This document shows, in pieces, positions 1 through 64,000 of a stretch of 64,000 bases of DNA. This DNA is from an uncultured Methanosarcinales archaeon (lineage in GTDB: Archaea; Halobacteriota; Methanosarcinia; Methanotrichales; Methanotrichaceae). The notes beneath the pieces are model-generated. The model saw only the letters and a program-made list of their open reading frames with translations. It did not search any database and had not been told where the DNA came from. The stretch spans positions 45,700 through 109,699 of the forward strand of contig CAWJKV010000016.1 of NCBI GenBank assembly GCA_963843555.1, read 5' to 3'. How positions within the stretch are numbered: the first letter of the stretch is position 1; every line of letters starts with the position of its first letter. Both the position numbers and the translations under genes were made by a program.

Positions 1-1
1 T

Positions 2-1519
2 GTGATTCGAAAAGGCTCTCCGAATCAATCACCAGGAACGATTGTGGAAATAACTGGAAGGAAGAAACCAAGACTATTTGATGAGTACGTAGACAAGATA
101 AATTTAATTGATGTCGTCGATGCCTACGCATTGGCCTGCGAATTCCCAATAGAAGCCCATTGCCTGATTGATGAAATAGGGAATGACATTTCGATTCCTT
201 GCACAATTGTAATCCCAAAAACGGAAATTGAAATAGCTGGAATTAAGAATCAATTGAGCTTTGAGCAAGAATTTTTTGAGATCGATTCTAATTTGAGGGG
301 ATACGTTCGAGCTAGCTTCCTCCTAAATAATTTGGGCAAAATTGATTTAGCTAATTCTGAAGCACATTGGGATATAGGTAACTTTGGACCTTGTCTTGTG
401 CTGTCAAATGGCTTAAAAATAAAAGAATCATCAAGAAAGGGCGCAATTTGTTTGGATGGAATTTATGTGTGTGGCAATCCAGAGTATCGCAGCGAAAGAC
501 ATTTCATGAACTTCACAATTTGGAGCAATAATTATATCCCTCTCGAAGGAGATTATTATTTACTGGATGTAAGGGGCATTCTCAAACCACCCTTAACCAC
601 TTCGAGGGATCCTCCAAGAGATCCTCCTGAAGGGTCTCGTTGGGATCGACTTGCATGTATGGCAAATCTAGCAAGAGCCAGATTATGGGAGAAGGTAGCT
701 CAAACCATCGGAGATAGATTGGATATTGATACATTCTGGAAATTAGCTTTGATACATAGAGCCCCTATCCCATGGTTGCCCGCAAATACAGTATGGTCAA
801 AATTATCTGTTCCCATTGTCAAGAATAATGAATTTATAGAATGGAGAGAGGTCTCATCCCTAGGGAATTTATATGTGAGAAAAGATACATCATCAGAAAA
901 AGCAATATGCAGAGGGTTGTATCAAATTTTTACTGAAAACGGCTTGGAAATCAAAGCTTCGAAGGATTTAGCCAAATGGGAACACAAAGTCCGAATTCGT
1001 TATGGGTGCCTAAATGAACAATTATTCAATCTAATTATTAGCTTTTCCATAGTTAAAATACTGCAAGGAGATGCCTGCATTTATCTGTCTGAGCCGTTAC
1101 TAAATGAATCTCTGATTGTATATCGCATCAACTCAGTATTTTTGCTGCAATATGCAGGTGAGCTGGCCGAAGTTTTCACGGTTCAATTACCTTTTAAAAA
1201 TGCTAACCGCAATCATGCACTCGTTCGAACCGCATTCGATGCTAATTATGTAGAACATCTATCCGATATTCAAACATTTGCTCGTTCTTTGGTCCGATTC
1301 CTTGGTGATACGGATAATTTGAAAGCTCTAATGGATCCTGATGCATATAGCCACCCTGGGATTAATCGATGGATGCGTCATCTCGGCTACCAATACAATT
1401 CGATAGATTGGGAAAATTATGCTCCAGATCTTTCTCCTCCCTACAAGATTTGGCTGGGAGACCGAGGCATCTTTGAAATAACACATGATCATTTCGAAGC
1501 ATGGGCGTCTCTAAAATAA
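2..1519 (+). CDS. 5'-truncated large AT-rich protein; probable C-terminal part of an HSP90-like ATPase (HD-CE-associated) conflict/defence protein
   Basis: 505-codon ORF open at the window edge. N-terminal 'PGTIVEI' resembles the GHKL G2 box. Visibly more AT-rich than the core genes. Family assignment is tentative. Confidence 0.5.
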   Translation: MIRKGSPNQSPGTIVEITGRKKPRLFDEYVDKINLIDVVDAYALACEFPIEAHCLIDEIGNDISIPCTIVIPKTEIEIAGIKNQLSFEQEFFEIDSNLRGYVRASFLLNNLGKIDLANSEAHWDIGNFGPCLVLSNGLKIKESSRKGAICLDGIYVCGNPEYRSERHFMNFTIWSNNYIPLEGDYYLLDVRGILKPPLTTSRDPPRDPPEGSRWDRLACMANLARARLWEKVAQTIGDRLDIDTFWKLALIHRAPIPWLPANTVWSKLSVPIVKNNEFIEWREVSSLGNLYVRKDTSSEKAICRGLYQIFTENGLEIKASKDLAKWEHKVRIRYGCLNEQLFNLIISFSIVKILQGDACIYLSEPLLNESLIVYRINSVFLLQYAGELAEVFTVQLPFKNANRNHALVRTAFDANYVEHLSDIQTFARSLVRFLGDTDNLKALMDPDAYSHPGINRWMRHLGYQYNSIDWENYAPDLSPPYKIWLGDRGIFEITHDHFEAWASLK

Positions 1520-1630
1520 TATCAAATTTTATTTGGCATATCTTACCTTCTACTCCCAGAATGTGCGAATATTTGTGGCGCGGGCAGTCGTCCCGACTCC
1601 AGATGAGCATGATACGCCACGACTGCGTCC

Positions 1631-1857
1631 TCCTGCGGCCTCGGCCCAAAGGCAGCCATCCCTGCCAAGCGCCATCGGTGATATGCTCCCCGCGCGTATG
1701 CCCGTCCATACATGCACGCGGCCCGCCTGATTGCCCATCGACATGAGCCCGGACGACCCGGACCACAGGCGTCAGCAACGAGCGCAGCCCGGGGCAACGG
1801 CCGCAACCACTGTCGATGGCTGCCTGGGAGACTAACCATGCTCGCTGGATCGCAAAA
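1631..1857 (+). repeat. GC-rich array repeat R1 (left-arm type A)
   Basis: Core AACGAGCGCAGCC at 1777-1789, followed by CGGGGCAACGGCCGCAACC, GTCGATGGCTGCC and GGATCGCAAA. The left arm aligns with R3 and R8. Confidence 0.85.
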
Positions 1858-1925
1858 CTGGAGAATGCTTATGAATTGTCTCCAAAAAAATCTCAGCACA
1901 TCTGGATCACAAGATTTCATTTTGC

Positions 1926-2273
1926 CTATTTTGCAACCTGAGATCGGACAAATTCCATGAATTGACGCAAGCTTATGCCGGGATTATCATCCATATAGCT
2001 CTCCTCAACTGCATCCTGAGAACCGTTATGAAAGTGCTTGGGATAAGTCGATACACTCTGCCAGTTTGAATCTGGAAAATTGTCGTGACGTTACATGGAG
2101 CCATCGATGTGTCTTCTCTCCCAATGATAGGAAAACCGACCTGAGATTTTTAAGGAGAATCATATATCGATAAATGAGCCATCATCCACAAATGCTCTGA
2201 GCTTGCCGCGAGAAATGATGGAATCAGTCGAAATATCTGCATATTCTGTATCGATGATTCTCTTCAGCATCAT
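1926..2273 (-). pseudogene. DUF6516/TumE-like toxin, copy 1, with two in-frame stops
   Basis: Manual translation: MMLKRIIDTEYADI...GSFIDI*FSLKISGRFSYHWERRHIDGSM*RHDNFPD...YPKHFHNGS...FMEFVRSQVAK. Stops are TGA at 2160-2162 and TAA at 2091-2093. Confidence 0.7.
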
Positions 2274-2281
2274 TAGATCTG

Positions 2282-2566
2282 CTACTGTTGAGGAAGGTTC
2301 TTCATCGCGGCTAATAGCTCATCTCTTCTGGATTCCAGGTAGTCGAGCTCCTGAAAATCGTCCAGAGCATCCTCCCCCCTAACTTCTCCCTTTTTCAGCT
2401 TATCATCCAGCTCAAATATGGATCTCACACCATGCTTTGTCCTGATCTCGAATACCTCTGCTTCAATGCATCTCAGTTCTTTCTCCAAGAAGGCCTTGAT
2501 GCTAGCCCGAGCAAGAACGTCACGATCCATCTTCAGGGCACTTGCAACCTCATCGATAACTTCCAT
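2282..2566 (-). CDS. Putative antitoxin partner of the DUF6516 toxin, copy 1 (94 aa, MEVIDEV...)
   Basis: Small acidic helical protein immediately upstream of the DUF6516-like gene. Nearly identical to 6400-6681. Confidence 0.7.
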   Translation of the reverse strand: MEVIDEVASALKMDRDVLARASIKAFLEKELRCIEAEVFEIRTKHGVRSIFELDDKLKKGEVRGEDALDDFQELDYLESRRDELLAAMKNLPQQ

Positions 2567-2680
2567 GATCGAATACCATCCAATAAGACTGTCATTAAGA
2601 TATTTCAATCCTACCGTTTCTAAAATATGCGTGTATAGAGAAGGATGCCAGATTCCTACTCTCTGAAAGAGATGAACAAT

Positions 2681-2800
2681 TGGCCTCCAGCGCGCCCGAG
2701 CACGAGCGCCTTCCAGGCAAGCCAGTCCGCCCAAATGACATCGCAGCAAGCCCGGACGTTCCCGGACCACAGGCGGCGGCCACGAGCGCAGCCGGGCCGG
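2681..2800 (+). repeat. GC-rich array repeat R2 (left-arm type B, short right arm)
   Basis: GGCCTCCAGCGCGCCCGAGCACGAGCGCC...AAGCCCGGAC...GGCGGCGGCCACGAGCGCAGCC (core 2781-2793). Confidence 0.85.
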
Positions 2801-2883
2801 AGGCAAGGCAAGTGGAGGTTCGGTGTTTCTGTAACAGAAAAGATTTATTGATAGGACGACAAATAGTCAAATGAAGGCTGTCC

Positions 2884-3168
2884 ATGAGTTACGAAAAAAT
2901 CACTTACCGCCTTCATGCGGTTCAGAGGATGTTCGAGCGCAAGATCAGTGCAGAAGAGGTTCGGTACGTGCTGGAGACGGGAGAGGCGATTGAAGAATAT
3001 CCTGACGATACTCCATACCCAAGTTGCCTGATCCTTGGAAGCTACAAAGGTCGCCTCATCCATGTAGTAGCGGCAAATAATTTAATCGACGAGGAGAAGA
3101 TCGTAATCACAGTCTACGAGCCAGATCCTTCTGAATGGGACCCGGATTGTAGGGAGAGGATTTCATGA
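2884..3168 (+). CDS. DUF4258 family putative RelE-fold toxin
   Basis: HAVQRMFERKIS, IEEYPDDTPYPSCLILG, IHVV and IVITVYEPD..W motifs. ATGA overlap with the next gene. Confidence 0.9.
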   Translation: MSYEKITYRLHAVQRMFERKISAEEVRYVLETGEAIEEYPDDTPYPSCLILGSYKGRLIHVVAANNLIDEEKIVITVYEPDPSEWDPDCRERIS

Positions 3169-3392
3169 AATGCGTTATTTGCAGAAAAGCATCTACGAAG
3201 CCCGGCACAACAACAGTTACTTTTGAGCGTGGTTGCCTGACAATGGTGGTGAAATGCGTGCCCGCTCAAGTTTGCCCCAATTGTGGCGAAGCATACATAA
3301 GCGAGTTGGTTACGGCCGAGTTGCTCGATGATGCAGAAGAGCGAGCCAAGACTGGTGCCCAAGTGGAAATTCGACAATATGTGGCGGCCTGA
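3165..3392 (+). CDS. YgiT-type/MqsA-like zinc-finger antitoxin
   Basis: MKCVIC...VPAQVCPNCGEAY (two CxxC motifs), paired with DUF4258. Confidence 0.9.
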   Translation: MKCVICRKASTKPGTTTVTFERGCLTMVVKCVPAQVCPNCGEAYISELVTAELLDDAEERAKTGAQVEIRQYVAA

Positions 3393-3439
3393 TTTACTTT
3401 TATCGGACGGGCTGCCTGACGGCCCAATTGGTAACCGCC

Positions 3440-3600
3440 CACCTCATGGCAAGCTCCTGCGCGTGTATGTGCCAACCTTACGTGCATGGGTCCGCGCGCA
3501 GACCGACTTCACAGAAGCCCGGACAGCCCGGCCTCAGGCGACAGGCCACGAGTGCAGCCGCACCACCAACGGTCGATGGGCTGCCTGGCGCTGCTGCCAG
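3440..3600 (+). repeat. GC-rich array repeat R3 (left-arm type A)
   Basis: Core CACGAGTGCAGCC at 3547-3559, then GCACCACCAACGGTCGATGGGCTGCC..GCTGCTGCCAG. Confidence 0.85.
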
Positions 3601-3643
3601 TAATCGACAAGTATTGCTCAGTCGGAGATTCTTCTGAATGATT

Positions 3644-4087
3644 TTATTCCCGCCCATCAGTCCTTGAGGCGTTTTCCAACCATTTTTCAGGGCTTATCGC
3701 TAGCACTGATTTCGGACAGCGCTCTAACATCTCTTCATCCCACGAAATCAAAACGGCATCAAAATCCAGAGCAACAGCTGCATAAACAGCATCTGCACCA
3801 CGAAGGCGATTTTCAATAGCAATCTCTGCCGCACGAAGAGCGAGAGTCAGATCCAGAGGAACCTGTGTCATTCCAGGAAAATGCTTTATGAGATTGACCA
3901 GCCTCCCGGATAAAAGCGAGTCTCCGGTCGGCCTGGCAATAGCGGCCCCACACTCGGCAAGCACAAGAGTAGGGCAGAATATTTTTGCTCCTTTTACGCT
4001 ATGCAGGAAACGGTAGCTCCGAGGATATTGTTTTTCAGAAGGTCGGGCTGCAGATACAAAGACGCTGGCATCAATTGTCAGGTTCAT
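3644..4087 (-). CDS. vapC: VapC PIN-domain toxin
   Basis: MNLTIDASVFVS, LAEC, LRGADAVY and LISWD: the PIN acidic residues. ATGA overlap with the upstream antitoxin. Confidence 0.9.
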   Translation of the reverse strand: MNLTIDASVFVSAARPSEKQYPRSYRFLHSVKGAKIFCPTLVLAECGAAIARPTGDSLLSGRLVNLIKHFPGMTQVPLDLTLALRAAEIAIENRLRGADAVYAAVALDFDAVLISWDEEMLERCPKSVLAISPEKWLENASRTDGRE

Positions 4088-4341
4088 CTCCTCATCTCGG
4101 CAAGAATCTCCAAAGCGCTCTTCTTGCTCTTCCATGCCGAATCGATTTCATGGGCCAAAGCCAGCCACTCTGCATCCCAGTCAATTTCCTTTACCACATC
4201 CTCAGAGGATCTTAGTGGAACCAGTACAGCCATGGGTCTGCCCTCTGGGCCGATCAGAGTAGCTGTCTCACCTGGAGATAGTTTCGCTAGAATATCTTCA
4301 AGATTCTTTTTGGCCGAGTCTACAGAAACCTCTACCGACAT
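4084..4341 (-). CDS. Phd/YefM-like antitoxin
   Basis: SAKKNLEDIL...GETATL...GRPMAVLVP, a Phd-like pattern. Translationally coupled to vapC. Confidence 0.8.
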   Translation of the reverse strand: MSVEVSVDSAKKNLEDILAKLSPGETATLIGPEGRPMAVLVPLRSSEDVVKEIDWDAEWLALAHEIDSAWKSKKSALEILAEMRR

Positions 4342-4469
4342 GATTGACTCCTTCGTAATAATAATTTCATTTTCTTTGATTTATGTACAGCATGCTATTA
4401 AAAGTTAACCAAAAGCAAATCATCGTAGTCTGAGATCAATTGCATCGAAAGTCGCCAGGCCAAAACGGA

Positions 4470-4623
4470 CTCCCCCTGCTCTAGCACCTGTCAGGCAATC
4501 CAGCCCGCCGTGACGACTGTGCCGCTGGCCCGGCCCATAGGCGGTGGCCACGAGCGCAGCCGCACCACCAACGGTCGATGGGCTGCCCGACGCTGCTGCC
4601 AGCGGCCCGCAAGGATCGCAAAA
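4470..4623 (+). repeat. GC-rich array repeat R4 (left-arm type B)
   Basis: Core CACGAGCGCAGCC at 4549-4561. The right arm is shared with R3 and ends GCAAGGATCGCAAA. Confidence 0.85.
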
Positions 4624-4658
4624 GCTGTAGCTTGCAACAGATCGCTCTGCTAAAAAGT

Positions 4659-4698
4659 CTCTGTGAGTCCTCTGTGCGCTCTGTGTCTTTGTGGTGAA
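4659..4698. repeat. CTCTGTG micro-repeat (4 units)
   Basis: CTCTGTG-AGTC-CTCTGTG-CG-CTCTGTG-T-CTTTGTG-GTGAA. A degenerate counterpart occurs near 7780-7810. Confidence 0.75.
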
Positions 4699-4800
4699 AT
4701 TGTTAGTTGTTAAGTCATAATTATCGGCTAATATTAATAACAAACCAAATGCATTGCTTTACCAATCCTGCACCAGGATAACTGCTTTTTCAGTAGCAAG

Positions 4801-4876
4801 CACCACCTGGCCTCAGGCCCGACCGGCCTCCTGCCCGCCCGGACAGCAGCACAGCAAGCCAGGACGCCCCGGCCAA
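4801..4876 (+). repeat. Partial array repeat R5 (left arm B only)
   Basis: CACCTGGCCTCAGGCCCGACCGGCCTCCTGCCCGCCC...GCAAGCCAGGACG. Lacks the CACGAGCGCAGCC core. Confidence 0.7.
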
Positions 4877-4933
4877 CGGTTGGGGACAGAAAACCAGGAC
4901 ACTCTTGCGGGAACTGTCGACAGGCATTATTGT

Positions 4934-5440
4934 TCAATCCTCATTCTCGCTCGAAGTATGCAATGCCTTTTTGTATATTTCTTCGCCTATCCAGAAACCA
5001 GCGTCATTTCTCAACCTGTCGAGCTCCTCTTTGAGCGATGCTATTCTTCCCTCTCGCTTGGCCCTAATCAAGATACCTATCACGCCGGATATGTTCAATC
5101 CATACACTCCAGCCGTCTTTCTCGCCTCGCTTTCGTCCAAAAATACAACATCCGGATTCAGCTCGACTGCCAGAGCTATAGTCTCAGATTCGCCTTCATG
5201 TAGATCCCTTTGTAGAAAACAGATAAGAGGGCGATTTGCAGGTGCAACGACATCTATCCTTCCCAATTGTCGTCCCTCTTCTACCTCAGAGGAGCCGGGC
5301 CATTTCCGGCCTTCCTGAACTACCTCTCTCCAAACAGCCGGTGCTATGAGAATCTTTTTATGAAACTCGAAGAGAAGATACAAGCGTCCAATCTTTGCCA
5401 GATGTATTAGCGTTGAAGAATCACTGATTGCACCCGGCAT
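4934..5440 (-). CDS. DUF3368 PIN-like toxin
   Basis: ISDSSTLIHL, LHEGESETIALA, FLDESEAR and GVIGILIRAK motifs. Confidence 0.9.
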   Translation of the reverse strand: MPGAISDSSTLIHLAKIGRLYLLFEFHKKILIAPAVWREVVQEGRKWPGSSEVEEGRQLGRIDVVAPANRPLICFLQRDLHEGESETIALAVELNPDVVFLDESEARKTAGVYGLNISGVIGILIRAKREGRIASLKEELDRLRNDAGFWIGEEIYKKALHTSSENED

Positions 5441-5690
5441 ATTTTAAATCCTCTTCTAGCTCAGCTTCTCCATAGTGACGGTTAACCTTACGCTGGCCAA
5501 GAAGATCTTCGAACTGCAGACGCGTAAGGCCACTTAGGGCAGAGGCTTTTCCAGAGGATAGCATTCCTCGCTGGTAAAGCGCCAGAGCTAATTCTTTATA
5601 GAGTTCTGCTTCCACATCATCAGGTGGGACCCTAAGAGCATTTATTATCTCTTCAGGGATCTTTAAGGTTCGAGCGCTCATTTGATTCAT
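5421..5690 (-). CDS. UPF0175 family antitoxin
   Basis: ELALALYQRGMLSSGKASALSGLTRLQFEDLL...ELEEDL. Overlaps the DUF3368 gene. Confidence 0.9.
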   Translation of the reverse strand: MNQMSARTLKIPEEIINALRVPPDDVEAELYKELALALYQRGMLSSGKASALSGLTRLQFEDLLGQRKVNRHYGEAELEEDLKYAGCNQ

Positions 5691-5788
5691 GCTCCATTTC
5701 CATAATAATAGCAGAGATTATTAATTAAGCTTTGGCAGCAGAAGAGAATTCCGAGTTTTTAGAAGCTCTTGTGATATCTTATGAGCAA

Positions 5789-5971
5789 CCCGACCGGCCT
5801 TCTGCTCTCTCACGAGCGCTCATCAGGCAATCCAGCCGCCCAGACGACAACGCCGCAAGCCCAGACACTCGGACCACATGCGGCGGCCACGAGCACAGCC
5901 CGGGGCAACGGCCGCAACCAACGGTCGATGGCTGCCTGGCGAGACTAACCCATGCTCGCTGGATCGCAAAA
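5789..5971 (+). repeat. GC-rich array repeat R6 (left arm B, right arm as in R1)
   Basis: Core CACGAGCACAGCC at 5888-5900. Right arm nearly identical to R1. Confidence 0.85.
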
Positions 5972-6039
5972 CTGGAGAATGCTTATGAATTGTCTCCAAA
6001 AAAATCTCAGCGCATCTGGATCAACATGATTTCATTTGC

Positions 6040-6388
6040 CTATTTGGCAAGCTGAGATCGGACAAATTCCATGAAATGAACGTAAGCTTATGTCCGGATT
6101 ATCATCCATATAGCTCTCCTCAACTGCATCCTGAGAACCGCTATGGAAGTGCTTGGGATAAGTCGATACACTCTGCCAGTTTGAATCTGGAAAATTGTCG
6201 TGACGGTACATGGAGCCATCGATGTGTCTTCTCTCTCAATGATAGGAAAACCGACCTGAGATTTTTAAGGAGAACCATATATCGATAAATGAGCCATCAT
6301 CCACAAATGCTCTGAGCTTGCCGCGAGAAATGATGGAATCAGTCGAAATATCTGCATATTCTGTATCGATGATTCTCTTCAGCATCAT
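6040..6388 (-). pseudogene. DUF6516/TumE-like toxin, copy 2, with one in-frame stop and a 3' frameshift
   Basis: Trp-to-TGA at 6236-6238 (YH*ERRH). The two codons that are stops in copy 1 are sense here (TGG, TAC). One extra base near 6075-6080. Confidence 0.7.
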
Positions 6389-6399
6389 TAGATCTGCTA

Positions 6400-6681
6400 C
6401 TATTGAGGAAGGTTCTTCATCGCAGCTAATAGCTCATCTCTCCTTGATTCCAGGTAGTCGAGCTCCTGAAAATCGTCCAGAACATCCTCCTCCCTAACTT
6501 CTCCCTTTTTCAGCTTATCATCCAGCTCAAATATGGATCTCACACCATGCTTTGTCCTGATCTCGAATATCTCTGCTTCAATGCATCTCAGTTCTTTCTC
6601 CAAGAAGGCCTTGATGCTAGCCCGAGCAAGAACGTCACGATCCATCTTCAGGGCACTTGCAACCTCATCGATAACTTCCAT
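6400..6681 (-). CDS. Putative antitoxin, copy 2 (93 aa)
   Basis: Intact near-identical paralogue of 2282-2566. Confidence 0.7.
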   Translation of the reverse strand: MEVIDEVASALKMDRDVLARASIKAFLEKELRCIEAEIFEIRTKHGVRSIFELDDKLKKGEVREEDVLDDFQELDYLESRRDELLAAMKNLPQ

Positions 6682-6795
6682 GATCGAATACCATCCAATA
6701 AGACTGTCATTAAGATATTTCAATCCTACCGTTTCTAAAATATGCGTGTATAGAGACGGATGCCAGATTCCTACCCTCTGAAAGAGATGGACATT

Positions 6796-6978
6796 TGGCC
6801 TCCAGCGTGCCCGAGTACGAGCGCCTGCCAGGCAAGCCAGTCCGCCCAAATGACATCGCAGGAAGCCCGGACGGCCCTGCCCGAGGCGGCGGCCACGAGC
6901 GCAGCCCGGGCAACGGCCCAACCAAGGCCAGCGGCTGCCCCGGCGCTGCTGCGCCAGCGGGCCGCAAGGATCGCAAAA
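6796..6978 (+). repeat. GC-rich array repeat R7 (left arm as in R2, full right arm)
   Basis: Core CACGAGCGCAGCC at 6894-6906. Ends GCAAGGATCGCAAA. Confidence 0.85.
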
Positions 6979-7016
6979 CATTTGATTTGGCAAAATCGAA
7001 ATATATCATCCAACTT

Positions 7017-7232
7017 TTACACGCTTACCTCTACAGAAGCCGCCGTGGTAGTTGGTTCAGGTATGCTTAGAGACGCTTCCTTTAGCCCTTCCAGGTGGAA
7101 CTCTATTGCCTCTTTCATCAACTCTAGCGTCTCCTTTCTAGTTGGACCGGTTGCTATGACACCTGGCAAATCCGGACAATAGGCGGCGTAATTATTTTCA
7201 GCTTTTTCAATAATGATCAGATACTCAGTCAT
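7017..7232 (-). CDS. hicB: HicB family antitoxin
   Basis: YAAYCPDLPGVIATGPTRKETLELMKEAIEFHLEGL...IPEP. Confidence 0.92.
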   Translation of the reverse strand: MTEYLIIIEKAENNYAAYCPDLPGVIATGPTRKETLELMKEAIEFHLEGLKEASLSIPEPTTTAASVEVSV

Positions 7233-7443
7233 CTTTTCCGACCTCCTTGATACCGCTTTGTCTTAAAATGCTATTCAAGGTACCCTTTGGTACTTCATCA
7301 TCCAAATTCCCTGAGATGGTCACCAATCCACTCTTGAAATGATGCTTGTACTGTCTGTGACTGCCTCTGGTTCTATCAAGGAACCATCCATCCTCTTCTA
7401 CTAGCTTGATGACGGCTCGGACTTTCAAATTGTTAGCCCTCAT
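7225..7443 (-). CDS. hicA: HicA family toxin
   Basis: EDGWFLDRTRGSHRQYKH...VPKGTLNSILRQSG. Confidence 0.92.
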   Translation of the reverse strand: MRANNLKVRAVIKLVEEDGWFLDRTRGSHRQYKHHFKSGLVTISGNLDDEVPKGTLNSILRQSGIKEVGKDD

Positions 7444-7506
7444 TGAGATATTTAACCAATCATAATAGCCTCTCTAGACATATAATTGATTTGCCGCGTG
7501 GCAAAT

Positions 7507-7746
7507 CCTGGCGCCCTCGATCTATTGGCAGCCCACGTCCGCGCCGCGTTACCTTCGATGGCATGCTCCCGCGCATGGGTACCCGCTCGTGCGCACACGC
7601 GAGCCCGCCCGGATGGCAGCGCAGCAAGCCCGGCTGGCCAGGCCCGCTGGACTGCGGCGGCCACGAGCGCAGCCCGGGGCAACGGCCGCAATCGCAGTCG
7701 ATGGGCTGCCCGGTGCTGCTGCCAGGAGCCCGCAAGGATCGCAAAG
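7507..7746 (+). repeat. GC-rich array repeat R8 (longest; left arm A)
   Basis: Core at 7662-7674. Left arm aligns with R1 and R3; right arm ends CCCGCAAGGATCGCAAA. Confidence 0.85.
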
Positions 7747-7897
7747 CCGGAGGCCCCTTGATTGCTCCAAGGAGTCTCAAGTCTCTGCCTCTGTGTTCGG
7801 CCTGTGTTAATTGATATAATTATCTGACAATAATACTAAATCATAATCTCTTTCCAAAATCCGGTCTGCTGAATTGCCTCCCACCAGAGGCTTTCGT

Positions 7898-7919
7898 CAC
7901 CTGGCCCCAGTCCCGACCG
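7898..7919 (+). repeat. Vestigial array repeat R9 (start of left arm B)
   Basis: CACCTGGCCCCAGTCCCGACCG, compared with CACCTGGCCTCAGGCCCGACCG in R5. Confidence 0.55.
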
Positions 7920-7974
7920 AGGAATTGCGAGCTAAAAGCTATATCCCATCACTGACAATAACTTCAAAGCGGCA

Positions 7975-8205
7975 ATGGATAAAGCGGTCTATGAGATCAT
8001 TGACGATCCAGAGCCCTTTTATGGCGAGATACCGGAGCTTCAGGGTGTCTGGGCTTCAGGAAAGACATTGGAGGCCTGCCGTGACACCCTCATGAGCGCC
8101 CAGGAAGACTGGATTGCCTTCCGCCTTAGAACGGGACGGTCCATTCCGCCGATAGGTGGAGCTTCAATCGCAGTTTCATTGGAGCCGGTGAGCGTTGTTG
8201 AATAA
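7975..8205 (+). CDS. hicB: HicB family antitoxin (N-terminus probably eroded)
   Basis: FYGEIPELQGVWASGKTLEACRDTLMSAQEDWI...IPPI. Confidence 0.8.
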   Translation: MDKAVYEIIDDPEPFYGEIPELQGVWASGKTLEACRDTLMSAQEDWIAFRLRTGRSIPPIGGASIAVSLEPVSVVE

Positions 8206-8220
8206 GCTCACTCCTGTCTT
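8198..8220 (+). pseudogene. Possible N-terminal stub of a HicA toxin (MNKLTPV...)
   Basis: TTG start overlapping the end of hicB. Resembles the HicA N-terminus but is cut off after about 7 codons. Confidence 0.4.
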
Positions 8221-8690
8221 AGTAAAAACCTTTTGATTTTTCTCTACCTCAATAGTACGAGCAGCATAGCTGTTCTCTTTAAAAAAACCAGAGAATAAAC
8301 TGTTGCCCGGAACACTCCAGTATCTTCGGCAAGTACTATAGACGGTGATACTTGATTCAATCCGTGCTGGCTAAGATCGTGGCCGACGACCGGAAATCCT
8401 GCCGCCGACACCGCATTGCCCAGAAAGACTATGGCTCGTTGCTCGGCATATTTTCCTTTAGCTTCATCCGCCCCTCAGGCAGCTCTGGATCAGTCCTCCG
8501 GAAATAGCTCACTGCTGCCAGCACAGCAATGATGAGAACCACCCAGTTGAGCCATCCCTGCCAGTAATGAAGTGTACCCGCCCAGAGCATAGACAATAAC
8601 AGGAATTATAAGGGCCGCCTGGCCGAACCTGATTATCACAAGCTTCCTCAGCGCATTCAGCCTCTGCTGCTTAAAATTGCATCATCTCCT
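8221..8690 (-). pseudogene. Isoprenylcysteine carboxyl methyltransferase family membrane protein remnant
   Basis: Fragments in different frames: GTLHYWQGWLNWVVL..SYFRRTDPELPEGRMKLKE and FLKENSYAARTIEVEKNQKV. The 3' half is missing. Confidence 0.65.
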
Positions 8691-9207
8691 ATTGCATCAT
8701 CATGCTCTGTTCGAATTTTTCCATTGTCAAATCCCTTAGAATATTTGCTGATCGTCAAGATATTAAAAAAACGTGCACATTTCCAGGGGAAAACCTACAA
8801 ATCATAAGGTAGCGACCTTCATATTAAGAATTCTAATTGTCGATATTGATTTTATTGAATTTGCGGTCATGGCTATGATGGATGGGCCAGTTGATGTTTT
8901 CCGGGTGTCGCTCTGGAGGAAGATCCTGCAAAACATCTAGAAATGATTTGCGCAGAAATATGCAAATCTATCCAGAACCGAGCCGCCTTTCCTGGGGAAT
9001 GGGCAGGAACCCTCATGGCAGAGGAACTATTGTATTTGCAAAAAGGCTCCGCAATATGCATATTACATATCTAGTAGAAAATTATCCAAAAAAGAATATT
9101 TCTATATATCTAGATTTTTCAGGCATTAACCACCAGAACGTATAAATATTATCGAGTGTCAATTTAGTCTAACCTGAAAGGGTTAAAGGGGTGAAATTAT
9201 TAGACAA

Positions 9208-9630
9208 ATGGGAGTTCTATTGGTATTGGCTATGGCTATTCTATCCGTGCCAGTTATGGCGCAGGGCCAAAGCGGCAGCGGTAGCGTAGACATCCTCGGA
9301 ACCGGCATATATGAGACAACTGGAGCTGCCTTCAAGTTCCCGTATTTTGCGAACACTAACCTCGACCTTCTGTCGGTTGGAAATGATAAAGCTTTGGCCA
9401 TTGGGAGTATCTGGCAAACGACACCCATGACCATTGCCACGAACAACCTGGAGATCAAGAAGAATCAGGATTCTGGAGCGTGCGACTGCTGTACCAGCGG
9501 CGATTTATCCTGCCAGGACTGCTGCCTCAAGGTCAATCTGGAGCAGATCACAGTAGGAAACAGGGAGGCCATGGCGTTCGGAATGGCTGTTGCCACCAAC
9601 AATGTGAAGATCGTCACCAACCAGCAATAG
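9208..9630 (+). CDS. Secreted hypothetical protein with two internal N/Q-rich repeats and a Cys cluster
   Basis: Signal peptide; NLxxxxVGNxxAxAxG...ATNNxxIxxNQ occurs twice; CDCC and CQDCC motifs. Confidence 0.75.
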   Translation: MGVLLVLAMAILSVPVMAQGQSGSGSVDILGTGIYETTGAAFKFPYFANTNLDLLSVGNDKALAIGSIWQTTPMTIATNNLEIKKNQDSGACDCCTSGDLSCQDCCLKVNLEQITVGNREAMAFGMAVATNNVKIVTNQQ

Positions 9631-9659
9631 CTCGAGGTCAGAAAGACCCAGGATCATTT

Positions 9660-10313
9660 ATGAATAAAATGCATGGACCCATCGGCCTCGCGCTGATGGG
9701 GGCCGCTTTTGTTTGTTTTTGTATTATGCTCAGCGCCTCGGCAGCCCATATGCCATCAAATCTGCCGGACTTGCAGAACGAGTTAAGGAAATCCAGCTCT
9801 GTTCCTTTTGAACAGATCCCGGACATGCAGCATCGTATTCGAGAACTCATGCCCCAATCATCGCCTTCCAAAGAAGAAGTCGATCTGTTGGGATCATCTC
9901 CAGTGGCCCAGGTTCCGGATCTAAAAGCGATAAATACAATCAAGCAAAGAGATATCGTCTATGATGAGGCCCAGAGTGGGGATCCTGAATCACAGGGTCT
10001 TGTCAATTCCATGGATGTCAGCATCACAGGCCAAGAGCCTGCAAAAAACGATGCTTTCGGCAAGGGTGGAAGTGGGGATGACATAGAAAAAATTGTTGAT
10101 GATGCATTTAACAATCGCATGGAAAATAAAAAGAATGATGGCAGAGCGAAGTCACAGCAGATGGGCAACAATCTGAACATCGATGTGAGCGGAATTTCCG
10201 TCAGCGCCCTGAATACTGTGGAAGGGGGCAGTGCGGTCGCCACCTCTAATATTATCATAAGACCGGTGCAGATCATCATAAGCCCATCCGAGGTTGAAGA
10301 GAAGCTGAAGTGA
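9660..10313 (+). CDS. Secreted hypothetical protein
   Basis: MNKMHG start, hydrophobic N-terminus, C-terminal AVATSNIIIRPVQ similar to the upstream gene. Confidence 0.7.
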   Translation: MNKMHGPIGLALMGAAFVCFCIMLSASAAHMPSNLPDLQNELRKSSSVPFEQIPDMQHRIRELMPQSSPSKEEVDLLGSSPVAQVPDLKAINTIKQRDIVYDEAQSGDPESQGLVNSMDVSITGQEPAKNDAFGKGGSGDDIEKIVDDAFNNRMENKKNDGRAKSQQMGNNLNIDVSGISVSALNTVEGGSAVATSNIIIRPVQIIISPSEVEEKLK

Positions 10314-10439
10314 TTTGTGTAAAAATTTGGAAGTGGGCTTTGTACCAATCTTCGTGCAGAGACTCCATTTCCTCCTTTTCTTATTCGATTCTGAGCTATC
10401 ACAAACTATAAGGGTATTTTGTACCATCCTTTTGTCGAC

Positions 10440-11789
10440 ATGACCATTCAAAGACCGAGAGGCACCCGGGACTTTCTTCCTGAGGAGACATGGAAGCGCG
10501 GCAGAGTTCGCCTTGCTATGCAAGATGTGTTAGAGCGGTGGGGATACCAGGAAGTGGCCACACCCACTTTTGAACATCTAGAGCTATTCACCAAAAAATC
10601 AGGCGCATCCGTGATGGAGGAGATCTACAGCTTCCCGGACAAGGGTGGTCGCAACCTCGCCCTCCGGCCGGAGCTGACAGCTCCTGTGATGCGCATGTAC
10701 GTCTCCGAGCTGCAGAATTCGCCGAAACCCCAGAGGCTCTACTATTTTGGCAACTGTTTCCGCTACGAGAGGCCCCAGAAAGGACGTTTCAGGGAGTTCT
10801 GGCAGCTAGGTGCGGAGCTGATTGGTGGAGCTAAGCCCGATTCGGAAGCCGAGGCAATATCCCTGGCAGACCAGATTCTGAAGAGCCTGGGTGTGAAGGG
10901 AGACATTCACGTCGGCTACCTGGGACTTATCCGGTCCCTGCTCGGCAAGATCAAGGCAGAAGATCGACCTCTATTGATGAGAATGATCGATAAAAAGGAG
11001 CGCGAGGCCCTGAAGGCCTTCTTGCAGGAGACCGGCCAGGGCCATCTCGGCCTGCTGGAATTGATCGATCTAAAAGGCAAAGAGGCCCTGGACAAGGCCC
11101 TGGAGATCGCCCAGGATCTGGGGCCGCTTGAACCCGCTGCGGCTCCCTCTACGAATATGCAAACGGAGCCTTCCCCGGGGGAGCGCAGTTCGGCTCGCCA
11201 GGGCAGGTCTGTAGGCGCAGAGCTCCGGCTGGATGAGTTTCAAGAGACCGTAGATCTTCTGGAGGCCTATGGGGTCGACTTCCAAATAGACTTTGAGATT
11301 GTGCGCGGCCTGGAGTACTACTCCGGAACGGTCTTTGAGATCTATGCGGAGGGGCTGGGCGCACAGCGCCAGATCTGCGGCGGAGGCACATACGAACTGG
11401 CCAGCCTCTTTGGGGGTAAGGAGACCTCTTCTACGGGCTTTGGCCTGGGATTTGATCGCATAATGGAGATAGTGCAGATAGTCGAGAAGCGAAGGTCGCC
11501 CGTCTTTTTGGTCTATATGCCTGATGTCAAAGTAGAGGCAATTAGGATCGCGAATAAGCTGCGCCAGATGAATCAGAATGTTCCGGTCGTGCTGGATGTC
11601 ATGGGCCGGAGCCTGACGGCACAACTTAAGGCAGCTTCCAGCGCGGGAGCAGAGTTTGTGGTAATAATTGGCAAAGACGAGCTGGATGCCGGATCTCTCA
11701 CCTTGCGGGATATGAAAGGTGGCAAGCAGGAGAGCCTGACGCTGGGGGTTATCGAGGAGCGGCTGAGGGCGCATTTTCGGGTTTCGTAA
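10440..11789 (+). CDS. hisS: Histidine--tRNA ligase
   Basis: RPRGTRDFLP, LRPELTA, FRYERPQKGRFREFWQ, RGLEYY and GGGTY motifs. Confidence 0.98.
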   Translation: MTIQRPRGTRDFLPEETWKRGRVRLAMQDVLERWGYQEVATPTFEHLELFTKKSGASVMEEIYSFPDKGGRNLALRPELTAPVMRMYVSELQNSPKPQRLYYFGNCFRYERPQKGRFREFWQLGAELIGGAKPDSEAEAISLADQILKSLGVKGDIHVGYLGLIRSLLGKIKAEDRPLLMRMIDKKEREALKAFLQETGQGHLGLLELIDLKGKEALDKALEIAQDLGPLEPAAAPSTNMQTEPSPGERSSARQGRSVGAELRLDEFQETVDLLEAYGVDFQIDFEIVRGLEYYSGTVFEIYAEGLGAQRQICGGGTYELASLFGGKETSSTGFGLGFDRIMEIVQIVEKRRSPVFLVYMPDVKVEAIRIANKLRQMNQNVPVVLDVMGRSLTAQLKAASSAGAEFVVIIGKDELDAGSLTLRDMKGGKQESLTLGVIEERLRAHFRVS

Positions 11790-11859
11790 GAGCCAGGCTT
11801 AGACGGATGAGGGGCTTCTTCTCGGGAAGGCCTTTTCATTCGTATTACTTTATGCCCAA

Positions 11860-12000
11860 TTAGGTGGATGAGGCGGATAGTATTATCAATAGGAAGAAGG
11901 CCAGGGCCAAAGATAAAATAAGCATAATGTCATGATATTTGTTCTTCAGCAGACCATCCATAACCGTATTACTCCACCGTTGATCCTCAAGATCTGACAT
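11860..12000 (-). CDS. Small 46-aa single-TM protein (not in ORF track)
   Basis: MSDLEDQRWSNTVMDGLLKNKYHDIMLILSLALAFFLLIILSASST, with a purine-rich GGGGATGG upstream. Confidence 0.5.
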   Translation of the reverse strand: MSDLEDQRWSNTVMDGLLKNKYHDIMLILSLALAFFLLIILSASST

Positions 12001-12181
12001 AACCATCCCCCTATAATCTCCTGTAATATTATACGGTGTTTAGCTTTAAGTAGTTTTTTATGAATACATCTCAATTAATATGAGTATTACGGACGAGGCT
12101 GTAGGGAAGAGGCTGTAGATACTCTTACTATGACATAACAATTTTTAAAATAAAAATTTAAAAATAGAACATCCAAAAGGA

Positions 12182-12739
12182 TTAAAGCAGCCCCATGTTT
12201 TCGAGCTGCATCCTGACGATCCGCACACCTTCTTCGCACTCCTCAGGAGATTTGCCGCCCGTCACGACCAGTTTGCCGGAGCTGAATATTAGCACGACCA
12301 CCTTGGGAACTTTTATCCTGTAAACGAGTCCCGGAAACTGCTCTGGTTCGTACTCAATATTCTCCAGTCCCAGACCGAGGGCGATAGCGTTCAGATTCAA
12401 GTCAGTCTTCAGATCTGCAGAGGCCACAATGTTTTGAACGTGGATCTCGGGCTCCAGATCGATCTTCTCGAAGCCTATGGATTTGAGCGTCTTGGCCATA
12501 TTGGTTATGACTGTACGAACATCTTCGACGTTCTTGGCTCCGGTGCATACTACCTTGCCGGAAGTGAATATGAGAAAGGCAGCTCTTGGAGCCTTTACCC
12601 TGTAGACGAGGCCGGGGAACTTCTCCTTGTTATATTCAGCGCCCTCCAGCTCGGCCTCGATCTTATGCAGATCAAACTCTTCTGCCAGCTTGGTGGATGC
12701 CACCACGTTCTCTATATTTATTGTGGACTCCATACTCAA
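12182..12739 (-). CDS. tbp: TATA-box-binding protein
   Basis: [24 protein letters not shown]-like and [12 protein letters not shown]: two TBP repeats. Confidence 0.99.
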
Positions 12740-12757
12740 GTATCTCCAGTACTACTC

Positions 12758-12828
12758 TTATAAACTGGGTGTATATATACATGAGTATTTAAGATTTATA
12801 AACGGCTTATAAATGGTTTATAAACTGG
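12758..12828. promoter_or_regulatory. Four TTATAAA (TATA-like) boxes upstream of tbp, three of them phased at 11 bp
   Basis: TTATAAA starts at 12758, 12796, 12807 and 12818. Palindrome GTATATATAC at 12771-12780. Confidence 0.6.
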
Positions 12829-12905
12829 CCGAAGAACGACATCGCCTTATGGAGAATCTGTTACGATTAGAATCTATTATGATTAAATGATAGAAAAAGC
12901 CAAAA

Positions 12906-12994
12906 AGCCGCCGATGGGATTCGAACCCATGAACTGCTGATCTTTCGGACTATCTTACGAATCAGCCGCTTTAACCGGGCTAAGCCACGGCGGC
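12906..12994 (-). tRNA. tRNA-Thr(CGT) with a 14-nt intron (12942-12955) at position 37/38
   Basis: Acceptor stem GCCGCCG/CGGCGGC, anticodon stem GCTGA/TCAGC, loop TTCGTA|intron|A, T-arm ATGGG-TTCGAAT-CCCAT. The TTCG/CGAA helix flanked by 3-nt bulges forms a BHB motif. Confidence 0.95.
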
Positions 12995-13029
12995 CCTCAA
13001 AGTCTCTACTAGCAAATGCAGATGCCAAT

Positions 13030-14301
13030 TTAAGATTTGCGATCCTCACACGAGATCAGCTCAGGCACCATCTCTTGCTCAATGATCTCCTCCGCCAGCT
13101 GGGGCAGGAATATCCCGATATCCGTCACGAGGCCGATGGCCTGAGCCGATCCCCGGTCCATGAGCTTGGTTACGGTTGCTGGATTGATATCGACGCAGAT
13201 GGTCTTAACAAAGGATGGCAGCAAATTGCCCACTGCAATAGAATGCAACATAGTGCCCAGCATTATGGTCATGTCCACGCCTCGCAGCGCCTTGTCCATA
13301 GCATCCTTGGCTTTTGCCGTGTCCGTGATTACCTCTGGAAGCGGCCCGTCGTCGCGAATGGAACCTGCCAGAATAAAAGTGATCCCTTTCTTCACAGCCT
13401 CATACATGACCCCGCCTTTGAGCTTACCCTCCAAAATGGCATTGCGGATTGAGCCGCTAGCCATGATCTCGCTGATAGCGTAAAGATGGTTCCTATGGCC
13501 TCCGGAGATGGCATTTCCCGAGCAGTTCATGCCCAGGCTTGTGCCAAAGAGCTGGCGCTCGATATCATGCACCGCTACGGCATTTCCCGCCAGCAACACA
13601 TCCACGTATCCATCTCGAATTAGTTTGGCAAGTGATGGCGCCGCACCGGTGTGGACTACGGCCGGCCCACAGACCACGGCAATCTTCCCCCCCGCCTTCT
13701 TGGTCCTGACGATTTCGCCGGCCAATTGGCGGACGAGCTCACCGCTGGGCCTCTCTGAGGATACTTCATTGGACATGAATCCAAAGAATGTCTTCTCCCT
13801 GGGGCGCTCGGGCGGCACAACCTTGACCCCTGTTGTTCCAATCACTACCCTATCGCCTTTTTTGATATGGCCGATGGGCGTACACGCCGCCTTGCCATCT
13901 TCAAGGACGATGAGGCAATCCATGTGGTTGTAATCAACCTCCACCCACGAGCCCTGGTAGCGCACGTAGGTGGGATGATTGGTGGTAGAATAAAAACCTC
14001 TGGGAACGACCATGTCTCCTGGTGCTATGCCCGTCCGGACGTCCTCCATCTCAACAAGCTGGGCCCCCAGGGCATGCAGCTCCAGGAGCACCCTGTCCAG
14101 ATGAGCGGCATCCTCGCCTGTGACTGTGATCTGCACATAGCTGGTATCGTTCTTCTTCTGGCCTATCTGAAAGCTCTTGATCTCGAACTCGCCACCCATG
14201 TCCATGATCTTATCCAGCACCCGGGTCAACATCTGCGAGTCGATGAGATGGCCTTCCATCTCAATATCTGCAATCTCGGTCATAAGTTCGCTCTTCACCA
14301 C
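13030..14301 (-). CDS. TIGR00300 family (LOR/SDH-like) ornithine cyclodeaminase
   Basis: EGHLIDS, GFYSTTNHPT, FMSNEVSSE, GPAVVHTG, GSIRDDGPLP and KLMDRGS motifs. Confidence 0.9.
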   Translation of the reverse strand: MVKSELMTEIADIEMEGHLIDSQMLTRVLDKIMDMGGEFEIKSFQIGQKKNDTSYVQITVTGEDAAHLDRVLLELHALGAQLVEMEDVRTGIAPGDMVVPRGFYSTTNHPTYVRYQGSWVEVDYNHMDCLIVLEDGKAACTPIGHIKKGDRVVIGTTGVKVVPPERPREKTFFGFMSNEVSSERPSGELVRQLAGEIVRTKKAGGKIAVVCGPAVVHTGAAPSLAKLIRDGYVDVLLAGNAVAVHDIERQLFGTSLGMNCSGNAISGGHRNHLYAISEIMASGSIRNAILEGKLKGGVMYEAVKKGITFILAGSIRDDGPLPEVITDTAKAKDAMDKALRGVDMTIMLGTMLHSIAVGNLLPSFVKTICVDINPATVTKLMDRGSAQAIGLVTDIGIFLPQLAEEIIEQEMVPELISCEDRKS

Positions 14302-15416
14302 ATCTCTCCGTCCAGGAGCGCCTGGGTTTTATCGTTTGTGCTCATGATGAGTTTGGTGATCCTTATCAGATAACCGTCATCTTCGGGCACTGGCTGGTCG
14401 AAGATAGCCCGAATTCCACTCCTGCGAAGATGATACTCAAATTCCCTGGCCGTTACCAGGCTTTTCACCCGAATCTGCACCTTCTGAACGATATTTTCTT
14501 TGTCCTGCTTTCTCTGGATGGTGTCAACCAGCGGCAAGAGAATGCTCTCCCCCAGGCGCAGAGCCCTCACTTTCCGCTCCTCTGCCGACTCCATCCACTC
14601 CATGGACTGAAAGCCTTCACGAACTGCTCGGGATACAAAGAAGTCCAGAGCATAGTCATTATAGTAGCGAAAGGCTATCTTCAGGTCGCCGCAATTGGTC
14701 TCGGAGCTGGTATATTTCAGGGGTGCCACCTTATTTTCCGGGTCCTTCATCACCACGCCTTCTCGCCCCTGCCGCCCAAGCTTAATCACAATCTGTTTGA
14801 TCCTTTCCGGTGCGATCTCTTTACGAAATTCGCCCAGGAAGGCCGCAGTCTTCAGGCCGAATTCCTGGGCAAATTCGTGCGTCCTTTGCACACCAAGAGT
14901 GCCTTTCCGGTTTTTTTGAGCAATGTCGAAGAGATAGAAGTCGATGGTATCCGTGGGATAGATATCCTTGGGTACATAGGGGTTTTCCGGGCCCACCATC
15001 TCGCCGCACATGACCAGGTTGGGGTTCTCTTCGAATACCTCCCCCGGCAGAAGACTGGCCGCCACTTCAGTGGAATAAGGACAGATAAATCCACCTCTAG
15101 TAAGGGCCACCAACTCTCCGTCTATGGATAAGACGCGCACATTGTGGCCGTTCATCTTCTCCTCGACCGCGACATTGTCGGAAAAATGCCTCTTTATCGC
15201 CGCTCCGAGCATGAGGGGACGGCGGATCTTTGGATAGCCATAGACGACCTCGCCACTCTTAAAAACAACTGTACCGGCCTCGATCCCCGAGGTCTCTTTT
15301 TCAAACCTCAGAAGTCGAGGCTCGGGCCAGTTCGACTCTCTGATTATAGTCTCTTGCAGGCCTTGCAGCCGATCTTCACTTATTCCCAGTCTATCTGCAA
15401 CTTTTCCGAGATTCAT
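14295..15416 (-). CDS. ATP-dependent RNA ligase, archaeal Rnl3 (Pab1020) type
   Basis: GYPKIRR, EEKMNGHNVR, TRGGFICP, CGEMVGPENPY and GREGVVMK nucleotidyltransferase motifs. Confidence 0.9.
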   Translation of the reverse strand: MNLGKVADRLGISEDRLQGLQETIIRESNWPEPRLLRFEKETSGIEAGTVVFKSGEVVYGYPKIRRPLMLGAAIKRHFSDNVAVEEKMNGHNVRVLSIDGELVALTRGGFICPYSTEVAASLLPGEVFEENPNLVMCGEMVGPENPYVPKDIYPTDTIDFYLFDIAQKNRKGTLGVQRTHEFAQEFGLKTAAFLGEFRKEIAPERIKQIVIKLGRQGREGVVMKDPENKVAPLKYTSSETNCGDLKIAFRYYNDYALDFFVSRAVREGFQSMEWMESAEERKVRALRLGESILLPLVDTIQRKQDKENIVQKVQIRVKSLVTAREFEYHLRRSGIRAIFDQPVPEDDGYLIRITKLIMSTNDKTQALLDGEMW

Positions 15417-16201
15417 CTGGTCCTCACCAGATAATCTAAGATAGACCGCCTGGTGATCATGCCCACTACCTCTTCTCGATGGTTGAGAACGGGTAGGCCG
15501 CCTTTGTTCTCGGTGAGAATTATCGACTTTACCTCCTCCAGAGGAGTATCGGCGTAGACGTACCTGACATCATGGGTCATCACATCTGAGACCAGGATGT
15601 TGAAGATGCGGGCGTACTGCTTGCTGGCGGTGTCGTTCAGGTCCCGGAAGGCGCGCATGGATGTGGCCATGTCCTTCTCCGTTATTATGCCCACCAGCCG
15701 GCCTGCCTCCACTACGGGAAGCCTTCCTACGTCTCTGTCCAGCATCATGTGCCGGGCGTGAACCAGCCGGTCATTGGGGTTAGCAGTTAGGGGAAATCTC
15801 ATGGCGTCGGATGCCATGCCGCTCACATTTACGGCCGCCAGGATCTCTCTCGGCCGGACCCAGCCCAGAATCTTGTCGCCATCCACCGCTACCAGCACCG
15901 AGGTCTTCTGCAAGAGGATCATGGCATCGTCCACGCCCATATCCGGCAGGACCTTGATTACGGCATCCATAGTAGCTGACGCTACATGAAGAGAGGAGGC
16001 AGGCATGCCCAGTGATTTTCGGGTGCCAAGAACTCGAGCGATCTGTCTCGTAGTGATTATGCCGCCCATCTTGTCCTTATTGGTCACCAGGAGCCTACGC
16101 TGATCATTTTTCTCCATCAAATCCAGTGCATGGCTAATGCGCTCGGATTTATCGATAGTCATAGGCTCTGTCATGATGTCCTTTACCTGCATTACTTCCA
16201 C
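15413..16201 (-). CDS. CBS-domain protein
   Basis: Repeated LPVV...VGIIT CBS motifs. Confidence 0.9.
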   Translation of the reverse strand: MEVMQVKDIMTEPMTIDKSERISHALDLMEKNDQRRLLVTNKDKMGGIITTRQIARVLGTRKSLGMPASSLHVASATMDAVIKVLPDMGVDDAMILLQKTSVLVAVDGDKILGWVRPREILAAVNVSGMASDAMRFPLTANPNDRLVHARHMMLDRDVGRLPVVEAGRLVGIITEKDMATSMRAFRDLNDTASKQYARIFNILVSDVMTHDVRYVYADTPLEEVKSIILTENKGGLPVLNHREEVVGMITRRSILDYLVRTR

Positions 16202-17052
16202 CTCCCGATCTCGGCGATGATCTCATCGGCTGAGAAGAATCCCACAACTTCGTTGTTCTCCGTAACAGGCATGCCGATGATGTGTTTTTCCTCAAGCGTT
16301 TTGCTGGCCTCAACGGCCTTTATCTCCGGGCTGAGAGAGAATATCGGCGAGGTCATGATATCCTCGGCCACGAAAGGCATCTGCTTCACGTACCGATACT
16401 GTTTTCTGCCTGCAGTGCTCTCTTTCCTGGTCATCTTGATGTTCTTGGTCTCCATCTCATCCTTGGGCCCCATCATCTCCGAGAATGTGAGGCCTGACCT
16501 GGTCACTATGCCCACGGGAGTCGTATTGTCCTCATAGACCAGCGCGCGGCTGACGCCTTGCACATTCATCTCCTCCAGTACATGGCCGATGGTATGATGA
16601 CGGTGCACATTCAAGATGTTCTTACTCATCAGGTCGCCCACAGTCGCTTTGATGTCTTGCTCTGAGAAGTACTTCACCATATCACGGGATGTGATCATGC
16701 CCACTATCTCATCATCGCGTTCTACGGGCAAGCCACTGATATCGTTTTCTATCAAGAGCTCTGCTGCCTGGGACATGGTGGCATCGGGGAATATGGTGAT
16801 GGGTTTCTCAGTCATAACCACCTGGATGGGGACCTTGTCTATGGGCCGTCTGCGCCACTCCGGAGACGCCTGGCTGAGCCGGTTGGTGATATCGTACTTG
16901 GTAACTATGCCCACCAGCTTGCCGCCGTCCATTACAGGCATTCTGCCAATGCCGTACTTGAACATCAGATTCCTGGCCCTTTGGATGGGCTCGTTTCGCT
17001 CAATGACATATATGGGAGCGCTCATGTAATCTTTGACTTTCTTTATGATCAT
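16192..17052 (-). CDS. CBS-domain protein
   Basis: Four CBS motifs. Confidence 0.9.
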   Translation of the reverse strand: MIIKKVKDYMSAPIYVIERNEPIQRARNLMFKYGIGRMPVMDGGKLVGIVTKYDITNRLSQASPEWRRRPIDKVPIQVVMTEKPITIFPDATMSQAAELLIENDISGLPVERDDEIVGMITSRDMVKYFSEQDIKATVGDLMSKNILNVHRHHTIGHVLEEMNVQGVSRALVYEDNTTPVGIVTRSGLTFSEMMGPKDEMETKNIKMTRKESTAGRKQYRYVKQMPFVAEDIMTSPIFSLSPEIKAVEASKTLEEKHIIGMPVTENNEVVGFFSADEIIAEIGRWK

Positions 17053-18026
17053 GGCAGTATCCCTCTGTTCTCAGCTAACGCCCTCACGTAGTCTCTTTCC
17101 GTCAGAATCCCCACCAAGGAACCCTTGTCCATAACGGGCAGCGATCCAATGTCGTTGTCCATCATCTTCCTGGCCGCCTGGCCCAGGTCGACTTTCTTGT
17201 CTGTAGCCAGCAAGCTTCTCTTGATCAGGCTCTTGATGGGCTGATTCATTACCTCACCGATGTCGCCGGTAACCACTTTTTCAAAGGCGTCGCCGCTGCC
17301 CAGATATTTCATGATATCCGAAGCTGTGACCATGCCCATGAGAACTCCGTCCTGAACGACAGGCATGCGGCGGAAGCCCTTCTGGATGATCATCCTTGTC
17401 ATCTTCTCAATAGTGGTTTGAGCCGGTGCCGTCACCACATTGGGGCTCATGAAGGACTCAACGGAAAGGCCAGTATCCAGGCCTCTGCAAAAGCGCACAA
17501 AGTCCTCTTCTGTTATTATGGCCCGGATGCGGCTGTCCTCGTCCACGATGGGAAGGCCACCCACGTTCTTTTCATACATCAGCTTCAGGACGTCGGTCAG
17601 GGAGGAATTGTCGCTGGCATAAGTGAGTTTATCGCTCATTATCTCCCTGATATCGGCGTTTATGGCTGTGAAGATGTTGCCCCCGTACTTCTCTTGCAGC
17701 AAGTTATGCCGTAGCCCACCGCCCAGAAAGTCTACGATATCCACGGATGTTACGAAGCCAATCAGCCTCTTTGTGCCGGCATCAGCAATAGGAAGCCGGG
17801 AGAAGCCGTAGAAGGTCATGGTCTTTATGGCACCCATGATGGTTGTTGTCGGCGGAACGGTGACTACATCAGGCGATGCTGCCCCAATCAGCTCGCTGAT
17901 GTGCTTGGCATGCCTGGAGTCAAATTGCAGAGGTCCTCTATCCCCTGAGCCGGGGGCTCTGGGCATCCGATCGTTCTTTTGCGGTATCCTTGTTATCTCT
18001 TTTCCCGTAGTTGGACCGTTGCTCAT
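17049..18026 (-). CDS. CBS-domain protein
   Basis: Four CBS motifs (GGLPIVD, RRMPVV, GSLPVM...GILTERD). Confidence 0.9.
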   Translation of the reverse strand: MSNGPTTGKEITRIPQKNDRMPRAPGSGDRGPLQFDSRHAKHISELIGAASPDVVTVPPTTTIMGAIKTMTFYGFSRLPIADAGTKRLIGFVTSVDIVDFLGGGLRHNLLQEKYGGNIFTAINADIREIMSDKLTYASDNSSLTDVLKLMYEKNVGGLPIVDEDSRIRAIITEEDFVRFCRGLDTGLSVESFMSPNVVTAPAQTTIEKMTRMIIQKGFRRMPVVQDGVLMGMVTASDIMKYLGSGDAFEKVVTGDIGEVMNQPIKSLIKRSLLATDKKVDLGQAARKMMDNDIGSLPVMDKGSLVGILTERDYVRALAENRGILP

Positions 18027-18027
18027 C

Positions 18028-18798
18028 TTATTCACCAAGGTAACTCTTGATCAGATCGTTTCTATCCGCTATTCCCGCGAGCTTTCCTTTATCCACAACT
18101 GATATTCTGCCCACGTCATGCTTGAGCATCAGCTCGATGGCTGCGCGCACGCTTTCTTCCGGCCTTATGCTATATAATGGCGAGCTCATAAATTTCTCTA
18201 CTGGCATCGAATCCGACGGCCTTCTCTCACTCTCCTTGCCAATCCTGGCGGTGCCTTTTAGAAGATCAAATCTGGTGATCATTCCCATTGGCTTGCCGTC
18301 CTTAACCACAGGCAACCCGGTGAAGTCCTTCTCCACCATTTTGCCCCATACCTCAGTCATAGGGTCATCCGGGCTGGCGGTTACAACTTTGGTGGTCATG
18401 ACCTCGCTAATCAACTTATCAGGAACTTTGGATATGTCAATGTGCTTGAATATATCCATGAGGGTGACAACTCCCTTTAGCGTCAGGTTCTCCTGAGAAT
18501 CCACCACGGGAAGCAAGGAGCTCTTCTCCTTGAGCATGATCCTCGCCGCTTCTAATACATCCGTTTTTTCAGTTACAGTGGGAACCTGCACCATGAAACC
18601 CGATATAGTAACATTCGATTTTGTAGACGTCACTCGCAGCATATCCTGATTTGTTACGATCCCCAGGACACGGCGTTTGCTATCCACGACCGGCAGTCCA
18701 CGCACATGGTTGTCTCTGATCAACTGACGCGCTTTGGTCAGAAAAGTCGAATCCTCAACGTATAGAGGATCTCTGGATAAAATATCTTCTACTAACAT
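18028..18798 (-). CDS. CBS-domain protein
   Basis: RGLPVVD and TGLPVV...GMITRFD motifs. Confidence 0.9.
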   Translation of the reverse strand: MLVEDILSRDPLYVEDSTFLTKARQLIRDNHVRGLPVVDSKRRVLGIVTNQDMLRVTSTKSNVTISGFMVQVPTVTEKTDVLEAARIMLKEKSSLLPVVDSQENLTLKGVVTLMDIFKHIDISKVPDKLISEVMTTKVVTASPDDPMTEVWGKMVEKDFTGLPVVKDGKPMGMITRFDLLKGTARIGKESERRPSDSMPVEKFMSSPLYSIRPEESVRAAIELMLKHDVGRISVVDKGKLAGIADRNDLIKSYLGE

Positions 18799-18828
18799 TA
18801 TTACTCCCCTGCTGTCCCGGAATAATTT

Positions 18829-19383
18829 CTATCTGTTTCCGTCCCTGCAGCTCCAGCAGAGCAACTCGCCATTATGGCTCTCCAGGGTATCCGAAAGCTG
18901 GCCGCAAACTTCGCAGATTCCGCGCACCACTCCACTAGGCTGATCGAAATGGACGCTCTCCCGGTGCATCTCCAGCAGATCGCTCAAGATCTCATTCAAA
19001 CCGAGGGAGGACCCTGAGACCAGATCTGTATCGGTAATTATACCCACGAGCTTTCCTTGGAATATCACGGGCAGTCGTTTGACTCCGGCTCGGAGCATCA
19101 ACGCTGCTGCGTCACGTAGGCTTGCATCGGGTTCTATGGAGTTCATAGGTGAGCTCATGATCTCTCCCACCTTTAAATTTCTGGGATCGATTCCTTGGGC
19201 TATGACCTTTTTCACCAGGTCTCTTTCCGTCAGAATGCCTGTGGGCTTGTCGCCGCATACTATTATCAGACTTCCCACATTGGCCGAGCCCATCTTCTTG
19301 GCAGCGCTTAGTATGTCCAGGTCGGCATCGGCTGTGATCACTGGCCGTGTCATGATGTCTCGCACTGGGATCTCTGTTTCCAT
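18829..19383 (-). CDS. CBS-pair protein with a C-terminal zinc ribbon
   Basis: CBS pair plus CEVC...CWSC. Confidence 0.9.
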   Translation of the reverse strand: METEIPVRDIMTRPVITADADLDILSAAKKMGSANVGSLIIVCGDKPTGILTERDLVKKVIAQGIDPRNLKVGEIMSSPMNSIEPDASLRDAAALMLRAGVKRLPVIFQGKLVGIITDTDLVSGSSLGLNEILSDLLEMHRESVHFDQPSGVVRGICEVCGQLSDTLESHNGELLCWSCRDGNR

Positions 19384-19489
19384 TGGCCAATCTCTCCGTG
19401 ATAGCTCTATGTGCTTATTAGAGTGCTAATGATATAAAAGGCTACTCCGGTTCAATCGGATATGATATGATTAATATTATTTTTTTCTC

Positions 19490-19966
19490 TTATTCCCGGA
19501 TGTGCTTAAGGATGTGTTCTATTTCTGCCATGATAAGCTCCATGCCGAGGCGCGCCGCGCCTGGCGAGCCGGGCAGACAAAAAACAGGCTTTCCACGATG
19601 AATTCCGGCTGTTGCACGGGTAAGCATGGCACGGGTCCCCACCTCATCCAGGCTTCGCCAGCGGAAGATCTCTCCAAAGCCGGGAAGCGTTTTTTCGAAG
19701 AGCGGCTCCACGGCTTCCAGTGTTAAGTCCAGGTGAGTGAGACCTGTGCCTCCGCAGATAACCACGGCGTCGGCAACGCTCTTTTCCACTGCCTCCCGGA
19801 TAGGCTCAATGCCGTCTGGAAGGAGCCGGTATTGGGCTATATGTCCAGCAGCTTCGATCTTCTCCTGGATCACTTTTCCGGAGAGGTCTTCTGCCCCTTC
19901 CGGGCTCGACACAGGCCCGAACCTGTTGAAACGGGAGGTGCTTGCGACCACTATATCAATGATCAT
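19490..19966 (-). CDS. moaB: MogA/MoaB molybdenum cofactor biosynthesis protein
   Basis: GGTGLTHLDLT, LPGFGEIFR, TRATAG and LPGSP motifs. Confidence 0.92.
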   Translation of the reverse strand: MIIDIVVASTSRFNRFGPVSSPEGAEDLSGKVIQEKIEAAGHIAQYRLLPDGIEPIREAVEKSVADAVVICGGTGLTHLDLTLEAVEPLFEKTLPGFGEIFRWRSLDEVGTRAMLTRATAGIHRGKPVFCLPGSPGAARLGMELIMAEIEHILKHIRE

Positions 19967-20049
19967 GCTAATCCCTTTCTGGATAAGGATAAAATTTTTC
20001 CCGTGGGGTTCCTATTTAAGCCAAGAGATGTGGCGAGAAGGAATGATCT

Positions 20050-21090
20050 ATGTCGCTATTAGCTGTTGATGTGGGGGCAGGCACCCAGGACATTCTGCTC
20101 TATCAGGAGGGGGTGCCTATGGAAGGTTTGACCAAGATGGTTTTGCCTAGTCAGACCATACTGGTGGGAAACAGGATAAGCCGGGCCAGGCTGGAGGGAA
20201 AGGATGTGTTCCTGCGCGGGCCGACCATGGGGGGCGGAGCCTCTACCATAGCAGTCAGATGGCACATCGCTGCAGGCCTGAGGGTTTATGCCACCCCAAA
20301 CGCTGCAGCTTCCATAAACGATAATCTGGAGCGCGTAGCTGCCATGGGCGTCACCATCCAGGAGGATGCGCCGGCATCAGCCGAGATCATTGAGACAGGG
20401 GATGTCGACATTCCGGCGCTCCGTCGCGCCTTCCTTGCCTTCGACATCGCCCTTCCAAGAGAGATTGCAGTTGCTGTACAGGATCACGGTTACTCCCCGC
20501 AAAAGTCAAATCGCATGGTTCGGTTTGAGCATCTGGCCGAAGCCATCCGCTCTGGTGGGAGCCTGGAGGCCTTTGCCTACCGGCAGCCTCCTCGAGTCGA
20601 TGACCAGGATGCAGCGCCGTTCGGGACACACTGGCGAGAGAGGGATTTGAGCCTCTCCTCATGGACACTGGCCCGGCAGCCATCTTTGGGGCAGCCCTGG
20701 ATTCTCGTATTCAGTGATCCCGCGCTAATCATCAACTTCGGCAACGGCCATACTGTGGCTGCCCTCCTGGATGAGGGCCGGATCACTGCCATCTTCGAGC
20801 ACCACACCTCCGGTCTCGGGCCGGAAAAGCTGCGAGATTTTGCAGAAAAGCTGTGCAACGGAAAATTGTTGAACAGCGAGATATTCGAGGATGGGGGTCA
20901 CGGAGCTTATATCGATAGAGTTCCTGATGTCGTCAGGTCGATTCTCGTCACCGGACCATGCCGGGAGAAGTTTCTATCCTGCGGGGCTTTGAAAGGTGCA
21001 GTGGCGGCATCACCCGCAGGGGATATGATGATCACGGGCTGCCTTGGACTTGTCAGGGCCTGGAAGAAGAAGGAGGTTCTATGGAGATAG
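20050..21090 (+). CDS. DUF1786 family protein (probable compensated internal frameshift at about 20590-20705)
   Basis: LAVDVGAGTQDIL, AVQDHG, NFGNGHT and IFEHHT motifs, with an aberrant middle segment. Confidence 0.85.
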   Translation: MSLLAVDVGAGTQDILLYQEGVPMEGLTKMVLPSQTILVGNRISRARLEGKDVFLRGPTMGGGASTIAVRWHIAAGLRVYATPNAAASINDNLERVAAMGVTIQEDAPASAEIIETGDVDIPALRRAFLAFDIALPREIAVAVQDHGYSPQKSNRMVRFEHLAEAIRSGGSLEAFAYRQPPRVDDQDAAPFGTHWRERDLSLSSWTLARQPSLGQPWILVFSDPALIINFGNGHTVAALLDEGRITAIFEHHTSGLGPEKLRDFAEKLCNGKLLNSEIFEDGGHGAYIDRVPDVVRSILVTGPCREKFLSCGALKGAVAASPAGDMMITGCLGLVRAWKKKEVLWR

Positions 21091-21653
21091 GCAGAGGCGC
21101 AGAAGCGGTAGTAACTCTGGAGAACGGCGTGGTCAATAAGTTGAGGCTGCCCAAGAGCTACAGGCAGACAGATCTGGACCGGCGCATCCGGCAAGAGCGA
21201 ACTCTGCGGGAGGCCAGGCTCACAAGCGACGCCCGCAGGCATGGAGTTCTTACGCCCATCATCTGCGACGTCTCTCGCTTTGAGCTGAAGATGGAGTATG
21301 TAGAAGGCGAAAAGCTGAAAGATGTCATCAACATTGAACTCTCTACGAAGGTGGGAGAGATGGTGGGAAGGCTGCATGGGGGAGGAATCATTCATGGGGA
21401 TCTGACCACCTCCAATATGATCCTTGTGCGGGGCAAAATCTGCCTGATCGACTTCGGTCTCGCATTTTACGAAAAATCCATTGAAGCGCAGGGTGTTGAC
21501 GTTCATGTTTACTTCCAGACCCTGGAGAGCACTCATGACTGTTCAGAAGAGCTGATTGAGGCCTTCCAGATCGGATACACTCGGACCTATCCTGAAGCAA
21601 AGAAGGTCCTGAAGCGGGTGTTGGAGATCAAGGCGCGGGGAAGATACCTTTGA
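21081..21653 (+). CDS. bud32: KEOPS complex kinase Bud32
   Basis: [22 protein letters not shown] and C-terminal RGRY. Confidence 0.95.
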
Positions 21654-21723
21654 ATTAACAGTAAATCAGCAACTTTATCTAGGTATGATCACAAGTTCAA
21701 ATTTAATTCCAGGTGATAATCCA

Positions 21724-21993
21724 ATGGCTGAAGATGATGTCGTATTCGTCGGCAACAAGCCTGTGATGAACTATGTGCTGGCAGTGGTTACACAGTTCAA
21801 CGGCGGCGCAAAGGATGTCAGGATCATGGCCAGAGGCCGGGCGATCTCCAGAGCGGTGGATGTGGCAGAGGTCTCAAGGTCCCGATTTCTTCCCGATGTA
21901 ACGGTGTTGGGAATTCAGATCTCTACCGAGACCCTCAACACCGACCGGGGAGAGACCAATGTTTCAGCAATTGAAATCACACTTGGGAAGTGA
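21724..21993 (+). CDS. albA: DNA/RNA-binding protein Alba
   Basis: [15 protein letters not shown] and [14 protein letters not shown]. Confidence 0.98.
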
Positions 21994-22003
21994 GCCTTCC
22001 ATT

Positions 22004-22618
22004 TTGACAACCTCGCTTGGCATCATATCCTCGGGGAGAGGAGAAAACCTTCGTTATATTCTGCTAGCAGAGCGCTCCGGTTATCTTCCTGCCCAGGTGA
22101 AGATAGTCCTGACCGATCAGGCGGATGCAGGCGCCCTCGAGATCGCCCGCGAGTTTGGGGTTCCGGGCCTTTGCCTCGATCCCAGAGATAAGACTCGTGA
22201 AGAGTACGACCGGGAGCTCATGGCACATCTGGAGGCATCAGGCGTTGAATTGGTTGTGCTCACGGGTTTCATGAGGATCCTCTCACCCGCTTTTGTCCGG
22301 CGTTACAGGGATAGGATCTTGAATATTCATCCCGCTCTCCTGCCCTCTTTTCGGGGCATGGATGCCTTTGGACAGGCTCTGGACCACGGCGTCAAGTGGA
22401 CAGGTACCACCATCCATATCGTTGATGAGGACGTGGACCATGGTCCCATCGTCTACCAGAGGCCGGTGCCAGTTAAAGAGAACGATACCCATGAGAGCCT
22501 GAAAGCCAGGATTCAGAGGGCGGAGTATAAGGCCTATCCCAAGGCGATAAAGATGTTTATAGAAGGGAAGCCCAAAGTCGTGGGAAGGAAGATCGTCTTC
22601 GAGGAAGAGGCGGAGTAA
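22004..22618 (+). CDS. purN: Phosphoribosylglycinamide formyltransferase
   Basis: SGRGENL, GFMRIL, NIHPALLPSF and DVDHGPI motifs. Confidence 0.95.
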   Translation: MTTSLGIISSGRGENLRYILLAERSGYLPAQVKIVLTDQADAGALEIAREFGVPGLCLDPRDKTREEYDRELMAHLEASGVELVVLTGFMRILSPAFVRRYRDRILNIHPALLPSFRGMDAFGQALDHGVKWTGTTIHIVDEDVDHGPIVYQRPVPVKENDTHESLKARIQRAEYKAYPKAIKMFIEGKPKVVGRKIVFEEEAE

Positions 22619-22619
22619 G

Positions 22620-23111
22620 ATGGAAAAATTATGGGCACCCTGGCGCATCGAATACATCCTCAGCAAGAAGCCTGCTGGCTGCATATTCTGCGACAAGCCC
22701 GGTGAGAACAGGGATGAAGAGAACCTGATTCTCCACCGGGGCAAATACAATTTCATCATCATGAACGCTTTTCCCTACAACAATGGCCATATGATGGTGG
22801 TTCCTTTCCGGCATACGGCCACCCTGGCGGGCTGGGCACCGGAGGAGCAGCAAGAGATGATGCAAATGGCCGATCTTGCTGTGGAGCTGCTGCGCAAAAC
22901 GATGCGCCCGGACGGTTTCAACCTGGGGATCAATATGGGCATTGTGGGTGGAGCAGGGGTTGCGGATCACATCCACTTGCACGTCGTGCCCCGCTGGAAC
23001 GGAGACACCAACTTCATGCCGGTGCTCTCAGAGACGCGAGTGATATCGGAGCATCTGCGGGCGACCTTTGAGATGCTGAAAAAGGCTCTTGATGAGATGG
23101 AGTTGGGCTAG
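22620..23111 (+). CDS. HIT family hydrolase
   Basis: LWAPWR, CIFC, PYNNGH and HIHLHVVPRW motifs. Confidence 0.95.
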   Translation: MEKLWAPWRIEYILSKKPAGCIFCDKPGENRDEENLILHRGKYNFIIMNAFPYNNGHMMVVPFRHTATLAGWAPEEQQEMMQMADLAVELLRKTMRPDGFNLGINMGIVGGAGVADHIHLHVVPRWNGDTNFMPVLSETRVISEHLRATFEMLKKALDEMELG

Positions 23112-23254
23112 AGCCGAACTTCTCCGGTTCATAGAGTCGCTTTATTTAACCGTTGCAGAGGTCATGCCTGGCACTTGGTTTTGCTTTTCAGCCACCGGCT
23201 TCGAGCCTCTCCCATGTAAAGCTTTTTTAAGCTCCTCCTATAATTCTCTCGCCC

Positions 23255-24136
23255 ATGTTCTATATCGGAGAATACGATGAAGAAGAGGCCAAGGAGATCC
23301 GGACCTTTCTCTCCAATGCGGGCATCAGAGTCGAGTCGAAGCCTTTTCTGGTGGTGACTGAGGAGGAGACCAGCTCCCTTCATGGCAGGCACAGCCTTCT
23401 CAAGAGTCTGGCAAAAGACATGGATGAGTACGAGCACTCTTTATCAGTGCTGAAGAGCGTCCTATCCCGGAGCACTACAGAAGAGGAATTTGATGAGCTC
23501 TTCATGGAGGAGCTGGATCCCACCATGACAGAAAAGAGGGATAAGATCATGGCGCTCAGCGAGAGCCCGGACAGCCTTTCTGAGGAAGATAAGGAAGCCC
23601 TGGAGTTCAGTTCAGCAGAATGGTTGAGCTTTCTAATAAGGTCGCATAAAGCCAAAATCTTTGCCAAATCCGTCCTTTCTTTGAACGATATAAAGATAGG
23701 AGAGCCGGCAGGAGATAAGCTGGATGACCCTCTGCTGGATATTCCTGCCAATCCAGGAGATTATGACCCAGAACCTGAGCAGTTGAAGACAACCGTCGGA
23801 TTCTATCTGGAGAAGTCAGTTGGAATCTTTGCCGATGAGTTCACAACGCCGCTCTCCAGCGAGCTGGATGAGGAGTTCTGTGATTTATATCCCGACGAGT
23901 ACCAGAGTCTCAGGGTGCTGGGAATGCTTATCGAAAAACTGGCCACATCGCCCACATCCCGGAAGATGGATTTTGAGGAATTTGTAAAGAACTGCACAAT
24001 GCAGCTGAAAGTTGAAGACGGGGAAGATATCCTGATCGATGGGAAGAATGTTGCCGAGGAGCTGGCCAAGGTGCTGGAGAAGAGCGATGTGGTGAAGGTC
24101 AAGGGAGATAAAATCAAGTGGAAGGGCGAGAGATAG
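23255..24136 (+). CDS. Acidic hypothetical protein
   Basis: 293-aa ORF with host-like composition. Confidence 0.75.
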   Translation: MFYIGEYDEEEAKEIRTFLSNAGIRVESKPFLVVTEEETSSLHGRHSLLKSLAKDMDEYEHSLSVLKSVLSRSTTEEEFDELFMEELDPTMTEKRDKIMALSESPDSLSEEDKEALEFSSAEWLSFLIRSHKAKIFAKSVLSLNDIKIGEPAGDKLDDPLLDIPANPGDYDPEPEQLKTTVGFYLEKSVGIFADEFTTPLSSELDEEFCDLYPDEYQSLRVLGMLIEKLATSPTSRKMDFEEFVKNCTMQLKVEDGEDILIDGKNVAEELAKVLEKSDVVKVKGDKIKWKGER

Positions 24137-24330
24137 CGGGCATATGAGATGGATGTTGAAGCTGTAACAATATCTAGCTGCGACAGAAGCATTTGGGGCG
24201 AAGCGCGAGAGGGAGCCCAGCTTTCGCCTTTTCCAGGGGCAGCATTCATTCCGATTTTTTACGAATCCAATATTGGATCTATGCTGTCGGCATGATTAGC
24301 TATTTAAGCGAAAATTTCCATTTATAAGCA

Positions 24331-27040
24331 ATGATCTTCCAGATCCTGGACGCTAATTACACCTACGATTCAGATAGAAATCCTCTGGTGCAGCTCTTCG
24401 GCACTACGCCCGAGGGAAGAAGCGTTACCTGCCGTGTGGCTGGCTTTCGGCCCTATTTTTACGCGGGGGTGGAGGAAGGCTCCTGGAAGAGCGCGACCGA
24501 GGATCTTCGGGCATTGGGACTGGAGGTAGAGGTGGTAGAGCGCTTTGAGCCCATCGGCTTTCAGACCATTCACCAAGAAGATGCTCAAGATCACCACCCA
24601 CGACCCCAAAGAGGTGAGACAGTCTCAGGGAAAGGGCAAAAGAGGTGGTCCGGCATCAAAGCCGTTTACGAGACGGATATTCTCTTCAAGAACAGGTTTC
24701 TCATCGACCGATCCCTGGGCGGCATGGGATGGGTGGAAGCGCCCATTCCGGAGTGGACCGTCCGGCCAGCGACGCGTCACATGCGGCCGCCTCTGCCCTA
24801 CCACTGGTAAATGTTGAGTCCCTGCATCCGGTGCAGCATGAGGCCAATGCACCGCTGCGCTTTATGAGCTTTGATATCGAGTGCCTGCCCGATCAGGGGG
24901 AGATGCCCAAGGCGGAAAAGTCGCCGGTCATTTTAATCAGCATGGCCTTCGAGCCGGAGTATCAGGGCCAAAAGGACCTGGTGCTGGTGGGAAAGAATAT
25001 CGACTGCCCTCGTCCGGACACAAGAGCCTGCCAGGATGAGTACGATCTCTTGGCCCAGTTTGCTTCCATCTTCAGGGATTACAATCCGGATATCCTGGCC
25101 GGCTACAACTCCAATGAGTTCGATTTTCCCTACCTGCAGGAGAGGGCCAGGCAAAATCGCGTGGAGGCGCGAGTGGGCCGGGACGGCAACTCCTGGTATA
25201 TAAGGAAGATCGTAAACAGAACCGACGTCTCCATTACCGGCCGGGTGGTAGTGGACCTGCTGCCCATCATCCGCTCCTCCTACAGCCTCAAGCAGTACAC
25301 CCTCAGAAACGCGGCAGCCGAACTTCTCAAGAATGGAGAAGTACGACGTGGACCCCAAAGAGATCGAGGCCCTCTGGGCGGAAGAGCGGATGGCGAAGGT
25401 CTGCGCCGCTTCATCAGCTACTCTCGACGAGATGCCGTACTGGCTATGCACATGCTCCTCGACCTGCGGCTGATGGACAAGTACATCGCCCTCTCCCGGG
25501 CCAGTGGCTCATTGCTGCAGGACATCGTGAACGGCGGGCAGTCGGGAATGGTAGAGAACCTGCTCATGCGCCGCTTCCGGGAGAGGGGCCGGGTGGTGCC
25601 GCCCAAGCCCGATGCAGACGTCTCGGATGAGCGCTATGTGGAGAACGAGGGCCTGAAAGGGGGAGCCGTCCTGGTGCCGGAGAAGGGGCTGGTGGAGGAT
25701 GTGGTCATCCTGGACTACAAGTCCCTTTATCCGACCATTATGATGGCCCATAACCTCTGCTACACGACCGTATTGCCGGTTCACCGGCCGAGACAATGCG
25801 GCAAAGGTGAGCGGAGCGAAGGCATCATAACTGCTCCCTCGGGCGGCAGGTTCGTCTCCCCCCAGGTCTCGCCGGGCATCATGCCTGCCGTCTTGCGGGA
25901 GCTGCTCGATGAGAGGACCGCGACCAAAAATCTGATGAAGAAGGCCGGCGAGGACGAGCGCCGTTTTTTGGATGCCAAGCAGAACGCCATGAAGATTCTG
26001 CTCAACAGCTTTTACGGCTACTCGGGCTACGCCCGGGCCCGGCTCTACAGCCTGGCACTGGCCAATGCCGTCACGTCATTTGGCCGGGAGAACATTCTGC
26101 GCACCAAGAAGATCATTGATGAGATCGGCTCAGGCCTACGTGATAGACGGAGAGGTGGTCTTCAAGGATGCACTGCCTTTCGGAAAGGCGGCAGAGAAAT
26201 GCTTTGACCTTTCCGTGGTCTATGGGGACACGGACAGTGTCTTTGTGCGGCTGCGGCCCGCCGGGCCAGGATGGCGGAGCCAGTCTCGCTGCGAAGATGC
26301 AGAGCTGATCGGCAGAAAGATCGCAGAGACTGTCACCTCCATCTCTTCCCGCGCCCATGGAGCTGGTCTTCGAGGCCTTCGCCCGGCGCGGCATCTTTCT
26401 GGCCAAGAAACGCTACGCTCTCTGGGTCTTCGAACCGATGGGCGACGGCTGGAAGGATAGAATCAAGGTGAGAGGCATGGAGACGGTGCGGCGGGACTGG
26501 TGCGGTCTGACCTCGAAGACACTCAAGACCTGCCTGGAGCTGGTGCTCAAAGAGGGCAAGGTGGAGGAGGCGGTAGAGCACGTCCGCTCCGTGGTGCTCC
26601 GGCTGCAGAATCTGGATCTCTCTCTGGACCCGACCTTCCTGGAGGAGCTCACTCTGACGCGCCGCTACACCAAGAGTACCGGCTCCTACAAGAACAAGCA
26701 GCCGCATATCCAACTGGTGGAGAAGATCAGAGAGCGGGGCGGACAGCGTGCCGGGCGTGGGCGACAGGGTGCCCTTTGTCATCATCCAGGGAAAGAGGGG
26801 CAAAAAGAACAAAGAGCTGTTCGTGAACCGGGCGGAGGACCCGGCCTTTGTTTTGGAGAAGAACATGCCACTGGACACAGAGTACTACGTGGAAAAGCAG
26901 ATCTTGCCGCCCGTGCTGCGCATCTTCGAGAGCTTTGGGGTCACCAAGGACCGGCTTTGCTCGGGAAAGGGACAGAGCAATCTGTTCAGCTTCGGAGGCG
27001 TCCCAAAGAGCAGAAGCAGAAGTCGCTGTTTGATTTTTAG
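24331..27040 (+). CDS. polB: Family B DNA polymerase (multiple frameshifts, probably assembly errors)
   Basis: SFDIEC, GYNSNEFDFPY, DYKSLYPTIM, KILLNSFYGY, YGDTDS, KKRYA and VRGMETVRRDW motifs spread over several frames. Confidence 0.93.
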
Positions 27041-27112
27041 CAGACAGGATCTGTTGAAATTTTGTACCTATGTTATACACAATCGTCTATATGATTCTCC
27101 GAGTCCTTAGAT

Positions 27113-27400
27113 GTGACTATGGCATGGAAGGAGATAAGTGCAATAGGTATCACTGTGATCGTAATTATGCTGGCATTGCCAACCGCCAGTGCGTCTAATG
27201 ATTCCCTCCTGGATCTGAGGTCCTTGATATCAGGCTTCGAAGATCCTCGCATGAACTCTGAGGATCTTGCATTCTACCTGGTCACTCACGACTTCGATGC
27301 CACTCCAAAAGGCGGATGTGTTGAGGTCGATCTGGATGGAGATCTCTACACACTCACTCCCAACGGCGTGGCTCCAGGGCTCTGCTGCATAGTATCCTGA
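27113..27400 (+). CDS. Small secreted hypothetical protein
   Basis: N-terminal signal/TM segment; 95 aa. Confidence 0.65.
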   Translation: MTMAWKEISAIGITVIVIMLALPTASASNDSLLDLRSLISGFEDPRMNSEDLAFYLVTHDFDATPKGGCVEVDLDGDLYTLTPNGVAPGLCCIVS

Positions 27401-27738
27401 TCCCACCAGACGCATATCAGCCAGCCAAGGCCATTTTATCCCCTTCCTTTCTGGGCTTCTCCTAAATCCGATAATCCTCTAACCGAATTGATAATGACCT
27501 GTCAGCTTTTATGATTCTCTCTATCAAGGGATGATCTGTGCCCTTTGGTCTATCCATTCGGACCAAAAGAGGCATCGACAAATCCCTGGCGCAGGCTGTG
27601 CTGGAGAGTTGATCCAGGCTATGGTTCACGGTTACCTTGTTCGTCAGGAAGACTCTCTCGCAAGTTGTGCATTTCTAGGCGCTGGGTGCCCTAAGTCCAG
27701 GCAAAAGAATCATTACTTTTGTCTGAGAAGAAGGGTCC

Positions 27739-28677
27739 ATGATCTATACGATTACACTAAACCCAGCGCTGGACCGCACCTTATGGATTCAAAAGGTGCG
27801 CAACGACGTATCCAACCGCATATTGGAGGAGAAGAGCTTCGCGGGAGGCAAGAGCGTTGATGTCTCCAAGGTGCTCAAGAACATGGGCGTGGACAACATA
27901 GCTCTGGGGTTTGTAGGAGGCTTCGCTGGTCGAGAGCTGGAAGGAAGATTGCTGAACGAAGGCATCGAGACAGACTTTGTGCGTGTCTCAGGCGAGACGC
28001 GCACCAACATCATAATTCATGAGAAGGAGACAGGAAAGCAGCTGGCCTTCAATGCCCGCGGCCCGGAGATAAAACCGGAAGAGCTGATGCAACTTGTGGA
28101 GCAGTTGGAGAAATTGCCTTGCGGCGAAGTGGTTGCCATCGGAGGCAGTATCCCTCTCGGAGTGAGCCCCGAGATCTATCGCAAGATCATAAGCCTTGTG
28201 AAAAGATGCGAGGCCAAAGTGGTGTTGGATGTAGATGGCGAGGCGCTGCGCCAGGGAATCAAGGCCATGCCCAATATCATAAAGCCCAACATCCACGAGC
28301 TATCTGGGCTTATAGGAAGAGAGCTAAAGGATCTAGAAGAAATCATCAGAGCATCCAGGGATATCAACCGGCAAGGAGTGGAAATCGTTCTTGTATCCAT
28401 GGGCGCAAAAGGGATACTTCTGGTCTCCGACGGCCAGCAGTACCTGGCGGTGCCACCCAATGTGAATGTGGAGAGCACAATAGGCGCCGGAGACTCTGCA
28501 GTAGCCGGGTTCATCTTTGGCCTTGTGCAGAAGAAAGACCTTTCTGAGTGTCTGGTCTATGCCGCTGCGGCAGGGACCGCCACCACACTGCATCAGGGAA
28601 CAGCGCTCGGTCAGAAAGATGATTTCGACAGGCTTGTGCCCCTGGTGTCGCTGACCGATCTTTCCGAGAAGGCATGA
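27739..28677 (+). CDS. pfkB: 1-phosphofructokinase-family (PfkB) sugar kinase
   Basis: TITLNPALD, ETRTN, KPNIHEL and STIGAGDS motifs. Confidence 0.92.
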   Translation: MIYTITLNPALDRTLWIQKVRNDVSNRILEEKSFAGGKSVDVSKVLKNMGVDNIALGFVGGFAGRELEGRLLNEGIETDFVRVSGETRTNIIIHEKETGKQLAFNARGPEIKPEELMQLVEQLEKLPCGEVVAIGGSIPLGVSPEIYRKIISLVKRCEAKVVLDVDGEALRQGIKAMPNIIKPNIHELSGLIGRELKDLEEIIRASRDINRQGVEIVLVSMGAKGILLVSDGQQYLAVPPNVNVESTIGAGDSAVAGFIFGLVQKKDLSECLVYAAAAGTATTLHQGTALGQKDDFDRLVPLVSLTDLSEKA

Positions 28678-28685
28678 GGTGGAAA

Positions 28686-28847
28686 ATGACAGAGAATATG
28701 ATCGCCCCTCCGGATGTCATTGTCCCTCTGGATGTGCCAATTCAAAATTGCCATAAATACCTGGAGAATTATAGGAATATCACCAAGGGCAGCGACCGGC
28801 TGATGCTCTTTGCCGGAGACCAGAAAGCCGAGCGCCTGGGAGATTAG
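28686..28847 (+). pseudogene. N-terminal fragment of an archaeal class I (DhnA-type) aldolase
   Basis: MTENMIAPPDVIVPLDVP...YLENYRNITKGSDRLMLFAGDQKAERLGD*. VPLDVP and RLMLFAGDQK match the N-terminus of this family as I recall it. Confidence 0.65.
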
Positions 28848-28850
28848 GCT

Positions 28851-29606
28851 TTGGGGGAGAGATCGGCGAGGCTGGTTCTGCTCAGACACGGAGAGAGCCT
28901 CTGGAACCAGGAAGGCAGGTTCACAGGCTGGATGGATATCGACCTCTCCGAAAAGGGAAGATTGGAGGCGAGAGATGCAGGACGACTCATGCAAAATTCC
29001 GGATTTATTTTCAACAGGGCTTACACCTCCGTCCTGAAACGCGCCATCAGGACTCTCTGGATTGTCCTCGAAGAGATGGATCTGATGTGGATTCCGACAT
29101 ATCCTAGCTGGCGGCTCAATGAACGCTTTTATGGTGATTTGCAGGGGCAAAAAAAGCTGGAGATGGATGAGATTTACGGCATAGAGCAGGTCCATCGCTG
29201 GCGCAGGGGCTTTCGAGAGCATCCTCCGGCAATGCCTGTGGGCGACGAGCGCTTCCCGGGAAATGATCCCAGGTACAGTCATCTGGATGTGGGTCAAATA
29301 CCGAGGTCAGAGTCTCTGCAGGAAACGCAAGAGCGCCTCCTGCCCCTCTGGCAGGATCAAATCGCCCCCGAGCTGAAAAGAGGCAAGAACATATTGATGG
29401 TCTCGCACGGCAATACCATCCGCGCCCTGGTCAAGCATATAGAGAACATCTCAGATAAGGATATCGAACTTGTGGAAGTGCCCACGGCAGTCCCGCTGGT
29501 CTATGAGCTGGACGACAGCCTGCGTCCCAGGGCTCGCCGCTGCCTTGGCAGTCCTGATGGCCGGAGACATCTGAGAAATGGATTTGGGCTTGGCAAAACA
29601 TTTTGA
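28851..29606 (+). CDS. gpmA: 2,3-bisphosphoglycerate-dependent phosphoglycerate mutase
   Basis: LRHGESLWN, FTGW, RLNERFYG and SHGNTIR motifs. Confidence 0.95.
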   Translation: MGERSARLVLLRHGESLWNQEGRFTGWMDIDLSEKGRLEARDAGRLMQNSGFIFNRAYTSVLKRAIRTLWIVLEEMDLMWIPTYPSWRLNERFYGDLQGQKKLEMDEIYGIEQVHRWRRGFREHPPAMPVGDERFPGNDPRYSHLDVGQIPRSESLQETQERLLPLWQDQIAPELKRGKNILMVSHGNTIRALVKHIENISDKDIELVEVPTAVPLVYELDDSLRPRARRCLGSPDGRRHLRNGFGLGKTF

Positions 29607-29630
29607 GAGAAGAATTTGGGAGAGTTGGGG

Positions 29631-30575
29631 ATGACATATACAGTTGAAATCATATCCATGGAGCGAAAAGAGGAGCTGGTCGATCAATATGGCGGCCGGA
29701 TACGCTATGAGATCAAGTCCGAGATTTATGGATGCTGCATCAAGCTCTTGACAGGCGTCACATCCGTCAAGGACGCCTGGGAAGAGAGCTTCTATTCCGC
29801 ATCTCAGAACATTCGATCCCATGGTCGGCTTTATGTGCTGCAGGATAAGTCCCAGGAAGAAAACCGGGTCTACTACGATCCTCAATCCAAGACCGGATTT
29901 TTGTTTAATATGGACTATTATGGCTGGATAAAGTCTCTGGCTCTGAGCTTGGCTGGCGATATCCTGGAAGATAATCATGGTATCTACTCTGTGCACGGAG
30001 CCTGCCTGGATGCCCGGGGTTTGGGCCTTTGCATCTTAGGAGGATCGGGTGCCGGCAAGACCACGCACACCTATGGTCTCCTGCGCAGCCCGCGAGTGCG
30101 CGTGGTCTCAGACGACTGGTTCTATGCCCGGATTTTTGGGGATGACGTTCTGGCCTATGGCTCAGAGAAGAATTTCTACATTCGTGCCGATCTGGCTGAC
30201 ATCTGGAAGGAGTTCTCAGGCCTTGTGGAGAAGGCAGTCTTTGATGAGAAGGGGCGTGCTGTGGTGGACCTGCGCTGGGTGATCGGCAAAGGACGCATAC
30301 TTCCCCTTACGACGCTGGAAAATGTGATCCTCCTAAAACGCGACGCATCGGAGGAGGAAACCGTTCGGGAGCTGGGAGGCGAGGAGGCCCTGCAGATCAT
30401 GGAAGCGAATGAATACTTCAATCCTCACCTGTTGGTGCATAGCGACTTCAAGCGCCGCCTGCGCAGCCGCTTCTTCCGGTCACTGTTTGCCCGCGCGAGG
30501 GTGCATGAGGTCAATACCAGGGGCACGCCAGAGGAGAGCCAGAGAATAATAAGGGAGATTGTGGGGATCGAGTAA
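29631..30575 (+). CDS. HPr-kinase/PEPCK-like P-loop protein
   Basis: VHGACLD, GGSGAGKTT (Walker A) and VSDDW. Confidence 0.8.
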   Translation: MTYTVEIISMERKEELVDQYGGRIRYEIKSEIYGCCIKLLTGVTSVKDAWEESFYSASQNIRSHGRLYVLQDKSQEENRVYYDPQSKTGFLFNMDYYGWIKSLALSLAGDILEDNHGIYSVHGACLDARGLGLCILGGSGAGKTTHTYGLLRSPRVRVVSDDWFYARIFGDDVLAYGSEKNFYIRADLADIWKEFSGLVEKAVFDEKGRAVVDLRWVIGKGRILPLTTLENVILLKRDASEEETVRELGGEEALQIMEANEYFNPHLLVHSDFKRRLRSRFFRSLFARARVHEVNTRGTPEESQRIIREIVGIE

Positions 30576-30886
30576 AATAGTTTTAATTTTTGATTTGGAG
30601 GACCAATGTGTAGGAACAGTCTGGTGGTATTTAGCATCTTCAAATGCCAAACTATTGTTTGAATCCCGCTCTTAACCGCCGACGATGAGAGATTGGCATC
30701 CGGAATTGAGCCAACTTCTGAGATATATATATTTATTTTAGCATTAATTTCAAAAGTTACATAATATTGACTTCTTAGAAGATGTCAGTAATAATATGCA
30801 TTAGAAAATGTTAGGAAATATGCCGATTGCTTAGTTGGATAAAGTATATCACCTACATAAGCTATCTATTATTGGGAAGGTAAAAT

Positions 30887-32782
30887 ATGTCTTCAAAAGG
30901 AGTTATTACAATGATGTTGGTCCTGGTCTTTCTTATTCCAGGCGCCTATAGCGTCAGCGTCAGCATAGCTGGCAGCCAAAGTGGAAGTAGTTTTTCTGAT
31001 ACAACGACATTCAGCACTCAGAATAGTGATAGTTTAAGGGTTCATAGTATTGTGGACGGCGCGGCAATGGAGCAGTATGCCAGTGGCAGTGGCAATTTAC
31101 ATAAGAGCTTCGGCGCCAGTAACCATCGGGGAGAAAAAGCACAGATAACTGCAGATGTTGTCAATGCAGGCAGCTGGGAATACACTCAGCCCCTCATGGC
31201 CGTGGATGACACAACCGCTTCGGTGACCGGATTTGTCTTGACTGCCAATGATGCATATACGATAAGATGCAATACCATCGCTTCAGACAGGCGAGGTGAT
31301 AAAGCCAGTGCATCCGTAGAGGTTTACCGGGGGTCGCTCTACAATTATCATGGAGATGCCTTTGCATCTTCTGGTGGAGTCCTGGCAGTGCAGTCATTTG
31401 AGGATGCAAGAGGTGCCAAGGTCGCAGTAAGGGAAAGAGCTTCGAACCAAATTGGAACTGCAACCACAAACACAGATATACAAAATGGTGGCATCCTCGG
31501 TTACGATAACCTGGACCTTACCTTTGCAGACCCGAAGTCCATGAGGACAGGTGGCCAGTTTGAGAATGCATATGGGAGTATAATCGGGTCCGAGTCATCC
31601 GCTTACCGAACATGTGGATTTAGATCGAATGCAAAGATGGATGTTGTCGGCACAAAAACCCAAAATGGCCAGGTGTCGGGATATGGTAGTGCCGCTGGTG
31701 TCGGTATTACTGATGGAGCCGGTCTTATTTTCGAGACAGGAGCTCAGCAGATTCTGTCTGGAGAGGCACGGGGGAATACGATTGGCCTTTCAGCCTCTTC
31801 ATCAAATTCCGAGAAAGATATGTCGAGCTTGAAGACGGACATCCGGGGTACAAAAACAGAGCCCGGATTCATCAACAGGTACGCGGATCTCACCGAGTCA
31901 TTCCGGGACAGCGTGTTTGCGGACAATCTCTTCCGCCAGACAGAAGGAAATGAGATCTACCTTTCGTCCTCCTCTTCAAACAAGAAGAATGATAGAGCGA
32001 ATGCTAACATGAATGCTGTGGGTGAAGGACAGATCATTAACTATATGGGCTCATCCAGTGCGTTTGCACAGGCAGCATCAGCCAGCAATGACATCGTTGA
32101 TGGAGCTGTCGCGGGAAAGAAAATCGAATTTGATTCAACGGCGTTTGATGCTGCAAGAGATAGAGCTGCCTCAAGCACTAAAGTACTCGATGGATCAATC
32201 ATTGGCACGGTATCGAATAGCGCCGAGTCATTCGGGGAGGGCGTGTCTGCATTCAATTTCTTCAGCCAGGCAGAAGGAAATGAGATCTATCTTTCGTCAT
32301 CCTCATCAAATAGAAAGAATGATAGGGCAAACGCCAACATGCATGCTGTCGGCGATGGGCGAATCACCAACTATGTAGGCTCAGCCAGTGCGACTACACA
32401 GACCGCAACCGCGAGCAATAACATTTTTGACGGAACTTTAGAGGGAAAGAAAATCGGATTTGATGTATCTGCATTCGATGCCGCAAGAAATAGAGCTATC
32501 TTAAACACTGAGGTTCTGGGTGGATATATCTCGGGCACGATATTAAGTAGCTCTGATATAACTGCAGACGAGTTAACTGCATCCAATATCGGCAATGATG
32601 TATCAGGAAGCTCGATGCGAGTAATATATGATGGCAAAGAGGTGGCAACGGGGGAAACTGCACACGGTACGATCAACATCCCCAATCCTTCAAACCTCCC
32701 CTATTCCATAGTTCTAACCATAAATAGAACATCAACGGGGCAATTCAATAAGTATGGCGGATCTGCAAGCACAAGTAAATGA
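30887..32782 (+). CDS. Secreted S/A/G/N-rich protein with internal ~110-aa repeats
   Basis: Signal peptide. QxEGNEIYLSSSSSNxKNDRANANMxAVGxGxIxNY is repeated 330 nt apart (about 31893 and 32223). Confidence 0.8.
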   Translation: MSSKGVITMMLVLVFLIPGAYSVSVSIAGSQSGSSFSDTTTFSTQNSDSLRVHSIVDGAAMEQYASGSGNLHKSFGASNHRGEKAQITADVVNAGSWEYTQPLMAVDDTTASVTGFVLTANDAYTIRCNTIASDRRGDKASASVEVYRGSLYNYHGDAFASSGGVLAVQSFEDARGAKVAVRERASNQIGTATTNTDIQNGGILGYDNLDLTFADPKSMRTGGQFENAYGSIIGSESSAYRTCGFRSNAKMDVVGTKTQNGQVSGYGSAAGVGITDGAGLIFETGAQQILSGEARGNTIGLSASSSNSEKDMSSLKTDIRGTKTEPGFINRYADLTESFRDSVFADNLFRQTEGNEIYLSSSSSNKKNDRANANMNAVGEGQIINYMGSSSAFAQAASASNDIVDGAVAGKKIEFDSTAFDAARDRAASSTKVLDGSIIGTVSNSAESFGEGVSAFNFFSQAEGNEIYLSSSSSNRKNDRANANMHAVGDGRITNYVGSASATTQTATASNNIFDGTLEGKKIGFDVSAFDAARNRAILNTEVLGGYISGTILSSSDITADELTASNIGNDVSGSSMRVIYDGKEVATGETAHGTINIPNPSNLPYSIVLTINRTSTGQFNKYGGSASTSK

Positions 32783-32812
32783 TCTCATTTAGGGAAGAAA
32801 TGATCGGTTAGA

Positions 32813-32841
32813 GAGCCTTGAAAGAGGCTCACCTCCTTTTT
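32813..32841 (+). terminator. Hairpin plus T-tract
   Basis: GAGCCT-TGAAAG-AGGCTC followed by CCTTTTT, downstream of the 30887 gene. Confidence 0.45.
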
Positions 32842-33455
32842 CCATGATCATATGCTGAACCGATCTCTATCCGAGCGGATTGAACTGGAAACATCTGCTC
32901 GAGGCAATGAACTCAAATCCCAATGCTCAATTTTAATATTTGGATTTTTTGAAATCATGCAACAAAGCATGCCAAAGACCTGGGGAAAACGAATAGAAGG
33001 GGGGCAAAAGTCTGAAGGTGTAGGAGGGAGAAAAGAAACCATCGACCTTTGCCTTATATCTACTAGTCATTTGTCGATATTTAAGGTTTTCGCCTATGAA
33101 TACGAACCAAGCCTTCGTGCAAGATACCGCTCAAAAAAAGGGAATGAACGAGCCTCGGGCAGGCCAGCACCCACAGCGCCTTCCTCAGAGGAGACTACCA
33201 CCGCAGTATCGGCGCTTGAACCGCCCAGGACTTCGATCCATCAAAGCCGTGCTACACAGGCTGAAGTACTGCATGCTTCGCTCATATGGCCCGCACTTTC
33301 TGGCCTTGCTGGTGTCAGCTCTATCTGTTTGCTTTGCCTAATGCCCCCTCCCGAGGCAAGCACCTCTTTAGCCCGAAGGATGCGAGTCCCGGTGGGCTCG
33401 GCTTCGAAATTTATGCCATCAGAACTCTTTCGTCGGGGAACCGGTCTGACTTTTC

Positions 33456-35303
33456 TCACAACTCCATTTTCCCCTTGTGTCTCTTCCTCTCCAGACCCCA
33501 CCCACGCACGCTCGCAGGACGCAATGGGATGAGGCATTGCCTTCCCTCGCCCATCAGATCCAGCCTTCCTGCCATCTTCAAGCCCTCCTTGACCAGATCA
33601 TAGTTCTTAGGGTCCCGGTATTGCAGCATAGCCCGCTGAATCCTCTTCTCCCGGCCTCTGGGCACGTGCACAGGCTCGAGCGTGAAAGGATCAATGCCCG
33701 TGTAGTACATGGCAGTGGAGACTGTCATGGGTGTGGGGGTGAAGTCCTGCACCTGCTCAGTGTACATATGATTGTCTCGCAAAAACTCTGCCAGCTCAAC
33801 CATATCCCCAACGGTGCACCCGGGATGGCCGGACATGAGATAGGGCAAGAGGTACTGCTCCTTTCCCACAGCCTTGGAGGCGTCTCGAAAGCGCTCCCGG
33901 AAGGCCTGCAAGACCTCTTGAGGGGGCTTATGCATGCACTCTGTAACACTTCGGGTGATATGCTCCGGGGCTATCTTGAGGTGACCGGAGACGTGATACC
34001 GGCAGAGTTCCTCCAGATAGGGAGAAGAGTCTGCCATCACCAGATCGTGCCTTATCCCCGAGCCGATGAAGACTCTTTTTACTCCCGGAATCTTGCGAAG
34101 CCGGCGCAGCAGCTCTACCTGACGGGAATGATCTTTGTCCAGAGTCGGACACTCTGCTGAGCACAACTTTTCGGGGCATGCGCCCTGCTTCCAGCGTGGG
34201 CAAATAAGGCCGTACATGTTGGCCGTCGGCCCGCCCACATCCTGGATGATGCCTTTGAAGCTTGACATATGAGTCATCCTCACTGCCTCGCGCACGATGG
34301 AGTCCAGACTCCTGCTCTGCACAATTCTGCCCTGGTGGTGTGTCAGGGCACAAAATGAGCAGGATCCGAAACATCCCCTGTGGCTGGTGATGGAAAACTT
34401 GACCGGCTCCAGGGCAGGAATGGGTTCCCGGTAAGAGGGATGGGCCTCACGAGCGTAAGGCAGCTCGTAGATGTGGTCCAGCTCCTCCGCGGTTAATGGC
34501 AGAGCCGGACGGTTTTGGATGATGACGGTCTTGGGGTGGGGCTGGACGACTGTGCGGCCGCGAAATGGGTCCTGTTCCCCAAAATGCATGGCGAAGGCCT
34601 CAGCATATTTTCTCTTGTCTCTGGAGATATCTATGAAACCGGGAATTACAAGGCAGTCCGAACGCGGCGCATTTCTCCAGCTGCCGATCTCTTCTTTCAC
34701 CGTCGTCCCTGCAATATCTCTGATCTCTTCAATTCGCTCCCCTTTTTCCAGGCGCAGGGCCACTTCTCCGAGTGGCTTCTCTCCCATGCCATAGACCAGG
34801 AGATCGGCCGGCGCATCAGCCAGAATGGACTGTCGAACCGAGTCCGACCAGAAGTCGTATTGAGCAAACCTGCGCAAGCTGGCCTCGATTCCGCCTATTA
34901 TGATCGGAACTCCAGGAAAGAGGGCGTGAATCTTGTTTGCATAAACTATCACAGCCCTGTCTGGCCGGCAAAGAGCTCCCGCTGGCGAATAGACATCCGA
35001 ACTGCGGCGTTTGAGATTGGGCGTGAAGTTGTTCACCAGAGAGTCTACGTTCCCAGAGGATACGCCAAAAAAGAGGCGCGGCCAGCCCAGCTTCAGGAAG
35101 TCGTCATCTCTTTTCCAGTCCGGCTGGGCGATTATGCCCACTGTATAGCCCGCATCCCAGAGCACCCGGCCGATTAGAGCCGCCCCAAAAGAGGGATGAT
35201 CGACATAAGCGTCTCCGCTTATCAGAATAACATCAAACTGTTCTATCCCCAGGATCTTCGCTTCTTGTAGGGACATGGGAAGTATTCGGGGCTGCTTTAT
35301 CAT
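33456..35303 (-). CDS. YgiQ/UPF0313 family radical SAM protein
   Basis: GDAYVDHPSFG, GGIEASLRR, HRGCFGSCSFC and QVQDFTPTP motifs. Confidence 0.93.
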   Translation of the reverse strand: MIKQPRILPMSLQEAKILGIEQFDVILISGDAYVDHPSFGAALIGRVLWDAGYTVGIIAQPDWKRDDDFLKLGWPRLFFGVSSGNVDSLVNNFTPNLKRRSSDVYSPAGALCRPDRAVIVYANKIHALFPGVPIIIGGIEASLRRFAQYDFWSDSVRQSILADAPADLLVYGMGEKPLGEVALRLEKGERIEEIRDIAGTTVKEEIGSWRNAPRSDCLVIPGFIDISRDKRKYAEAFAMHFGEQDPFRGRTVVQPHPKTVIIQNRPALPLTAEELDHIYELPYAREAHPSYREPIPALEPVKFSITSHRGCFGSCSFCALTHHQGRIVQSRSLDSIVREAVRMTHMSSFKGIIQDVGGPTANMYGLICPRWKQGACPEKLCSAECPTLDKDHSRQVELLRRLRKIPGVKRVFIGSGIRHDLVMADSSPYLEELCRYHVSGHLKIAPEHITRSVTECMHKPPQEVLQAFRERFRDASKAVGKEQYLLPYLMSGHPGCTVGDMVELAEFLRDNHMYTEQVQDFTPTPMTVSTAMYYTGIDPFTLEPVHVPRGREKRIQRAMLQYRDPKNYDLVKEGLKMAGRLDLMGEGRQCLIPLRPASVRGWGLERKRHKGKMEL

Positions 35304-35412
35304 TCACACTTAAGAGGCCTCGTGGCATCATAAACTCTTCCCAATCGGTAACGCTTTTGTTTTTATACTTAATGGTACCTATAATTATAAGATCTAATTC
35401 AGGAGTCGGTGA

Positions 35413-37365
35413 ATGCCCAGAGAGACAGTTATAGGCAATGGCCGCATCGCCATCGCCTTTGACGGCAAAATGAATATCAGAGATTTCTTCTACCCCAGGG
35501 TAGGTCTGGAAAATCACCTCTTGGGACATTTTCTGAGGATGGGCATCTGGGCAGACGGCCAGTTTCGCTGGTCTGACGATGGCTGGGATGTGGAGACGGG
35601 CTACATGCCGCAGACTCTGGTAGGCAGATGTCGAGCAAAGCATGAGGAGCTAGGCCTTCAGCTGGAGACTAATGACGGAGTGCATCACTCCCTGGACGTG
35701 CTTCTGAGAAAGGTTACCATTCGCAACCTTTCAGCTTCGCATAGGAAGATAAGGCTCTTCTTCACCCACGACTTTCACATCTATGGAGACTCCGTGGGCG
35801 ATACTGTGATGTATGAGCCTGTCCTCGATTCCATAATCCATTACAAGCGCAATCGTTATTTTCTCATCAGTGGGTTCGCCCAAAAGAAAGGATTGCACCA
35901 GTTTGCCACGGGCTACAAAGAGCAGCCGGGCAGGGAAGGAACCTGGAGAGATGCCGAAGACGGACTTCTGGAAGGAAATACCATAGCCCAGGGCTCTGTT
36001 GACTCAGCCGTCTCCTTTGAACTCAATCTACTGCCCAATTCCGTGGGGTCGGTTCATTACTGGATAGCCTGCGCCCGCAGCCTGAAACAGGTTCTGGACC
36101 TAACCCTAAAAGTCAAAGAGATAGGGGTCGAGCAGCTATTAATGGAGACGGAAAACTACTGGGCGGCCTGGCTGAACAAGAAGAGCATCAGTCTTGCCAG
36201 ACTGCCTAGAAACATCCTCACTGCCTACAAAAACTCGCTTCTCATCATGCGATCCCATGCCGACAGCCAGGGAGGGATAATTGCCTCCACTGATTCGAAC
36301 ATTCTGCAGTTCAGCCGGGATACCTACTCCTACGTCTGGATGAGAGACGGAAGCATCGCGAGCATGGCCTTCGACATGGCAGGTTTTCCGGAGGTAACCA
36401 GACGCTTCTTCCGGTTCTGTAATGAAGTGATAACAGAGGATGGCTTCTTTCACCACAAATATTCGCCGGACGGATCTGTGGGAAGCAGCTGGCTGGCAGC
36501 TTCCGGATTTGAGGGCCTTGCCATCGAAGAGGATGAGACAGCCCTGGTCCTTTATGCCCTCTGGAAGCACTTCCAAAAATTTCGTGACATAGAGTTCATA
36601 GAAGAGGTCTACCCCAATCTGGTCTTGAAAACAACCGATTTCCTGCTGAAGTACATCGATCCGAGGACCGGCCTTCCCAGGCCCTCCTTCGATCTCTGGG
36701 AGGAGAAATATGGCGTATTCACATGGACGGCAGCAACAGTCTACGCGGGGTTGTGGGCGGCTGCCAAATTTTCCCGGGTCTTCTACAACCGGGAACGCCA
36801 CGACGTTCTCTGCCAGGCATCCAATGATCTAAAGGCAACCATGCTCGAGCACCTCTACGATGGCGAGAGTCACAGATTCATAAATGCCATCTTCCCAGAC
36901 GGATCGAGAGATACGAACGTGGACAGCAGCATATCTGCAGTCTTTCTTTACGGAGGCTTCCAGGCGTCGGACAATGTCGTAGAGGAGACAATGAATTCAA
37001 TCTTCGACCGGCTCTGGATAGGGAAAGGCGTTGGCGGCCTGGCAAGGTATGAGAATGATGAGTACCAGAGAGCATCAAGAGATGCGACTGGAAATCCCTG
37101 GTTTATATCCACACTCTGGCTGGCAAGGTGGCATATTGCGCGAGCAAGATCGATGCTGCAACTAAATGAGGGAATGGAACTCTTGATCTGGGCAGCAAAC
37201 TCATCCCTGCCATCGGGAGTGATGGCGGAGCAGATTCACCCCTTCACAGGCGTTCCCGTTTCTGTTTCCCCACTGGTCTGGAGTCATGCCGAATTCGTCA
37301 TCGCCGTCTGCGAGTACCTGGAAAAGCAACAGGAGATCTCTAATAGCCTTTTGGTCCAGGGCTGA
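35413..37365 (+). CDS. Glycoside hydrolase family 15 (glucoamylase-like)
   Basis: YSYVWMRDG, EEDETA, DLWEE and PLVWSHAEF motifs. Confidence 0.92.
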   Translation: MPRETVIGNGRIAIAFDGKMNIRDFFYPRVGLENHLLGHFLRMGIWADGQFRWSDDGWDVETGYMPQTLVGRCRAKHEELGLQLETNDGVHHSLDVLLRKVTIRNLSASHRKIRLFFTHDFHIYGDSVGDTVMYEPVLDSIIHYKRNRYFLISGFAQKKGLHQFATGYKEQPGREGTWRDAEDGLLEGNTIAQGSVDSAVSFELNLLPNSVGSVHYWIACARSLKQVLDLTLKVKEIGVEQLLMETENYWAAWLNKKSISLARLPRNILTAYKNSLLIMRSHADSQGGIIASTDSNILQFSRDTYSYVWMRDGSIASMAFDMAGFPEVTRRFFRFCNEVITEDGFFHHKYSPDGSVGSSWLAASGFEGLAIEEDETALVLYALWKHFQKFRDIEFIEEVYPNLVLKTTDFLLKYIDPRTGLPRPSFDLWEEKYGVFTWTAATVYAGLWAAAKFSRVFYNRERHDVLCQASNDLKATMLEHLYDGESHRFINAIFPDGSRDTNVDSSISAVFLYGGFQASDNVVEETMNSIFDRLWIGKGVGGLARYENDEYQRASRDATGNPWFISTLWLARWHIARARSMLQLNEGMELLIWAANSSLPSGVMAEQIHPFTGVPVSVSPLVWSHAEFVIAVCEYLEKQQEISNSLLVQG

Positions 37366-37380
37366 AAGGGGTGCCAAGAG

Positions 37381-37713
37381 ATGTTCATGAAGCTCTGCGC
37401 TACCAAGGATGTCTCCCCTGGGGAGATGAAGCAGTTTGATCTGAAAGAGGAAGAGATACTGGTCGTCAACCTATCGGGACAGTTCTATTGCCTGGAGGCG
37501 AGGTGCTCTCATGCGGGTGCGCCCCTGTACGAGGGCTCAATCGAGGATGAAGTTCTCACCTGTCCCTGGCACTATTCTCAATTCAAGATTAAGGATGGAT
37601 CGGTTCTGAGAGGGCCGGCTGAAAAACCATTGCGAGTTTACCGGACAGAAATAAAGGATCGCCAGATCTTCGTGGAGACGAATGGGCCAGTGGAGAGAAG
37701 GCCAGACGATTGA
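37381..37713 (+). CDS. Rieske [2Fe-2S] ferredoxin
   Basis: CSHAG...CPWHYSQF. Confidence 0.93.
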   Translation: MFMKLCATKDVSPGEMKQFDLKEEEILVVNLSGQFYCLEARCSHAGAPLYEGSIEDEVLTCPWHYSQFKIKDGSVLRGPAEKPLRVYRTEIKDRQIFVETNGPVERRPDD

Positions 37714-37839
37714 AAAAATGTTGAATAGGAAAATTTGAGAGATCTTCATCGCATTTTTGGCATCCTGTCCCGACATCGATCCCTTTTACAAAGGCAAGTT
37801 TTAAGATCAGAAAGATCATAGTAGTAGGAGGGAGAGGCA

Positions 37840-38988
37840 ATGAAGAACAGACCAAGATATCTAGCCGTGCTGGCAATCGCTATAATCCTTCTGACATCCA
37901 TAGGTGAGGCCGTCACAATTGACGTCGCCCCCGGACAGAGCATTCAGGCGGCCATAAACAGGGCAAACTCTGGCGATACGGTCTCCGTTCAGAGCGGGGT
38001 TTATCGCGAGAGTTTGAATATAACCAGGCCGATTATCCTGGTGGGAAAAGGCCATCCGCTGCTGGATGGAAGCGCAATCGGCAGCGCGATAACCCTGCGA
38101 GCCGATGGAGCTCGTGTGTCTGGATTCGATATCAGAACCGTGCGCCAGACGGGGATACATGTCCTTTCCCGGAATAATATCATAGAAAATAATACCATAA
38201 GCGGTTGCCTGGATGGCATTCGCCTGGACCATTCCCGCTCGAACTCCATTGCTCGTAATGATATAAACAACAACACCAATGGCATAACCCTGTACGGCTC
38301 GGAAGGAAATACCATTGAGAATAATAATATCAGAGACAACGATATTAATGAAGAGAGCGACTGCGGCATCTTTCTGGTCTATTCCTCAAATAATGTCATC
38401 CGCAAGAACGATCTGATGGACAATGGCGACTGTTCCATATCGCTGCGCTCCAGCAGCAACAATACCATAATCGGCAACAATGTCACCGAGAACGATTGGT
38501 ACGGGATCTCCCTGTCCGAGTCCAGCAACATGAATCTGATTGCCAATAACAATGCCAGCAACAATACCGATGCCGGCATATATCTGGACAGCTCCCGGCA
38601 GAATCTCATCCGGCGCAACACGGCCGCGCATAACGCCAAGGGCATTTACCTCTCTTATGACAGCAATGACAACATCCTGGAAGAGAATAATGTTTCATAT
38701 AACGAAAAGGGATTGAATCTGGCAAATCACAGCAGCAATAACACCGTTGTCGGAAACACAGCCAAGGAGAATGGATACGGCATTTACCTATCCTTCTCCT
38801 CAGGATGGGATCTAGTTTTCGGCAACCACCTCATCAATAATGGCTTTAATGCCTACGACCTGGGCAAGAACAACCGCTGGGACAATGGCAGCGTGGGCAA
38901 CTACTATAGCGATCTGGGCCGGATCTTCTACGTCCCCGGAGGGCCCAGCGTGGATAGGCACCCAATGGCGGAGGTGCCAGGCTCCTGA
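37840..38988 (+). CDS. Secreted NosD/CASH beta-helix protein
   Basis: Signal peptide, SIQAAI and many GIxLxxSxxNxIxxN repeats. Confidence 0.9.
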   Translation: MKNRPRYLAVLAIAIILLTSIGEAVTIDVAPGQSIQAAINRANSGDTVSVQSGVYRESLNITRPIILVGKGHPLLDGSAIGSAITLRADGARVSGFDIRTVRQTGIHVLSRNNIIENNTISGCLDGIRLDHSRSNSIARNDINNNTNGITLYGSEGNTIENNNIRDNDINEESDCGIFLVYSSNNVIRKNDLMDNGDCSISLRSSSNNTIIGNNVTENDWYGISLSESSNMNLIANNNASNNTDAGIYLDSSRQNLIRRNTAAHNAKGIYLSYDSNDNILEENNVSYNEKGLNLANHSSNNTVVGNTAKENGYGIYLSFSSGWDLVFGNHLINNGFNAYDLGKNNRWDNGSVGNYYSDLGRIFYVPGGPSVDRHPMAEVPGS

Positions 38989-39030
38989 AGACTCAAGGAA
39001 AGTTTTTTAGCACATCAGTGACAACATATA

Positions 39031-40053
39031 ATGGGATTCAATATGTCACTACAAAAATATGGTGTACTGAAAGGAAAGGCAATCGAGACAAAAAAGGGAA
39101 CAGGAAAAACCCCGCATTTCCAGATACTGGTCAGCGATGACGAATTACTTTACCGCATCGCAGTAAATGTTGAGTCTCAGGAGCCGCCATCAGACGTTCT
39201 CTATTATGTGGATGAGAACTTCCATCATCCCATCATAGATCTTCTGGAACCAATGCCAAAAGGCCATCATCTATTGGATAAGAAACCGGGAGGCTCGGCC
39301 ATCGATTTCATCCGGGGCAACCTCTTCGACACATCTTTGATGAAGCCATTGCCATATGATATTCCGGGTGCTGATAACGATCTCAATGAATTGGTTCAAA
39401 AATACGTAGCCAAAGCAATTTCCATGGAGAGCAGTGCTATCTATGCATTTGGTGAGCGGTGGGGTCCCGAGAATGCGCGAGATGGCTATTTCGGCTTCGC
39501 ACCTGGCAATGGCATCCACGACATCCACATGAACCAGGGAAGCTCCGCCGCATTCATGAAGTACGACGGCGTATGGCAGGATGGCTGCCTTATCATCCAC
39601 TTGCCTGACGAAAATAAGTGGATCGGCATCTTCCTGGCGTTTCAATCCCAGTGCTTCCACACGGATGATGTTCAGGGCCATCGTATTCCCGAGGTATGCG
39701 ACAAAGTGCCGGTGCCGCCAAAACCCGGAGCTAAGAGCATATGCATCATTGCGGCTCTGGTAAATCCAGAGGGAGGGGACAAGGGATTGGAAGCGGTTAC
39801 TCTGCTCAATACCACTCCCAATGCGATCGACTTGACAGGCTGGTCCCTGGTGGATAAGAATAAGAAGAAAATGGCCTTGGGGGGCAGCATCAAAGCGGGA
39901 GAAGCTCTTCAAGTGGAACTGACGGGCAAGGATATTGAATTATCCAATAAAGGCGGAATTATTACCCTGCTGGATAAAAAAGGTCTGAAGGTCGACGGGG
40001 TGAGCTTTACCAAAGAAGATGCCTCTAAGGAAGGATGGACGATTGTATTCTAA
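39031..40053 (+). CDS. YukJ/DUF2278 family protein with a C-terminal lamin-tail-like domain
   Basis: YGVLKG, DFIRGNLF, GIHDIHMNQG, WQDG and IIAALVNPEG motifs. Confidence 0.85.
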   Translation: MGFNMSLQKYGVLKGKAIETKKGTGKTPHFQILVSDDELLYRIAVNVESQEPPSDVLYYVDENFHHPIIDLLEPMPKGHHLLDKKPGGSAIDFIRGNLFDTSLMKPLPYDIPGADNDLNELVQKYVAKAISMESSAIYAFGERWGPENARDGYFGFAPGNGIHDIHMNQGSSAAFMKYDGVWQDGCLIIHLPDENKWIGIFLAFQSQCFHTDDVQGHRIPEVCDKVPVPPKPGAKSICIIAALVNPEGGDKGLEAVTLLNTTPNAIDLTGWSLVDKNKKKMALGGSIKAGEALQVELTGKDIELSNKGGIITLLDKKGLKVDGVSFTKEDASKEGWTIVF

Positions 40054-40083
40054 TCCTTCCCCTTTTTGCAATAAAAAGAGAAA

Positions 40084-40110
40084 AGGCCGGAAGCTCCCGG
40101 ATATCGGCCT
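40084..40110. terminator. Inverted repeat between convergent genes
   Basis: AGGCCG...CGGCCT with an adjacent A/T tract. Confidence 0.35.
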
Positions 40111-41977
40111 TCAGATGAACTTTGGCCTCTCCGAGAGCTTCATGGACATGGCCAGTCTGCGATACGGCTTCCCTGCAGTCTCGGCATTGAGCCTTTTCCT
40201 CAAGTATTCAATTGTCATCCTGGACTTGGCGGCATTCTTGGGGGTGGAATCGGCACGGATGGTGACGTTCAGCTGGCCTGACTCCAGCTCCTCATCTCCG
40301 ATCACCGCCACATAGGGTATCCACTCGCGGCCTGCATCGCGGATCTTCTTGCCTACTGTTTCGTCCCGCTCATCAACATCCGTCCGGAATCCAAGCTCTT
40401 TGGCAATCTCAAAAGCCCGGGCCTGGTGGCGCTCTGCCACGGGTATGACCCTGACCTGCGTGGGCGAGAGCCAGGTCTGCAGCATAGGCAATTTACCCTC
40501 CTCCGAAAGACGAGCCGCCTTCTCCAGCAGAGCATACATCACCCGCTCGATGGCGCCGGAGGGAGAGCAGTGGAGCAGTATGGGCCGCTGCCTCTCCCCG
40601 GCTTCATCGATGTAGGTGATATCGTAGCGCTCAGCATTCTCGACATCAATCTGCACAGTCGCGAGGGCGCTGGCCTTGTTCATGGTATCTACAAAGTTGA
40701 ACTCGAATTTGAGGACGAAATAGAAGAACCTCTCATCCCACATCTCGATAAGGACCGGTTTTTTGACGATGTCCACCAGGCCCTCGATGAACTCCCGGTT
40801 CTCGCTGTAGAAATCCTTGGTGAACCTGATAGCCACCTCGTAGTCATCCAGGTCCAGACCCACTTCTTTCAAGAGGGAGATGCTGGCCAGGTACTGCTTT
40901 CTGAACTCCTCTGTGGCGGATGCCATATCGCGGGTCAGGGTATGCATATCGGGCATGGTGAAGGCCCGCAAGCGTCGAATGCCCACCAGTTCGCCACGCT
41001 GCTCGCGCCGGAAGCTGTATCTGGTGATCTCGAACATCTTCAGGGGCATGGACTTGTAGGAGATGGACATGTCGTGGCCCATGAGGAACTGGCCGAAGCA
41101 GGCAGCGAAGCGCAGGAAGAGCTTCTTCTTGTCCGCCTCGATCTGGTACTGCCTGGCCGGGAACCGGTCCAGGTACTTCTTCAGAGTGGGGTGCTCCATG
41201 TCGTACATGATGGGCGTCTCCACCTCCATGGCTCCCATGTCCGTGGCCTTCTCCAGGACCAGGTTCTCCAGCAGAGACTTCACCAGCCTCCCCTTGGGGT
41301 AGTAGCGCATGTTGCCCGGATCGGAGCCAGGCTCGTAGTCGACCAGCTCCAAGCGCCTCATGAGCTCCACGTGGGGCGGAACCTTGTCCACGGCTCTGGC
41401 TTTGGAGATCTCGTAGTTGGCGAACTTCTGCAGGTTGTCATGTCCCTTAAAGTCGAACTTATCTATGTCGACAAGGTTGCCATCCAGGTCCAGAACCTTC
41501 CAGTAGGAGACGGCTTTGGCCTCGGACTTGAGAGCCTCGGAGACCACTTCGCCCTTCGCCCAGCTTGATAGAACGGGAGAGCTCGGAGAGAGGATGGCCT
41601 TTGCAGCTTATGGTGAAGGACTTGTACCAGCCGAAGGGTGCGCGCATGACCTCATAGTCCCCGGAGAGGGTCTCTGCCATTCCTTTGAGGATTTTGACGG
41701 CCGTCGCAGGCGTGGAGAGGTTGGGGCTTAAGTGAGCATAAGGATATATCATGATGCGGCTGGCCTTGACCTGCCCGGCCACATCTGCTACTTGCTTCGC
41801 ACCCTCGGCTATCACCGCCTCCGGATCGTCCTCGTCGAACTTCTCCACAGCGATAAAGGCGCACAATGCCTCTTCGAGACGGCCTTTCTTGGCCGATTCA
41901 ACGACTTCTTCCGCCATCTTCGTGGGCCGCTTGGCCTCGAATTCAATAAAATCTGAGTGGATTAGGAGCAATTGCAA
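40111..41977 (-). CDS. thrS: Archaeal threonine--tRNA ligase (one frameshift near 41550)
   Basis: Editing domain ([32 protein letters not shown]) and catalytic domain ([30 protein letters not shown]) in two frames. Confidence 0.95.
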
Positions 41978-42642
41978 TAGGGGTCACCTGACTGGTCAAA
42001 GGGATAAAAGTGGATGTAATTCAATGTTTCCGTGAAGCTCACGGGATTCCCGTAGTTATGGAGAGAGATGATGCCAGTTTATAAAGAAATTATCCCTGCA
42101 TAATTCTGCCAAATGTGCGAGTAGAGGTCTACTAACTGTACTTTTTCTCGCCCGAGCAAAGTAGGCCGCGAGATTGACTGATGTGTCTCAATAAGAAATC
42201 GGTGCTAAAATTATATTGCCTTTTTCAGGTCTTCATTCATACGCGGGCTCATCTGCCAATAACTGTGAGCAAAAGGGCTGTTATCTCCATCAGGCCCTCT
42301 GCAATCTACTCATCGGTCTTATTTGCGTCAGACTCGTAAGGAATGTCCTGCCCTTCGGTCTTTGCGCTCCAAACCTTGCACATGAATATTATCTCTGGAC
42401 TCCTACTTTATACATAGTACCTCATACACCTTTCTCAAATTGGCCTAAATCGTCTTTTGACTAGCAACCCGTTCCAGTTACTATGAGAATTGCAAAGTTT
42501 TCTTGAGCGGTTTCTGATATCGATCAATTAATCCTATAGCTATCGATTCCGAAAATGTGGAACTTGGAGCGTAACATCAGGCAGGTCCATTCAACTCATT
42601 ATTTATAAAACTAATAATTTAAATTTAGGAGCGACCGGGTTT

Positions 42643-43251
42643 TCAGGACTTATCTCCTGCAAGGAATCCGGGCAACTTAGACCGCATATACGCCTCGCGG
42701 CGGTGGTTGGGACTGACTTTGAGGTATATGCTCGTTGTGGCCAGGGACGCATGCCCTAGCTGGTCCTGCACGTCGCCCACAGGTAACGCCGCTATCCAGG
42801 CTCCAGACGGCGAAGCTATGCCTGAGCATGTGATGGTGGACTCGATGTCTGTTCTTGCCTGCCTTGTCCTGACGCTTGACCTCTTGCAGACCAGCTCTGG
42901 TAGCTATGCCATCGAGGATATTCTGGGCCTGTCGGGAAGTGATGTGGCTATCTCGATAGCTCTGGAACAGCCAGCCCTTAGAACGCCCTCCGAGCAGCTT
43001 TGATATGGCCTCGGCGACCTGGGGGAGAAGAACCACCGTGCGCGCCTTTTTGAACTTGGCATTGATGACGGGGACATGCAGATACCCTTTGCTGAAATCT
43101 ACATCTTCGGCTCTGATCTGGGTCATCTCACTCACACGTAGGCCAGCTCCAGCCAGAAGGAGCAGTATACATCGCTCTCTCGTTCGTCCTGGGAGGACTT
43201 GAGCAAGGCGTTGAACTCTGCATGGGTGAGATGAGAAAAGGAAGACCTCAT
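42643..43251 (-). CDS. Tyrosine recombinase, catalytic domain only (two frameshifts)
   Basis: Reconstructed: MRSSFSHLTHAEFNALL...GLRVSEM...AKFKKAR...HMLRHSFA...QLGHASLATTSIY, giving the R-K-H-R-H-Y catalytic set. Confidence 0.88.
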
Positions 43252-43463
43252 TACTTTTAAGCGTACGTGGTCGTCGTGCCAATGTATATGCAATGTTAGT
43301 ATTATGGCCTAGAACTACTTGCTTCTTTTCAAGCAGAAGTCTAAGATGTTTATAATTGGGTAAAAATTTCAGGCTGTCATCACCACATTATCAACGAGAT
43401 TAGCATTAGGTCTCCCAACACCTTTATTAATCAAGTTACCATTTCCAGAAGGAGGCTTGAATT

Positions 43464-44207
43464 ATGGAATTCCTTGACATTATGAGCATCTCACACCGCT
43501 ATATGGAGATATTAAACCCTTCCACGCCTGAAAAAATCATCAAACTTGGCAAATTACTCAAATTGAAAAAGGGAAACCGGGTCATTGACTTCGGTTGTGG
43601 TTGTGCCGGACCCCTTACTCTCTGGGCGGAGGAATTCGGTATCACTGGTATTGGGATAGATATATCCGAGGATTTCTGCGACAGGGCTAGGCAAAAACTG
43701 GCTTCAAAAGGTTTATCTGACCGAATCGAAATCGTTTGCTCCAATGGGGCTGATTACGTATTCGAAGAAGGGGTTTTCGATGCCGCAACATGTATTGGGT
43801 CAACGTTTATTTTTGGCGGCTGCCAGCAGACACTCCAAGTACTGAAGCGAGCTGTTCATCAGAATGGACGCCTTGGTATCGGTGAAACCCACTGGCTTAG
43901 CAATCAGGTACATCCGGTATACGCCCAAAAACAGACAACTACCCATACAGAAACGGAACTAACTCAATTTACCCGGGATGAAGGCTTTGAACTCGAATAC
44001 ATCATTCGTGCCAGCTACGACGACTGGGACAGGTACATTTCGGATGGTTGGTATGGACTGATACGTTGGCTCGAAGAAAATCCCACCCACACTGACTATG
44101 AACAGGTATTCAAGCATTTCCGTACTGACCAGGATGATTATTTACAGTTCCAACGCCAATATATGGGTTGGGCCATGTACTGCCTCGCTCCCATGAAATC
44201 TCGTTGA
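43464..44207 (+). CDS. Class I SAM-dependent methyltransferase
   Basis: VIDFGCGCA and GIGIDIS motifs; AT-rich. Confidence 0.9.
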   Translation: MEFLDIMSISHRYMEILNPSTPEKIIKLGKLLKLKKGNRVIDFGCGCAGPLTLWAEEFGITGIGIDISEDFCDRARQKLASKGLSDRIEIVCSNGADYVFEEGVFDAATCIGSTFIFGGCQQTLQVLKRAVHQNGRLGIGETHWLSNQVHPVYAQKQTTTHTETELTQFTRDEGFELEYIIRASYDDWDRYISDGWYGLIRWLEENPTHTDYEQVFKHFRTDQDDYLQFQRQYMGWAMYCLAPMKSR

Positions 44208-44879
44208 CATGTAGTAACCTATGAAAATATTTTTAATTTACACTGCCTAGGCACACTTGTATATGCTACCACCCTAGAGCAGACTGCCTAAAATTTAAGT
44301 ATTTTTATATAATAAATTTCGAATAAAATAATTTCCAGCCAAGTTTATTTGTATTGGTCTTTTAGAATATTATTTCCGCATGCTAACCATGAAACTAGCG
44401 CGTAGAACCGGAGGGCTGCGCGCCGGATTCCATGAGATTTTTTAACTTTAACCGCTGCCGGTTATCCCGGCTGCGATATCCCTTCGGCCATGCCATAAAA
44501 TTTTTGCGAAATCTTCCAGATGGCGTCGATTATCCGCTCATCGCTTTGGGATTCGTCTGAGCGCGGAGATGGCGAGAAATAACCACCATAAGAGCAGGCC
44601 GAACACTGCCACCAATGAAATGATGATGTAAAAGTCCATAATCCTTTCAACTCTTTAGAGGCTCCATCTAGACCTCAAGATGCTCAGATAATTCTTAATA
44701 GCCATTGATGATATAGACGATTATGTTCAAATATACTCCTAAAATTAAGCACATTTCACTGAATCAACCAGCATCAACCAACCGAAATTATCTGCTAAAT
44801 AAAGGTTATACACGCTAATTTATACAACATTCAAGGCCCGTTATAAGAGGCCACATAATTTTATAAATATGCTTTTACC

Positions 44880-45209
44880 CTAGTAGGTCTGACGAGAGAT
44901 CGAACGCAAACAGTCATGGACGCTTGCGGCGACGGTGCCAAACAGGATGGAGAGAAAGCGATGGGGCAGTGGTTGCGAGATTGCATGAAATAGGCATCTG
45001 GTCCAATTATAGTCTGCTTTTTCGGCCAAGATCATTGCCGGCATTTTTCTTCTCGTATCGGTTGAGTCAAAGTCCCTGTCAAAGCTCACAAATATTAGAT
45101 CATTATTCTCGCCGCAACGTATTGAGATGCATTATCGAAATCCAGACCATGCTCTTTCATTGGCAATAACAAATCCCTTAGATCGGCAAGGCTCAATGAG
45201 GTAGCTCAA
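44880..45209 (-). pseudogene. PIN/VapC toxin remnant (internally deleted)
   Basis: Fragments MKEHGLDFDNASQYVAA and IFVSFDRDFDSTD directly downstream of the antitoxin remnant. Confidence 0.6.
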
Positions 45210-45430
45210 TCGCCCCCACCAATCCAGGGATTTTTTTTGCAATTCCAGAGAAGTATAACTTTCATTAAAATCGGCCAATCCACCTGCCCAGTCGAGCCGT
45301 AGCTTTTTGCGCTTAGGTTTGCTTTTTTTCCTCCTGGTATTGGGCGAAATCCTGGACCTCTTGCTGATGTTGGGAGGAAAAGTTTGGACATAAGATCGCG
45401 AATCTGATCCGTAGATATTTTCGGAGGCAT
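45206..45430 (-). pseudogene. DUF2281-like antitoxin, frameshifted
   Basis: QQEVQDFAQY...KKLRLDWAGGLAD..YTSLELQKKSLDWW across frames. Confidence 0.65.
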
Positions 45431-45799
45431 ATGACGGATATATTTCTATTCGCCTCCCATGAGGCATCTTATGACATGCAACTCCTACTGCCAGAACCGA
45501 GGACTTCCAGCAGTATGGCTTCATCCACATGGACATGGGCCACCTGGGCTGGGCTCGAATTTGCACGAGCGCATCGCGGGCGCGAGCGGCAACTGGCACT
45601 GGCTGCGACCACCAATCACCTTAATGATGGCCTGTTCCGCCCCGAACCCGACTCAATGCCGGGCGGGGACACAAACAAAGCACCGGAATTCACGCAGTGT
45701 CTGTCTTACGGGAACCCGTATCACCGCCAGATGCAGGGCCGTTTGATCGCTCTGCCTTGGCTTTGGACACCTGTACAAGGCCGGACCTTCAGACTTGAC

Positions 45800-46459
45800 T
45801 TACTTTTTTATTGGCTTTATTGGCGGAGGTCTGCTCACAACACCGGAATCGCTTACCGCTATCGACTTGGTCGCATTGTTGGTCGAATTGGTCTTTATCC
45901 TATTTATATTACTCTTGGAGAGATTTAAATTGCTTGTCTTGACCGCTACCCTGGGCATCAATACTGTATCAATTACATGGATCACGCCGTTCGTACAAAC
46001 GATGTCTGACTGAACCACTTTAGCATCATTTACCATGACGTCGCCATTGGAAAAACTGATAGTGAGATTATCTCCCTGGACCGTTTTGACCATCATCCCA
46101 TTCTTCATGTCGGTGGACATAACCTCGCCAGGAACTAGGTGGTAGGTAAGAACCGGAGTCAGTTGCATCTTATTTGCCATCAAGGCATTAAGCTGATCCA
46201 TTGGTATTTTTGCAAAGGCCTCATCTGTCGGGGCGAAAACCGTGAAGGGTCCATCTCCCTTTAAGGCATCGACAAGTCCTGCCGTCTGCAATGCAGCCAC
46301 CAGGGTATTGAAATTACCCGCCGCAATAGCGGTGTCCATTATGTTCTTTTCGCTGGGTGGCACACTTGGAGCAGCTATTGAATTTGATGCACCCATGCAG
46401 ACCCCAACCAACAGTGAAGCTGAGATTAGTAATGCATATAATACTACTTTTTTATTCAT
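45800..46459 (-). CDS. Secreted fasciclin (FAS1) domain protein
   Basis: FNTLVAAL, GPFTVFAPTDEAF, LTYH and NGVIHVIDTVL motifs. Confidence 0.93.
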   Translation of the reverse strand: MNKKVVLYALLISASLLVGVCMGASNSIAAPSVPPSEKNIMDTAIAAGNFNTLVAALQTAGLVDALKGDGPFTVFAPTDEAFAKIPMDQLNALMANKMQLTPVLTYHLVPGEVMSTDMKNGMMVKTVQGDNLTISFSNGDVMVNDAKVVQSDIVCTNGVIHVIDTVLMPRVAVKTSNLNLSKSNINRIKTNSTNNATKSIAVSDSGVVSRPPPIKPIKK

Positions 46460-46621
46460 ATTATATTTCTCCAATAGGGTAATTCGCTTATCAATTGTTG
46501 AATGTGAACGAATAAATAGATTTTGAGGTGAAATCGCAATCTTGAGGATGACCAAATATGACTACAATACGATTTAGCATCACCAATACAAGTTTTGAAA
46601 AAATTAGATCCTAGATCGGAG

Positions 46622-47230
46622 CTATGGCGAATTCAGAAATGCAGCTGCACCGTAGTACCAGGCATTTGCATCATATAGTTCGTCGCCGGTCGGATAGAAT
46701 CCGTTATAAGGCGTATAGATTCCGTTATAGGGCATATAATAAATTCCGTTATATGACATGCCGTAGGTCCCGTTGTTGTAAACCGCACTGCTGAGCGACC
46801 TGAGATCGACTGAACTACCATCCGGGAATACGCATAGGCTCACATCTCCGTAAGGCGTGTGTACATCTTGAACCTGGCCGCCTCGTGCATTACATGTCTT
46901 GGTCGCATCGGCAAGATCCAGTGCACTGAGTGGTGCATTAGCGTAGTAGGAGCTGGTGCTGCCAGTACAGTTTCCTGTAAAGAAGGCATGTGCATCGCAC
47001 CAGGCATTGTCTGCGAACTGGCAGATAGGTTTGCCGTTATTCAATCCTGGAGTCGTCGCATAGAGGTTCCCCGTGCTTACACAATAAGCTTCGTCCGGGC
47101 CCGAAGTATTTAAAACCTGGGCCATAACGTTCAGCGAACAAATACTGAGAAGGACCGCAACACTAAGCCATGCTAACTTGAACCATGATTTTCCGATATT
47201 GAAATTACCTGTCATCTTCTTCCACCCCAT
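46622..47230 (-). CDS. Secreted protein with DUF333-like Cys domains
   Basis: AYCVSTG...ICQF...WC and C...GG....LCVFPDG, with a Tyr/Asn-rich tail. Confidence 0.65.
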   Translation of the reverse strand: MGWKKMTGNFNIGKSWFKLAWLSVAVLLSICSLNVMAQVLNTSGPDEAYCVSTGNLYATTPGLNNGKPICQFADNAWCDAHAFFTGNCTGSTSSYYANAPLSALDLADATKTCNARGGQVQDVHTPYGDVSLCVFPDGSSVDLRSLSSAVYNNGTYGMSYNGIYYMPYNGIYTPYNGFYPTGDELYDANAWYYGAAAFLNSP

Positions 47231-48127
47231 TCAAGGCCTTATCGATCCAAACAGTGCCCATCTCCAGGGCGCTCCAATCATCCGGGATGATGACGCATTT
47301 TGAGCCTCTTTGGGAAGCACGATCTCCACTGGTGAGCCAAAGCTGTTGTAGACCGTGGACTCATTGATAAGGCTCATGATTTTGAATTCCGGTGAGGTGA
47401 TGTTCAAAATCTTCGGTGTAATGGTCAGGCTCGAGTTGATATCCAGTCTTTTCAGGATCGAATCATTCTTGGATATCCAGGCAGTCAGAACTATTCTGCT
47501 GTTGTTCATCAGGCTTGTATTGCTGATATCGAAAGTCCCGTTCTTCAGCTCATCAGGCAGTGCAAAGGGTGATGGGAAGTAAGCTGCCAGGAGCTGCAAG
47601 CCGGTCATTCCTGTATAGATCGACGGAATTGGCGAGCCTGAGATCTTGTAGTAATCCTCGTCCTGCATCTTATCCATGCCCACGATCTTCATGTTGGAGT
47701 ATTTGATGAGATTGACCTGGCCGGGAAGCTCATTGTAAGCCTGCAAGACTTGAGCCGCGTCGGTGACATTTAGCTGGGTCCAGTTCATACCCTCTTTCCA
47801 GTACTCTGAACCATTTATGAAATAGCCTTGCCAGGTGAGTACATCACCAGTCTCTTCATCAGTGAGGTTAGAGCTCCACCATCCACTCTTATTCACCTGG
47901 TCTACCTTACCGTTTGTGGTCTTGGATGCATCATATTCCTTGCGGAGGGAATCATTGGAGTAGATCTGCATACTCTCCGCTGACCTGGAATAGCTATAGC
48001 TGGTCAGATTTTTCGCTGAATTTTCGGCCGTCTGCTTCAATTGCTGGATGTTGACTTCCTGGGCGGTTGCGACCATGGAAGCCGCAAGAATTGCAAGCAG
48101 CATGATAAGTACTTTGTTAGATTTCAT
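47231..48127 (-). CDS. Secreted LolA/LppX-like (DUF6612-like) protein
   Basis: Signal peptide and C-terminal FGSPVEIVLPKEA. Confidence 0.6.
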   Translation of the reverse strand: MKSNKVLIMLLAILAASMVATAQEVNIQQLKQTAENSAKNLTSYSYSRSAESMQIYSNDSLRKEYDASKTTNGKVDQVNKSGWWSSNLTDEETGDVLTWQGYFINGSEYWKEGMNWTQLNVTDAAQVLQAYNELPGQVNLIKYSNMKIVGMDKMQDEDYYKISGSPIPSIYTGMTGLQLLAAYFPSPFALPDELKNGTFDISNTSLMNNSRIVLTAWISKNDSILKRLDINSSLTITPKILNITSPEFKIMSLINESTVYNSFGSPVEIVLPKEAQNASSSRMIGAPWRWALFGSIRP

Positions 48128-48701
48128 GATTTAACCTCCGGGAATATATAGTACGCGAATACTAATAAATTTATGCCTTAGGTTCTGCCAAGATACTGCA
48201 TTTAGAGACTATTGAATCCAGTACCGAAAATTGGTAGCCATTGCAATTGTTGCAGCAATGATGACCTGAATAGTTACTTGTGGCTTTGGGGCCATTTTGC
48301 AGGATTTATTGACTGATGCCAATGCGGCCTTGAGATCGTCACTGTCAAGTTGCTGCTCTCTACCACATTTAGAGCTCGACTGGCCAGGGATTTCAGCCTC
48401 TACACCCTTTAAAATAATGTTAAATCGCTTACTTGCCTCTATCTCCTTTTAATTCGATGCCTATATCGCGATCTTTTAGGGAAGTCAGAGTTTGGAAAGC
48501 TATTTCCAAGAGGGAGTCTATGAAAAGCTCCTCTATGAGGCTTAATAGCCGTGAATGCGAAAGTCTCATCTCCCGCACGTTCAGCAGGCAGGCATTTTGG
48601 GCCGGTCAATAGACGATTCGCCTTCAGAATAAAAAGATGTAAAAAGCAGTAGTGCTAATAAATGTCAGCTGAAACCGGAAAATTGTATAAGGACGACGAA
48701 G

Positions 48702-49211
48702 GTGATGGAAATTAGAATAATATACATAATATTGTTATTGCTGGTTTACGGATTTATAGACAGTTTGGCAGCTTCTCCGAGTAACTCTGCATGCCCAGCA
48801 GGCACAAACATCTGCAACGGAACTTGTACTGATACCAGCATCGATGAACTAAACTGTGGATCATGTGGAACCATTTGCCCTTTAGGGAAAGCGTGCATAA
48901 ATGGCACATGTGCGTGTTTTTCCGGTCAAACTCTCTGCAATGGGACATGTATTGATACGAGCTTTGATTTACGAAATTGTGGAGCATGTGGAAACGCCTG
49001 TCCCGCTGGGAAGGACTGCATCAATGGAAAGTGCTTATGTCCTGCGGGTCTAGCTTTCTGTAATGGGATATGTATCGATGTTAACAGCGATGAATTTAAC
49101 TGCGGCTCATGTGGAAATACCTGTCCATTGGACAATGTTTGCCTCCAAGGAAGATGTATGTCGCCTGTGGTGGTCTGCACCAATGAAGACTGCGAGGTTA
49201 TTTACCAATGA
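48702..49211 (+). CDS. Secreted Cys-rich protein with three 41-aa Stig1-like repeats
   Basis: C-x6-CNGxC-x-D-x3-D-x2-NCGxCG-x2-C-x5-C-x2-G-x-C repeated three times, 8 Cys each (48792-49160). Confidence 0.8.
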   Translation: MMEIRIIYIILLLLVYGFIDSLAASPSNSACPAGTNICNGTCTDTSIDELNCGSCGTICPLGKACINGTCACFSGQTLCNGTCIDTSFDLRNCGACGNACPAGKDCINGKCLCPAGLAFCNGICIDVNSDEFNCGSCGNTCPLDNVCLQGRCMSPVVVCTNEDCEVIYQ

Positions 49212-49407
49212 TTACTATCCCTCTCGAAATGCTTATCATTGCGCGTGAATGAATTAAATGTATTTCAAGCGGAGTTTTTGAATATCCTAAAAACTCTGGC
49301 CAAGATCTGAACATTCCGGTTCAGCGGCGGCAATATGCCATCCGCTAGAACAGGTTGTTAGCTGACCATTTTTTTTCGCCCTGTTGAAGCCCTCGAAGAC
49401 GTTCATA

Positions 49408-51615
<2,208 letters not shown>

Positions 51616-51961
51616 CTAATAGAATAACCGTGTTTCGCTTCCCATATAGCTAACATCGATTGCTCCGCCTGCTTGCAGTAATCATTCAACGCACTCATAT
51701 ATTCATCGTGAAAGATCGGCAAATTCGTGCGGTGGTCTTATCCCTATACGTAATCCAGATGCAGAACCTATATCGATAGGCATTATCCTAACGGAATAGC
51801 CCGAAGATTACCAGTAATATTATCTGACATCACTTCTGCTTCAGGGAGTTCATTTGATGGATATTGAGCAGGATGCAGGAGTGAACATGATCGATGTAGA
51901 GGTGAGAGCGATACATCTCTGTGAGAATTCCAAAAATTAAAAAAATCAAACTTCTAAAATA

Positions 51962-52452
51962 TCAACCCATCACTTTCGCGCTTTCTATCTTCACCTCTTG
52001 CACCGGCCGGTCCGTAGCGCCAGTCTTCACCTTTCCCATCTTCTCCACCACATCCGTTCCCTCGACGACCTTGCCGAAGACCGGATGAGCTTCTGTCCAG
52101 GTAGTTGTTGCCTACCAGGTTGATGAAGAACTGGCTGCCGCCCGTGTTCGGCCCGGCGTTGGCCATAGCAATGGTGCCGCTTGTCATTCTTATTGTGGCG
52201 GGTGAACTCGTCCTTGATGGCGTAGCCAGGTCCCCCGCAGCCCGTTCCCGTCGGGTCCCCGCCCTGAATCATGAAGCCGTCGATGATCCTATGGAAGACG
52301 GTGCCATCGTAGAATCCCTTCTCCACCAGCTTCTGGAAGTTGCCGGCGGTGATGGGCATATCATCGTAGAGCTGCGAGAGTGATGTCTCCCATGCTGGTG
52401 TTGAGCAATACCCTGGTCTTGCCTGTGCGAAGTGCCTTCTGCCATTCGTCAT
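51962..52452 (-). CDS. Cyclophilin-type peptidyl-prolyl isomerase (frameshifted)
   Basis: [19 protein letters not shown] and [16 protein letters not shown] in different frames. Confidence 0.88.
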
Positions 52453-52507
52453 CCTCTCTGCATTCGAATTATCATTCTGGCGAGAATCTCACTCGGTCAA
52501 TAAAAAA

Positions 52508-53047
52508 TTAAGGGACAATGCTGGCCCGGATGATCTTGACTTCCTGCAGCGGCCGATCATTGGCATCGGTCTTCACCTTGCCAATTGCATCCACCACGTC
52601 CATGCCCTCCACTACTTTTCCGAAGGCGGGATGCTTATCGTCCAGGAAGTTGTTGTCCACCAGGTTGATGAAGAACTGGCTGCCGCCTGTGTTCGGCCCG
52701 GCAGTTGGCCATGGCGATGGTGCCGCGGTCGTTTCTGTTATGATCGGTGAACTCATCCTTGATGTTATAGCCCGGACCGCCCATGCCCGTGCCCTCCGGG
52801 TCTCCTCCCTGAATCATGAAGCCGTCGATGACCCGGTGGAATATGATTCCATTGTAGAATCCCTTCTCGACCAGTCCTTGGAAATTGCCAGTCGTGATGG
52901 GCATGTCGTCGTAGAGCTGAATGGTGATATTGCCCATGCTCGTCTCCAGGAGAACCTTGGTCTGGTTATCCGCTGCACTGATCGTGCCGGTTGCTGGCCG
53001 CGGCCAGCATCAAGAATGCTGACTGCCAAAATGATCTTAATTCGCAT
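52508..53047 (-). CDS. Cyclophilin-type PPIase with an N-terminal signal peptide (frameshifted)
   Basis: [28 protein letters not shown] and HPAFGKV motifs; hydrophobic N-terminus. Confidence 0.88.
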
Positions 53048-53078
53048 CATCGATCAGCTAGCTACACGCTGAGAAGAA

Positions 53079-53449
53079 TTAAGCTTTTCTCGGGACTGGA
53101 GAATTATGGGAAACAGACCGGAGATGGAAGAAGAGCGGTGAAGGAATGGAAATAGAATGGAAAAGGGATGATGCTCGGAACAGCATCTGCTTCATGCTCT
53201 TCGTTGCCCGGTTCTCGTCCACCACGATGTAGTCCTTGACAGCCACCACGGAGGCGAAGGGTATGAGCACAAACTTCCCATCCTCCCGGTACTTGGAGCG
53301 ATTGAGCCCTGAGTCGGGCTTCACCACCAGATCCACCAGCTTTCCCGGTCTGTCAGATCGATGACCATGTTCTCCAACTCACCGAGCACCGTGCCATCGA
53401 CGTTCACAATCTCCTTGCCTGCTATGCTTCCCGCGAAGACCTTACCCAA
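53079..53449 (-). CDS. PRC-barrel domain protein (frameshifted)
   Basis: GKEIVNVDGTVLGELENMVID...LVDLVVKP...IPFASVVAVKDYIVV. Confidence 0.75.
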
Positions 53450-53515
53450 TTCCCAACACCTCCCTTTAATGAAATCGATATCAACTATTCGTTCATTCTT
53501 TTCTTACTTACGAGA

Positions 53516-55743
<2,228 letters not shown>

Positions 55744-56045
55744 CTAAGCCTCTTTCGATTTAAATGTATCCTGTGCTGGTGAGATTTTTTAAATAGGAAG
55801 TAGATAGTAATCTATTTAATATTTTTGGCGGAAAGACATAATTGCCCATGTTCTCATATCTTCTTATTATTTCTGTTGGACCTGTATCACTAACTGAACC
55901 GCATCATTCTTCTCCCGGGAGAAAGCGACCCAGAAAATTCCGACTAGCATAATTTGATCCGTCTGAACAATGAAGAAAAATCGGAATATTTAAGTAATTT
56001 AAAGATTCATATACTTAGAAATCATCCAAAAAGGAGTTGAATTAC

Positions 56046-56369
56046 ATGGAAAAAGATATAGCAAAAATCGGAGTAACAATACCAGCGTGGCTTTTGGAGA
56101 GGAAGATCATATGCTACTACCTCATCATCAGAGATTGCTGCTGGAACAATAGGGAGTTTGCAGATGTGCTCCAAAAAGCTCCGGAAAAACCGCTCTATGA
56201 GATGATATCCAAGCATATGAGCGCCTTCATGCAGCAAGGAACAATGCCTCCCGCAGAGATCGCTCCGGCCATCATGAACCTCATCGATGACCAGAGCTCT
56301 GGCAGAACCATGACCATGAGGGCAGGCGACTACATCTCTCTGCAGAACTATCTCAGAAAGTCAAAATAA
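56046..56369 (+). CDS. Small hypothetical protein, possible radical-SAM substrate/precursor
   Basis: AGGAG RBS; Cys/aromatic segment WLLERKIICYYLIIRDCCWN; directly upstream of the rSAM/SPASM gene. Confidence 0.65.
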   Translation: MEKDIAKIGVTIPAWLLERKIICYYLIIRDCCWNNREFADVLQKAPEKPLYEMISKHMSAFMQQGTMPPAEIAPAIMNLIDDQSSGRTMTMRAGDYISLQNYLRKSK

Positions 56370-56465
56370 GCAGATCAAAGCACCGGGCGATTCGTACTTG
56401 GTAAACAATCTTTCTTGATGACGATAAGTTCAACATGTATGAATCGTAAGGGCTTGAAAATAATT

Positions 56466-56494
56466 AGGATGGGGGCCAGCGGCTCCCCAATCCT
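56466..56494 (+). terminator. Intergenic GC hairpin
   Basis: AGGATGGGGGCC-AGC-GGCTCCCCAATCCT between the small ORF and the rSAM gene. Confidence 0.5.
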
Positions 56495-56505
56495 GCTAGG
56501 AGGTC

Positions 56506-57546
56506 ATGATCCTGAGTTTTGATGGATTTCCATTAATTATTGGCTGGGAGCTGACGCTCGCCTGTAACCTGCGCTGTAAACACTGCGGTTCATCTGCGGG
56601 ACAGCCAAGACCCGGAGAGCTGACACGAGAAGAAGCTCTTAAGTTATGCGATCAATTTCCCGAGCTTCTGGTTCAAGAGGTCGATTTCACTGGAGGAGAA
56701 CCATTGCTCAGATCCGATTGGGCGGATATTGCTGCTCATTTGAGAGATCTCGGCATAAAAACGGAGATACTGAGCAATGGCATTGCTCTGGAGCCGGATG
56801 TAATCTCCAAGATGAAAGAAGTTGGCATCTCCGGGGTTGGAATAAGCCTGGATGGACTGGAGCCGACCCACGACCTCATCCGCGCCCAGAAGGGATCTTT
56901 TCAGCATGTATTAGCCGGCATCAAGAGAGTCCTGGAGGCGGGCATTCCTCTGACTATCATCACCACAGTCAACGCTCTGAACATCGACCAGCTTCCCGAG
57001 ATCGGAGAGTTGCTCAAATCTTTGGGTGTCGAGCGCTGGAGGCTTCAACCCATAGTTCCCTTTGGACGGGTAAAGGGTTCCACAGAGCTTGTTCTGAATA
57101 AGCAGACCTATCTGCAGCTGGAGGAATTTGCCAACAGCTGGAAATCAAAGGAGGGTGAGATGGAGCTGATCTGTACGGATGGCCTCAACTATTTCAATGA
57201 GATCAACCGCCCGGATTATCCCTGGCGCGGATGTCCGGCGGGCCTGGGAACTTGCAGCATCACCAGCGATGGCAAAGTTAAGGGTTGTCTCTCTCTGCCT
57301 GATGAGATTGTGGAGGGCGATCTGCGCAAGAATGATTTATGGGACATCTGGTTTGATCCCAAATCATTCGCCTATACCCGCCAGTTCTCGGCGGAAAAGA
57401 TCGGATCAAACTGCGTTTCCTGTGAAAAGATAGACGAGTGCAGAGGAGGATGTTCATCCAAATCCTACGGAAATTCGGGAGGTTTTAACAACGATCCTTT
57501 CTGCACTCACGGAATCGAGATTCGAAGAGGTCAAGCTGGGACTTGA
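56506..57546 (+). CDS. Radical SAM/SPASM domain protein
   Basis: CNLRCKHC and TGGEP; SPASM motif CPAG...GKVKGC...CVSC..IDECRGGC...FC. Confidence 0.93.
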   Translation: MILSFDGFPLIIGWELTLACNLRCKHCGSSAGQPRPGELTREEALKLCDQFPELLVQEVDFTGGEPLLRSDWADIAAHLRDLGIKTEILSNGIALEPDVISKMKEVGISGVGISLDGLEPTHDLIRAQKGSFQHVLAGIKRVLEAGIPLTIITTVNALNIDQLPEIGELLKSLGVERWRLQPIVPFGRVKGSTELVLNKQTYLQLEEFANSWKSKEGEMELICTDGLNYFNEINRPDYPWRGCPAGLGTCSITSDGKVKGCLSLPDEIVEGDLRKNDLWDIWFDPKSFAYTRQFSAEKIGSNCVSCEKIDECRGGCSSKSYGNSGGFNNDPFCTHGIEIRRGQAGT

Positions 57547-57607
57547 TGCTCCTCTGCCATAACCTCTTTTGATCTAATTTAAATATGACCAGCGGCGATT
57601 GATTAGC

Positions 57608-59327
57608 ATGGACCGTCTCGAAGAGCTGATCGCTGCCGCGCGCGGTGAAGTGGAGGTCGATCTGCTCCTGGCAGGGGGCAGCGTGGCCAACCTTCTCTCC
57701 GGCGAGGTGCACCGGGCGGATGTGGCCATTCATAAAGGCCGGATAGCAGGCTTCGACTGCTCCAGCGCTCGCCAGGTCCTGGACCTGAACGGCAAGATCC
57801 TCGCGCCGGGATTCATCGACGGCCACGTTCATATCGAGAGCGCCATGGTCACCGTCCCCGAGTACGCGCGCGCAGTCGTGCCCAGGGGCACCACAACCGT
57901 GGTCGCCGACCCGCACGAGATCGCCAATGTCTGGGGCGAGGCGGGCATTCGCATACATGCTGGAGTCCTCAAGAGATGTTCCCTTGAACGTCTTTGTCAT
58001 GCTCCCTTCTTGCGTTCCCGCCACCAATCTGGAGACCGCGGGAGCGGCTCTGGATGCAGATGCTCTGGCCGGGCTGATGCAGGAAGAGAGGGTCCTGGGC
58101 CTGGCCGAGGTCATGAACTATCCGGGGGTCATCTTCCGCGATCCGGAAGTGATGAAGAAGCTGGCTCTGGCCGGCCGACGGCCCGTGGACGGCCACGCTC
58201 CGGGCCTGACGGGCCGCGACCTCTCCGCCTACATCTCTGCAGGCATCCGCTCCGATCACGAGTGCACCACAATTGATGAAGCCCGAGAGAAGCTACGCTC
58301 CGGCATGTACATCATGCTGCGGGAGGGCAGCGCTGCCAAAAATTTGCTCGATCTGCTGCCGCTGGTCACCCCCAAAAACGCCCGCCAATTCCTTTTCGTC
58401 TCGGACGACCGGCATCCGGCAGACATCCTCCGGGAAGGGCATATCGACTTCATGGTAAGGACGGCCATAAAGCAGGGCCTTGATCCCATAATCGCCCTGC
58501 AGATCGCCAGCCTCAACGCCGCCCAGTACTTCGGCCTCGCGGGATCTGGGCGCCATCGCTCCCGGCTACAGGGCGGACATCGCCGTTTTGGATGGGCTGG
58601 AGCATCCCCACGTGGTCATGGTCATCAAAGACGGAAAGGTTGTGGCGGAAGACGGCGAACTCATCGCCCCGCTAAAGGCTCCGGTCACGGCCGGGCACAA
58701 ATCGATGCAGATCGGCCCGATTGGCCCGCGGTCGTTTGAGATCCTGGCAGAGAAGGGCCCGGCCAGGGTTATTGGCGTTGTTCCTCACCAGATCATCACA
58801 AAATCTCTGCAGCTTTCGCCCAAAATTGAAGACGGAAAGGTCGTCTCCGACATAGACCGGGACATCCTGAAAATGGCGGTGGTGGAGAGGCACAAAGCCA
58901 CGGGCAACGTGGGCCTGGGACTGGTGCAGGGCTTTGGCCTGCACTGCGGCGCCATCGCCACCTCTGTGGCCCATGACTCGCACAACATCGCCGTCGTCGG
59001 CGTCATCGGATGAGGATATGCTGGCCGCGGTTCTGGCCGTCAAGCAGATGGGCGGCGGGCTGGTGGCAGTGGCAGAGGGCAAGGTGCTGGCGAGCCTGCC
59101 TCTGCCTGTGGCCGGGCTGCTCTCGGAGAGGTGCATGCGAGATGTGGCGGAGGGCATTGCGGAGTGCATTGATGCCGCTCGCCGAGCTGGGATGCAAGCT
59201 GGAGGACCCGTTCATGACGCTCTCGTTTCTCTGCCTGCCGGTGATCCCGGAGCTGAAGCTGACGGATAGGGGGCTGGTGGATGTGAAGGTGTTTCGGTTG
59301 GTGCCGATGTTTTTGGGGGAATGCTGA
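57608..59327 (+). CDS. ade: Adenine deaminase (frameshifted)
   Basis: [46 protein letters not shown] and AHDSHN motifs. Confidence 0.95.
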
Positions 59328-59952
59328 AAATTGTCGCTACGATAGGCCACACGTTTTGGGTCTCCTATGAAGTGATGGACAGAAGAGGCAGGTGGTACAC
59401 ACAGCGCCCCCAGTGTCAGTATATGCAGAACCTGGCAGCGACACGTATTTTGTAAGCCCTCGCGGGCATATTCCTGACGATGCAGAGATTGGCAGCTATC
59501 AGGCAGATTTTTATTTATATGCATATTATGACAACTACACTGGGGAGTTGTTGGACCAGCTGGATCAAGTTGCACAGGTGAGTGCCTTCAGCGTTGTAGG
59601 ATGAAGGGATCGAGTCAAGTTAAAAAATTGGTTGCGCTGGCGGTTCACTTAAAAGACTCTGAAAATCATTTTTCCATTCTCCAATTAAATTTGCTCCGTG
59701 TATCTCTATGCATTGAAATTTTGTTCGGCATATCACCAGAGATTCTTCTAATTGCCCTCGGCGTGCATCCTGGCCATCTCGCTTGGTCGGAATGCATATA
59801 TCACAGGGACAGCTGGCCTTCTCCTTCGAAGGGATGCTCCGGTATCTGGTCAGAATATTCGGCCAAGTCCTGGATCTCCAAACCAGCCCAGAGCCCATAT
59901 TTATTGGCCAAACATCACAAGATTATTTATCTTTGGAACGCAAATGTAGGTC

Positions 59953-60324
59953 TATGAGACAGATTGCTTTGCTTCTATTTCTCTCCATGATCGCTTTAAC
60001 CCCGTCAGTATTGGCTCAAGGCTGCGACTGGAGTGGGCACCTGGATCACCGGCTGGACCGGTTAGTGCTCCGAGTGATGTGAAAATGGATCTTCACGAGG
60101 TTTCGCCTAACACTTTTGCAGGGACTTACGAGCATGATGAAGGACAAATTGTTGATGCGAGAGTGAACGGCAATGTATTGAACGGCACTTGGATTCAATC
60201 GGGTGGCCTGCACACGGGTGGTTTCGAGTTTCGCATGAATGCAGGTTGCAGTTCTTTTGAAGGCACTTGGACTTCAGACGAACAAGGGATCGGGAGTGGG
60301 GGATGGAATGGCCATAGGCCGTAG
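59953..60324 (+). CDS. Small secreted protein (frameshifted)
   Basis: MRQIALLLFLSM signal peptide joined to a GTYEHDEG...LNGTW...FEGTW beta-rich domain in another frame. Confidence 0.5.
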   Translation, partial: YETDCFASISLHDRFNPVSIGSRLRLEWAPGSPAGPVSAPSDVKMDLHEVSPNTFAGTYEHDEGQIVDARVNGNVLNGTWIQSGGLHTGGFEFRMNAGCSSFEGTWTSDEQGIGSGGWNGHRP

Positions 60325-60535
60325 GATAAATGCATTCCTACCGAATGTGTTTATCTTCTCATAAGCCATGCAGTTGGATACATTCATCCATTAGAATCCG
60401 CCCCGCTCGCGAAGGCTGATTGGAGCCCCGCGACAATGGCGATCGCCACACCAAAGCAGAGCTATTAAGGCCTGGCCCCAATGGTGTCCGGTCAAGGCCC
60501 GGTTTGTGTCCGGGTCTCCCTTGCGATCCCACAAG

Positions 60536-60938
60536 TTCGACAGTAATGATGCCGTCATGTGTGCCTCAGGACCTCTGGCGTATGTTCGTTCCTACCATCT
60601 CTGCTCAATCGGATTCCTTGATATCTCGCTTCAATCCAAATCCTTTTCTTCTCGGTTTCTCGTTCTACTAACGGGCTCAATTCTACAGGATGATGCACAC
60701 TTGAACCAATTCAAAACATGGTTTCGCTGGAACACCAAGAACTCCTGCAGCATTGCTGCACTTCTGCCCCTAATCGACGCAGATCTGGCCCACAAGCTTA
60801 TGCCTGGAATCATGCTCTACAGCGTTGTCACCGCCCAGGCGGCTGAGATCTACCGCGAGAGGTCCCAAAAGCCAGGACGGCGAACGCAGATGCGATCCTT
60901 GTCGCCGACGGCCCTCATCCTTCCGCCCTGCTGGGAGG
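60536..60938 (+). repeat. Degenerate direct copy of 61585-61975 (upstream region and 5' end of the B12/rSAM gene)
   Basis: ATCCAAATCCTTTTCTTC, TGGTTTCGCTGGAACA.CAAGAACTCCT.CAGCAT, ATCATGCTCTACAGC and CACCGCCCAGGCGG..GAGATCTACCGCGAG occur in both copies. Confidence 0.9.
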
Positions 60939-61023
60939 GGCCAGCCGCCGTGTTCCTGCCCGCGTCTTCAGATACCACGGGCCTTTCGCAATCCTTATAG
61001 CTCTGCAGCGAGAAGTACCTATC

Positions 61024-61179
61024 ATGGCTGGTGCGAAAGAGAAAGCCGTCATTCAGGAATCTACAATTGAAGAGATAGAATTAGAGGCCTCTGAGGTAAA
61101 GGAGTTGGATCAATTAGCAGAAGAGACTCGCAAGTGTGGCATATCCTGGGAAGACCTTAAGGCAGAACTTGGTCTATGA
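61024..61179 (+). CDS. 51-aa antitoxin (not in ORF track)
   Basis: MAGAKEKAVIQESTIEEIELEASEVKELDQLAEETRKCGISWEDLKAELGL. ATGA overlap with relE. Confidence 0.8.
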   Translation: MAGAKEKAVIQESTIEEIELEASEVKELDQLAEETRKCGISWEDLKAELGL

Positions 61180-61466
61180 GCTTTCATGTTCGCTTAAACA
61201 AAGATATCAGGTCTATTCTATTATCGCTTCCTCGCGCACATCAAGAAAAAGTCGGGAAATTAATCGATCGCCTAAGCGAGAATCCATATCCTTCAAGATT
61301 CAAATTCATTGATATTTCATCGACCAATTTTGATATTAAAAAGTGCAAAGGCCATCAAACCAGATTCAGGGTAAGACTTGGCGAATACAGGCTTATTTAT
61401 GATATAGATGAGGCAAGCCAAATGATCCTTATTCTGAAGCTTGATACCAGGGGCGATATCTATTAG
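61176..61466 (+). CDS. relE: RelE/ParE family toxin
   Basis: LSENPYP, IKKCKG, FRVRLGEYRLIYDID and C-terminal RGDIY. Confidence 0.9.
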   Translation: MSFHVRLNKDIRSILLSLPRAHQEKVGKLIDRLSENPYPSRFKFIDISSTNFDIKKCKGHQTRFRVRLGEYRLIYDIDEASQMILILKLDTRGDIY

Positions 61467-61748
61467 ATGCCCAATTGCGGTAAACACGCACGATAAGCCT
61501 CTTTCAGCTTCTTCAAATCTAATGTGGCCATAGATATCGATGGCATCCTTCTTGCCCCCCAGAAGCTTCAGGCAAGTGAATCGCTCGACCGCAACGATGC
61601 CGCCAAGCGGGCCTCCCGCCCCCCAGGCGAGCGTCAGGCCATCTCAGCTCGATCCGATTCCAGCCCGTTTTCCTGCTGCGCCTCATCCAAATCCTTTTCT
61701 TCCCGGTTTCCCCTTCCCGTAACAGCTCAAGCTCCAGGTGACGCATAT

Positions 61749-62867
61749 TTGACCCAGCCCAAAACTTGGTTTCGCTGGAACAGCAAGAACTCCTACAGCA
61801 TCGCCGCCCTGATGCCCCTCATCGACGCCGGCCTGGCCCGCGAGCCGAAAGATGGCATCATGCTCTACAGCTTTGCCACCGCCCAGGCGGAGGAGATCTA
61901 CCGCGAGGTCAGCGGCGCGAGCGTGGATGCCATCTACATCGCCGGCGGCCCCCATCCCTCGGCCATGCCGGAGGAGGTCCTGGAGCACTTCGACTTCGTG
62001 GTGGTGGGCGAGGGCGAGGAGACCCTGCCGGAGCTGATCAGGGCGATAACCGATGGCCGGGATCCGAGGATGGTGAAGGGCATCGCCTACAAGTCCGCAG
62101 GCCGGATCAGGTTCACAGAAAAGCGTGCGCCGGTGGACCTGGACCTCTATCCTCCCTTCTCCAAAATCCTGGCGCCCCTGGAGATCTCCCGCGGCTGCCC
62201 CTGGGGATGCACCTACTGCCAGACGCCGCGGCTTTTCGGCACAAGCATGCGCCATCGTCCGATGGCCTGCATTCTCAGATACGCCCGCCGCCACAAAGAC
62301 ATCCGCTTTACATCGCCGAACTCCCTGGCCTACGGCTCTGACGGCGCGCACCCAGGCTGGATAAAGTCGAAACGCTGCTGCGCGGCCTGGCGGAGCTGAA
62401 GAAGCCCATCTACTTCGGCACTTTTCCTTCCGAGGTCCGGCCGGACTTCGTCTCCCGAGCAGGCGTTGGAGCTGATCACCAGGTACTGCGCCAACAAGAC
62501 CATCAGCATCGGCGGCCAGTCCGGCAGCGATGCGGTGCTGAAGTCCATAGGACGGGGCCACGGCGTCGAGCAGGTGCAGGTGGCCTGCGAGCTGTGCCGG
62601 GAGCAGGGCATCACGCCTCAGGTGGACCTGATCTTCGGCCTGCCCACAGAATCAACGGAGGACCAGCAGCGCACCCTGGACCTGACCAAATGGATAGTCG
62701 GAAAAGGCGGAAAGGTGCGGGCCCATCGCTTCATGCCCCTTCCCGGCACGCCCCTTGCGGGCACGCAGCCCGCGCCCCTGGATGAAGAGGTCGAGGCCTG
62801 TCTGGGCAGGCTTGCTCTGCGGGGAACGCTGACGGGAAGCTGGTCAGCTAAAGGTAGAACTGCTTGA
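61749..62867 (+). CDS. B12-binding radical SAM protein, MJ1487/TIGR04013-like (frameshifted)
   Basis: IAGGPHPS, VGEGEETL, EISRGCPWGCTYCQT, GGQSGSD and HRFMPLPGTP motifs. Confidence 0.88.
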
Positions 62868-63183
62868 ACGGCTTGCGGTATTCATCCTGCAGCTCGTATT
62901 TTATTCTTATCTCCTCGGGCAGGACATGAATCTCTTTGACCGCCTGGGAGAAGAGGAACCAGAGGAAACCCCGGTCGGGGAGCTTGTATCGGTCCGGCAG
63001 GCTGGCGGTGAACTCCGAGGCGCCCAGGATGTAAGTGCGCAACATCTCGCTTCCCGAGGCGAAGAGGAAGGGAAAGCTCAGGTTCTCGACCTCCCGCTGG
63101 CAGGAACCCTGCAGCCGCAGGCGCACATGAAGGAACTCCAGATAATCGTCTTTGGTTATCACCATCTCTCTTTGCTCGCTCAA
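62848..63183 (-). CDS. Hypothetical protein
   Basis: 111-aa ORF with a GGTGA RBS, downstream of mmp10. Confidence 0.65.
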   Translation of the reverse strand: MSEQREMVITKDDYLEFLHVRLRLQGSCQREVENLSFPFLFASGSEMLRTYILGASEFTASLPDRYKLPDRGFLWFLFSQAVKEIHVLPEEIRIKYELQDEYRKPFKQFYL

Positions 63184-63243
63184 TTAAAATCACCGCTCGA
63201 TAGACTGGCAGGGCGATGAGATAAAAGTAATCGTCGTTTGAGC

Positions 63244-64000
63244 CTAAACCACCAGCTCTATCTTTTCCTTTTCGCTCGGCCGGACCGATCTCTCCGGGTC
63301 CGCGATCTCGCAGCTATAAGCTGCATTGAACTCTTGAATGCTCTCCCGAGGTCTCGAGAGTTCAGGTGTCTTGATCCTGGGATCGATCCCCAGATCGTTG
63401 ATCTCTTCAATCAATCCTGTGAAGGCTTCGACTTCCCTTTCCAGAACCTGAGACGGAGTCATGTAAATGCTTCTTTCCGATTCGACAGTGAGGTCGTCAG
63501 GCCCTCTGAAGACCAGCCTGCTCCTGCCGTCACGAACGAATGCCCTGTGGATGTCTCTATCATGAGCAAGTACCATTCCTGGGATAATGACCCTCTCTTT
63601 TACATTATCAAGCGGTAGGTTCTCAAAATCCTCAATCGTGATCAGATAACCCGATCTCCTTTTTTACTGCCACGACATTCACTTCATCTCCAAGTTCTTT
63701 GAATATCGATGACAATAAGGGATAAGCTATGGAGCTGGTAATGATGGTTGCGCTTCTCCGAATAATCGGAAGCCTCTTCAGCTCTTCCTTGTGATGGGCG
63801 AGGGCAAAAGGCGCTCCGGTGCGAGGATCCCATAGAGGGGTGCCAATAACTCTCATATCATACCTTTCGTTGATTGTTGTCGCAATCCCGCATATCTCCT
63901 CTACAGAAAAGGGTCTTATATTCGGCATAATAGGCTCGTTACCAAAGATGAGCCCTTGCTCACGGTTATTTAGCAATACGCAACGCGAGCGTGACAACAT
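63244..64000 (-). CDS. mmp10: C-terminal part of methanogenesis marker 10 (MCR arginine methyltransferase Mmp10-like), frameshift near 63640
   Basis: EQGLI..N.PI, GTPLWDP.TGAPFA, VNVVAVKKEIG(C)LITIEDF, IPGMVLAHD and RGPDDLTVE...INDLG. Confidence 0.8.

Follow-up and report, generated by a model that had tools for sequence, protein, structure and literature searches.

Judged by analogy, the closest counterparts of the array described here would be the PeSL cassettes of phages and the NIME arrays of Neisseria. PeSL of the T4-like phages RB49 and phi1 are described as repeats between small accessory genes, where recombination shuffles modules and makes mini-circles (PMC2839356). Our Methanothrix arrays share the small genes between repeats and the shuffling of modules, and in neither system, as far as that report describes PeSL, has a dedicated recombinase been identified (PMC2839356). 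PeSL are, however, reported as promoter and terminator motifs in phage genomes (PMC2839356), whereas the Methanothrix unit is about 360 nt long, GC-rich and unfolded, lies on an archaeal chromosome with toxin–antitoxin (TA) pairs in either direction, and belongs to one of several families; mini-circles are reported as shown for PeSL (PMC2839356), whereas the Methanothrix arrays are known from assembled sequence alone. Neisserial NIMEs (dRS3/RS arrays) and minimal mobile elements have been proposed to promote exchange with incoming DNA, and are described, like the present case, as mosaic, dynamic intergenic arrays at syntenic sites with alternative cargo at one locus (PMC1797815). In contrast to ours, NIMEs are described as built on a 20-bp inverted repeat, numerous and mainly beside resident genes (PMC1797815); the Methanothrix arrays contain whole gene pairs with junctions particular to each, no short fixed site came to light, and no dRS3 20-bp inverted repeat is evident in the repeat alignment. 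Integrons and CALINs, as reported, share the oriented TA-rich array, the shuffled order and the common cassette pool (PMC9668308), but the Methanothrix arrays were found without IntI, attC boxes, hairpin or fixed crossover, and have cargo-free tandem repeat runs and large overlapping duplications round cassettes. The TA spots of Photorhabdus are likewise described as clustered TA pairs with repeated gain at one place and decay by toxin loss; unlike ours, they associate with transposases and integrases, and a separating repeat family is not mentioned in that report's account of them (PMC13617665).

A literature search found no description of such repeat-shuffled TA arrays, in agreement with an earlier note on this DNA, which could match the locus to no described system. 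BIMEs and REPINs are mosaic tandem intergenic repeats with short inverted doublets and RAYT, and pdif modules hold TA cargo between repeated sites. Unlike BIME/REPIN, the five Methanothrix genomes searched yielded no RAYT above cut-off; unlike pdif, the AT-rich, weakly palindromic segment of the unit lies off the cassette borders and is missing from most window inter-cassette repeats.

The array and its repeat unit

The window, a 64,000-nt stretch from an uncultured Methanotrichaceae archaeon (source assembly 2.68 Mb, 82% complete), holds between 1635 and 7926 nine pieces of a mosaic repeat of about 360 nt, all on the + strand, which separate six TA pairs plus a truncated seventh. The features are as follows, with repeat extents in model positions.

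1-1519, +: 3' half of an HD-CE gene (1032 aa, AT-rich; start upstream of the window; PF24391, 1.8e-55)
1635-1881, +: R1, repeat piece, model 25-273 (E 1.9e-29)
1882-2676, -: cassette 1, antitoxin-like gene (2282-2569) and TumE-like toxin (about 1926-2280; two in-frame stops)
2677-2831, +: R2, model 66-224 (repeat profile)
2832-3501, +: cassette 2, DUF4258 (2884-3168) and MqsA/YgiT-like (3165-3392) (Pfam)
3502-3639, +: R3, model 120-267 (repeat profile)
3640-4412, -: cassette 3, Phd (4084-4341) and VapC/PIN (3644-4087) (Pfam)
4413-4879, +: R4, nearly full unit, model 19-361, and R4b, model 8-157 (repeat profile)
4880-5788, -: cassette 4, UPF0175 (5421-5690) and DUF3368 (4934-5440) (Pfam)
5789-5995, +: R5, model 64-273 (repeat profile)
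5996-6792, -: cassette 5, second copy of cassette 1, 96.9% identical
6793-6980, +: R6, model 67-251 (repeat profile)
6981-7559, -: cassette 6, HicA (7225-7443) and HicB (7017-7232) (Pfam)
7560-7926, +: R7, model 74-360, and a weak next-unit start (7852-7926, E about 0.2)
7975-8220, +: cassette 7, truncated, HicB-like UPF0150 (7975-8205) and a few codons of a HicA partner

The TA array with intervening GC-rich repeats that the earlier note had reported is confirmed, and is broader than reported, recurring in 28 genomes. The note had placed the repeat cores correctly and in one orientation, every copy being on the + strand, but the repeats are longer than it had them: in profile alignment the window copies are 116-340-nt pieces of the unit. 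Its AT-rich modules are only mildly so, with a cargo GC of 0.43-0.50 versus 0.54-0.72 in the repeats. Pfam bore out its DUF4258/YgiT, PIN/Phd, DUF3368/UPF0175, HicB/HicA and UPF0150 HicB-like assignments; its two DUF6516-like copies are present and are better called TumE-like, an intact homologue in a relative matching PF20126. Both toxins of this type are broken, by different nonsense changes: that of cassette 5 has a single stop, at a different codon than in cassette 1, and a late frameshift. Both ends of the cassette 1/5 duplication fall inside the repeat core (about 1745-2792 versus about 5855-6905). The array ends with cassette 7, where the stub at about 8195-8220 looks like the opening codons of the HicA found downstream of this HicB in relatives; at its head the HD-CE gene is a probable defence gene, and relatives have other large AT-rich genes in that slot.

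Repeat copies are about 70% identical to one another, neighbours in the window share exact matches of at most 8-32 nt, and conserved blocks of the unit reach 0.74-0.80 identity versus about 0.55 in adjacent parts. R4 includes a triple CTCTGTG-type short repeat and an AT-rich segment, and R4b is the start of the next unit, head-to-tail; a variant repeat module occupies 3400-3500, within the cassette 2 interval. The AT-rich segment (model about 315-350) contains a TATA-like hexamer. Judged by eye, this segment occurs in R4 and R7 only and away from the cargo borders, and we rejected pdif/Xer modules, with dif-like 11-6-11 border sites, on this ground. CRISPR arrays have short near-identical repeats and short spacers; we rejected this identity too, given repeats of 116-340 nt at about 70% identity and gene-bearing intervals of 580-910 nt.

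Searched against the assembly at E<=10, a profile of the window's intergenic segments returned 14 matches: nine in the window array (eight at E<=1.5e-8, the piece near 7890 at E 0.24 only), four in a second array on contig C11 and one on C2. Over 55 profile hits in the source genome, 19 involve the GC-rich part, 17 of these in the two arrays, and 36 the short-repeat part alone, which has 74 clustered pattern matches, frequently as inverted doublets. The GC-rich part is thus confined to two arrays and fragments, and is not the genome-wide scattered repeat that the earlier note had named as contrary to its reading. A coding remnant was rejected, as frames are freely broken across 32 copies; in tblastx no parent gene emerged, the matches being short-repeat sites and one more degenerate copy at C2:221.4k. 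Uptake-like words are not over-represented (six 7-mers, observed/expected 0.88-1.23), and Rfam gave three weak matches, all under the gathering score. Alternating purine-pyrimidine tracts number four in the arrays versus 0.74 expected, too few to build on, and a scan for bacterial sites, in an archaeal host, found nine promoter-like (7.2 expected) and three terminator-like (6.2 expected) sites.

Cassettes and junctions across the genus

The earlier note had called for a search of Methanotrichaceae genomes; within the genus, one repeat unit matched 46 of 58 other (Methanothrix-like) genomes. We sorted 173 inserts from 28 genomes into 18 cassette types, each present in at least three genomes; the cargo shows a strong bias towards TA and small defence-type genes, the same types occurring in up to 11 genomes. 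Orientation relative to the repeat is constant per type (355/355 strict pairs), and cassettes vary across the genus in neighbours, order, copy number and genomic site, with 8 of 71 distinct adjacencies recurring. Relatives with identical content and order would have spoken against the note's reading; sets differ, and even the leuS site, one of the orthologous hotspots along with ilvC and rpl15e, shows the cassettes in shuffled order. Cargo-free repeat runs of at least 600 nt account for 27 of 288 blocks, in 18 genomes, and reach 1175 nt; at several loci a copy stands alone. Repeat copies from a single genome resemble each other hardly more than they resemble those of other genomes, so there appears to be little homogenisation within genomes. 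Several arrays stop at contig ends, and the architecture is also present in the single-contig genome G019.

Each cassette type is joined to the repeat at points of its own, which it largely keeps. The repeat breaks off at x before the cargo and resumes after it at an earlier position y, so most cassettes lie between two direct copies of segment y..x; of the 173 inserts, 154 have the entry point before the exit point and 19 do not. Mean junction deviation by cassette type was 28.6 versus 44.5 for exits and 30.4 versus 42.9 for entries, values reached in 0/2000 permutations, kin being non-independent. Among 67 cassette pairs of at least 94% identity, shared sequence continues into the repeat for 42 nt on the upstream side and 59 nt on the downstream side (medians), and its ends fall into 13 different 20-nt bins on each; 15 of 35 downstream breakpoints lie at model 60-99, the best conserved block, in a test where crossovers and later mutation look alike. 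Such overlapping repeat segments round cassettes are the footprint that single-crossover integration or unequal crossover leaves.

The footprint is also seen outside this repeat. A ParE-type pair has leuS on one side and, on the other, a 197-bp duplicate of the leuS 3' end (88% identity); the DNA beyond this duplicate is that found after intact leuS in 3 of 11 relatives. A DUF433/DUF5615 pair is enclosed by alaS and a 144-bp duplicate of the alaS 3' end (94%); small leuS-end duplications in four relatives contain the short repeat. The source genome has four further repeat families of the same layout (five in all), mostly unrelated: among the families compared, common sequence is limited to the short repeat (families A and B) and one 44-nt match (A and C). 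On C11 a second repeat family carries a set of cassettes of its own, whose order is permuted in relatives. In another taxonomic family of the class, 0/61 genomes gave a match, which is uninformative as the search lacked a positive control. Flanking direct repeats surround 21/111 TA-like loci versus 6/300 random controls, a comparison that is indicative only, the query set being noisy and including non-TA genes (TPR proteins); most TA-like loci in the source genome have none. Since entry and exit points are type-specific, exchange points scattered, cargo-free runs head-to-tail and further families alike in layout, the earlier note's integron-like model, with a single fixed site for each cassette, is not supported. 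Its repeat-bounded gene-capture platform stands for the gain and shuffling of TA cassettes, the evidence being for reshuffling and spread of existing ones.

Viral contigs had 0 matches to each of two exact patterns, and no public sequencing run contained half of the sequence words searched. Contigs from four runs of related populations (88% likeness) contain joints between window repeats, such as 2757 to 3535, 3489 to 4546, 7567 back to 2727 and 3514 back to 2761; their sides measure 25-113 nt, and additional letters often intervene. These joints fit other cassette orders in related populations and show no circles, and we do not count them as support.

Possible explanations for cassette shuffling

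We favour, at a probability of roughly 0.55, an exchange of cassettes that is driven by homology and carried out by host machinery. Recombination would take place between any pair of repeat copies on the same strand, and the cassette would be deleted, duplicated or excised as a small circle of cargo and one repeat segment; circles, or incoming linear DNA with terminal repeats, would recombine into any other copy, other species included, and crossover anywhere in the shared segment would yield mosaic repeats. The mini-circles described for PeSL are a precedent for this mechanism (PMC2839356). General machinery, RadA-type strand exchange or single-strand annealing, would suffice, so no linked integrase would be needed, and each repeat family would be a separate exchange pool. 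TA pairs would dominate because addiction counters deletion between direct repeats, toxins decaying later, as in both TumE-like copies. Large defence genes would probably be swapped at the array head, between the leuS end and the first repeat, and first capture of a new cassette would probably be a rare illegitimate join. Against homology-driven exchange stand the 8-32-nt exact matches, short for classical homologous recombination, the roughly 70% repeat identity in a genome that presumably encodes MutS (an assignment from sequence), the little homogenisation, the 19 inserts without entry before exit and the lack of flanking direct repeats at most TA-like loci; the breakpoint peak at model 60-99 could also mark a preferred site. 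That peak, the conserved blocks and a low overall identity that is hard for unaided recombination would suit a dedicated trans-acting enzyme, either a tyrosine recombinase of relaxed specificity, or a nuclease or nickase that initiates recombination within one of the conserved blocks (model 60-80, model 135-180) or at the short-repeat doublet. The archaeal integrase of pTN3, reported to recombine homologous segments as short as 104 bp (PMC8371274), is a precedent; the source genome has three tyrosine-recombinase matches, one at window 42677-43282, and short repeats flank GxxExxY nuclease-fold genes in 3/5 genomes searched. We nevertheless consider such an enzyme unlikely: no recombinase, reverse transcriptase or RAYT gene was found to recur beside arrays, the closest recombinase is about 35 kb off, GxxExxY was not found in the source genome (82% complete) or G085, and five mostly unrelated families and two coding-gene ends give one footprint with dispersed breakpoints. 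We are as doubtful of an undescribed, actively catalysed cassette system, in which an unlinked enzyme would recombine long, about 70% identical, unfolded repeats and gene 3' ends, circularising and reinserting TA and defence modules, with the families as parallel, mutually exclusive cross-species channels.

The unit might instead be a selfish, non-autonomous, tandem-amplifying element (BIME/REPIN/NIME-like), with TA genes as a neutral sink and shuffling a by-product without host benefit. Cargo-free runs, solo copies, the mosaic unit, the inverted doublets, the short repeat within leuS-end duplications and the decaying toxins agree with this, but the GC-rich part is not dispersed, cargo is TA- and defence-biased with widely recurring types, and candidate enzymes did not turn up: RAYT (NF047646) was over cut-off in 0/5 genomes, weak matches coinciding with IS200-like Y1 genes, reverse transcriptase (PF00078) scored in 0/5 (controls in 3/14), and IS110 was not found in two array-rich genomes (96-99% complete). 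Y2 transposase (PF04986) also scored in 0/5, yet no control did. We think this origin improbable; it can be compatible with homology-driven exchange, differing on repeat origin and benefit. CALINs need no IntI, and attC boxes follow RYYYAAC..GTTRRRY. If its attC sites were highly degenerate, an atypical integron or CALIN would account for the common orientation of the repeats, the single cassette in each interval, the TA-rich cargo and the shuffling, and archaeal CALINs with TA cassettes are on record (PMC9668308), but this reading is already largely refuted and very improbable. IntI (TIGR02249) was over cut-off in 0/5 genomes (best 47 bits versus 265; source genome 82% complete); between 1501 and 8300 the sole attC box pair on each strand spans hicB (7008-7147), so the repeats lack R boxes, as the earlier note had said; the full unit (window 4400-4760, + strand) folds no better than shuffles (z 0.09), 32 aligned copies have no consensus base pairs, and there is no single crossover point. 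Least credible of all is assembly artefact or chance: the assembly is incomplete and repeats often break contigs, where several arrays end, but 28 genomes, including single-contig G019, share the architecture, repeat copies differ mutually and duplicated cassettes carry different lesions.

Significance of the arrays

The platform looks like one that does the integron's job without the integron's enzyme or recombination site; were exchange catalysed after all, it would be an integron equivalent with neither IntI nor hairpin site. It bears on the open question of how TA and defence modules cluster, move and are reordered without a linked integrase, for which the genus offers a traceable case, with at least 18 shared cassette types, fixed orientation, type-specific junctions, orthologous hotspots and several repeat families in one genome. 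Homology-driven exchange predicts circle junctions, dispersed crossovers, dependence on general recombination and no exchange between families. The host is a major acetate-using methanogen of wetlands and digesters, and because searches keyed to attC or integrases would miss such arrays, they may be commoner than known.

The array and its repeat in the genus

The window lies at G000:C16:45700-109699, on contig C16 of the source assembly G000 (2.68 Mb, 82% complete). The repeats and genes of its toxin-antitoxin (TA) array stand where the earlier note had placed them, and the repeats are real, but its description of them needs correcting: they are 116-340-nt pieces of a mosaic unit of about 360 nt, here family A. 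Both modules it had called DUF6516-like are present, with a TumE-like toxin instead, broken in both window copies by different lesions; the seventh, read as HicB with a stub, is a HicB-like gene followed by a few HicA codons. The duplicated window cassette both starts and ends within the repeat core. Elsewhere in the window, at 12905-12995 on the - strand, a tRNA predicted by ARAGORN has a four-base anticodon loop and is possibly intron-containing or miscalled.

A profile built from 32 repeat copies gave 55 matches in G000 at E<=1. Nineteen touch the GC-rich part of the unit: nine in the window array, eight in a second array on contig C11, one on C2, and one at E 0.96; the remaining 36 are confined to the triple short repeat towards the end of the unit, and the profile overlooked one more degenerate copy at C2:221.4k. 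The GC-rich part, present in two arrays and few other places in G000, is not the genome-wide scattered element that the earlier note had weighed as the contrary case. The second array, at locus L001:6870-12010 (G000:C11:46870-52010), carries RelE-like, MNT-HepT, AF2212/PIN and HEPN-like pairs, with a 1098-aa AT-rich gene ahead.

Searched with one full unit, 46 of the 58 other genomes in the genus gave a match, as did, weakly, 2 of 46 genomes from other genera of the family; the whole array matched 26 of 41 genomes, partly via its genes. The consensus pattern occurred in six stretches in named genomes, from Methanothrix sp. (4), Methanotrichaceae (1) and Methanosarcinales (1), which makes the host Methanothrix-like; viral contigs held no match to either of two exact repeat patterns. 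The arrays are real and genus-wide.

Cassette order and junctions

We compared 63 stretches, the first 12 kb of the window plus 62 loci picked by match to repeat or cassettes, a set therefore skewed to arrays. These yielded 451 repeat matches, with 173 inserts spread over 48 loci in 28 genomes. Eighteen cassette types are present in at least three genomes, almost all of them TA pairs or small TA-like genes, and a cassette keeps its orientation relative to the repeat in 355/355 strict pairs (18 of 1180 directed matches are opposite at a looser threshold). Among 71 distinct neighbour pairs, eight recur, each in two genomes. The leuS 3' end is present at 13 of 14 loci tested since they were apparently leuS-linked; there the type order is 3-0-15-13-3-1 in the window and, for example, 7-5-19-2-6, 14-8-0-2-4-1 or 5-15-6 elsewhere, so that relatives do not share the identical content and order that the earlier note had set against its reading. 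Further array sites adjoin ilvC, rpl15e and other genes. These comparisons show both the architecture of the arrays and the shuffling of their cassettes. Cargo-free runs of repeat reach at least 600 nt in 27 of 288 blocks.

A large AT-rich defence-type gene, varying by genome, heads many leuS-site arrays; by genome, this head slot (L016, L018, L038, L048 / L019, L041 / L046 / L036 / L043) holds Gabija (GajAB), SIR2/SIR2-STAND, NACHT or RelA-like genes. In L036 a GmrSD gene directly precedes leuS.

The points at which the repeat is left (exit) and resumed (entry) around a cassette vary with cassette type, the observed spread being reached in 0 of 2000 permutations, in which kin are not independent. 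In 154 of 173 inserts the entry point lies before the exit point, so most cassettes have a copy of one and the same repeat segment on either side, the pattern that single-crossover integration of a circle, or unequal crossover, would leave. Cargo of the same cassette averages 89% identity across genomes; the first 100 nt of the flanking repeats are barely more alike for the same cassette in different genomes (identity 0.67-0.73) than for different cassettes (0.61-0.71). From 67 cassette pairs at >=94% identity we obtained 30 usable upstream and 35 downstream breakpoints, at median distances from the cargo of 42 and 59 nt and occupying 13 different 20-nt bins per side. The repeat has no single crossover site; a preferred crossover block within it is possible, and 15 of the 35 downstream breakpoints fall within positions 60-99 of the repeat model.

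The same layout at leuS, alaS and other repeats

Just upstream of the window on C16, at L002:14190-14975, leuS is followed by a ParE-type pair and then by a copy of its own 3' end (197 bp, 88% identical), with a third, 31-bp remnant at L002:15847. In 3 of 11 relatives the sequence after intact leuS matches the DNA past the copy (over ~300 nt in two of them and 25 nt in one); the DNA past the present leuS end matches nothing after leuS in the 11, a layout compatible with an incoming circle having displaced the original end. Additional leuS-end copies occur in L018, L023, L036, L038, L043, L046 and L051. At alaS the layout is the same: a DUF433/DUF5615 pair lies between the gene and its 3'-end copy (144 bp, 94% identical) in L089 (G000:C5:58450-59602).

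TA modules in G000 are also flanked by four other repeat families. These have little in common with family A (B shares the short repeat, C a single 44-nt match):

L056 (G000:C9:77800-85100) and L057 (C6:98900-101400): family B, inverted short-repeat doublets abundant
L088:3650-12600 (G000:C11:20650-29600): family C, a PDC-M19 defence pair ahead
L090 (G000:C5:205550-207550) and L092 (C3:108450-110750): families D and E, surrounding HicAB, PIN and DUF3368 modules

Family B separates PIN, acylphosphatase-like, HicB-like and DUF2283/DUF4258 modules, one cassette being duplicated in tandem; family C separates ParE, MNT-HepT, PBECR2, PIN/AF2212 and HicAB modules, which stand in permuted order in four relatives (G102, G019, G100, G092). 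A D-like piece follows leuS in G000 and likewise in L023 and L051. At G000:C10:25508-28056 a 338-bp, 95% identical direct repeat over the start of a mutS-like gene flanks small antitoxin-like genes. Direct repeats flank 21 of 111 TA-like loci within 700 nt, versus 6 of 300 random sites, in a noisy query set; this low share argues against over-generalising the footprint.

Mechanism and relation to known systems

We favour, at a probability of about 0.55, homology-driven exchange of cassettes between same-family repeats by the host machinery, which would excise, duplicate and integrate them, with TA addiction stabilising cassettes by protecting them from deletion. The main weakness of this reading is the low identity between copies, as exact matches between neighbours span 8-32 nt. 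An unlinked recombinase or nickase of relaxed specificity could drive the exchange instead, which we think unlikely: no recombinase recurs among the scanned proteins flanking arrays (111, plus 53 of 166 cluster representatives, the rest covered among the 111 or left out), where transposase genes of several families are sporadic. IS110 occurs in 3 of 5 genomes and was not found in two array-rich, near-complete ones; reverse transcriptase was found in 0/5, RAYT over cut-off in 0/5, and IS91-type transposase in 0/5 by a search without a working positive control. GxxExxY genes were found in 3 of 5 genomes, and not in the 82% complete G000; in L076-L080 (G012, G024, G093) such genes (PF13366) are flanked by the array's triple short repeat, often as inverted doublets. 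The window also holds a 201-aa tyrosine recombinase ORF (42677-43282; PF00589, 1.1e-22) with an apparently frameshifted tail.

That the repeat is a selfish mosaic element serving as a neutral sink for cassettes seems similarly doubtful to us. A degenerate integron is very improbable: IntI exceeded the cut-off in 0/5 genomes, in keeping with the absence of integron features already noted from the sequence, the repeat (one strand of one copy) folded no better than shuffles, and the repeat alignment gave no consensus structure. An artefact is less probable still. Returning to homology-driven exchange, we infer circles, an enzyme, an interspecies transfer route and any benefit.

By the criteria examined, the arrays do not belong to the integron, CRISPR, pdif or RAYT-REP families. 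They resemble integrons in outcome and probably work like PeSL cassettes (PMC2839356) and NIME arrays (PMC1797815). The main text of PMC9668308 mentions no Methanothrix, Methanosaeta, Methanotrich- or Methanosarcin-; its supplements may list such genomes. The literature searched, with subscription journals thinly covered, contained no description of these arrays, just as the earlier note had been unable to match them to a described system. The arrays are apparently new to the literature, and their novelty would lie in repeat-mediated shuffling of modules in an archaeal chromosome, with TA-specialised cargo and parallel repeat families.

Follow-up and report, generated by a model that had tools for sequence, protein, structure and literature searches.

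A duplicated toxin–antitoxin cassette is one module of a repeat-spaced array system in a genus of methanogens, probably Methanothrix

Major methanogens make up the host group of the DNA analysed here, a stretch of 64,000 nt (the window) from a genome, G000, whose genus is probably Methanothrix. Near its start, a toxin–antitoxin (TA) cassette occurs twice among other TA modules and non-coding repeats. How does such a cassette come to be copied between repeats? An initial annotation had proposed excision and re-insertion by crossover at one site, the repeat core. The array contains the following features, with repeats delimited by nhmmer with a repeat model and numbered by model position.

2-1519, +: 3' half of an HD-CE/HATPase gene (1032 aa), the variable 'head' gene that separates leuS from the array (full ORF L001:16421-19519; Pfam HD-CE E=1.8e-55)
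1721-1864, +: repeat R1, model positions 78-227
1746-2796, +: duplicated unit, copy 1 (blastn, against 5858-6909)
1926-2273, -: TumE-like toxin, copy 1, with stops at codons 38 and 61 (translation)
2282-2566, -: 94-aa upstream partner of TumE copy 1, reading frame open, presumed antitoxin
2678-2798, +: repeat R2, model 33-151
2884-3392, +: DUF4258 and YgiT zinc-finger module (Pfam, TIGR03831)
3504-3628, +: repeat R3, model 89-227
3644-4341, -: Phd-like and PIN (VapBC-type) module (Pfam)
4455-4629, +: repeat R4, model 25-225
4630-4802, +: spacer 'F', without genes, carrying a conserved AT-rich, TATA-like motif (alignment of 67 copies)
4803-4881, +: repeat R5, model 15-127, ending short of the annotated core
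4934-5690, -: UPF0175 and DUF3368 module (Pfam)
5789-5978, +: repeat R6, model 30-227
5858-6909, +: duplicated unit, copy 2 (blastn match of copy 1)
6040-6388 (low end approximate), -: TumE-like toxin, copy 2, interrupted by a stop (codon 51) and, near its 3' end, by a frameshift (translation; Pfam TumE fragment 6032-6211)
6400-6681, -: 93-aa presumed antitoxin, copy 2, open (translation)
6795-6981, +: repeat R7, model 35-223
7017-7443, -: HicA/HicB module (Pfam)
7585-7752, +: repeat R8, model 53-226; a degenerate F-like spacer comes next, to ~7920
7975-8205, +: UPF0150/HicB-like gene, the final array module (Pfam)

The recurrence of 1746-2793 at 5858-6906 held up on alignment: blastn gave 95.17% identity over 1056 columns, a global alignment counted 50 differences, and Pfam identified the three TA modules between the copies as DUF4258/YgiT, Phd/PIN and UPF0175/DUF3368. 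Both copies show the TumE-TumA arrangement of a DUF6516/TumE toxin with a short upstream partner, the TumE family being described in the available text of PMC10584680; an intact TumE-like homologue, L027, matches Pfam TumE at E=3.5e-11. On translation, the two toxin copies are broken at different sites, and both partner genes are open. The 94-aa partner matched no Pfam or NCBIfam family, and its position suggests that it is the antitoxin. No comparable repeat array was seen at the four of eight bacterial TumE loci that were scanned.

As annotated, R1 and R6 do not resemble each other upstream of 1746, and R2 and R7 diverge after 2793 and 6906. At the left end (1746-1789), the copies share 82% identity, with 8 differences in 44 nt, which is little above the 74% mean among repeats of one array; identity climbs to 94% from 1790 onward. 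At the right end, identity is 95% up to 2758, followed by 6 differences within 13 nt (2759-2771), where R2 resembles R1 and R6 and not R7. The next 22 bases are identical, and near-exact also in R4 and R8, so that this match is not diagnostic of a breakpoint. The start of the right arm common to R1 and R6 is likewise present in R8, which flanks a different segment. Thus, both breakpoints lie inside repeats, the left one at or before ~1790 and the right one in the interval 2758-2793, although neither can be pinned to the core. The proposed placement within repeats stands, whereas sharp boundaries at the core do not.

For this duplication alone, the second copy might be a long-read chimera of two strains with different array orders. 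G000 is 82% complete, some of its genes are frameshifted, and contig C18 opens with foreign-looking sequence; related strains do carry other module orders; and no contig bridging both copies was found among the pieces listed from all four sequencing runs. We nevertheless consider a chimera very improbable, as the two copies differ in their flanks and in their toxin lesions, the single-contig genome G052 contains a HicAB module duplicated at 94.5%, and arrays of G051 and G067 hold gene-sized module types more than once. The genus-wide system described below stands whether or not the second copy is an artefact.

The duplicated unit is one module of this system. The GC-rich mosaic repeat, ~228 nt long, was present in 38 of 58 other genomes of the genus and in 0 of 46 sister-genus genomes. 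Arrays with at least three repeats numbered 46, in 29 genomes, and their repeats space ~21 recurrent module types, mostly TA pairs, which account for 148 of the 172 gene-sized segments; at least two recurrent modules have no Pfam/NCBIfam match. The commonest inter-repeat segment is spacer F (95/300). Neighbouring modules formed 105 distinct pairs among 124, counts that are not independent of each other, and 14 module pairs were found in both orders. Polarity was the same in 503 of 504 within-type alignments. Only 3 of 368 repeat hits were inverted, all in L031; repeats are otherwise long and direct, with no inverted pair listed within a repeat. In contigs of wetland and soil runs, the TumE module has neighbours other than those here, and the arrangements include HicAB ahead of TumE, opposite to the order in the window. 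This recurrence of modules, seen in 29 genomes with order shuffled and polarity constant, supports two earlier views: that a repeat-bounded cassette travels as a unit, and that its copies are no mere assembly echo. We found no published description of this array system in the literature searched.

Several candidate origins were set aside. A coding origin of the main repeat is at odds with frequent 1-nt indels and the lack of a match in a G000 gene. Two exact patterns had 0 hits in viral contigs and one natural repeat had 0 hits in plasmids, each a weak test of a carrier for so divergent a repeat. A GxxExxY link of the spacer motif was dropped, as PF13366 was not found in G000. Joints that go back on themselves, with 31-59 letters on the short side, are accounted for by repeat variants or allele placement and give no evidence of circles. 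The lack of cover of positions 1000-1533 in four of four runs and the contigs of the RNA run were uninformative on habitat or expression.

A single crossover site fixed in the core is not supported by duplications in other genomes. In model positions, the starts and ends of within-genome duplications are scattered: 152/26 (908 bp, 98.7%), 115/46, 166/127, 183/124, 91/116, 116/118, 56/146 and 117/146. In some, the start lies beyond the end, an outcome that a single fixed crossover would not be expected to give. Between repeat windows, linkage falls to about zero beyond ~40 nt, also within one arm. The claim that half-arms travel with their cassette is not supported either: the TumE module has other left and right arms in G024, G013, G015 and G019, and repeats around the same module in different genomes are barely more alike than unrelated repeats (excess -0.03 to +0.10). 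Later events may rework old tracts, giving scattered breakpoints under any mechanism. The core is a linkage minimum (r 0.07) and may be a favoured site, one of several.

A dedicated trans-acting recombinase could instead cut at or near the core, much as for a CALIN, with the scatter produced by later homologous reworking. Constant polarity fits this, as do the linkage minimum at model positions 135-140, the 113 of 368 repeat hits that end at 130-169, and the window and G052 duplications, both of which end at 146. However, R5 and other repeat copies lack the core, and searches for such an enzyme and its site were negative. IntI (TIGR02249, E<=1e-30) was found in 0 of 59 genomes, though the control likewise gave no signal, and a lack of IntI would by itself be compatible with a CALIN. 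The tyrosine recombinase encoded in the window, at a distance of 35 kb, scored 42.5 bits against the IntI cut-off of 265, and six array-bearing genomes, one of them 97% complete, had no PF00589 hit. These genome-wide searches covered tyrosine recombinases only. Proteins flanking the arrays, screened for integrases, transposases and reverse transcriptases, formed 123 clusters (68 representatives scanned here, some others judged from prior scans) with no recurrent recombinase and only sporadic IS transposases. An attC-type fold was not apparent in 10 segments on both strands with RNA and DNA parameters (z -1.5 to +2.5), and the consensus fold of 21 repeat copies reached -6.5 kcal/mol with covariation of 0.03. 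Between 1501 and 8300, the sole pair of attC R''/R' boxes (7008-7147) lies over hicB and not at repeats. Rfam gave 4 sub-threshold snoRNA hits, 0 on repeats; with no conserved fold, covariation or Rfam family, a structured non-coding RNA array was also rejected. We regard a dedicated recombinase as unlikely.

We therefore favour, as the probable explanation, homology-driven shuffling of cassettes between repeats, not an integron enzyme, on the basis of shuffled order, constant polarity, scattered breakpoints, the absence of a linked recombinase and the use of unrelated sequences as spacers. Each module, usually a TA pair, would sit between two repeat copies, and recombination between copies at any of several conserved blocks would delete, copy or insert it. 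The moving form may be a small circle or a linear fragment from a related cell, and the enzyme may be RadA. Each event would leave two hybrid repeats, which would account for mosaic repeats and for one polarity of all modules. Toxin addiction would oppose module loss, and a toxin gene backed by a second copy or an antitoxin would be free to decay, the state in which both TumE copies are found here. Genes for RadA and MutS are present, with a weak NucS hit. Against homology, the 74% mean repeat identity is low for RadA, MutS and perhaps NucS are there, and the core linkage minimum, with two duplications ending there, suggests that a preferred site may exist. Homology also leaves unexplained the first acquisition of repeats by a new TA pair and the restriction of the repeat to a single genus.

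Arrays often lie downstream of leuS or ilvC, behind a variable defence gene; in relatives, a leuS end is upstream in 13 loci and ilvC in 5. Head genes at these anchors include Gabija, CBASS cyclase, SIR2 and GmrSD-type genes. PADLOC (E<=1e-6) matched 8 of 18 head proteins, with one weak HD-domain hit besides for the window's own head, which may have a defence role judging from the occupants of the same slot in relatives. The 10 of 18 scanned head proteins with no PADLOC match are candidates for new archaeal antiviral systems. The downstream flanks of leuS arrays differ, with only L030 and L094 sharing theirs (n=7 with at least 5 kb), which may be no more than background rearrangement. In G000, TA genes are also spaced by copies of gene ends, 137-338 nt long and 80-95% identical: the 3' ends of truA (three extra copies), of alaS and of leuS, and the 5' end of mutS. 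Of 59 genomes, 10 carry at least two truA ends, and some of these ends lie far from truA. GC-biased conversion at the ends of anchor genes was rejected: GC content is high (~90-99th percentile) at the truA and alaS ends, but not in leuS of G008 or in three ilvC genes.

These gene-end spacers work without F, which counts against another reading, in which repeat and spacer F form a transcribed, strand-skewed, switch-like unit, and R-loops or breaks from F transcription focus recombination on arrays. One strand is strongly depleted in T (in R7, 14 of 186 nt), F is the commonest segment and its TATA-like motif highly conserved, and breakpoints are regional and not site-fixed. R2, R4, R7 and R8 contain nearly equal amounts of G and C, however, so G-skew is weak, and RNA contigs show neither strand nor level; we judge this reading decidedly unlikely. 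A broader reading, somewhat less doubtful though tentative, is a dedicated Methanothrix integron analogue of independent origin, whose promoter-bearing, strand-skewed repeat is a region-specific recombination target. Either a trans factor or transcription itself would make the target, which would recruit new TA and defence modules, even spacers such as truA gene ends.

Modules are exchanged via repeated flanks in orphan-toxin arrays (Rhs/CDI/MafB), tycheposon tRNA-fragment islands and pdif modules. Here, in contrast, the repeat is non-coding, modules are whole operons, and no integrase or Xer-type site was seen. As at core defence hotspots in the available text of PMC10250203 and PMC9122126, variable defence genes occupy conserved chromosomal anchors; here, a repeat-spaced array follows the head gene, and gene ends are duplicated and reused as spacers. 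The clusters of unrelated TA pairs, beyond tandem duplication, resemble the TA 'islands' of PMC2701414. The available part of that paper asks how TA pairs without mobility genes of their own move and cluster, and leaves preferential insertion or cassette transfer undecided; 'repeats' are absent from its main text, whereas here a repeat scaffold is visible and countable. Like integrons and CALINs, including archaeal ones (PMC9668308, available text), the arrays hold tandem small modules between repeats, are TA-rich, include gene-less cassettes, and combine shuffled order with polarity fixed relative to the repeat. Unlike them, they have no IntI that we could find and no attC hairpin or R boxes; their repeats are mosaic, ~228 nt long and truncated to varying extents, genes lie in both directions, and breakpoints are scattered. 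The best reading is that these arrays work like integron arrays and are not integrons. If plain homology suffices, integron-like behaviour can arise without an integrase; should a factor be required, it would belong to a new recombination system.

The duplication is real, and it exposes a genus-wide TA cassette system. In a self-alignment of the window, the two copies of the unit are 95.17% identical over 1056 columns, with 50 differences, so the initial annotation was right that a whole cassette recurs with other modules in between:

1746-2796 (copy 1) and 5858-6909 (copy 2): duplicated unit, with genes for a TumE-like toxin and its 94-aa upstream partner on the minus strand
Between copies 1 and 2: three other TA modules
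Downstream of copy 2: HicAB, then a HicB-like gene
R1-R8: eight repeat copies, spacing the modules of the window

The upstream partner is an open reading frame in both copies. The toxin is broken at different sites in each: copy 1 has two stops (codons 38 and 61), copy 2 one (codon 51) and a late frameshift. Judged from sequence, these distinct lesions are consistent with two real, decaying copies and speak against an assembly duplicate, as had been proposed; on the other side, no contig from the four of four sequencing runs examined bridges both copies. A chimeric assembly, which would concern the two-copy state of this one duplication only, agrees with the missing bridge but not with the separate lesions, and we consider it very unlikely. 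The toxin's closest titled relatives are labelled Methanothrix or Methanotrichaceae, from which we infer that the source genus is Methanothrix. Since environmental alleles of the TumE module differ from the window copies by ~2-4%, comparable to the difference between copies 1 and 2, the second copy may derive from a related strain rather than from copying inside the source genome (G000, in which the window occupies C16:45700-109699).

Identity between the copies is 82% over 1746-1789, 94-97% from 1790 to 2758, 54% over 2759-2771, where R2 resembles R1 and R6 and is unlike its twin R7, and 100% over 2772-2793. The last stretch is close to the array consensus and thus carries little information. 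Both ends of the duplication therefore lie within repeats, but neither can be assigned to a base in the core, where the initial annotation had placed them.

Across genomes, 172 of 300 inter-repeat segments are gene-sized, and 148 of these belong to 21 recurrent types; the types scanned are for the most part TA pairs, some without a family. Neighbour pairs are highly varied (105 distinct among 124), and 14 module pairs are seen in either order. With respect to the repeat, 503 of 504 alignments within types agree in polarity; the sole exception joins paralogous subtypes, two in number, at 66%. Upstream of the TumE module, 9 cases show 6 different neighbours, and downstream of it 8 cases show 7. 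Unlike in the window, it follows HicAB in contigs of two wetland and soil runs and precedes the gene-less spacer F in contigs of three runs, although these are joints of 90% likeness near repeats and call for caution. Recurrent modules or head genes at L027:9310-10061, L029:7424-7642, L096:13924-17175, L097:13057-14427 and L002:14546-17842 match nothing in the libraries scanned and are candidate new TA or defence genes.

A 228-position repeat model, built from 27 near-full copies, gives 368 matches in 58 of 62 loci from 32 genomes, the loci having been chosen for matches, so that this is no frequency. Searched with a natural full-length copy, 38 of 58 further congeneric genomes give a match, against 0 of 46 from other genera of the same order and 0 of 300 sampled from the phylum (only two candidates scored per genome). 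GC-rich repeats of similar appearance but greater divergence occur at three of five further TumE-module loci scanned (L104, L123, L039). One strand is T-poor; neither folds better than shuffled sequences, 21 aligned copies show no covarying structure, and Rfam holds no match. The commonest inter-repeat segment is spacer F (~160 nt), with a conserved TATA-like motif. It also has one arm of a motif similar to a palindromic family of short heptamer-like repeats in the source genome (G000:C9:77797-84982, in tandem; C6:99185; C3:26183; C17:5791). Two GC-rich halves that face each other form another dispersed element of ~300 nt, present at L001:15340-15640 and many other sites in that genome (39 blastn pieces, 14 contigs), for which there are only candidate readings, MITE-like or RNA.

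The results support neither half-arms that travel with their TA pair nor a crossover fixed in the core, as the initial annotation would have it. The TumE module has different repeat arms in four relatives, and repeats that adjoin one and the same module in separate genomes have little excess identity (-0.03 to +0.10), without a step at the core, over 311 and 353 pairs; between-species divergence weakens this test. Among 21 duplicated tracts listed within genomes, 8 read at base level, several are bounded by repeats on both sides, for example at 152/26, 115/46, 116/118, 91/116 and 56/146 (start/end in model positions). A start beyond the end is the outcome given by two independent crossovers; the 152/26 tract, a 908-bp duplication at 98.7% in genome G012 (L040:7190-8089 and 9989-10896), holds gene-less spacers and repeats only. 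Repeat windows more than ~40 nt apart are mostly uncorrelated, also inside one arm (2842 within-genome pairs, 26 genomes), with linkage dips at 30-45, 80, 100, 115 and 135-140. Given the varying arms, missing step, scattered ends and several dips, the core is at most a favoured crossover site.

The 3' end of leuS lies upstream of the array at 13 relatives' loci and in the source genome, with a second copy in the latter and at 5 of the 13; ilvC takes this place at 5 loci. The variable head gene between anchor and array encodes Gabija, a CBASS cyclase, SIR2, a GmrSD-type or an unassigned protein, and no recombinase recurs at this place. No IntI turned up in 59 genomes, where the search control was also silent, and PF00589 had no match in six array-bearing genomes. 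A short (201 aa) tyrosine recombinase ORF, under every NCBIfam cut-off, lies at 42677-43282, 35 kb off the array. G000:C18:1-23000, of much higher GC and dissimilar to the remaining genome, is probably foreign DNA joined in assembly.

Copied gene ends play the same role in the source genome (extra copies: truA 3' end, three; alaS 3' end, leuS 3' end and mutS 5' end, one each), separating PIN, DUF433/DUF5615, ParE and similar genes:

L001:14200-15280 (G000:C16:41900-42980): leuS 3' end duplicate, 197 nt, 88%; ParE-like toxin gene and short partner between copies
L136 (G000:C3:106776-110629), with L144, L146 and L152: three additional truA 3' ends, TA genes between; truA-end pairs around variable cargo at a distant locus in several genomes
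L137 (G000:C5:58238-59602) and L138 (G000:C10:24386-28056): alaS 3' end and mutS 5' end duplicates around TA-like genes

Ten of 59 genomes have at least two truA ends; in G000, G065 and G068 these include pairs that enclose different cargo at a site distant from truA. The source genome has further TA arrays whose GC-rich repeats are of other kinds or divergent, on C11 (20-30 kb and 46-52 kb) and C2 (176-182 kb); three such arrays are at L139 (G000:C11:20344-29813), L141 (G000:C2:176562-181750) and L002:8740-14170. The mutS locus has its own additional ~100-nt GC-rich repeat, and a further pair of direct, GC-rich repeats of ~220 nt in G012, separated by 1.6 kb (L041:16823-17044 and 18473-18701), resembles a duplicated gene end. 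That unrelated sequences serve as spacers points to homology rather than one enzyme's site. A recombinase acting in trans at the core would fit the dip at 135-140, the deepest among well-sampled positions, but not these spacers, and we regard it as unlikely; transcription-driven, switch-like recombination seems to us quite improbable.

We favour, as the probable reading, homologous recombination between partly identical repeats, by which modules would be deleted, copied or imported, possibly through circles or linear fragments and with RadA, which is present, as the putative enzyme; TA addiction would oppose loss. Shuffling, constant polarity and scattered ends are observed with no linked enzyme. 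Against this reading, mean repeat identity within arrays is only 74%, and it leaves the first capture of a new module unexplained.

PMC2701414 reports TA islands without settling their cause, PMC10584680 presents TumE, and the passages of PMC4158269 consulted hold nothing on such arrays. Listings and abstract openings, a coverage outside which most subscription journals fall, yielded no published account of the present arrays. The main text of PMC9668308, whose supplements may list taxa, has zero occurrences of Methanothrix, Methanosaeta or Methanotrich-. In its working the array resembles that of an integron, yet under the definition given in that paper it fails the IntI, attC and fixed-crossover criteria. 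It is an integrase-free TA cassette system that extends across the genus and sits at defence hotspots, apparently hitherto undescribed.
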